A stretch of DNA of 64,000 bases, from the NCBI GenBank assembly GCA_002269645.1, contig NIVC01002275.1, positions 1 to 64,000 of the forward strand, in the 5' to 3' direction. The notes below the pieces were generated by a model. The model did no database searches. It saw nothing but the letters and a program-made list of their open reading frames with translations, and had not been told where the DNA came from. Origin of the DNA: Macrostomum lignano (Eukaryota). The translations under genes were made by a program, and so were the position numbers. Shown piece after piece: positions 1 through 64,000 of this stretch (positions are counted from its first letter, which is position 1; the number at the start of each line of letters is the position of its first letter).

Positions 1-15202
<15,202 letters not shown>

Positions 15203-18200
15203 CGAGCCTTGTCGTGGGCTAAATATCGATAAATTACGCACATATTTGGTACACCACTAACTGATAATTAATAGCATTTTTCCTTTACGTTTGGCGTTTT
15301 GTTTTGCAGACCATGGTAACTGCATGAGAGGGTGCGCGATTTTTCTGTGTCACTCGTGTTTTGTTGTTCTCTTTTCTATTGATCTGTGTATATTTTTCAT
15401 AAATAGAATTCATTTTTTAGCTGCTAAGAGGCCTCTTTTAATGCCTTAGTAATTCGTATTTTCAGTAGTTTTATTATTATTATTAAACCAACAAGACATA
15501 TCTTGTCGCTTTATTCTATATATTATAATCTAACCTCTCTCGGTTATGCTGATAGCTTTAAATATTCTGTAATCAGTTTTTTTTACTTCAAAGACTTTCA
15601 TTTTCTTACCTTATTATTGTTGCTGTATTGATATATGAAACCGCCAACTGCAGACGGTAGCTATTAAGACCAGGGTGGAAATCATTGTTTTTTTATACAA
15701 AACGAAGCACCAATCGAAAATGCCTTGATTATAAACATATATATATATACATATATTATATATATGTCAATTGATGCCTTTGACTTACATTGTGAGTTTT
15801 GCATTCGCTTAGTTTATACCACACGGTCTTCTATTTTGCAGTTGCAAAAATTGATTATGTATTGGAATTGTGCACCAGCTAATTTTGTCTATCTCGATAT
15901 TTGGCCTTCAAAAGTTTTTCTAACTATGCGCGCATGGTTAGCCAGCGTTTTTTTGTATTTTTCTGTGCCTATTTCTTGTAAATAGTTGATATTTTGCAAA
16001 TTAAATACACAAAACACCCTCAGTGTTTATTACTATTACAATTTCATGTCTTGTGCACTTAAGGCGGATTGCCAAATTTAAAATATTCCTTGTTTGTTTC
16101 GTAGATAATTCCTTTTTTCGAACAAAAGACAGCGGCATGTTTCACGGTAGCTAGATTTTTTTGTTGATAATCTGAGTATCTGAGTACTAAGTCGGATTAC
16201 TAAACTTTCGACGTTTCTAGATGTGCTTCTGGCACCATAAAGTTCCGGCAGATTATTTAAAATGGAAACCTCATCTATGCCGGTATATCCTATCGAATGC
16301 GCGATACTTGTTATGGGTAGGCTGCCTGGGTTGAAACGCGATTGAAACGCTCTACATTTGTCCGCCGTCACTGTCTATGGTCAAAGCAAATCTGCTCACG
16401 ACTGATTTAAGCATGGGTAAAATTGGATAACTTTTCGTCTCAGTATATTTCACTGCGAGAGCAAACACAACATGAATGAAACACGAAATAAACGAAAGAA
16501 TTCAGTAAATAACATGGTTGCAAACACCCTCTTGCAACTAACTATCCAACCTACCCGTGGTTGGATAGTTCATCAATAGTTACCTCAAATACATGGTCGT
16601 AGTTTGAAACTGCAATCCACGACACATCTGTCTAGCGTGGTGTAATGTTGAATGTGCTTGGATTGGACAATTCTGCGTCAATCAACTGCTGCTGTCTTAC
16701 GCTCAGACCTGTCCACTGACTAACTTCTTCACCAGGATCACGATGTCCAAATAAGTTGCTGCAGAAACGCAATCTCATTCATTTCTATACCGCTAATATC
16801 TTCCTCTAGTATTGATTCCCAGTGAAAAATGGCTAGTTACGAACCTTTAAAGCTGTTTAAATCTTATTTTTCTCTCGACCCACCCACCAGGAGAAGAATG
16901 CTTCAAACTCTATTTGGGTTTCAACCATAGACAGTCTCCGCGGACTGCGAAACCGCCACTAAGCATATAGCTAAAGCTTTTTCAACCATAGACAGTTTCT
17001 GTGGACGTGAAACCGCGTTGTGCGTCCTCAACAGCCAGACTGATATTAATATATTATACGGTCTGTTATGCAGTCTAATTAAATATACTAAGTTTCCAAT
17101 TTGTATTTTCTTCAAAAAATATATAATGACGTCACGCTAGAGGATTCTCTGAAATCAAAACTCAGCAAGGAAGTATACCACAACGGAAAGCCTTTTAAGT
17201 AGGATTCGGCAAATCAGTTCACAGTATAATTTTCATTTTAATTTTAATTTTAATGTCAGGTTGTAGTTCAAAGCTTTTTCATCTTATTTAATTTTGAAAT
17301 CCTCGACGGATTAAGTTACAACGTCGTTATTACGGATACACACGAAAACTAAGTAACATTTCAAATGTGAATAAAAACGCTTAATTCTATAATAATCGCG
17401 TGAATTATGCTTCGTCGCGTGAATTATGCTCAAGTTCGTGGCAGTGGCAGTGGCAGGCGGGGCCTAACTACAGTAGCGCAACCTGAATTTCTTTGTGGGG
17501 GGGGGGGCAGATTCTGGAGGGTAAGGCCAGGGGGGGCGAAAGGGGTGGCTCAAATCGCTTGGTTCCCCCTTTTGATTTTTTAGGTCCGTCCAAAGGTTGG
17601 GGGGCGGGCAACCTGTCGAACTTAACTGAGTTTGAATTGGCTCAATAGTCTCAACTCTGATCTGTTGAACTTGAATAATATCTGACTTTTCATTATTCAA
17701 ATTAATAGTATGTTAACCTTACCTAACATTAACAATAAAATAAAACATTCTAGGTATATTTAAAAACTTTATAGAGGAATCATATGATCTTAATACAGCC
17801 TAGGCTAGGCCCTAATATAAAAGTTAATTTTTTTTGTCTTTACTTAAAGAAAGCTATTAATTAGTTTCAAGTTAAAGTTTATACAATATTAAAAATAAAA
17901 ATAGTTAAACTTTAATAATAATTTGTTTATTATTTATTACATTAGGATTGGAGACTTAAGATTAGCCAATAAAATATTATATATTATTGATTGTGATTGT
18001 AATAAATTTGTATGTTTAATTTAATAAATATTTTTAGGAAAGAAATTTTGAAGGAACTAAGTATATAGTCCATTATTCTTAATATCTCCAAGGTCATACT
18101 AGGAAAAAAATTGTAGCAATAACACAAACACTGTGACAACAAGCAACAACAGGTTAAAGACTAGACAATAACCTCGTCAATTTATTTTTGATTTACTAAA

Positions 18201-18857
18201 ATAAGTATGATTTGTTCAAGTCAGTAGTATTATGCAAAGTACAATTCCAAATCTGCTTTGTTGTCTACTTTCTATTGGACTCTGATTTATTAACTTGCCA
18301 TGATGGCAAGGTCCCAGGGTGATTTATTGTCAACCTGTTGTCAAATTATTGTTATTAGGGGCCTAGCCTGTTATCATTGCAAAATTTTCCTAGCAAGGTT
18401 AAATTTTTCAATGAATTTATTTTATAGATTTGAATCTTTTATAAAAATTCTTTAATGGGATATCAATTTAAAAAAATTCCCAAATTGATATAAAAAAGCT
18501 TTGCTAGGGGCCTCAAGTTGTAATTGAGGTTCAGCCATCTAAAAGGGCTGCTTGATGCTTAAGAGCTATTTGTTTTTTAGATTAGTTTTTGAATAGTTTG
18601 ATTAGAATTGAATTTGGCTAACACTTGTTTGCTTCCATTTTTTTCTCCCAAATTCAGAGAATAAATGTCTTCTAGGCTACTATTTGTAGTTTGATTTCAC
18701 CTTAGACTTCTAGGTCTACTACTAAACTACTATATATAAGTAGTGTAGCAAAAACCACTTAGTGTAGCAAAATGCACACTTATAAAATTCTATTGTACAA
18801 TTAAAAATTTTGAATACTCTAAAGTATATGAGACATTTGTCTTTCTATATTTTCTAG

Positions 18858-31391
<12,534 letters not shown>

Positions 31392-31560
31392 TTAATCTAT
31401 GTAAACTAATTAAATTATAAATTTAATTGACAATTAGATATTGCCGATGCATCTAATTTACGAGCTGATAGGCCGCACAATTGCTTGTTGTCAGTGTGCA
31501 ATTACAAAGTTTTTAGCTATTTATAAGTATACAAAGTTACTATGATTATTATTTTCGTTG

Positions 31561-31575
31561 CAATAAATTTTATTG
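31561..31575. terminator. Palindromic bidirectional poly(A) signal candidate between convergent AHCYL and LAMTOR3
   Basis: CAATAAA-T-TTTATTG gives AATAAA on both strands, 170 nt after the AHCYL stop and about 770 nt after the LAMTOR3 stop. Confidence 0.45.
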
Positions 31576-32339
31576 GCAGTATATTAATTTCAGCTACTAT
31601 TAGTAGGGAAATAGTTTTTTAAGTTAAAAATTTTTATTGTTTTTTCTTCGTGTTTTTCAACCGTTGCACATATCGATGCCAGTTTTTTCCGCAGCTTTTA
31701 GATATTGAAATTTAATTATAATAAAATCCCCCATTCCGTGCAATATTGCTTCACCGTTATTATATTATAGAATTATGTGATTAATAATAATTATTAAAAA
31801 ATCATAACCTCCTTAAAATCGCCCACGCCACTTCTTTCATCACAGAAGCTGACATTTAATATATTTTCATCTGTTCACTTTTTTTCGCTGACTAATCAAG
31901 AGAATTTGAATGAACGTTTGTTAGTTTTCTTAGTGCAAGAGTGTTCTTTGTAAAAAGAAATTTTAAAATGCAGGTTTCTAAAAGCAAACGCAGCTTTTAT
32001 GATGTTTGGTGTAATAGTGTGCACGTAGCATTAGTGTAATAATGCATAATGAAATATATTTGAAATATGATATTTAAAATTGACCGACAAATATGGATTG
32101 ATAAAATCTGCATAATTAACGCCTTTTCCGTTAATTTTCATTGTTTTAAATCGATCTGACCAAGTGCCTACTAACAGTAGGCCAATAAGTGCAAAATCAA
32201 AATGAGCCCCGAAAAGGGCCGTTTTTTAATACTGCTATGGGTAAGCATTTATCAATCAAGCTTGGCCAAAATCGGAAAAAATCAATTTCCAATAAAGAAT
32301 GTTGGCAATAATCTCAGGATTAAGAAAGACTCGTTTTTC

Positions 32340-34620
32340 TCAGGCTTGCACTGAGCTGTCGCTCAGGTCAGTTGGAATGACTGTCTGCAGGCGGGCCACT
32401 TGCTCTGCGAATGCTTTGTCGCTAAGCAGGCTGCTGGCCAGGCCGATGTTGCAGCCGGGCCGCCCCACCACCGTCACCACCAGCGGCTGGCAGCTCATCT
32501 GCACTACCTGACAGGTGGGGCGAGGGCAGTCGCTAAATTATACAGCATTCACAAACATGCCCGATTCACACCTCCGGTACATGTATATATCAGCTATATA
32601 TCAGCATTCACACGAACCAATCAGCTGCATTCACACAAACCAATCAGCTACATTCACACAAATAAACCAGCTGCATTAACAGATCTAATCAGCTACATTC
32701 ACACAAACCAATCAGCTACATTCACAAATCTAATCAGATACATTCACAATAAAATCATCTGCATTCACATAGATCTAATCAGCTATATTCACACAAATCT
32801 AATCAGCTACATTCACACAAACCAATCAGCTACATTCACACTAATCAATCAGCTGCATTAACAGATCTAATCAGCTACATTCACACAAACCAATCAGCTA
32901 CATTCACAAATCTAATTAGATACATTCACAATAAAATCAGCTGCATTCACATAGATCTAATCAGCTATATTCACACATCTAATCAGCTACATTCACAAAA
33001 ATGTAATCAGATAAATTCACACAAATCTAATCAGATACATTCACACAAATCTAATCAGCTGCATTGACACAAACCAATCAGCTGCATTCACACAAATCCA
33101 ATCAGCTGCATTCACACAAACGAATCAGCTACATTTACACAAATCTAATCAGATACATTCACACAAATCTAATCAGCTACATTCACACAGATCTAATCAG
33201 CTACATTCACACAGATCTAATCAGCTACATTCACACAGATCTAATCAGCTACATTCACACAAACCAATCAGCTATATTCACACTAAAATCATCTGCATTC
33301 ACATAGATCTAATCAGCTATATTCACACAAATCTAATCAGCTACATTCACACAAAACAATCAGCTACATTCACACAAATCAATCAGCTGCATTAACAGAT
33401 CTAATCAGCTACATTCACACAAACCAATCAGCTACATTCACAAATCTAATTAGATACATTCACAATAAAATCAGCTGCATTCACATAGATCTAATCAGCT
33501 ATATTCACACAAATCTAATCAGCTACATTCACAAAAATGTAATCAGATAAATTCACACAAATCTAATCAGATACATTCACACAAATCTAATCAGCTGCAT
33601 TGACACAAACCAATCAGCTGCATTCACACAAATCCAATCAGCTGCATTCACACAAACGAATCAGCTACATTCACACAAATCTAATCACATACATTCACAC
33701 AAATCTAATCAGCTACATTCACACAGATCTAATCAGCTACATTCACACAAACCAATCAGCTATATTCACAAATATAATCAGATACATTCACAATAAAATC
33801 AGCTGTATTCACATAGATCTAATCAGCTATATTCACACAAATCTAATCAGCTACATTCACAAAAATCTAATCAGATAAATTCACACAAATCTAATCAGAT
33901 ACATTCACACAAATCCAATCAGCTGCATTCACACAAACGAATCAGCTACATTCACACAGATCTAATCAGCTATATTCACACAAATCTAATCAGCTACATT
34001 CACACAGATCTAATCAGCTACATTCACACAGATCTAATCAGCTACATTCACACCGATCCAATCAGCTAAATTCACACAAAACAATCAGCTACATTCACAC
34101 ATCTAATCAGCTACATCCACACAAATCTAAGCAGTTACATTCACACAAATCTAATCAGCTACATTCACACAAACCAATCAGCTACATTCACACAAATCTA
34201 ATCAGATACATTCACACAAATCTAATCAGATACATTCACACAAATCTAATCAGCTGCATTCACACAAATCCAATCAGCTACATTCACAAATCTAATCAGC
34301 TGCATTCACACAAATCCAATCAGCTACATTCACACAAACCAATCAGCTGCATTCACAAGAGTCCCTGTGCGAGCTCACGGTCATCTGATTGAACTGGCAG
34401 ATGGCGCAGTCTAGGGCTCCCAAGCCAGCCCTGTTCGCGTGATCCCGGCCTGACAGAAGCTGGGCACCAGGCCTCGCTTCACCACTAGATCCACCGTCCA
34501 GTGCCGCTCAGGCAAAGCGGCACTGATCAAAGGCACGCTGCAGCGATCCGACAACAATATGGCGTCAATACCGTCCAAGCTTGATAGATAGCTTTCAAAG
34601 AAACGCCGTAAGGCATCCAT
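32340..34620 (-). CDS. LAMTOR3: Ragulator subunit LAMTOR3 (MP1), two exons, 1-nt frameshift in exon 1
   Basis: Exon 1 34620-34379 (MDALRRFFESYLSSLDGIDAILLSDRCSVPLI...FCQA / DHANRAGLGALDCAICQFNQMT). Exon 2 32507-32340 (VVQMSCQPLVVTVVGRPGCNIGLASSLL...QA*). Collinear with human LAMTOR3 (MADDLKRFLYKKLPSVEGLHAIVVSDRDGVPVI...QVVQFNRLPLVVSFI). Exon 1 is 242 nt; 243 nt are needed. Confidence 0.88.
32595..34357. repeat. Minisatellite, about 24-nt unit, filling the LAMTOR3 intron
   Basis: CACACAAATCTAATCAGCTACATT variants, with duplicated multi-unit blocks. Confidence 0.95.
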
Positions 34621-35234
34621 CACACTAGGCAAGCTTGACGCGCATGCAAATAGAGAAAACCGATATGGCGCGTTATTAAATTTCGATCATAATGTCCAAA
34701 GAATTCTACTGTTTGACTATTCAGTAGTATCATAGGCGTAGAGTATGTTTAAATTTAGTTAGATACGAAAATTGAAATCTCGATTAACTGTTACATCAAT
34801 GGAATCGTTGAGTGCTTTTTAATTCTATATTTAAGGCAGTTGAAGAAAACAAATTAAATTCGCATTTATTGATCTGAACAAGGCGAGAGAAAAACAGCAA
34901 TTATTGATATAAAAACAGGAAATAATATGTATGAGCGAGTCTCACCGTGAAATATGTCTTCGAAAGAATTAAAGGTCACAGCTATTCATTTTTTCAAATA
35001 AAATACAAAATTGAACCACAGTGCAGTTGAACCACACGGAAGTGGAATTTATGAGAATTTCGACTATAAAAAAACATTAGATAAAAAATTCCACGTTCTT
35101 CGATTCAGTCGTTACCATGTGCAAATATTCTTTTAGATCTGATATGAATGTGCTTGCCAAAATAGACTCAGAGCACTCGAATGTTTCTAGGTCGCGAAAA
35201 AAAAAATATACGTTTAAAAATAAACAAATGGAAC

Positions 35235-35705
35235 TTGAGTGTACATTCGGGGGAAGGAATTGATAGGAGCTTGGGTGTACATTCGGGGGAAGGAATTGCT
35301 GGACTTGAGTGTACATTCGGGGGAAGGAATTGATAGGAATGGGTGTACATTCGGGGGAAGGAATTGATAGGAGCTTGGGTGTACATTCGGGGGAAGGAAT
35401 TGATAGGAGCTTGAATGTACATTCGGGGGAAGGAATTGATAGGAGCTTGAATGTACATTCGGGGGAAGGAATTGATAGGAGCTTGAATGTACATTCGGGG
35501 AAGGAATTGATAGGAGCTTGGGTGTACATTCGGGGGAAGAAATTGATAGGAGCTTCGGGTGTACATTCGGGGGAAGGAATTGATAGGAGCTTGAATGTAC
35601 ATTCGGGGGAAGGAATTGATAGGAGCTTGGGTGTACATTCGGGGGAAGGAATTGATAGGAGCTTGGGTGTACATTCGGGGGAAGGAATTGATGAGCTTGA
35701 ATGTA
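35235..35705. repeat. Minisatellite, 36-nt unit (CPD-LAMTOR3 spacer)
   Basis: GTGTACATTCGGGGGAAGGAATTGATAGGAGCTTGG repeated. Confidence 0.95.
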
Positions 35706-36293
35706 CTTTTGGGAATAGGAATTGTTGGGCGCTTGTGCGCTTTCCTATTTTCTGAATCTAATCAGAGAAAAAAACTAAAAAAATCAAAACAATAATGAAT
35801 AAAACGATAATTGTAAACTTCGATAGGCTATGTATGAAAAAAATAATATAATGATATTCGCTAGAATAGTAGCGAAAACATATGATAGAGATTAATAATT
35901 ATACACATTACACTACTAACATGAAATCCACTGGAGGAAAAAACAGAAGTGAAGAAGTTGGAAAGCCATTTAATTATAGACAAATGTACGAGCTATCATA
36001 ATTTTTTTCACCAACTAAAATGCAGTTTTTTTTAAATTGCACTTTTTAAATTGTTTTTGGACAGAAAGCATAAAATATCATAAATATTAAGCTATATTAG
36101 TTTACCCGTAAGTTAGCTTTACACTACAGTTATAATAAATCTATTTCCCAATGAGATCCTTCCCCAATCCCCTTCCTAATATATCGTCAGCGACAAAAAA
36201 TATTTTGTAATGCTAAGCTGTCAAAATGTCAATAAAGGTCAAATTGTCACTGACAACAACAACAATAACAAAGTCACTGCCAGAGAATCAATA

Positions 36294-39200
36294 CTAGATA
36301 GCCGAGTCAACATCAATGCCATTCAAATAGACTTCTTCTGGATCGTTCGATGGCACTTTGCTGTACTGCACACCGCGATGACTGAATGCCGAGCTGGACG
36401 ACGATGCCGCAGATGCCGTCGCCGCCGCCGTTGCTGAAGATCCCGAGCCGCCGACAATCACTGGCAGAGCTGGCAGGCCGCGTTCATCGCGAAAGAGGCA
36501 ACGGCTGCGAAGAAGAAGCGCGGCCAGAGCAGCCAGGATGCACACCAGTGCCAGCACTGTCCAATGCGAGTGTTATGGACAAGCATTAGGCATTGATTGA
36601 GACCCAATCAGCCTCACTTTCAGTGCCCAATCAGCCTCACTTTCAGTGCCCAATCAGCCTCACTTTCAGTGCCCAATCAGCCTCACTTTCAGTGCCCAAT
36701 CAGCCTCACTTTCAGTGCCCAATCAGCCTCACTTTCAGTGCCCAATCAGCCTCACTTTCAGTGCCCAATCAGCCTCACTTTCAGTGCCCAATCAGCCTCA
36801 CTTTCAGTGCCCAATCAGCCTCACTTTCAGTGCCCAATCAGCCTCTTTCAGTGCCCAATCAGCCTCACTTTCAGTGCCCAATCAGCCTCACTTTCAGTGC
36901 CCAATCAGCCTCACTTTCAGTGCCTAATCAGCCTCTTTCAGTGCCCAATCAGCCTCTTTCAGTGCCCAATCAGCCTCTTTCAGTGTCCAATCAGCCTCAC
37001 TTTCAGTGCCCAATCAGCCTCAATTTCAGCGCCCATTTAGCCTCAATTTCAGTGCCCATTCAGCCTCACTTTCAGTGCCCAACTAGCGCCTTAATGTCAG
37101 TGCCGAATTAGCGTCACTTACCAACAAGCGTGACAACCGCAGCAGTGGCAGCAATATCCCTATTAACCGAGTGATCAGTGCCACTGGGATGCAAATAGAA
37201 CTGAGCCAAATCCAAGCTAGCAATAGCCAGAGCAGCTTGGCTAACACGATAGATATCAGTATGATTAACGTAGCCAGCAGCTGCTAATCGGAGGGAATAG
37301 ACACCGGGAGACAATAGAAAATAGAATTCGCCATTCGGATTAGTCAGCCGACTGTATGGCACCCCATCGATGCTCACGCTGGCTGCAACAATCGGCTTGC
37401 CATCTCTCGAATCAGTCAGCCGACCTCGGATGCCAATAAGTAGCTGAAAAGTTTGTTTATATTTTGTTTTATTTAAAAAAATGACAAAATACTTGTTAGC
37501 GTTTTTGCTACGAGTACGCTACTTATATAGTAGCGCGTAAAGGATGTTCCGAGTATTTTAAGGATAGAACAGTTAAAAATTATAAAAAAATTTATGTAAG
37601 TACAATGTGACTCAAAAGTACCTGGAAACTAGGATTACAAATTAAGGAATTAAGTGATTATAACACTTAAATAATAGAATCACTAATTAAGGAATTAACA
37701 CCTGAATAATAGGATCACTAATAAAGGAATTAACACCTGAATAATACATAGGATCAATAATTAAGGGATTAACACCTGAATAATAGAATCACTAATTAAG
37801 GGATTAACACCTGAATAATAGGATCACTAATTAAGGGATTAACACCCGAATAATAGGATCACTAATAAGGGATTAACACCTGAATAATAGAATCACTAAT
37901 TAAGGGATTAACATCTGAATAATAGGATCGCTAATTAATGTAATAACACCTAAATAATAAAAATCACTAATTAAGGGATTAACATCTGAATAGGATCGCT
38001 AATTAATTTATTAACACCTAAATAATAAAAATCACTAATTAAGGTATTAACACCTGAATAATAGGATCGCTAATTAAGGGATTATTACACAGATAATGAG
38101 ACCGCTAACAAAGGAATAATTCAATTGAACTCAACTACTCCAGGAGATTACTACCACCCTAACACGCATACGCGAATCATACTACTTACAGCGGCAGACA
38201 GAGAGTGCAACAAAGCGTCGGAATTAGCCGCCCACGCAATCATAGACGAAGAGTCCGCAGATTTGCAACAGTTGGGCGCCGCAGCGGCCAATTGTAAATC
38301 TAATCCAGTCTGATTTAATCTCACGCCTAAGCAGCGCAGAATTGGCGCCGATTCTGTAGTACAAGCGGCGCCAGGCGCCAATGGAGGCCGACTTGAGCTG
38401 GACAATCGATGACACCGATCAATAGTATACCGTCTGGCAGATACGGGCAGTCTCGTATTGACTGACTCCGCCATAGCAACAGCGTTAGAAGCATCGGGAC
38501 CGGCCATAACCACAGCAATTCTAACATCATCCTTGGCATTGTTATAATCGGCAGCTTGGAATATTTGCATCGACTCGGGATTGGAATTCTTATTAGTACT
38601 ATTATTAGTAGTATCGCTGCAAGCTGGTGCGGATTTAGTAACAATCAAACGCAGCCGATCCAAACCCGCGGCCAATTCGTTCAGACGAAAATCTCGGCCA
38701 CTATCGGCTTGGCGACACAGCTGCACTGCGAGGCCTAACAGAAGGCGAGGGTGCGACTGGGTTGCCAGGGTAGCTCGGGGCCTACTGGCTGCAGAGTCTG
38801 CTTCTGCTGCTGCTATACCGCTGCTGCTGTTCGAGTTGAAGAAGTCCAAACGGAACTGGGACTGATCTGGGAAGCTGGCAAGAGTGGGATGCATGACTTG
38901 GTTCAGGGGCGATTCTTCAGGTAGGGTTCAGGTGTGATTCTTCAGGTAGGGTTCAGGTTTTCTAAAAAGCACTTTTAAAGGCTGTACGCATTTGTCCCAG
39001 CTGAACTGCACACTGCGATCAGTGCAATTGAGTAAACAAAGAGGAACAAAGACTCGTAAATAATTTCGTCATGTTATGACTGCTGCAAGCACGAGAAGAA
39101 CACAGCTTCTGGAGCTGATGCGCTTGTTTAGCTTTTGCAGCAGCTTCGAGCATGACAGATTAGTGACATGATCAATGATTTATTGCGCTTCTTGAAGGCG

Positions 39201-42200
39201 ATTTAGTGCGGCTATTAAATGGCCAGGGGGCCAATTATGGAGGTCAATTAGAGAAGGGGTCAATTAGAGAGGGGGTCAGTTAGGGAAGTCAATTAGGGAC
39301 GGTTAACTAGAGGGGTCAATTACTTCATAGAAAGTGTAGATTGATTGGGGGTCAATAAGGGATGATAAAAGGTAAACTAGGGACAGTTCGATAAGGGAGG
39401 TGGTTAATTAGAGGGTGTCAATTAGAGGGGTCAATTAGGGGTCAATTAAGGAGAGGGCCAATTAGAGGGGTCTCGATTGGGGAGGGGTAAATTAGAAAGG
39501 AAGGGGTCAATTAGAGAGGGAGGGTCAATTAGAGAGGGAGGGGTCAATTAGAGAGGGATCGATTAGAGGGGGTCAATTAGGAAGGGGTGGCTCGTATAGT
39601 TAGGCGTCAACTAGGATTTAGTGAAGAGAACACACAACTCACAAATCAAAATGAACTCGCATCGAACAGTGCCCAGTTCCAAATAGATTTTGCAATTTTG
39701 CCATCGTCTCAGATCGACTACCAGATTGAGCCAGCAGGTCATTCAACAACGCCTCAGTCACTTCGTCCATGGAAGTCGACAGTCCGCCTTGTTGCAGTCG
39801 AAACTCCAATATTGACGCCGGAACCGACTCTCGAGAATAGGACGACAAAGAATTACAAGCGTAGCCTTTAGAGCAGGCTGTGAGGACAGAGTGGGAGCTA
39901 CGATTGGCTAATACGCAGAATCTACCAGCAGCTGCCAGACTGGCAGAGGCTGATGAATACACCAGCCTGTTGGATGGTGTCTGGTCGACACCGAGCCACA
40001 TGGTGACAGAGTTGCTACCGGCTGATGATGCTGCTGTTGTTGCCAGGGGAATTGGAGAGCCAGTTTTCGCGTCGAGAATTCGACCGCATGCCACTGGGGA
40101 GTGGGGGTTTGGAAAACAGGATTAATAGCAGAGATTGAGAAAACCATCAATTCGTTCACATGCTACAATTTTAGCTTTCAAGGCACGGACTCAAACTTTT
40201 ATACAAGTTGTCAAGATAATGAAACTGAGGAGGCTGGCCCAGCAACTGAGGATCTAAAAGTCTGGCCCAGAAATTGAGGATCTGGGAGGCTGGCCCAGCA
40301 GCTGACACTCTGGGAGGCTGGCCCAGCAACTGACACTGGGAGGCTAGCCCAGCAATTGAGATCTGAGAGGCTGGCCCAGCAACTGACACTCTGGGAGGCT
40401 GGCCCAGCAATTGAGATCTGGGAGGCTGGCCCAGCAATTGAGGATCTGGGAGGCTGGCCCAGCAACTGACACTGGGAGGCTAGCCCAGCAATTGAGATCT
40501 GAGAGGCTGGCCCAGCAACTGACACTCTGGGAGGCTGGCCCAGCAATTGAGATCTGGGAGGCTGGCCCAGCAATTGAGGATCTGGGAGGCTGGCCCAGCA
40601 ACTGACACTGGGAGGCTGGCCCAGCAACTGACACTGGGAGGCTGGCCCAGCAACTGACACTGGGAGGCTGGCCCAGCAGCAGACACTCTGGGAGGCTGGC
40701 ACAGCAACTAAGTAATTTGATGCACTATTTATATTAAGTAGTATGCTAGACTTATTATTGTATTTATAAAGGGTCAGTGGATTACCGTATCGCTTGTAGA
40801 AGTTGGTCAGAACATTTAACAGTGCCAGCTGATTGTCTCTGTACAGGCCGGGCAGACTACCAGCAGCCGGTGTAGAACAGCTGTTTAATCGGAGCGACAT
40901 CTGCGAAAAATTTATTGTGCAATTCAATTAATAAATATAATTTTACTGAGGACTGCATTGAGGATCTGGGATCACAGAATTACATTGAGGATCTGTGGGA
41001 CTCTATTGAGGATCTTGGGATTTTATTGGGGATCTGGGGATTCTATTGAGATCTGGGGATTCTATTGAGATCTGGGGATTCTATTGAGATCTGGGGATTC
41101 TATTGGGGATCTGGTGATTCTATTGAGATCTGGGGATTCTATTGAGATCTGGGGATTCTATTGAGGATCTGGGGATTCTATTGAGATCTGGGGATTCTAT
41201 TGAGATCTGGGGATTCTATTGAGATCTGGGGACTCTATTGAGGATCTGGGGATTCTATTGAGGATCTGGGATTCTATTGAGGATCTGGGGATTCAATTGA
41301 GGATCTGGGGATTCAATTGAGGATCTGGGGATCTATTGAGGATCTGGGGATTCTATTGAGGATCTGGGGATTCTATTGAGGATCTGGGATTCTATTGAGG
41401 ATCTGGGGATTCTATTGAGGATCTGGGGATTCTATTGAGGATCTGGGATTCTATTGAGGATCTGGGGATTCTATTGAGGATCTGGGATTCTATTGAGGAT
41501 CTGGGATTCTATTGAGGATCTGGGGATTCTATTGAGGATCTGGGGATTCTATTGAGGATCTGGGATCTGGGGATTCTATTGAGGATCTGGGATCTGGGGA
41601 TTCTATTGAGGATCTGGGGATTCTATTGAGGATCTGGGATCTGGGGATTCTATTGAGGATTTGGGATCTGGAGATTCTATTGACGATCTGGGATCTGGAG
41701 ATTCTATGGAGATCTGGGATCTGGGGATTCTATCGAGGATTTGGGATCTGGGGATTCTATTGACGATCTGGGATCTGGAGATTCTATTGAGATCTGGGAT
41801 CTGGGGATTCTATTGAGAGCTAAAAAGGTGAAGTGTAGAGCTCACAGACGCAGCGCCAAGACTATTCTGAAAGTGGTTCAACAACTGCAGCTCTCTAGAG
41901 TCGCCACCGCCTCCAACCGTGACCGCAGAGTCAGCAATCGGTCTAACCAAAGCTCCATCAACCAGCTTGCTGGAGATGAAGTGCTTAGCCAAAGATTTAA
42001 CCAATCTAACAACAGTGCTCAAATTCTGCGATAGATCAGTCGATGCCAATCTTGCAATACTCGAGTCGTTAGTGAACCCAGTCCGAAGCGCCATAAATAG
42101 TACTGGCGAAGTCAATTGCTCAGTAGAGTTTTGCATGACAGACACTAGCGATTCCACAGCTGTAGCGGAGCTCAACAACTCAGTGTTAGAGCAATCAGCT

Positions 42201-45200
42201 GATGATCCATTGGTGATTGACAGTTTAGTAGAATTATTACTGCTACTGAATAGCACCGGGACAATTGTAATTCGTAAATTGTTTAGTAGGCTGCGCAGCT
42301 CGTCTGATTGGTTGTAGCCTGAGGTGGGAAGGAAGATCGACGGCAGTTTAGGGGGGGGGGGTCAAGTGACCTCTCTGGTGCAATCCTAAACTCAAATATT
42401 TTTGTCGTCACTATCCTATATTCACAGATGATAACCGCTAGTTCAGAAGGGTCAAATGACCTCCAAAAAGCAGTTAATAATAAAGCTACTAATCTCTCTA
42501 CACTACCTAATAATAGTCTCCGTTATTTCAGGGGGGTCCAATTGACCTCGCTAAAGCAGTTAAAAAAGAAGCAACTAATGTATCTTCACTACCCACTAGT
42601 GTCCGTTATTTAATGGGGGGTCAAATGACCTCCCTCAGCTGCAGTTAATAATAAAGCTTCTAATCTATGTCTCTACACTATCCAACAACCAACTGGATTA
42701 GAAGGGGGGGTCAAGCGACCTTTTATTTTATTCTCACAGGCTAACATAATTGAATCTTAGGGGGGGGTCAAATCAAATGACCTCCACCGTAAACAAGCGC
42801 ACGCACCTGCAGCCAAATGCCTAGCCAATCGTAACAAAACTTCGCCAGTTGCGCTCTCAAATTTGTTCAGCGTGCCAACAAGCAGAGCGCCTGGTAGGCT
42901 ATTTTTAGCATCATCGTCATCGATTCGTCCGCACAGAGTTAGAGCGGTCACCCCATCTGCTAGACTGCGCACAGTCACCAGGCCAGGATACTGCCTAGCT
43001 AAATCTTTCGACTGCTGTCGATAATCGGCAATTGTTGGCAAAAATTCTGAAGCTAAATTGGCCTTCAAACTGAAATCCTGAGCTGCTGACCAATCGGCAA
43101 ATGGGCGAATGCGTAGAGTCGCATTCAGCTGCACTGCCGCCTCGTCTGTGACGGTCACGGTAGCTGAGTAGCTCGAGTACCTGCGGCCGGGTGGTTAATG
43201 TCCAGGTGATTAGTTCGGTGTCCGAAAACTTCATCTAAGGATCTGCCTAGCAACTGAGGATCTGGGAGGCTGGCCCAGAAACTGACACTCTGGGAGGCTG
43301 GCCCAGCAACTGAGGATCTGGGAGGCTGGCCCAGCAACTGAGGATCTGGGAGGCTGGCCCAGCAACTGAGGATCTGGGAGGCTGGCCCAGCAACTGAGGA
43401 TCTGGGAGGCTGGCCCAGCAACTGAGGATCTGGGAGGCTGGCCCAGCAACTGAGGATCTGGGAGGCTGGCCCAGCAACTGAGGATCTGGGAGGCTGGCCC
43501 AGCAACTGAGGATCTGGGAGGCTGGCCCAGCAACTGAGGATCTGGGAGGCTGGCCCAGCAACTGAGGATCTGGGAGGCTGGCCCAGCAACTGAGGATCTG
43601 AGAGGCTGGCCCAGCAACTGAGGATCAGGGAGGCTGGCCCAGCAAATGAGGATCTGGAAGGCTGGCCCAGCAACTGAGGATCTGGGAGGCTGGCCCAGCA
43701 ACTGAGGATCTGGGAGGCTGGCTTAGCAGCTGAGAATCTGGGAGGCTGGCTTAGCAGCTGAGGATCTGGGAGGCTGGCTTAGCAGCTGAGGATCTGGGAG
43801 GCTGGCCCAGAAACTGAGGAACTGGGAGGCTGGCCCAGAAACTGAGGAACTGGGAGGCTGGCTTAGCAGCTGAGGATCTGGGAGGCTGGCTTAGCAGCTG
43901 AGGATCTGGGAGGCTGGCCCAGAAACTGAGGAACTGGGAGGCTGGCCCAGAAACTGAGGAACTGGGAGGCTGGCCCAGAAACTGAGGAACTGGGAGGCTG
44001 GCCCAGAAACTGAGGAACTGGGAGGCTGGCCCAGAAACTGAGGAACTGGGAGGCTGGCTTAGCAGCTGAGGATCTGGGAGGCTGGCTTAGCAGCTGAGGA
44101 TCTGGGAGGCTGGCCCAGAAACTGAGGAACTGGGAGGCTGGCCCAGAAACTGAGGAACTGGGAGGCTGGCCCAGAAACTGAGAATCTGGGAGGCTGGCCC
44201 AGAAACTGAGAATCTGGGAGGCTGGCTTAGCAGCTGAGGATCTGGGAGGCTGGCCCAGAAACTGAGGAACTGGGAGGCTGGCCCAGAAACTGAGGAACTG
44301 GGAGGCTGGCCCAGAAACTGAGGAACTGGGAGGCTGGCTTAGCAACTGAGGAACTGGGAGGCTGGCTTGGCAACTGAGGATCTGGGAGGCTAGCTTAGCA
44401 GCTGAGGATCTGGGAGGCTGGTGGCTCAGCAACTGAGGATCTGGGAGGCTGGCCCAGCAACTGAGGATCTGGGAGGCTGGCCAAGCAACTGAGGATCTGA
44501 GAGACTGGCCCAGCAACTGAGGATCTGGGAGGCTGGCCCAGCAACTGAGGATCTGGGAGGCTGGCCCAGCAACTGAGGATCTGGGAGGCTGGCCCAGCAA
44601 CTGAGGATCTGGGAGGCTGGCCAAGCAACTGAGGATCTGAGAGACTGGCCCAGCAACTGAGGATCTGGGAGGCTGGCCAAGCAACTGAGGATCTGAGAGA
44701 CTGGCCCAGCAACTAAGGACAGTTGAAGCCGGCCAAGCCCCAACAAACTCACCCGCGCTTAACAAACCGCAGCGTGTACGACCCAGGAGCCAACAGTCTC
44801 CAATAGTCGCCATCCTGAGCAGTCAGCACAGCGTGATCAATGCCATCAACCAGGACGCTAACAGCAGACAAAGGTGCTCCAGTATCGAAGTCCAGCACGA
44901 ATCCGCGGACGCCTTTGTGCACAGCTGACATGAACACTAACAGGGGGTAGAAATTCTCAGACCAATACCTGGGCAGCTCGGCAGCGTAGGGATGCTTATT
45001 ACAGCTGAGCTCTAGCGTCAGTTCAAAGCAGTTCGTATTCAGATAATTGTAGTCCTGCATGCCGCCGTACAGGCTGTACCACTGGGCCCCGTTAGTGATG
45101 CCGTCTGTGAATCGTTCTGTGAGGTAAGCTGGACATCTGTGCTGGCTGGTCATCCGGGGGTGACTGCTGGAGTAGGCTCTGGCCAGCTGGCGAAATGTGG

Positions 45201-48200
45201 CATCGTCTGGAGCTCTGGAATTCACAGTGTTGCGACGCGATCGATCAATTATGAAATCTGATGCCATATAGCATTGATCTGTTTGGGTATTATGGCTAAT
45301 AAGTATTATAAAAATGTAATTTAACTTGATCATAAGGAACCAAGGACTACGTCATAAGGAATCCAAGAATCGGGTTATAAAAATTCAAGGATTGGGTCAT
45401 AATTAGGAATCTAGGATTGAGTCACAATACGAGCTAATTCAAGGATTGGGTCATGAAGAATCAAATATTGCGTCATAAGGAACCAAGGATTGGGTCATAA
45501 GAATTTAAGGATTGGGTCATAAGAATTCAAGGATTGGGTCATAAGAATTCAAGGATTGGGTCATAAAGAATCAAATATTGCGTCATAAGGAACCAAGGAT
45601 TGCGTCATAAGGAATCCAAGAATAGGGTTATAAAATTCAAGGATTGGGTCATAAGGAATCTAAGGATTGGATCATAAGAATTCTGGGAATGGAAATGAAG
45701 ATTTTCTGTGTCATTCGAATTTAGGGATTGGATCATAGGGATTGTCTGATTAGGTTAAAAACGCTTTTACAAGATTGGTCATTGAGATTTTTTTACTGTT
45801 TTTTTACGACTACGGCCCGATTACATTCGTATTATAACAATCAAAGCATCGCAGCTTACTTAGAGTAGACGCTAGCGCCCTCCTTGGTGCCGTCGAACGG
45901 ATAGTTTGCAACAACGGCGCCGCCGTGCAAATTAGCGCTGAGGACAAACGGCCATCTGAGTATGCGCGAAGGAAGTGAAATATAGAGTTTAAAAAGAAAT
46001 GCTATTATGTCTCGCTTTTACATGTCGTCAAGGTCAATCGGAATTTCTTAAAGTCAAACAATCGGAATTTTCCAAAGTCAAACAATTAGGAGCTTTTAGG
46101 GTCAAACGATTGAATTTTTCAAAGTCAAACAATTAGGAGCTTTTAGGGTCAAACGATTGAATTTTTCAAAGTCAAATAATCAGAACTTTTGAGGTCAAAC
46201 AATCTGATGTTTTATAAGGTCAAAAAATTAATTTTTTTCAAGGTCAAACAGTTGAAATTTTTCAAGGTCAAATAATCGGCATTTTCCAAGGCCAAACAAT
46301 CGGAATTTTACAAGGTCAAACAGTTGGAATTTTCCAAGGTCAAACAATTGGAATTTTCTAAGGTCAAACAATCGGAATTTTACAAGGTCAAACAGTTGGA
46401 ATTTTCCAAGGTCAAACAATCGGAATTTTACAAGGTCAAATGATCGGTACTTTTCAAGGTCAAACTATTGGAATTTATTTAAGGCCAAACAATTTTACTT
46501 TTTAAGGTCAAACAATCGGAATATTCCAAGGTCAAACAATTGGAATTTTCCAAGGTCAAACGCGGAAATTTCCAAGGTCAAACAATCGGGTTTCTCCAAA
46601 ATTTTCTCAGGGTATTTCAGGGTATCTCAGATATCTCATCTCAGGTATTTCAGGGTATCTAAGAGTACTTATTTCTAAAAGCTCAGCAAAAACGAAACCC
46701 CCTAACCTGGCCAGCCAGGCGCGCACAGCCGCAGTCTCCGGCTGCTCCGGTTTCTCGTCCGGTTCGCCGGCGCGAAATTGATCGGGAAAATTTCTATTCA
46801 AATCGATGCCATTAGCGTTAGACCGGCCAATAACGCCGTTAGAATCGCCAGCATGGGAACTCTCGTATCCGTCTGGGTTCATGCTGGGCATGATGTGCAC
46901 CCGAGTGCTGGCCAGCAGATCTTTGACTAACGGAGTTCGGTCGTAATTGCGGCAAAGAAAATCGGCTAAATAAAGAAGCACTTCCCGGCTCACTACTTCG
47001 TTGCCGTGCATGTTGCCAACGTACTTGAATTCGGGTACGCCTGGCAACAGTGAAGTCAAGGTGGGGTGTGCATATATAAGTTGCGAGAATTTCCAATAAA
47101 ACTTGAGGAACTTGGAAATTCGCCTATATCAAGATCAAATAAGTTTTTTAGTCCCTATCAAGGTCAAGCTATCTGAAAATCCCCATTGAAGTCAAGTTAT
47201 TTGGAATTCCCCATCAAGATTGAGTTATTTGGAATTCCCCATCAAGATTGAGTTATTTGGAATTCCCCATCAAGATAGAGTTATTTGGAATTCCCCATCA
47301 AGATTGAGTTATTTGGAATTCCCCATCAAGATAGAGTTATTTGGAATTCCCCATCAAGATAGAGTTATTTGGAATTCCCCATCAAAGTCAATTAATATGG
47401 AATTTCCTATCAAGGTCACGTTTTTTGGAATTCCCCACCAAGGTCAATTTTTGGAATTTCCCACCAAGGTTATTTTTTTGGAATTTCCTATCAAGGTCAA
47501 GTCATTTATAATTATCTAGATAGTTATTATCTATCAAGATTAATATAAAAACTCAGTAGGCATATAAAAAATTTAATACTACTACATCGATCGACACTAG
47601 CTACCGATATGTATCGAACGGAAAAAAATAACCAACGGAGAAAAGGCACAAACCTGGCCTATGCGATCCAGGCAACTGGCCGGAAAACTCAATAACCCAC
47701 AGTTCTCGATTTTGAACAGATTTTCCAATCGAATAAAGGCGAGTCACGCTTGGACAAGCTGAATGAATTCTGTGCAGGTAGGCCGTCAGAGCGTCGTAAT
47801 TATGGTGCCTGGAGGAAATCCGATTAGTAACGATTATTAAGTCAGTATTTGAATATAATACTTAAATTTCGCATTACTGCCCATAGACAGAATTTCTGTT
47901 GGCCTCTCTTTAACTGTCTCTCCCTCTACCTGTCTCCCTCTACCTGTCTCCCTCTACCTGTCTCTCTCTACCTGTCTCTCCCTCTACCTGTCTCTCTCTA
48001 TCTGTCTCTCTCTACCTGTCTCTCTCCCTCTACCTGTCTCTCTCCCTCTACCTGTCTCTCCCTCTGCCTGTCTCTCTCCCTCTACCTGTCTCTCTTCTAC
48101 CTGTCTCTCCCTCTACCTGTCTCTCTCTACCTGTCTCTCTCTCTACCTGTCTCTCTCTACCTGTCTCTCCCTCTACCTGTCTCTCTCTACCTGTCTCTCT

Positions 48201-50703
48201 CTCTACCTGTCTCTCTTCTACCTGTCTCTCCCTCTGCCTGTCTCTCTCCCTCTACCTGTCTCTCTTCTACCTGTCTCTCCCTCTACCTGTCTCTCTCTAC
48301 CTGACTCTCTCTACCTGTCTCTCCCTCTGCCTGTCTCTCTTCTACCTGTCTCTCTCTCTCTACCTGTCTCTCTCTACCTGTCTCTCTCTACCTGTCTCTC
48401 TCTATCTGTCTCTCTTCTACCTGTCTCTCCCTCTGCCTGTCTCTCTCCCTCTACCTGTCCCTCTTCTACCTGTCTCTCCCTCTGCCTGTCTCTCTTCTAC
48501 CTGTCTCTCTCCCTCTACCTGTCTCTCTCCCTCTACCTGTCATTCTCTACCTACATCTCTATCTCTATAAAATAAAAAACAGTAAGCAAACTCACACAAG
48601 CGACTTGCTATCAACTGGAACATAGTCTTTGAACACTTTCCGTTCTCGATCTGATCGCATTTGATTTGTAAATTTGACAAGCCTCAATATTGGCGAAGAT
48701 TCGTTCCGCGGGTACTGATCGCCGACACTAAGAATTGAGAAGGCGGATAAAAAACCTATCAGCAGCATAGCAACTAGTATGTCTCGTCAGCTAATATGTC
48801 ATCGTTAGTACTCGTAATTCAAAAACATTTTAATTTGAAAATCAGACAAATGCTTATTATTAATTCATACTGAAGCATAGATAGTCGCTATACCAGTCAT
48901 TCTCGTAATCTACTTTGTCATAATATTTAAAAAGCGAAGGACTTACAGACTCTAGATAAAGTCTGGTATAGTAGTACAATTATGGAAAACAACATATAAG
49001 CGAAACTCGATATCAGACAAATGCCTCATTGAAATTTCATAACTGGCACAAACTGAAATTTGCACCTGTCAATCTCGTCATCTATTCTGTCATCATTAGC
49101 GAGTTTATATAAATACTAACTATTCCCTACATTAGAGTCTCGTTCTCAGACAAATGCCTCATTAAGATCACGGAGCAGACACTGATTATGCCTGTCAGTT
49201 CGTCATCTAAATTGTCATCACTGCTCACACAATGACCTAAAGCACTCTATGTACTTGATAAGCTCATAAATCATATAAATCTAAGATATAAACTCAGGAC
49301 TCAGGGCTCAGACAAATGCCTCATTAAATTTCACTAATTGGCACAAACTACTCGAGTTTGCACCTGTCAATCTCGTCATCTATTGTCATCACAGCGAGTC
49401 CGCATAGTCACTAACAATGTGCATTGAGCAATCAAGTCTGTAAGCCGGAATTAACATCCACCAGCAGCCAGGCAGCTCTGAAGTCAGCGACAGCTGCAGC
49501 GGTGTGCTGTTGCCAGCTGGGTTGCTCTGGCACCAGTATTAAACTTGACCGGGCTTGACAACTAATTGCATGGCAACTAGCACCCATTGGTCAAGGGATC
49601 AAATCTGGTGCCGTGTGCTTATCTGATTGCAGGGCAACTAGCACCCATTGGTCAAGGGATCAAATCTGGTGCCGTGTGTTTATCTGATTGCAGGGCAACT
49701 AGCACCCATTGGTCAAGGGATCAAATCTGGTGCCGTGTGCTTATCTGATTGTATGGCAACTGGCACCCATTGGTCAAGGGATCAAATCTGGTGCCGTGTG
49801 CTTATCTGATTGCAGGGCAACTAGCACCCATTGGTCAAGGGATCAAATCTGGTGCCGTGTGCTTATCTGATTGCAGGGCAACTAGCACCCATTGGTCAAT
49901 AGTCCATCAGTCCAGCTTATCTTTGACATTTGACATTATATTAAGAAAAGACAAACTTTATTTCCAATGGGGGAACAAAAACAACTTCAGTTGTGCAGCT
50001 TCGCTCACCTGACGTCTCGACGCAATCTCAGTCTGTATTCATGGTCATCAGCCAGGACTCCCCAGTTGATAAACTGCCATTGCAAGTGATTAGTCAAATT
50101 AAACGCCCGATGCCTCGCTTTTAACGCGCCGCTTCGATAGCAATTGTCTATGGTAATGATGGATTTAACCTTGCAGCCATTGTCAGCCAGATTGTTAACC
50201 AACTGTTCAACTAACTCAGGCTGTCCGCTTAAATCTTTTTCGCAGGCAAGAATTTGACATATTCGCTTCTTAGTTATGGATTCATAACCGACCAAGTCTA
50301 ATTGACGCAATGCTTTTAAAACGTTTGTATTGTTGCTCCTAGTTGGTAGTAGAAATTCTGCAACAATTTTACTCCTTGTCGAGGTTGAAGATGGCAAATT
50401 AACAAAGTCTTTTAGTAGCATCAGTTGCTTAGCAACTGAACTAGCAGCAGCTTGACTAGTCGCTGCGTAGGTTAATATCAGCATTGGTTTGACTGACACC
50501 TGATCAGCGCTATCATCGCTGCTTGATAACCGATAAACATTAACACCTTCAAGGTTACTGATTGCGAATCTTGGCTGAGTTGTAACATTTTCAGCTAATA
50601 ATAACGCCAGCTGGGATAGCCGCAACAACATAATTGTCAGCATTATAAGCCATCGGTTGCCATGGAAACGGGAAAGACGATTGGCATTTGAATTTGGCAG
50701 CAT
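36294..50703 (-). CDS. CPD: Carboxypeptidase D-like metallocarboxypeptidase (M14B), type I membrane protein, about 1500 aa
   Basis: Exons 50703-50009, 48727-48596, 47808-47654, 47040-46707, 45955-45860, 45214-44753, 43180-42807, 42318-41846, 40900-40786, 40093-39643, 38874-38190, 37443-37122, 36556-36294; all GT-AG and phase-consistent. Domain 1 is intact: [56 protein letters not shown], and a transthyretin-like KGVRGFV segment. Two degenerate repeats follow, then a TM ([17 protein letters not shown]) and a tail with YSKV and acidic DPEEVY. Confidence 0.9.
36595..37110. repeat. Minisatellite, 23-nt unit
   Basis: CCCAATCAGCCTCACTTTCAGTG repeated. Confidence 0.95.
37655..38110. repeat. AT-rich minisatellite, about 33-35-nt unit
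   Basis: ATTAACACCTGAATAATAGGATCACTAATTAAGGG variants. Confidence 0.85.
39235..39585. repeat. Degenerate G-rich tandem repeat (GGGGTCAATTAGAG)
   Basis: Direct observation. Confidence 0.75.
40225..40705. repeat. 27-nt CAGATCCTCA-family minisatellite (inverted orientation)
   Basis: GGAGGCTGGCCCAGCAACTGAGGATCTG variants. Confidence 0.95.
40950..41815. repeat. Minisatellite, about 20-nt unit with GAGGATCTG core
   Basis: GAGGATCTGGGGATTCTATT repeated. Confidence 0.95.
43250..44715. repeat. 27-nt CAGATCCTCA-family minisatellite (inverted)
   Basis: AACTGAGGATCTGGGAGGCTGGCCCAGC repeated. Confidence 0.97.
45335..45700. repeat. Minisatellite, about 22-nt unit
   Basis: GGATTGGGTCATAAGAATTCAA variants. 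Confidence 0.85.
46030..46590. repeat. Minisatellite, 24-nt unit
   Basis: AAGGTCAAACAATCGGAATTTTCC variants. Confidence 0.9.
47165..47500. repeat. Minisatellite, 27-nt unit
   Basis: GAGTTATTTGGAATTCCCCATCAAGAT repeated. Confidence 0.9.
47915..48570. repeat. CT-rich minisatellite (TCTACCTGTCTCTC)
   Basis: Direct observation. Confidence 0.9.
48842..48923 (-). ncRNA. Degenerate U15-like C/D snoRNA copy (possible pseudogene)
   Basis: C box altered to TTATGA; D' guide TAGATTACGAG has a mismatch; D guide shortened to GCATTTG-T-CTGA. Confidence 0.55.
49013..49096 (-). ncRNA. SNORD15: Box C/D snoRNA, U15/SNORD15-like (subfamily B)
   Basis: Minus strand: ATGATGA (C box)...TAGATGACGAG-A-TTGA (D' guide and box)...ATGAGGCATTTG-T-CTGA (D guide and box). 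Terminal stem AACTCG/CGAGTT. Both guides are complementary to the conserved LSU rRNA segment GCCAAAUGCCUCGUCAUCUAA. Confidence 0.85.
49146..49221 (-). ncRNA. SNORD15: Box C/D snoRNA, U15-like (subfamily A, shifted D' register)
   Basis: GTGATGA...TTAGATGACGA-A-CTGA...ATGAGGCATTTG-T-CTGA on the minus strand. Confidence 0.85.
49308..49392 (-). ncRNA. SNORD15: Box C/D snoRNA, U15-like (subfamily B)
   Basis: GTGATGA...TAGATGACGAG-A-TTGA...ATGAGGCATTTG-T-CTGA; flanking GGACTC/GAGTCC stem. Confidence 0.85.
49567..49897. repeat. 58-60-nt minisatellite (copy 1 of duplicated cassette)
   Basis: GGCAACTAGCACCCATTGGTCAAGGGATCAAATCTGGTGCCGTGTGCTTATCTGATTGCA, about 5.5 units. Confidence 0.95.
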
Positions 50704-51202
50704 GTCTCCTTATGTATTACGATGCGTGCATGCAAAAAGCACTCTAGATGGAATGTAGCTCGAAGATATTCTGAAATGTCAAAGTATAAAAAGTAATTGA
50801 TAGTTCAGAAATTATCATTTTACAGACGAATAACTAACTAAATAATTTATCAATATTACAGACATCTAATACTAAAAGCTAATGAGATATTTTTTAATTA
50901 CTGACACCTGACACGTTTTTAAGGCACTCACTGACACCTAACACCCAACTTTACAATTTAAATGTAAACCCAAAAAACATTATCTGTGCTATACTAAAAC
51001 CGAAATCATTAGTAAATCAAACAAACCACCATTTAAACGATATGATATTAAAAAGGCGGCAAATGTTCTTTTACCCGATACAAATGGTATTTTATATTTA
51101 TTCATAATAGGAAAGTATTAACAAGTCGTTAAAAAGTCGTTTGAGTAAGAGAAAAATGAACCTTGAAAACTATAATCATGGATTCATAATAATTTTTGCA
51201 AC

Positions 51203-52172
51203 ACTGAGGATCTGGGAGGCTGGCCCAGCAACTGAGGATCTGGGAGGCTGGCACAGCAACTGACACTCTGGGAGGCTGGCCCAGCAACTGACACTCTGGG
51301 AGGCTGGCCCAGCAACTGAGGATCTGTGAGACTGGCCCAGCGACTGAGGATCTGGGAGGCTGGCCCCGCAACTGAGGATCTGGGAGGCTGGCCCAGCAAC
51401 TGGGGATCTGGGAGGCTGGCCCAGCAACTGAGGATCTGGGAGGCTGGCCCAGCAACTGAGGATCTGGGACGCTGGCCCAGCAACTGAGGATCTGGGAGGC
51501 TGGCCCAGCAACTGAGTATCTGGGAGGCTGGCCCAGCAACTGAGGATCTGGGAGGCTGGCCCAGCAACTGACATTCTGGGAGGCTGGCCCAGCAACTGAC
51601 ACTCTGGGAGGCTGGCCCAGCAACTGAGGATCTGGGAGGCTGGCCCAGCAACTGAGGATCTGGGAGGCTGGCCAGCAACTGAGGATCTGGGAGGCTGGCC
51701 CAGCAACTGAGGATCTGGGAGGCTGGCCCAGCAACTGAGGATCTGGGAGGCTGGCCCAGCAACTGACACTCTGGGAGGCTGGCCCAGCAACTGACACTCT
51801 GGGAGGCTGGCCCAACAACTGACACTCTGGGAGGCTGGCCCAGCAACTGACACTCTGGGAGGCTGGCCCAGCAACTGACACTCTGGGAGGCTGGCCCAGC
51901 AACTGACACTGAGAGGCTGGCCCAGCAACTGACACTGAGAGGCTGGCCCAGCAACTGACACTGAGAGGCTGGCCCAGCAACTGACACTGAGAGGCTGGCC
52001 CAGCAACTGACACTGAGAGGCTGGCCCAGCAACTGACACTGAGAGGCTAGCCCAGCAACTGACACTGAGAGGCTGGCCCAGCAACTGACACTGAGAGGCT
52101 GGCCCAGCAACTGACACTGAGAGGCTGGCCCAGCAACTGACACTGAGAGGCTGGCCCAGCAACTGAGGATCT
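51203..52172. repeat. 27-nt CAGATCCTCA-family minisatellite (LEM-CPD spacer)
   Basis: Same unit as 43250-44715. Confidence 0.97.
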
Positions 52173-52958
52173 AGAAGAAATACATTTTGTTTTTCCGTTC
52201 AAAGACGTTCTAGTAGACTCCAAATGGATTTTAACTAATTTGCTGCAGATTGCATAATAACTATTACAAAATGGCGCAAGGCAAAAGTTTTAATATACGT
52301 AAATTCTGATCACTTTAGTACAAAAATACTTTAACTACTACTTGTTACTATTAGTAGTACGAGCATTACTAATTGATTTAAAGTATGCAAGCAATATAAA
52401 CTGGGACAGCGAAGTTGCACCCGGCTAGAGAGAGTCATAAAATGCGGTAAGCAAAAACACCTACTGGATAATAATATTTAATAAATTGAACAAGTGAGTG
52501 GCAGAGGTACAAAAGGAGCAGTTTGTATACATAAATCTTTATTTAAAAAAACTTTGCAAAGTAATGTTTGAAAAAAATTGACGGTGTTATTATAAATAAA
52601 TGTGAATACAGCAACGGGTTACTAAAAAGAAATTACTGCCTTACTTCCATACGACACACTTTTACAATAATAGAACTTACATGTATAGCCATGTTTATAT
52701 TATAACTGAATAAATCACAGACTATATTCAACACAAAGACTATATTCCAACACAAAGACCCTATTTAACACAAAGACCCTCTACAGCACAGACTCCACCC
52801 TAGTCAACACTAAGACCCTACTCAACACAAAGACCCAGGTTATATTCAAAGAAGTGCACCGGGAACCAGGGGAATTTAAAGTTCGCGCAGTTAAGTCAGG
52901 TCAATAAAAAACGGACACAACGAACATGATCAGGTAGACTGCGATGCAATCTCCGCAT

Positions 52959-55900
52959 TCAATGAGAGATCTCTGGCACCGGATTTTCGTACAGAGGATC
53001 AAAATGAAGCAGGAGAAAAGCTACAGCGCCAATCAGAGCCAGGGCTAGAATGCAGTTGAGCAGAGACGGACGAAACCGACTGGGAGCTGCGGCGGCTCCT
53101 GGGGCCGGACGAGCGCCAGACGGCGAGCCCACCTTACCATAGTAACCAGTTCCGGCGTCATTCTCGTGCAACGGGCGTCGGCGATAGGTTTCGCGGAAAA
53201 CTGAACCGCCACCGCTGCCGAAGCTGCCATCGTCGGCTGGTGAAGCTCCGGGACGTTGCGGAGTGGAATCGAACCTGCGACCTGCTGGGCTGGATGCGGC
53301 AGCGGCGGCTGCGCCTGCGGCGGAGAACATCGAAGCGTCGCGAGTGTCCGGACTGCGAATTAACAATGGGAAAGACTTGTTGGGCGAATTTACACTGACA
53401 AGTACTTGTTAGCTACAGTACACTGACAAAGATTTGTTTGTAAATGTACATAGAAAAAGTCTGAATTGCCCAACGTACACTGACAAAGACACAATGACCC
53501 AATGTACAAAGACTCAATGGCCCAATGTACACTGACAAAGACTCAATGGCCCAATATACACTAACAAAGACTCAATGGCCCAATGTACACTGAAAAAGAC
53601 TCAATGGCCCAATGTACACTGACTAAGACTCAATGGCCCAATATACACTGACAAAGACTCAATGGCCAAATGTACACTGAAAAAGACTCAATGCCTCAAT
53701 GTACACTGACAAAGCCTCAATGGCCCAATATACACTAACAAAGACTCAATGGCCCAATGTACACTGAAAAAGAATCAATGGCCCAATGTACACTGAAAAA
53801 GACTCAATGGCCCAATATACACTGACAAAGACTCAATGGCCCAATGTACACTGACATACTCAATAGTCCAATGTACACAAACAGAAAAAGTTATATCTTT
53901 AAATACTTGTTAAGAATCTCAAAAAGTTACCTGTTGTAAACTCAAACAAATAGCCAAAACTGAAAATGTTCATAAATAACATTTTTATTCCAGCACCGAA
54001 AAAACTTATACATAATAATACAATCGCTGATAACCATTATCAACAGAATTTTCCTACCAAATAGCTATAGTGACAGGAACACAGCAGTCACAAACAGTGA
54101 TGTTGATCGACAAGTCGTACTTTAAATTAGATGGCCTGTGTGGTAATTCAATCAGATTCTTTACGTTTTTACTGATAATTAAGATGAGAAAAGTGCGAAA
54201 TATTCTACTCAAAGACACCAACCAATTTCCTATATATTATGAGTTTCACACATCGCAAGTAGTAAAGTTGAGTTCAATAAAACAAACGATTTATTACCTT
54301 ACTGGCTGTCTTCTGGCGCCGTCTCCGTCACTGACATCGCTTTCGCTAAAAATACAATAAGTATTATTTATATTTACAACTCTCCATAATAGATCAATAA
54401 TGGAATTAAAATCCATAGGATATACAATAAATTAAGCTTTTGGACTCAGACAAATGCCTCATTAAGATCACTTTAAAAAGGCACAGGTTATGCCTGTATC
54501 AGTTCGTCATCTAAATTGTCATCATTGTAGTTTAGGCTATTATTATCAAACATAAAAAAATCGCGACACTCGCTATCAGACAAATGCCTCTTTGAATTTC
54601 ATAACTGGCACAAACTGATTATTTGCACCTGTCAATCTCGTCATCTATTCTGTCATCATTAGCGAGTTGATAAAAACTGACTAAACTCATAAACACTATG
54701 CAATAGGGTCTTGTTCTCAGACAAATGCCTCATTAAGATCACAGAGCAGACACTGATTATTTATGTCTGTCAGTTCGTCATCTAAATTGTCATCACTGCT
54801 AACACAATGACCCAAAGTACTCTATGTACTTGATAAGCTCATAAATAATATAAATCTAAGATATATACTCAGGACTCAGGGCTCAGACAAATGCCTCATT
54901 AAATTTCACTAATTGGCACAAACTACTCGAGTTTGCACCTGTCAATCTCGTCATCTATTGTCATCACAGCGAGTCCGCACAGTCACTAACAATGTGCATT
55001 GAGCAATAAAGCTATCTGTAAGCCGGAATTAACATCCACCAGCAGCCAGGACGCTCTGAAGTCAGCGACAGCTGCAGCGGTGTGCTGTTGCCAGCTGGGT
55101 TGCTCTGGCACCAGTATTAAACTTGACCGGGCTTGACAACTAACTGCATGGCAACTAGCACCCATTGGTCAAGGGATCAAATCTGGTGCCGTGTGCTCAT
55201 TTAATTGCATGGCAACTAGCACCCATTGGTCAAGGGATCAAATCTGGTGCCGTGTGCTTATCTGATTGCATGGCAACTAGCACCCATTGGTCAAGGGATC
55301 AAATCTGGTGCCGTGTGCTTATCTGATTGCATGGCAACTAGCACCCATTGGTCAAGGGATCAAATCTGGTGCCGTGTTTATCTGATTGCATGGCAACTAG
55401 CACCCATTGGTCAAGGGATCAAATCTGGTGCCGTGTGCTCATTTAATTGCATGGCAACTAGCACCCATTGGTCAAGGGATCAAATCTGGTGCCGTGTGCT
55501 TATCTGATTGCATGGCAACTAGCACCCATTGGTCAAGGGATCAAATCTGGTGCCGTGTGCTTATCTGATTGCATGGCAACTAGCACCCATTGGTCAAGGG
55601 ATCAAATCTGGTGCCGTGTTTATCTGATTGCAGGGCAACTAGCACCCATTGGTCAAGGGATCAAATCTGGTGCCGTGTGCTTATCTGATTGCATGGCAAC
55701 TAGCACCCATTGGTCAAGGGATCAAATCTGGTGCCGTGTTTATCTGATTGCATGGCAACTAGCACCCATTGGTCAAGGGATCAAATCTGAGTGATTATCC
55801 AGCATATTAAGCTGCATGGCAACTAAGCGGACTAAGACTAGGACTAAGACTTAATTTATGGATAAAGACAACCTTACTATAATTACTAGTTTAAATTCTG

Positions 55901-56243
55901 TCTCAAAATCAGACAAATGCCTTATAAAAATTCACATTAAAAAGCATAGATTTATTTGCTATGCCAATCATACTCGTCATCTATTTTGTCATCATTTTTG
56001 AGAGCAGATTTTTTGCACAAAAAGAATCAAATCCTTGATTTGTAAATAAAAGAACACTTACCTATCTTCAGCTTGGTCGGTGCTGCACACAGACACAAAC
56101 TGTTGTCCAGAGCGCAGTCTATATAATTTACGACGCATCAAGTGCCTAGTAGTGTCAGTAACTGGGGGCACATTTGCGTCGCCCATGTGTACAGCAAGGT
56201 CATCGCGTAGTTCCGCATCAGTTAGTTGATTAATTTCGTCCAT
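52959..56243 (-). CDS. LEM-domain inner nuclear membrane protein (emerin/LAP2beta-like), 207 aa
   Basis: Exons 56243-56062, 54345-54298, 53352-52959 (phase 2/2). N-terminal LEM motif (INQLTDAELRDDL...PPVTDTTRHLMRRKLYRL), low-complexity linker, C-terminal TM (CILALALIGAVAFLLLHF) and a short lumenal tail. Confidence 0.85.
53390..53880. repeat. Minisatellite, 30-nt unit
   Basis: CAATGTACACTGACAAAGACTCAATGGCCC variants. Confidence 0.9.
54446..54525 (-). ncRNA. SNORD15: Box C/D snoRNA, U15-like (subfamily A)
   Basis: ATGATGA...TTAGATGACGA-A-CTGA...ATGAGGCATTTG-T-CTGA. The internal region has diverged from the 49146/54717 copies, but boxes and guides are conserved. Confidence 0.85.
54576..54659 (-). 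ncRNA. SNORD15: Box C/D snoRNA, U15-like (subfamily B)
   Basis: ATGATGA...TAGATGACGAG-A-TTGA...GAGGCATTTG-T-CTGA; perfect 8-bp terminal stem ACTCGCTA/TAGCGAGT. Confidence 0.88.
54717..54796 (-). ncRNA. SNORD15: Box C/D snoRNA, U15-like (subfamily A)
   Basis: GTGATGA...TTAGATGACGA-A-CTGA...ATGAGGCATTTG-T-CTGA. Confidence 0.85.
54883..54967 (-). ncRNA. SNORD15: Box C/D snoRNA, U15-like (subfamily B)
   Basis: Appears identical to the 49308-49392 copy. Confidence 0.85.
55145..55790. repeat. 58-60-nt minisatellite (copy 2 of duplicated cassette)
   Basis: Same unit, about 10.5 units. Confidence 0.95.
55909..55995 (-). ncRNA. SNORD15: Box C/D snoRNA, U15-like (divergent)
   Basis: ATGATGA...TAGATGACGAG-T-ATGA...AGGCATTTG-T-CTGA; perfect terminal stem TCTCAAAA/TTTTGAGA. 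Confidence 0.8.
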
Positions 56244-56649
56244 TATTGTTTTTTATTACTTAGTAAATTTTATAGCTGCAATTTTTAGGAAATAACAAAA
56301 ACTGTAGCTGTTGTAAAACATGCAAAACTACTTTTGTAACTGAATAATCATTTTTGAAATGTTATAAGATAAATGTGTTATGTGTTATCCTCTTTTTGTC
56401 TTTACTAGACCAAGACATGACCAGAATCAGACAAAATTTACCAACCAGGTAACTAAAATGCTTGGTTTGTGCTAGATGATAGCATTACTATTCACACTTC
56501 TTTTTTAACTCACTAGTTTCTTAGTGATGCTTTAAGTGCTAATAGAGTAATTAGTAGGTTTTATACCATTAGCAGGGGTGTCAAAAATGAAGGTTGCACG
56601 TTTGACTTTAACCAGTTTTTTAAAGTTAAAAACCTAATTTTTGGTTTTA

Positions 56650-58400
56650 AACTGGACTTACAGCTTTGTAATCTAAAATATACTGCTCTGACCTTTGAGA
56701 CAAAGTGCTGCCTTTGTCTGACTGCCTCACTGTAATCTCTGATTAGATTCAAGAGTAAAAACTAAACTTACATCAGAGATGAACACAAGCCTATGCTTAG
56801 AGAGGCAATTGAAGGAACAAACCCCAAAACTGTTGCATATCACAAGAGGGTCAAGTTTCTGTCCAAGTGGAGCTTTTGGACACAATATTATCAAGGCTAC
56901 TTATGTTGCGTCATTACTCATTATTGTCTAAAAAATAGTCAGTTTTTTTAGAAAATACACTATAAGGATTTACCTAACTTTTCATTGATTCAACTGCATA
57001 CCACAGTGTATTTTTTACTATTGACTTTGTGTAGTTAAAAAGATTCATGGTAATTACAATCACAAAATAGCTTCTTGATGATACAAAAGAAGAGGCTAAC
57101 CTACCTCGAATAAAATACTATCTGATAAAAGCTATAGGCAAAGTAGTCATAGCCTAGAACATCTAGAAATATCATTTAGATCTTTGGAATTCTAAATAAT
57201 ATTATCAAGGTTTTATTCTTAGTCTTTAGGTAGACAAGAAACATTATAGCATCTATAATTAAGCTTCAAATGTTTACAACAGAATTACATTACTAATTTT
57301 AGTTGCCCCAAATAAAACAAGCATTTAGCCTGCCTACAGACTGTGCACTTATTTGATACAAGTTAGAAAGTAAATAAATGTAGCATGCTTTTGTTCTTGC
57401 TAGTGATTATCAATGGCAATGGCCCTAGCCAAGTTGTTGCAATTATTCTTATTGCTAACAAAGAGATAAAGATAGTTCAGAACATAATAAATTCTTTTAA
57501 GTAGCATTTTGACTTGTGAAAAAAGTTTCAATAGGGAACTATCAGTTGTTGCAGTCCTTTAAGAGTGTGTTATACAAGCCACTGTTAAACATTTCATATT
57601 TTATTCCTTTTTTCAACTTTTAACTGCAAGGTTGCAAAGGCCAAAAAAAATTTACTACTTAAAAATATCTATGAAGTATCAATCCAATCAAGTATAAGAT
57701 GCTTTAGGCCCAGCTAATGTAGCTTAATATACTAGAAGTAATGGGCTACTTTTTGCTAAACTAGAATTTTTGCAAAGAACAATGGGTAAAATGCAATGGC
57801 AATTCTTTAAATCTAATAGCTATTGGAACATAAATTTTTAATAGGTGAAAACAATCATAGGCAAAAATTTAAGATAAGAAAGTTCTTTGCTAAATTTATT
57901 TTGCTATTTTTAGACTTAAAATAGATGCTTGACATTGATATATCAACTTTTAAGACTATAATATTCTAAATTTAGGAATATCCAAATATTAGTACAAGCA
58001 TATTCTAAATTTGCTTTATATGATGAAATGCTAATTTATTGCCAATGGACTCAAGCCTATTGGCTAGAAAACTATTCATAGAATATGAATTAAATTTACT
58101 TTTTGTTGCCTTTTTTTAACTACTAAGCATCAAACAAAGAGGCAAGCAACCATAATAGAGACACTAAAGTTTAAAAACTTTAAATAGTTTTTCTTGCAAC
58201 TTTTATAATAGACTAAGTAGACTATAAAAAGGCTTTTGATAGTCCCAACAAACCAACAATCCATATTGTAGCAAAAATCTAAACCACACCAGATGCTCTT
58301 CTTTCCCCTGCTAGACCATGCCAGACTATGCTTACATTGCTACTTGCTAGAGGCCAATCTATACAAGACACTATCTGCAATAATGGCCATTGGTTGCAAT
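56650..58400 (+). mobile_element. Fossil MULE/Mutator (SWIM-type) transposase fragment
   Basis: YKL...MLLFLLVIINGNGPSQVVAIILIANKE (about 57357-57480) resembles the MULE DDE first-Asp region, with D changed to N. A disrupted LPCRH-like SWIM remnant lies near 58300. Many stops; almost no CpG. Confidence 0.45.
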
Positions 58401-58849
58401 AAGTCCAACAATGTAATATAAAATAGCTATCAAGGAAGTCTAAGGCAAGACAAAACAATACAAAATATATACATAAACATGCTAATGCATACTTTCCATT
58501 GAAAACATAGAAAACTAATATACAAGATAAATCTAAACCTATAGCAATAAATAACTAAAGGAGTTCTCAAAGGCAATTTTATATCTAGACAAGCTGTTGA
58601 AACCTGCGGATTTTGAACCTGGGGAATTCCAATCCCGGAACTATTTTTCCATGTATTCTGAAATCTGAGGCCATACTCAAACAAAAACTTGTTAATAGTT
58701 AGTAGGATAGAGATAGACATCAAATGTAGTACATTCGTGTAAAATTAGAATTTGAGGCAAACATTGATCTTGTTGGCTGGGGTGCTTTTTAGGCAGTTAA
58801 TGTCTGTCTGACTCTAAATCATGTATTGGCAAACTCTGGCCTCTGCCTC

Positions 58850-60015
58850 TGACTCTCCCTACGTCCCTTGGATCCTTTGAAACTTCTATCTTCTCTTCTG
58901 TTTCCTCTCTTCTCTCTCGTCTCTCCTCTCTGCTCTCTCTCCTCTCCTCTCTTCTCTTTTTCCTCTTTCCTCTCTCCCCTCTTCTCTCGTATCTTCCCTC
59001 ATTTCTCTTCTTTTTCATCTCTCTTATCTCATCTCTTTTCTTTTCTTTTCCCTTTCCTCTCCTCCCACTCTTCTCTCGTCTTTTTCTTCACCTATCTTCT
59101 CTCGCGTCTTTATTTGCTCTCTGATCTCTCCTTTCTCTTCTCTCTCTCTCTTCTCTTTTATCTCTTTTCATTTCTCTCTGCTTCCCTCCTCTCTATCTGC
59201 TTCCCCCCTCTCTCTCTGCTTCCCCCCTCTCTCTCTGCTTTCCCCCTCTCTCTCTGCTTCCCCCCTCTCTCTCTGCTTTCCCCTCTCTCTCTGCTTCCCC
59301 CTCTCTCTCTGCTTCCCCCCTCTCTCTCTCTGCTTCCCCCCTCTCTCTCTCTCTGCTTCCCCCCTCTCTCTGCTTCTCCCCTCTCTCTCTGCTTCTCCCC
59401 TCTCTCTCTCTGCTTCCCCCCTCTCTCTCTGCTTCTCCCCTTTCTCTCTCTGCTTCCCCCCTCTCTCTCTGCTTCCCCCTCTCTCTCTGCTTTCCCCCTC
59501 TCTCTCTGCTCCCCCTCTCTCTCTGCTTCTCCCTTCTCTCTCTGCTTCTCCCCCCTCTCTCTCTGCTTTCCCCCTCTCTCTCTGCTCCCCCCCTCTCTCT
59601 CTGCTTCTCCCCTCTCTCTCTGCTTCTCCCCTCTCTCTCTCTGCTTCTCCCCTCTCTCTCTCTGCTTCCCCCCTCTCTCTCTGCTTCTCCCCTCTCTCTC
59701 TCTGCTTCCCCCCTCTCTCTCTGCTTCTCCCCTTTCTCTCTCTGCTTCCCCCCTCTCTCTCTGCTTCCCCCTCTCTCTCTGCTTTCCCCCTCTCTCTCTG
59801 CTCCCCCTCTCTCTCTGCTTCTCCCCTCTCTCTCTGCTTCTCCCCCTCTCTCTCTGCTTTCCCCCTCTCTCTCTGCTCCCCCCTCTCTCTCTGCTTCTCC
59901 CCTCTCTCTCTGCTTCTCCCCTCTCTCTCTCTGCTTCTCCCCTCTCTCTCTGCTTCTCCCCTCTCTCTCTCTGCTTCCCCCCTCTCTCTCTGCTTCTCCC
60001 CTTTCTCTCTCTGCT
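58850..60015. repeat. CT-rich low-complexity/minisatellite tract (CTCTCTCTGCTTCCCC)
   Basis: Direct observation. Confidence 0.95.
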
Positions 60016-60299
60016 AAAAATAAAGTTATTCCAAAACACTGTACATTTGCTATGTACATTCAGTCCTATCGCCTGACCCTTCGTCTGGCTCTGGGGGAAT
60101 GAGTGAGTGAGTGGCAAAAACAACAGAAAAAGCAGACAAACTTCACACGCTTACAGTTTCTTTTTTGAATGAGTTACAGAGTTGAGACTTTACATTTAGA
60201 TAGAGAATGAGTCAATGAAGAATTGTGTCAAGTTTAAAGTCAATCGCTTTACGTGGAGCAAACTTATGGCAGCTGAAAGTTAGTTAATTTTGATTTGAA

Positions 60300-60775
60300 A
60301 CCCCTTTTACACATCTGGGCGCAGATCGGGAAAGAGAGGCAGGCGGGCGGAGGTTGGGGTGGTTGCTCGCTGAAAAAAACAGCCTAACTTTAAAAGTGCA
60401 CAGCACCGCTCAGGATCAACTTTAAGACTCGAAATTTTACATGATTGTGCCAAAATAGTTTAAGATTGTCTGTGTCAAATTTGAAAAGAATCGGTAGAAG
60501 TGGAGCGGCGCTATGGAGGATTTAGTGAAAAAAATTGCGCATTTTGAGCAGTTTTTTGTACTTTTAGGTAGGAAGACTTGAGTCTAGGAAATTTTAAGGT
60601 AGCCTAAGACACTCTCCGTAGTAAGTTTAGGGTGGGTGTAAAGTTTGGTGTCATTTGGTTGAGCGGTTTGGGAGTCCATAGCGATCAAAATTGTCCACAC
60701 ACAGACAGACACACACACAGACACACACACAGAGTTTTGATTTTTATAGTTAGAGAGATTGGAATGTTTATATAG
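60300..60775. mobile_element. Non-autonomous Helentron/DINE-1(Lep1)-like element fragment
   Basis: AAAGTTTGGTG...TTGAGCGGTTTGGGAG...(CAGA/CA) microsatellite...TTTTATAG...GATT layout is typical of HINE/Lep1-like ends. Recognised by pattern only. Confidence 0.35.
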
Positions 60776-60917
60776 CAATTGTGCAATAGAAAGTTGTGTA
60801 CAATTTTTCTGCATTATTTTTTACCTAAAAGTTTTGGCACTATAATTTTATAAGCATGTTTTTTATAAAAAGCTTTACAAAATACTTAAAAGAAATATTA
60901 TAATTCTTTTCTTAAAG

Positions 60918-61120
60918 CAGGGGTCAGCAACATCTAGTCCCAGGGCCAGATCCAGCCTCCAAGGCCTTCAATGCCTTTTACTCCACTTTTTCTCTTTCTC
61001 ATTCTTACTTTTTTCATCTTATTTAAAAGTCTAGAAACAAACAAAAAGACAGACATAATATAATGCAACTAAGGTTTTTTATTTCTTTATATTATTGGCC
61101 CCTGAGCCCTTAAAAAGTGC
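60918..61120 (+). mobile_element. hAT (Buster-like) transposon left end, CpG-decayed
   Basis: CAGGGGTCAGCAAC...GGGCCAGATCCAGCC resembles the hAT TIR and subterminal repeats (CAGGGGTCGGCAAC...GGGCCAGATCCGGCC). The preceding 8 bp TCTTAAAG fit an nnnTAnnn target site. No right end was found. Confidence 0.45.
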
Positions 61121-63688
61121 AATATGCAATATTTTCAAATGGAATCATATAACATAGGCCTATAAACATTTTAGAGTTATATGAGTACAAGTTTGACAAA
61201 AATATGAGTTCAAGTATAAAACTTTTGTTAGCCCACACAGAAAAGTATAGGACCATAGTCAGCATCATGGCACACCTGTACCAGAACAAATCCTATCAAA
61301 AAGTTAATTATGCTATGCACTGGAACTAGTCTTATCAAATAAATTTGCTTGCACCATGTGCTAAAACATTTTTGGTAAATAAAAACATAGGAACATAAAA
61401 ATTACTAGTTTCTAATTAAAAAAAACTAGTTAAACTTGTATTTGATTTTGTTTTATAGGAAATACAATGCAAACATATTTTAATTAAAAAGCTATCAATA
61501 TACTGGCAAAAAAGTGCTAGTTTTCTATCTGCAAAACTATTAACTTGCTGAAAGTTTTTGTCTTATGCCAAATTGCACTGATTTTATTGTCTTGTGCTAT
61601 ACTATGTTGGATTCCCCCTCCCCTCCTAGCCTGTTGTTATGCTAGAATATGCCAATACAGTACATATTCAACATTCATTTGTGCTAAACTTTTCTATGAA
61701 AAGGCTATCTTTCTGACTATAGGTCTAGGATTAAATTCCATCTTGGTCCTATATCAATACTATATAGTACTCTTTGAAATCTATATCAATGACATAGTAG
61801 AATATTTAGAATTATCATATAGAAACCTTTTTATCAAACTATCTTATCCCTATATATTACTTCTTGTAGACAATCAAGCAATTTAAGCCAAAACAAGTAA
61901 TATACAAAAAACCATAGTATGTTGACCAAAGCTTTGGCACCTATGTCTCAACAATTAAACTTCTTTTTTATTGGAAGATGATTCTCTACATTTTCTGAAC
62001 TAACAGCAGTGATTGCTATTCTTGGTAGATCTTGCTTTATGCAATTAAAGATAGAAGAATCACAAACTATTTAAATAAGATAGCCACATAGACCAAATAT
62101 TGAGATCAAACCCAATCTAAAGTACTACAAGTGTATATTTGCCATCATAGTAAAATATAAATTTCTTCTTTTGAAAGAAAGTGTCCAAAGCAAAAGTATT
62201 CTCATATTCTTGTAGCATTTTCATTTTGCTCAAATCATGAATTTTAGACCTAGCACTATTATTATTATCACAAGAACTTTGATTGTTGCAACATTATTGA
62301 CTAAGTCATATATTATACATATGCACTACTGGCTGTTTTCAAGCAATGTATGTATAAATTCAATGAGTATAATTATATACTGTATTATAAATGTATACAA
62401 GCTAGACAAAGATAGCTATTAAAGTTTGTTACTTTTGTTTGTTTAATTGTCAGCTATTGTCAGCCAGCTATCTAGACCTAGCTAGACAATATAAATAGGA
62501 GTTACTTTTTAAAGTTACTTGAAAGTTACTTCTTTAAATGTAAAATCAGTATCTTGATATTGTACAAAACTATGGGACTTGCATTCTCATAAACAATATC
62601 ATTCCAGACATTTCAGTGCATTCATGGACTATTGGTCTCATGTTATCAATTGCCTAATCTATAATAACAGTTGATGAAAACTGACAACTAAGGGCAGAAC
62701 TCAAATGGCTCTACAACGGTAGCTCCAAGTCGCCAGTATTCCACACTAGCACAAACCTGTGAATATATTGTGTAGTCATTGCATATGATGTGCTTCTGCC
62801 AACATAGGTCATGCAAACCTCTTGGCTCTTCATGCAGCAAGTCATCCTAACTAAGCAGCAGGAGCCTGCATATGACTTGCAGGTCTTTAATAGCTCAGAG
62901 ACTATGGGGCCAGATAGTCTGCACTAGATTGCACAGCCTGCAGTGGGCACATTACATGACTTGTAGGTCTTTGATGGCTTGGAAACTATAGGGCCAGATA
63001 GTCTACAATAATGGTTTGTTCTGGAGGTTGCATCAACTGAGCATCTATCTCAGGTGTTTCTTAGACATTCTATAATGGTCTTAGAATCTAAATACTGTTG
63101 TTTTATTCTAGACTACAACTACCTGCCCAAACTCACCCCTGCCTTTGGTGTCCACACTGTGCATAAACAGGCTAATAGACTGCAGCTAGACACTCACTGC
63201 TGCATCCAATGTGAGGGCTGGTATGCTGGTCTGTCTCTAAAAATGCAACATAAGCTGCAGGCAAATTGGTTACATTGTTCAAACCAGCCAAAACCCATAT
63301 ATGACCCCCAACTTCTTCAAAATTGCCATGCCTGACACACCTAAGACACCATGAGAGGTGATAAAAGTTGGCTGGTATTGGCGCATGCCACTAAAGTGTA
63401 CCATAGGCCAATAGGATTTGATTTGATTTGATTTAAGTTTATTTATTTGACTTGAATCACATCAGTTAAGGTTATGTGCCATTTCTCTGATCAAGAGGCT
63501 CTAGTGTATATTTGTATACAATATTGGGCAACAAAAATCAGGACCCTGCAGCTGGGTCTAATATGATGCTATGCAAAGCAGAAACCATGCAGTGTTACTT
63601 TATAGTTAAATATACAAAAACATCATGCTGAGTAGGATGGAAACTAGACTGCTCTAGCACAAGCTTGGGCACAACCTAGGGATTTACC

Positions 63689-63804
63689 TGGCCATTTCTA
63701 TTGGCAACACATACACATAAGTTGCTATTGGACAGAATAGTTGTCATGTGACTGCTCTCAGCCTATAGCAACTTACATGTGTGTGTTGCCAATAGAAATG
63801 GCCA
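63689..63804. repeat. 40-bp inverted repeat with 36-nt loop (MITE-like hairpin)
   Basis: Arms at 63689-63728 and 63765-63804 differ only by transitions. Confidence 0.8.
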
Positions 63805-64000
63805 AGTAGTTTCTAAGTTTATGCATGTATGCTCCAGCAGTGCAAAGTTGAGCAGTTGAAGGTGTTGAAACTATAGCAGACTGACAGTGCTACCAATGCA
63901 CTTCTTATACGCACATCACAATGCCTAACTATACAGGATAATGCAGGCCCTTCAACATCTAGGCAAGGTTTATTGGCCTGCAGTCTGCAAAGTCTAGACA

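What the first reader, a model, noticed from the sequence alone, without database searches (positions are those of the whole stretch)
48842..55995. Nine U15-like dual-guide C/D snoRNAs packed as multi-snoRNA clusters inside single introns of two unrelated genes
Seen: nine 76-87-nt minus-strand units with C, D' and D boxes and, in several cases, terminal stems. Five lie in LEM intron 1 and four in CPD intron 1, mostly 50-90 nt apart, with no convincing exons between them. Known: both guides pair with the conserved eukaryotic LSU rRNA segment GCCAAAUGCCUCGUCAUCUAA. By the +5 rule, the D guide targets the third A of CCAAA (yeast Am2281, the U15/snR13 site). The standard D' guide targets the G of CUCGU (yeast Gm2288, the snR75 site). 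Animal intronic snoRNAs are usually one per intron. Inference: a plant-like intronic polycistronic cluster that needs endonucleolytic processing, hosted by non-ribosomal genes.
Basis: partly seen in the sequence, partly recalled or inferred. Interest (0 to 1): 0.8.

Follow-up and report, generated by a model that had tools for sequence, protein, structure and literature searches.

The report
Flatworm U15-type snoRNA clusters in introns
Nine copies (eight intact, one decayed) of a small RNA that guides methylation of two neighbouring, universally conserved positions in large-subunit ribosomal RNA sit packed inside the first introns of two adjacent genes of the flatworm Macrostomum lignano; the RNA type and this layout are already known in plants and fruit flies, so this is a solid but ordinary new example.

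Summary
Nine minus-strand box C/D units (76-87 nt) carry an identical D guide plus D box, against 0.7 expected by chance. Their two guides match those of human SNORD15A, yeast snR13 plus snR75, and plant SNOR75.

The window is Macrostomum lignano contig NIVC01002275.1. Five units lie in intron 1 of a 207-aa LEM gene. My spliced model has the length of the annotated proteins and aligns without gaps to a homeologous copy. Four units lie in annotated intron 1 of the next gene, carboxypeptidase D.

The second cluster is a local ~0.9-kb segmental copy (94% identity) of the first, so the two hosts are neighbours, not independent acquisitions.

Against a homeologous locus, boxes and guides show 0/211 differences. 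The rest of the intron shows 46/626 (p = 1.7e-6), so the units are under selection.

Caveats:
- Unit I has a broken C box and weak guides.
- No unit reaches any Rfam threshold.
- Units C, E and G have the D' box one nucleotide closer, which predicts a neighbouring U as target.
- Expression and endonucleolytic processing are untested.
- Multi-snoRNA introns are already described in rice and Drosophila.

Verdict: new member of a known kind, moderate interest.

The parts
55909..55995 (-). Unit A (type alpha), 87 nt. C box AUGAUGA, D' box AUGA, D box CUGA. A 7-bp terminal stem CUCAAAA/UUUUGAG lies directly outside the boxes.
   Evidence: flank duplex -12.6 kcal/mol, 0/500 shuffles as good; D' guide 11 bp to G, D guide 9 bp to A. 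Identical in homeologous loci L001 and L003. Best Rfam hit is Me28S-Am2589 at 29.2 bits, below the threshold of 37.
55145..55789 (.). 61-bp tandem array (10.7 copies) between units A and B, inside LEM intron 1.
   Evidence: Copy number differs among homeologous loci: 11, 5 and 3 occurrences of the repeat-core motif in the window, L001 and L003.
54883..54967 (-). Unit B (type beta), 85 nt. D' box UUGA. Internal 9-bp hairpin GGUGCAAAC/GUUUGUGCC. External stem GGACUC/GAGUCC.
   Evidence: Rfam TtnuCD10 gives a full-length alignment at 30 bits, sub-threshold.
54717..54796 (-). Unit C (type gamma), 80 nt. The D' box CUGA directly follows GACGAA, so the predicted D' target is the U after the G.
54576..54659 (-). 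Unit D (type delta), 84 nt. 7-bp terminal stem CUCGCUA/UAGCGAG.
   Evidence: (SNOR75 24 bits, plasmodium_snoR21 26.4 bits, both full-length and sub-threshold).
54446..54525 (-). Unit E (type epsilon), 80 nt, with the shifted D' box. It has no terminal stem and ends 100 nt upstream of the LEM intron 1 acceptor site.
   Evidence: (-2.4 kcal/mol). Acceptor position read.
54346..56061 (-). LEM gene intron 1 (GT at 56061, AG at 54346), holding units A-E and the 61-bp array.
   Evidence: The exons 56062-56243, 54298-54345 and 52959-53352 splice in frame into a 207-aa LEM-domain protein (Pfam LEM, E = 5.9e-08). It aligns without gaps at 97% identity to M. lignano PAA91803.1. The NCBI gene on the window's own contig has the same span and also encodes 207 aa.
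52959..56243 (-). LEM-domain host gene (BOX15_Mlig007042g1). Three coding exons encode a 207-aa protein with a C-terminal hydrophobic segment.
49565..49899 (.). Second copy of the 61-bp array (5.5 copies), at the upstream end of the duplicated module.
49000..49899 (-). Segmental duplicate of 54563-55475, comprising the array, a ~180-nt spacer and units beta, gamma and delta. 94% identity.
49308..49392 (-). Unit F (type beta), identical to unit B over the RNA and its near flanks.
49146..49221 (-). Unit G (type gamma), 76 nt, with the shifted D' box. Its external stem is weaker than that of unit C.
   Evidence: (-7.5 kcal/mol).
49013..49096 (-). Unit H (type delta), 84 nt. One mismatch in the terminal stem (UAUCGAG instead of UAGCGAG).
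   Evidence: (-7.3 kcal/mol).
48842..48924 (-). Unit I (type zeta), 83 nt, degenerate. C box AUUAUGA, a mismatch in the D' guide, and a D guide reduced to 7 bp. Probably non-functional in this locus.
   Evidence: Zeta copies with an intact C box and guides exist in L003 and L001.
47809..50008 (-). Annotated intron 1 of the carboxypeptidase D gene. It holds units F-I, the 61-bp array, a 14-bp array and the candidate alternative first exon.
   Evidence: UniProt A0A1I8JJW1 (P0122) joins ORF X residues 1-232 directly to HHNYDAL.... The donor AG|GTGAGC at 50009/50008 and the acceptor CAG|G at 47809/47808 are in phase. The NCBI gene on this contig starts at the ORF X ATG, window position 50703.
50009..50703 (-). 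CPD exon 1 (ORF X, 232 codons). It is lineage-specific, with no Pfam family and no homologue outside M. lignano.
   Evidence: The ORF is intact in L001 and L003. Between the window and L001, 19 codons differ non-synonymously and 9 synonymously.

Best explanation
These are genes for a U15-type box C/D small nucleolar RNA of the flatworm Macrostomum lignano.

Each ~80-nt RNA has a C box and a D box, brought together in most units by a terminal or external stem, which should form the kink-turn that recruits the methylation complex. An internal hairpin should bring the degenerate C' and D' boxes together.

The guide before the D box pairs with CCAAAUGCCUC(G) of LSU rRNA. It places the third A (yeast A2281, human A3764) at the fifth position. 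The guide before the D' box pairs with CUCGUCAUCUA. In units A, B, D, F and H it places the G at the base of helix 71 (yeast G2288, human G3771) at the fifth position. In units C, E and G the D' box is one nucleotide closer, so the adjacent U is predicted instead.

The family grew by local DNA duplication of a module: [alpha/zeta unit] - 61-bp array - spacer - beta - gamma - delta - [epsilon/zeta unit]. One module fills intron 1 of a LEM-domain gene. A partial copy sits in intron 1 of the neighbouring carboxypeptidase D gene.

Shown here: the architecture, guide complementarity, intronic position in the annotated models, the duplication, and purifying selection on boxes and guides.

Inferred, not shown: the units are transcribed as part of the host pre-mRNAs. 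Each assembles its own snoRNP. Internal units are freed by endonucleolytic cuts in the 50-90-nt spacers followed by exonucleolytic trimming up to the bound proteins.
For: Motif counts are far above chance.

Full-length but sub-threshold Rfam alignments go only to families for this rRNA site: Me28S-Am2589, snR75, SNOR75, snoZ5, SNORD15, TtnuCD10 and plasmodium_snoR21. The guide strings are identical to theirs.

The intact units form 9-12 contiguous pairs with the rRNA, with the expected nucleotide at position 5.

Human SNORD15A uses the same D'/D pair for G3771 and A3764 (PMC5027482). Yeast splits the pair between snR75 and snR13 (PMC4174444).

Selection: comparing the window with homeologous locus L001 across LEM intron 1, boxes plus guides show 0/211 differences. 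Internal loops show 14/202 and the rest of the intron 46/626 (Fisher p = 1.7e-6 and 3.5e-5).

The six sequence types share only boxes and guides. Their terminal stems and internal hairpins are built from different sequences.

Host models: the LEM model has the length of the annotated proteins and aligns without gaps. CPD exon 1 joins exon 2 in UniProt A0A1I8JJW1, and the NCBI gene starts at the same ATG.

Compact dual-guide units of this kind occur in at least 120 metagenome contigs, sometimes in tandem.
Against: No unit reaches the gathering score of any Rfam family.

No expression data could be consulted, so no mature RNA has been shown.

Complementarity was tested against the conserved eukaryotic segment taken from general knowledge.

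Unit I is degenerate, and G and H have weakened flank stems, so not every copy need be functional.

Concerted evolution among copies (for example, the gamma unit in the LEM intron of L001 resembles the window's G more than its C) could inflate apparent conservation. It would not, however, spare only boxes and guides.

Endonucleolytic release is purely inferred.
Confidence: 0.75

Rival explanations
1. The second cluster (F-I) is not in a CPD intron. ORF X is a separate upstream gene, or an upstream cistron of an operon. CPD mRNA would start at the ATG at 48768, after a cis- or SL trans-splice acceptor at 48775/48774. The snoRNAs would then lie in an intergenic, intercistronic or outron segment and be released from the discarded 5' RNA.
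For: An ORF at 48595-48768 begins [16 protein letters not shown]..., which looks like a signal peptide. It ends at a GT donor in the same phase as the ORF X donor, so it joins the M14 exon in frame.

An AG lies 5 nt upstream of that ATG and 68 nt downstream of unit I.

ORF X has its own stop codon overlapping the donor, with AATAAA about 45 nt downstream, conserved in L001.

ORF X is weakly constrained (19 non-synonymous against 9 synonymous codon changes) and has no homologue outside the species.

Against: Two independent annotations join ORF X to the CPD exons or start the CPD gene at its ATG. The ORF X donor stays GTRAGC in L001. The 58-codon ORF could be chance, and its 5' end overlaps a snoRNA relic.
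Confidence: 0.2
2. The multi-snoRNA introns are not resolved into single snoRNAs. Exonucleases stop at the outermost snoRNPs, giving long RNAs capped by snoRNPs at both ends (sno-lncRNA type). Only the outer units, or none, would act as free guides.
For: sno-lncRNAs are a described alternative product class of snoRNA processing (review PMC10557570); that they arise from introns holding two snoRNAs is my own knowledge. No endonuclease signal was identified in the spacers here. The spacer tested is not unusually structured (z = -0.55).
Against: All five units of the LEM intron, internal ones included, show complete conservation of both guides. That is expected only if each acts as a guide; an internal snoRNP within a longer RNA could still guide, so the argument is weak. 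Rice and Drosophila intronic clusters are described as snoRNA gene clusters.
Confidence: 0.12
3. Most copies are silent by-products of satellite-associated segmental duplication. Only one or a few units (for example E, at the canonical distance from a 3' splice site, or A) supply the cell's U15 function.
For: Copy number varies widely among homeologous loci: 9 in the window against at least 19 in each of L001 and L003. Chimeric and decayed units exist. Unit I is broken, and G and H have weaker stems.
Against: There are 0/211 differences in the functional elements of all five LEM-intron units at about 7% background divergence. F, G and H keep perfect boxes and guides.
Confidence: 0.15
4. The matches are chance, or a repeat family that merely resembles C/D snoRNAs.
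For: The region is very repeat-rich, and no Rfam family reaches threshold.
Against: Motif counts against shuffles. Two independent guides match adjacent known methylation sites. The selection pattern spares only boxes and guides.
Confidence: 0.01

Closest known systems
Human SNORD15A/B (U15; Rfam RF00067, clan CL00045)
   Same: Same two guides in the same positions. The D' guide GAUGACGAG targets LSU-G3771 and the D guide GAGGCAUUUGU-CUGA targets LSU-A3764 (PMC5027482). The last 26 nt align to the SNORD15 model. Both are intronic.
   Different: The human RNA is about 146 nt with a long internal region, and the full model does not align (17-19 bits against a threshold of 75). To my knowledge the human copies are single in their introns. 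Three units here have a shifted D' box.
Plant SNOR75 (RF02539), snoZ5 (RF01226), Tetrahymena TtnuCD10 (RF02287), Plasmodium snoR21 (RF01864)
   Same: All carry both guides in one RNA, and plant SNOR75 (87 nt) is as compact as the units here. They give full-length alignments covering the C box, D' guide, D guide and D box. The same compact form was found in at least 120 metagenome contigs, median 78 nt.
   Different: Internal sequences are unrelated, and scores are 20-30 bits against thresholds of 50-90. All 88 metagenome units keep one spacer nucleotide between GACGAG and the D' box, unlike units C, E and G.
Yeast snR13 and snR75; Drosophila Me28S-A2589 (RF00529) and Me28S-G2596
   Same: The same rRNA sites in helices 70/71 of LSU domain IV (PMC4174444). 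Unit A aligns over the full length of RF00529 at 29.2 bits.
   Different: In yeast the two jobs are split between two RNAs; a separate Drosophila Me28S-G2596 snoRNA (named) suggests the same there. The Drosophila consensus lacks the GAUGACGAG D' guide.
Intronic snoRNA gene clusters of rice and Drosophila melanogaster
   Same: Several snoRNA genes on the host's strand inside one intron of a host gene (PMC2780460).
   Different: Here all units are paralogues with one specificity. The module carries a satellite array and varies in copy number among homeologous loci. No flatworm case turned up in the paper searches made here. The Drosophila primary paper could not be read.

Membership tests
Box C/D snoRNA | C box RUGAUGA near the 5' end and D box CUGA near the 3' end | tested here: met
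   Eight of nine units have R-UGAUGA and all nine have CUGA. Unit I has AUUAUGA.
Box C/D snoRNA | Terminal or external stem that juxtaposes the C and D boxes | tested here: inconclusive
   Strong for A, B, C, D and F (-11.9 to -12.6 kcal/mol), weaker for G and H, absent for E and I. Only A, D, H and C beat shuffles at 5%. The stems use different sequences in different types.
Box C/D snoRNA | Internal D' and C' boxes | tested here: met
   D' is AUGA, UUGA or CUGA directly after the first guide. A C'-like xUGAxx lies 10-15 nt before the D guide. A type-specific hairpin sits between them.
Box C/D snoRNA | At least 9 nt of antisense upstream of D or D' to a known RNA target, with the modified nucleotide at position 5 | tested here: met
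   9-12 contiguous pairs for the eight intact units against the conserved LSU segment. That segment was taken from general knowledge, not from M. lignano 28S.
Box C/D snoRNA | Accumulates as a stable small RNA bound by fibrillarin, Nop56, Nop58 and Snu13 | not testable with these tools
   No expression or binding data were accessible.
SNORD15/U15 and its clan CL00045 | Guide specificity: D guide to A3764 (yeast A2281) and D' guide to G3771 (yeast G2288) | tested here: met
   Met for the D guide in all units. Met for the D' guide in A, B, D, F and H. Units C, E and G are shifted to the next U.
SNORD15/U15 and its clan CL00045 | Score at or above the Rfam gathering threshold of RF00067, RF01185, RF01226, or of RF02539 or RF00529 | tested here: not met
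   There are no matches at gathering. Best sub-threshold scores against their thresholds: 18.9 vs 75, 24.1 vs 40, 20.9 vs 60, 24 vs 50 and 29.2 vs 37. I therefore call the units U15-type by function and do not file them in any Rfam sequence family.
Intronic snoRNA gene cluster (rice/Drosophila type) | Two or more snoRNA genes, on the host's strand, within one intron | tested here: met
   LEM: the three-exon model reproduces the 207-aa length of the annotated proteins and aligns without gaps to a homeologous copy. CPD: the annotated exon 1 to exon 2 junction spans the cluster. Non-coding micro-exons cannot be excluded.
Intronic snoRNA gene cluster (rice/Drosophila type) | Individual snoRNAs released from the common intron (endonucleolytic, splicing-independent step) | not testable with these tools
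   Inference only.

The most novel reading that the evidence does not exclude
Within the amplified cluster, a one-nucleotide slip of the D' box (GACGAGA|UUGA became GACGAA|CUGA) created a second guide class: units C, E and G, and the gamma and epsilon copies in the other loci. This class would methylate the U next to the conserved Gm at the base of helix 71. M. lignano would then carry a lineage-specific Gm-Um doublet, a caught-in-the-act example of a new rRNA modification site arising by duplication and box slippage. This spacing was absent from all 88 compact dual-guide units recovered from metagenomes. It is kept in all three homeologous loci, and one copy even improves pairing (GACGAG|CUGA in L003).
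Probability: 0.3. Interest if true: 0.55.

Novelty: new member of a known kind. Interest (0 to 1): 0.4.

Why it matters
Flatworm snoRNAs are almost unannotated. A homology survey of Schistosoma found no unambiguous homologue of any known snoRNA except U3 (PMC2770079), and my searches found nothing on Macrostomum snoRNAs. This locus gives a secure, site-assigned U15-type snoRNA for a regenerative model flatworm.

It extends multi-snoRNA introns to a second animal phylum, in a species where RNAi is, to my knowledge, routine. The still unidentified animal nuclease that would separate such units could therefore be looked for.

The six sequence types are distinguishable by their loops. The 9 versus at least 19 copy-number differences between homeologous loci offer a natural dosage series. 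The shifted D' class makes a simple, testable prediction for RiboMeth-seq.

None of this overturns current understanding.

Tried and rejected
- Rfam at gathering thresholds over the whole window gave nothing. Only E-value mode gave the sub-threshold site-specific families.
- Protein search with ORF X in the word-indexed database gave nothing. The exhaustive representative search found only the species' own 763-aa model.
P0122 has no gene on record.
- The Drosophila primary paper on intronic clusters (PMC1370813) is not held. A search for Me28S-A2589 found no paper.
- I suspected the conserved ~180-nt spacer between the array and unit B might be another structured RNA. Its fold is not better than shuffles (z = -0.55), and the only Rfam hit is a weak mir-191 match (17.6 bits against 54). 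Rejected as unsupported.
- I guessed the ~1.2-kb inter-module sequence in L001 was a LINE fragment. Pfam finds nothing, so I withdraw that label.
- I tested whether ORF X could splice into the candidate exon at 48768. All nearby acceptors are in the wrong phase (worked out), so the two can only be alternative first exons.
- The organism was first guessed to be an insect, from the polyQ runs and the Drosophila Rfam hit. That was wrong: the LEM protein and an exact contig match show Macrostomum lignano.

Full report
**Observation.** Allowing one mismatch there are 10 matches against 0.71 expected, and no shuffle reaches 10. The C box plus D' guide motif lies upstream of the units, 8 matches against 0.56 expected. 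From C box to D box the units measure 87, 85, 80, 84, 80, 85, 76, 84 and 83 nt. Spacers within each cluster are 49-88 nt. Unit A is separated from B by a 61-bp tandem array. The description is therefore accurate, with one correction. Unit I (48842-48924) has the C box AUUAUGA, which lacks the G needed for the kink-turn, and its guides are weakened to 5 and 7 contiguous pairs around the target position.

**What the units are.** No Rfam family is matched at its gathering score. In E-value mode, the snoRNA-family matches that overlap the units are to Me28S-Am2589, snR75, SNOR75, snoZ5, SNORD15, Tetrahymena TtnuCD10 and Plasmodium snoR21. Several of these are full-length alignments in which the C box, GAUGACGAG plus D' box, GAGGCAUUUGU and CUGA line up while the interior does not. 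These families all serve one rRNA region.
- In yeast, snR13 guides Am2280/2281 and snR75 guides Gm2288 in helices 70/71 (PMC4174444).
- In human, SNORD15A is assigned G3771 through its D' guide and A3764 through its D guide (PMC5027482).

A pairing calculation against the conserved LSU segment (taken from general knowledge, not from this species) gives 9-12 contiguous pairs for the eight intact units. The D guide always places the third A of CCAAA at position 5. Membership in any Rfam sequence family is not established.

**Structure.** The nine units fall into six sequence types: alpha A, beta B/F, gamma C/G, delta D/H, epsilon E and zeta I. They share only boxes and guides. Flanking stems are strong for A, B, C, D and F (-11.9 to -12.6 kcal/mol) and are built from unrelated sequences, for example CUCAAAA/UUUUGAG in A and CUCGCUA/UAGCGAG in D. 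They are weaker in G and H and absent in E and I. Each type has its own hairpin between the D' and C' boxes. Unit E has no stem and ends 100 nt upstream of the LEM intron 1 acceptor. From my own knowledge, vertebrate intronic C/D snoRNAs sit at about this distance from the 3' splice site, which may help assembly. This last point is inference.

**Organism and hosts.** Splicing 56062-56243, 54298-54345 and 52959-53352 gives a 207-aa protein with a LEM domain. It matches Macrostomum lignano PAA91803.1 at 97% identity, without gaps and over the full length. The locus fetched for the cluster member PAA59336.1 is identical to the window over 21,042 nt. The window is therefore contig NIVC01002275.1 of assembly GCA_002269645.1, reversed. 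The annotated LEM gene has exactly my span and protein length, so no coding exon lies among units A-E.

The next annotated gene (1518 aa, Peptidase_M14) starts at window 50703, the ATG of a 232-codon ORF. UniProt A0A1I8JJW1 is 100% identical to that ORF over residues 1-232 and continues directly with HHNYDAL..., encoded from 47808. Annotated CPD intron 1 is thus 47809-50008 and contains units F-I. Both "single intron" claims hold at the level of annotated coding models.

**A complication in the CPD intron.** Sixty-eight nucleotides downstream of unit I there is an AG. Five nucleotides further on, an ATG opens a 58-codon [19 protein letters not shown]..., which looks like a signal peptide. It ends at a GT donor in the same phase as the ORF X donor and would join the M14 exon in frame. 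ORF X has no homologue outside the species and no Pfam domain. It is weakly constrained, with 19 non-synonymous against 9 synonymous codon differences from L001. Its stop codon overlaps the donor, followed by AATAAA. [quoted passage not shown] An alternative CPD transcript starting at this exon, with the snoRNAs in its outron, therefore cannot be excluded. I give it about 0.2.

**Origin.** The two clusters are not independent. Window 49000-49899 is a 94%-identical copy of 54563-55475, comprising the 61-bp array, a ~180-nt spacer and units beta, gamma and delta. The hosts are adjacent genes on the same strand, 2.3 kb apart.

Two further copies of the locus exist in the assembly, which carries a duplicated chromosome.
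- L001 is about 93% identical to the window. It has the five LEM-intron units plus at least 14 units after ORF X, arranged as at least four tandem ~2.2-kb modules.
- L003 is about 99% identical. It has 5 units plus at least 14.

These loci contain zeta units with intact C boxes, a delta/beta chimera, and decayed zeta-like units in front of each array. This suggests an ancestral module, [alpha/zeta]-array-spacer-beta-gamma-delta-[epsilon/zeta], amplified by unequal exchange.

**Evidence of function.** Aligning LEM intron 1 between the window and L001, with the array excluded, gives the following:

| Region | Differences |
|---|---|
| C box, D' guide, D' box, D guide and D box of the five units | 0 of 211 |
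| Internal loops of the units | 14 of 202 |
| Rest of the intron | 46 of 626 |

Fisher p is 1.7e-6 for the core against the rest of the intron, and 3.5e-5 for the core against the loops. Gene conversion among copies exists but would not spare only boxes and guides. The one core difference from L003 (GACGAA to GACGAG in unit E) improves pairing with the rRNA.

**Wider context.** Eighty-eight complete units have a median length of 78 nt. All keep one spacer nucleotide before the D' box, and several contigs carry tandem copies, for example five or six in L030. The compact dual-guide form is therefore widespread, and homotypic clusters are not unique. The shifted D' spacing of gamma and epsilon was not seen in that sample.

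**Mechanism.** Shown: the architecture, target complementarity, intronic position, duplication history and selection. Inferred: co-transcription with the hosts, independent snoRNP assembly on each unit, endonucleolytic cuts in the spacers, and exonucleolytic trimming (pathways reviewed in PMC10557570). Rivals are the outron reading for cluster 2, sno-lncRNA-type products, and silence of most copies.

[quoted passage not shown] The U15-type guide pair is ancient. What is new is a secure flatworm example, in a phylum where homology searches had found almost no snoRNAs (PMC2770079; none for Macrostomum), its satellite-linked copy-number variation, and the shifted D' class. Verdict: a genuine, selected U15-type snoRNA family in two neighbouring introns. 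It is a new member of a known kind, with interest 0.4.

Noticed in passing
window 48595-48768 (minus strand): Candidate alternative first coding exon of the carboxypeptidase D gene. An ATG opens [18 protein letters not shown]..., which looks like a signal peptide. The 58-codon ORF ends at a GT donor in phase with the M14 exon at 47808. An AG lies 5 nt upstream of the ATG and could be a cis- or SL trans-splice acceptor. It is not in either annotation.
   Followed up: partly
window 48784-48804 (minus strand; Rfam hit spans 48734-48807): Relic of a tenth unit: CGAUGAC-AUAUUAGCUGACGAG, that is, a C box and D' guide with 2 mismatches. It has no D guide, lies 35 nt downstream of unit I and overlaps the start of the candidate exon. 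Weak snR75 hit at 20.7 bits.
   Followed up: partly
window 50009-50703 (minus strand); L001 14522-15220; L003 14465-15160: CPD exon 1 (ORF X, 232 codons) has no homologue outside M. lignano and no Pfam domain. Between homeologues, 19 codons differ non-synonymously and 9 synonymously, yet the ORF is intact in all three loci. It may be a young, weakly constrained N-terminal extension.
   Followed up: partly
window 20773-21716, 40229-40709, 43245-44719, 51203-52172: The same 28-bp satellite (GCCCAGCAACTGAGGATCTGGGAGGCTG) forms at least four separate arrays in introns and intergenic DNA of this window. It also occurs in L001. It creates long spurious ORFs in all frames.
   Followed up: no
window 54968-55144 and 49393-49564 (minus strand): The ~180-nt GC-rich spacer between the 61-bp array and the beta unit differs from L001 at only about 4 positions. 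This is clearly less than the 7% intron background. Its fold is not significant (z = -0.55), and the only Rfam hit is a weak mir-191 match. The cause is unexplained; it could be gene conversion or an unknown element such as a promoter.
   Followed up: partly
L001 15344-22849; L003 16800-22701: In the two other copies of the locus, the snoRNA module after ORF X is tandemly amplified to at least 14 units each, with a ~2.2-kb period in L001. These include a delta/beta chimeric unit (L003, D-guide motif at 21949) and decayed zeta-like units in front of each array. The ~1.2-kb inter-module sequence in L001 has no Pfam match.
   Followed up: partly
L030 (metagenome contig Ga0126342_10019434), units within about 9-1611 of the locus: An unidentified eukaryote carries five or six near-identical 72-74-nt dual-guide U15-type units in tandem, about 130-630 nt apart. 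Plant-like SNOR75 pairs and triplets occur in L012, L024 and L035.
   Followed up: no
window 9176-15202 and 23017-30159 (plus strand): By eye only, ORFs here look like exons of an LRR/Ig-type membrane protein with long polyQ and polyA runs, and of an adenosylhomocysteinase-like gene interrupted by satellite arrays. Not checked with any tool.
   Followed up: no

What the first reader, a model, noticed from the sequence alone, without database searches (positions are those of the whole stretch)
49146..54796. snoRNA paralog subfamily with a 1-nt D' register shift predicts a new rRNA methylation site
Seen: copies 49146, 54446 and 54717 read TTAGATGACGA-A-CTGA. Copies 49013, 49308, 54576, 54883 and 55909 read TAGATGACGAG-(A/T)-(T/A)TGA. 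The fifth base upstream of D' is A in the first group and C in the second. The shift is retained in 54446, whose interior has otherwise diverged, and that group has a canonical CTGA D' box. Inference from the +5 rule: subfamily A would methylate the U next to the conserved Gm (yeast U2289 equivalent), near helix 71. This would be neofunctionalisation of a duplicated guide RNA.
Basis: inference. Interest (0 to 1): 0.75.

Follow-up and report, generated by a model that had tools for sequence, protein, structure and literature searches.

The report
Flatworm snoRNA paralogs with shifted guide
A flatworm (Macrostomum lignano-like) carries many intronic copies of a well-known ribosomal-RNA methylation guide, and one conserved subfamily has its guide shifted by one base, which should mark the neighbouring U as well; this is a neat, testable but unproven example of an ordinary way in which methylation maps evolve.

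Summary
Nine box C/D snoRNA copies and one relic lie on the minus strand. They sit in intron 1 of a LEM-domain gene and in intron 1 of the neighbouring carboxypeptidase D gene. The best protein match is Macrostomum lignano.

All copies are double guides of the U15/snR75+snR13 type. The D guide targets the conserved Am (yeast A2281). The D' guide targets the Gm 7 nt downstream (yeast G2288).

Three copies (49146, 54717, 54446) have D' = CUGA one base closer to the guide, so position 5 faces the next U. In 59 distinct double-guide homologues from environmental eukaryotes, no clear D' box sits in that register. 52 sit in the G register, so the G register is ancestral.

Group A looks selected:
- Boxes and guides show 0/52 differences between old paralogues, against about 50% in loop and flanks.
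- All six group-A copies in a roughly 92%-identical M. lignano locus keep the C-to-D' segment unchanged.
- A neighbouring fourth family member decays.

The consulted methylation maps list no Um next to this Gm. The Um itself is untested, and group A lacks the terminal stem that group B has. This is a new variant of a known kind, of moderate interest.

The parts
54717..54795 (-). Group A snoRNA (U register). C box TGATGA, D' guide CAATTTAGATGACGAA, D' CTGA, internal hairpin CAGACA/TGTCTG, C' TGATCT, D guide TAATGAGGCATTTGT, D CTGA.
54446..54524 (-). Group A snoRNA, an old paralogue. Its interior and flanks have diverged, while boxes and both guides are identical to the other group A copies. Its 3' end lies 100 nt upstream of the intron 1 acceptor.
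49146..49220 (-). Group A snoRNA in the duplicated cluster, in carboxypeptidase D intron 1.
54883..54966 (-). Group B2 snoRNA (G register). D' guide CAATAGATGACGAGA, D' TTGA. It has a 10-bp internal hairpin and an external stem GGACTC/GAGTCC.
54576..54658 (-). Group B1 snoRNA (G register). D' guide CAGAATAGATGACGAGA, D' TTGA, external stem ACTCGC/GCGAGT. The D guide has one edge substitution (CAAAGAGG).
55909..55994 (-). Group B3 snoRNA (G register). D' guide CAAAATAGATGACGAGT, D' ATGA, with a 12-bp terminal stem. It is the best Rfam hit to Drosophila snoMe28S-Am2589, at 29.2 bits against a cut-off of 37. It lies 67 nt downstream of the exon 1 donor.
49308..49391 (-). Group B2 snoRNA, the duplicate of 54883.
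49013..49095 (-). Group B1 snoRNA, the duplicate of 54576.
48842..48923 (-). Decaying B3-like copy. C box TTATGA, D' guide TAGATTACGAGA, D guide AATAAGCATTTGT. It serves as an internal control for neutral decay.
48734..48807 (-). Relic of a further copy (CGATGAC..TTAGCTGACGAGA). It has no D guide and no canonical D box.
56062..56243 (-). Host gene exon 1, coding for the LEM domain from the ATG at 56243. The donor is AG|GTAAGT.
54298..54345 (-). Host gene exon 2 (48 nt). Intron 1 (56061-54346) holds five snoRNAs and a 61-bp minisatellite.
52959..53352 (-). Host gene exon 3, ending in a tail-anchor transmembrane segment and the stop codon. The assembled 207-aa protein is 200/207 identical to M. 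lignano BOX15_Mlig005543g1.
50009..50703 (-). First coding exon of the downstream carboxypeptidase D gene (232 aa, donor GTGAGC). The second snoRNA cluster (49391-48734) lies in the intron that follows it.
55145..55789 (.). 61-bp minisatellite that travels with the B2-A-B1 unit. A second array lies at 49565-49899.

Best explanation
These are intron-encoded box C/D snoRNAs of the U15 / snR75+snR13 double-guide family, in a Macrostomum lignano-like flatworm genome.

Every intact copy uses its D guide to direct fibrillarin to the conserved A (yeast 25S A2281 equivalent).
- In subfamilies B1-B3 the D' guide directs methylation of the conserved G 7 nt downstream (yeast G2288 equivalent).
- Subfamily A arose from a B1/B2-like copy. 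One base was lost between guide and D' box, and a T-to-C change made D' a canonical CUGA.
- The 11-bp guide-target duplex slid by one base, so position 5 now faces the U that follows the Gm (yeast U2289 equivalent, at the start of helix 71).

Group A is therefore predicted to add a Um next to the Gm while still guiding the Am.

What is shown: the anatomy, the register difference, the ancestral state, the conservation pattern and the genomic context.
What is inferred: expression of group A, and the Um itself.
For: - Nine copies carry C, D', C' and D boxes and both guides.
- There are weak but consistent Rfam similarities to TtnuCD10, snoMe28S-Am2589, snR75, plant SNOR75, SNORD15 and Plasmodium snoR21.
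- The two guides imply targets 7 nt apart, which matches the Am/Gm pairs in fly, Arabidopsis (one snoRNA, AtU15), yeast, human and Dictyostelium.
- The +5 rule is stated in PMC8522698.
- Group A has D' at offset 1 after AGATGACGA, and group B at offset 2. Of 59 distinct environmental double-guide homologues, 52 have D' at offset 2 and none has a clear D' box at offset 1.
- Both groups form 11 contiguous base pairs at guide positions 2-12. The target base is U (+1) for group A and G for group B.
- Selection: A_54446 against the other group A copies shows 0/52 differences in boxes plus guides, against 37/81 and 46/88 in loop plus flanks (Fisher p = 2e-10 and 1e-12).
- All six group-A copies in the roughly 92%-identical M. 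lignano locus L121 keep TGATGACAATTTAGATGACGAACTGA.
- The neighbouring fourth member decays differently in each locus.
- Every copy has an internal D'-C' hairpin, with different sequences in different lineages.
Against: - There are no expression or modification data.
- Group A copies have no terminal stem next to boxes C and D. They have at best a weak distal external stem, whereas every group B copy has a 6-12 bp stem.
- The copies sit in tandem or segmental duplicates, so gene conversion could inflate the apparent conservation.
- The D and D' target sites overlap, so conservation of the D' guide could serve binding rather than methylation.
- All Rfam hits are below the gathering thresholds.
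- The rRNA of this organism was not available. The target sequence is the universally conserved one, taken from prior knowledge.
Confidence: 0.55

Rival explanations
1. Group A is a functional snoRNA, but its D' element does not create a Um. It would be kept for the shared Am guide. Its D' antisense element would act only as extra pre-rRNA pairing (a chaperone or helper for the D guide), or would still contribute to Gm through tolerance of the ruler.
For: The D guide is identical in groups A and B. The D and D' targets overlap and adjoin on the rRNA. The maps read here list no Um at this position in any organism.
Against: The change made D' a canonical CUGA. The 11-bp duplex is kept exactly at positions 2-12 in the new register. 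The rule that exactly the fifth nucleotide is modified is the stated norm. A helper role would not need a fixed distance from guide to box, yet all 9 group A copies keep it.
Confidence: 0.28
2. Group A copies are non-functional or barely expressed pseudogenes. Their uniformity would come from recent duplication and gene conversion inside a repeat-rich array.
For: They lack a terminal stem. They sit in a copy-number-variable tandem unit. Copies 49146 and 54717 are recent duplicates.
Against: A_54446 and its counterpart L121:11403 are old paralogues with about 50% different loops and flanks, yet show 0/52 differences in boxes and guides. Conversion tracts would not stop exactly at box and guide borders. 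A true decaying member in the same array shows broken boxes and guides.
Confidence: 0.1
3. The group A D' guide has moved to a different RNA target, such as another rRNA site, an snRNA or a tRNA, and the match to the 28S site is only a leftover.
For: This could not be searched, because the organism's rRNAs and snRNAs were not available.
Against: The guide still has 11 contiguous base pairs with the ancestral site, and only one base of the antisense core differs from group B.
Confidence: 0.05

Closest known systems
U15 double guide (Arabidopsis AtU15-1a/1b/2; vertebrate SNORD15, Rfam RF00067)
   Same: One box C/D snoRNA carries both guides: D' for the Gm (At Gm2289) and D for the Am 7 nt upstream (At Am2282). 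It is multi-copy. Group B of the window has the same two guides in the same registers.
   Different: Rfam SNORD15 scores are only 16-19 bits against a cut-off of 75. Group A has the D' box one base closer. No Um next to the Gm is listed for Arabidopsis, human or yeast.
Yeast snR75 (Gm2288) and snR13 (Am2280/Am2281); Drosophila snoRNA:CD7 (Gm2666) and CD51a-c = Me28S-Am2589 (Am2659)
   Same: The antisense elements and the target sites are the same.
   Different: In yeast and fly the two guides sit on separate snoRNAs, whereas here they are on one RNA. Scores are below the gathering cut-offs: snR75 24.1 against 40, and snoMe28S-Am2589 29.2 against 37.
Tetrahymena TtnuCD10 and Plasmodium snoR21 (Rfam RF02287, RF01864)
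   Same: They share the double-guide layout, with GAUGACGAG(A/U)AUGA at D' (G register) and GAGGCAUUUG before D (alignments).
   Different: Their interiors are much longer. Scores are 27-30 bits against cut-offs of 85-90.
Neighbouring Nm sites guided by the same or paralogous snoRNAs (for example Drosophila 28S Am1691/Gm1692 by CD4a/b, 28S Gm3324/Gm3326 by CD55 and CD33a/b, 18S Um1357/Gm1359 by CD38/CD39)
   Same: Adjacent or near-adjacent 2'-O-methyls are specified by related guides (Table 1 of PMC11014333). This is the general process proposed here.
   Different: Those sites are mapped experimentally. Here the shifted site is only predicted, and it lies beside a Gm whose guide register is otherwise invariant in the homologues sampled.

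Membership tests
Box C/D snoRNA (fibrillarin guide RNA) | Box C (RUGAUGA) near the 5' end and box D (CUGA) near the 3' end | tested here: met
   All 8 intact copies have (A/G)TGATGA and CTGA. Copy 48842 has TTATGA.
Box C/D snoRNA (fibrillarin guide RNA) | Internal D' and C' boxes, with an antisense element of at least 10 nt ending one base upstream of D or D' | tested here: met
   D' is CTGA in group A and TTGA or ATGA in group B. C' is TGATCT or TGAAAT. The complementarity is 11-12 bp at positions 2-12/13.
Box C/D snoRNA (fibrillarin guide RNA) | Terminal stem bringing boxes C and D together | tested here: inconclusive
   Group B has 6-12 bp terminal or external stems. Group A has none adjacent to the boxes, and only a weak distal GGGTC/GACCC pairing in some copies.
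Box C/D snoRNA (fibrillarin guide RNA) | Stable, fibrillarin-bound RNA that directs 2'-O-methylation | not testable with these tools
   No expression or modification data were available.
U15 / snR75+snR13 guide family (Rfam clan CL00045 members SNORD15 and snR75; also SNOR75, snoMe28S-Am2589) | Score at or above the Rfam gathering threshold | tested here: not met
   There were no matches at gathering thresholds. The best sub-threshold hits were snoMe28S-Am2589 at 29.2 against 37, snR75 at 24.1 against 40, SNOR75 at 24 against 50, and SNORD15 at 19 or less against 75.
U15 / snR75+snR13 guide family | D guide complementary to ..CAAAUGCCUC.. with the third A opposite position 5 | tested here: met
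   The element GAGGCATTTGT-CTGA is present in all copies except 48842. Copy 55909 has AAGGCATTTGT. The target base is A, 7 nt upstream of the G.
U15 / snR75+snR13 guide family | D' guide complementary to ..CUCGUCAUCUA.. with the G opposite position 5 | tested here: met
   This feature is met by group B and by 52 of 59 environmental homologues. It is NOT met by group A, where U is opposite position 5. Group A is therefore a register variant of the family rather than a standard member.

The most novel reading that the evidence does not exclude
Group A installs a lineage-specific Um directly 3' of the near-universal Gm at the base of helix 71. The A and B paralogues would then write a Gm-Um doublet, which could differ between tissues or stem cells if the two host introns are expressed differently. 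It would be a documented case of a new rRNA modification site created by a one-base indel next to a D' box in a duplicated guide.
Probability: 0.5. Interest if true: 0.5.

Novelty: new variant of a known kind. Interest (0 to 1): 0.4.

Why it matters
It would be a clean natural experiment on how rRNA methylation maps change. The same guide family has two registers and a known direction of change, with signs of selection on the derived form. The animal is kept in the laboratory and has RNAi and transgenesis.

The predicted site lies in a highly conserved stretch of large-subunit rRNA, near intersubunit helix 71, where the consulted maps of other organisms show only the Gm. If the Um is absent, the case becomes a useful counter-example: a conserved D' antisense element that is kept for pairing rather than for methylation.

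Tried and rejected
- Rfam at gathering thresholds gave nothing. A permissive scan of the whole window gave no other credible RNA.
- The 232-aa ORF had no homologues in the word-indexed protein search. It was later identified as carboxypeptidase D exon 1 by synteny.
- The carboxypeptidase fragment matched proteins from several animal phyla at about 60% identity or less, and so did not identify the organism.
- Exact look-ups of window ORFs found no contig.
- My first exon 2 and exon 3 splice model for the LEM gene was wrong. I corrected it against the M. lignano protein.
- I considered that group B's D' box was misassigned and group A was the normal register. This was rejected, because 52 outgroup sequences place CUGA-like boxes at group B's offset.
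- The planarian RiboMeth-seq paper covers 28S only up to about nt 1600, so it gives no information on this site.
- Literature searches for Um2289, Um3772 and Um3793 found no such site.
- I did not build a covariance model from the environmental homologues. They were selected by the same two guide cores, so the window copies would match by construction.

Full report
**Observation**

The string TCAGACAAATGC (reverse complement of D guide plus D box) occurs nine times on the + strand between 48842 and 55909, against 0.38 expected by chance.

In RNA sense every copy has the layout of a double-guide box C/D snoRNA of 75-86 nt: (A/G)UGAUGA, antisense element 1, D', a short hairpin, C', antisense element 2, CUGA.

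Three copies (49146-49220, 54717-54795, 54446-54524) share the identical 26-nt segment TGATGACAATTTAGATGACGAACTGA. Five copies (49013, 49308, 54576, 54883, 55909) read ..TAGATGACGAG(A/T)(T/A)TGA.

Two further copies were not listed:
- A decaying one at 48842-48923.
- A relic at about 48734-48807.

Copies 49013-49391 and 54576-54966 belong to a segmental duplication that also carries a 61-bp minisatellite. So 49146 and 54717 are recent duplicates, and 54446 is the informative old paralogue.

**What the RNAs are**

Rfam gives no match at gathering thresholds. The permissive scan hits only families that guide one pair of sites: Tetrahymena TtnuCD10, Drosophila snoMe28S-Am2589, yeast snR75, plant SNOR75, SNORD15 and Plasmodium snoR21.

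Read together, the two antisense elements specify one contiguous target..CAAA*UGCCUCG*UCAUCUA... The A* lies opposite position 5 of the D guide. The G* lies opposite position 5 of the group B D' guide, 7 nt downstream. The rRNA sequence used there is the conserved large-subunit sequence taken from prior knowledge.

The same 7-nt pair is mapped in several organisms:
- Am2281/Gm2288 in yeast.
- Am2282/Gm2289 in Arabidopsis, where a single snoRNA, AtU15, guides both.
- Am2659/Gm2666 in Drosophila.
- Am2547/Gm2554 in Dictyostelium.
- Am3785/Gm3792 in human.

Group B is therefore an ordinary U15-type double guide.

**The register shift**

After AGATGACGA, the D' box starts at offset 2 in group B (GA|TTGA, GT|ATGA) and at offset 1 in group A (A|CTGA).

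To learn which is ancestral, I scanned metagenome contigs for AGATGACGA-N35-65-GAGGCATTTG. This pattern does not depend on the register. Among 59 distinct sequences with a D box in the expected place:
- 52 have a CUGA-like D' at offset 2.
- 6 have only a degenerate box.
- 1 is an overlap artefact.
- None has a clear D' box at offset 1.

The G register is thus ancestral and strongly conserved, and group A is the derived exception. Group A shares the TGACAGG junction with B1 and B2. This fits an origin from such a copy by loss of one base plus a T-to-C change that made D' canonical.

In both groups the contiguous duplex is 11 bp and covers guide positions 2-12. In group A it has slid one base along the rRNA, gaining a U-A pair at its 5' end and losing a G-C pair at its 3' end. 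The U after the Gm now lies opposite position 5. The rule that exactly the fifth nucleotide is methylated is stated in PMC8522698.

**Evidence that group A is maintained**

- A_54446 against A_49146 or A_54717: 0 of 52 positions differ in C-to-D' plus C'-to-D. In loop plus 25-nt flanks, 37/81 and 46/88 positions differ (Fisher p = 2e-10 and 1e-12).
- All lineages keep a hairpin between D' and C', but with different sequences: CAGRCA/TGTCTG, AGGCA/TGCCT, GGTGCAAA/TTTGTGCC, GGCATAG/CTATGCT.
- The decaying fourth member of the array shows what unconstrained change looks like in the same place. It has a broken C box and damaged guides, and the damage differs between the two loci.

**Organism and a second locus**

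The host gene of the upper cluster encodes a 207-aa LEM-domain, tail-anchored protein (exons 56243-56062, 54345-54298, 53352-52959). It is 200/207 identical to Macrostomum lignano BOX15_Mlig005543g1.

The corresponding region of assembly GCA_002269645.1 (locus L121) has the same gene order, with the LEM gene followed by carboxypeptidase D. It is only 90-93% identical in unique DNA. It is therefore a homeologue, a divergent haplotype or a sibling species.

L121 holds 19 copies:
- B3, B2, A, B1 and A' in LEM intron 1.
- At least four 2.2-kb tandem units of [B2, A, B1, decayed copy] in the first intron of the carboxypeptidase gene.

All six group-A copies there keep the 26-nt C-to-D' segment unchanged. 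Their loops and flanks differ from the window's counterparts at 4-17 positions.

The 232-aa ORF at 50703-50009 is the first coding exon of the carboxypeptidase D gene. The lower cluster therefore sits in that gene's first intron. Several snoRNAs thus share one intron.

**What is not shown**

- There is no evidence of expression or of the Um.
- Group A has no terminal stem next to boxes C and D. Every group B copy has 6-12 bp. Group A processing and stability are therefore uncertain.
- Gene conversion within the arrays could add to the uniformity. It would not explain why divergence stops exactly at box and guide borders in the old paralogue.
- The D and D' targets overlap, so a pairing-only role for the D' element remains possible.
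- The organism's own rRNA was not available.

**Comparison and novelty**

None of the maps I could read lists a Um after this Gm: D. melanogaster; A. thaliana with human and yeast columns; the plant review; Dictyostelium. Text searches for Um2289, Um3772 and Um3793 found nothing. The only flatworm RiboMeth-seq study does not reach this part of 28S. No paper on Macrostomum snoRNAs turned up.

Creation of neighbouring sites by related guides is well known. The Drosophila table shows several such pairs. The mechanism is therefore ordinary, and the specific site and the departure from an otherwise fixed register are the new parts.

**Verdict**

I rate it a new variant of a known kind, with interest 0.4. 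My confidence that group A really writes the Um is about 0.55.

Noticed in passing
window 52959-56243 (-) and locus L121: The window is Macrostomum lignano-like. Its LEM protein is 200/207 identical to BOX15_Mlig005543g1. The syntenic DNA of GCA_002269645.1 contig NIVC01000073.1 is only 90-93% identical, so it is a homeologue, a divergent haplotype or a sibling species.
   Followed up: partly
window 48734-49900 versus L121 15344-22849: The unit [B2, A, B1, decayed copy, plus the 61-bp minisatellite] is single in the window's carboxypeptidase D intron. It is repeated at least four times, with a period of about 2.2 kb, in the other assembly. This is copy-number variation of a snoRNA array.
   Followed up: partly
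window 50009-50703 (-): This 232-aa ORF has no detectable homologue in the word-indexed search and no Pfam domain. By synteny it is the first coding exon of the carboxypeptidase D gene. It has a signal-peptide-like start and is about 90% identical to the M. lignano copy.
   Followed up: yes
window 48842-48923; L121 16261-16385, 18468-18592, 20629-20711: The fourth array member is decaying in a different way in each locus: C box TTATGA or lost, D' guide TAGATTAC or TAAATGAC, and a deletion in the D guide. This looks like independent loss of a redundant G-register copy.
   Followed up: partly
whole window, e.g. 24907-28565, 43245-44719, 51203-52172, 40229-40709, 21579-21755: Introns and spacers are packed with 14-60 bp minisatellites (58 Tandem Repeats Finder rows). 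The 28-bp unit GCCCAGCAACTGAGGATCTGGGAGGCTG recurs at four or more places, once inverted. (TGTC)n arrays lie at 8681-9173 and 29629-30133.
   Followed up: no
window 24447-24875 (+), 11024-11263 (+), 37117-37518 (-), 46607-47059 and 47604-47861 (-): Other coding exons were seen: an S-adenosylhomocysteine hydrolase-like exon, a leucine-rich-repeat exon, and carboxypeptidase D exons (Peptidase_M14 and CarboxypepD_reg).
   Followed up: partly
window 54576-54658 (-): Copy B1 in the LEM intron has a T-to-A change at the outer edge of the D guide (CAAAGAGGCATTTGT). This change is absent from its duplicate at 49013 and from the L121 copies.
   Followed up: no
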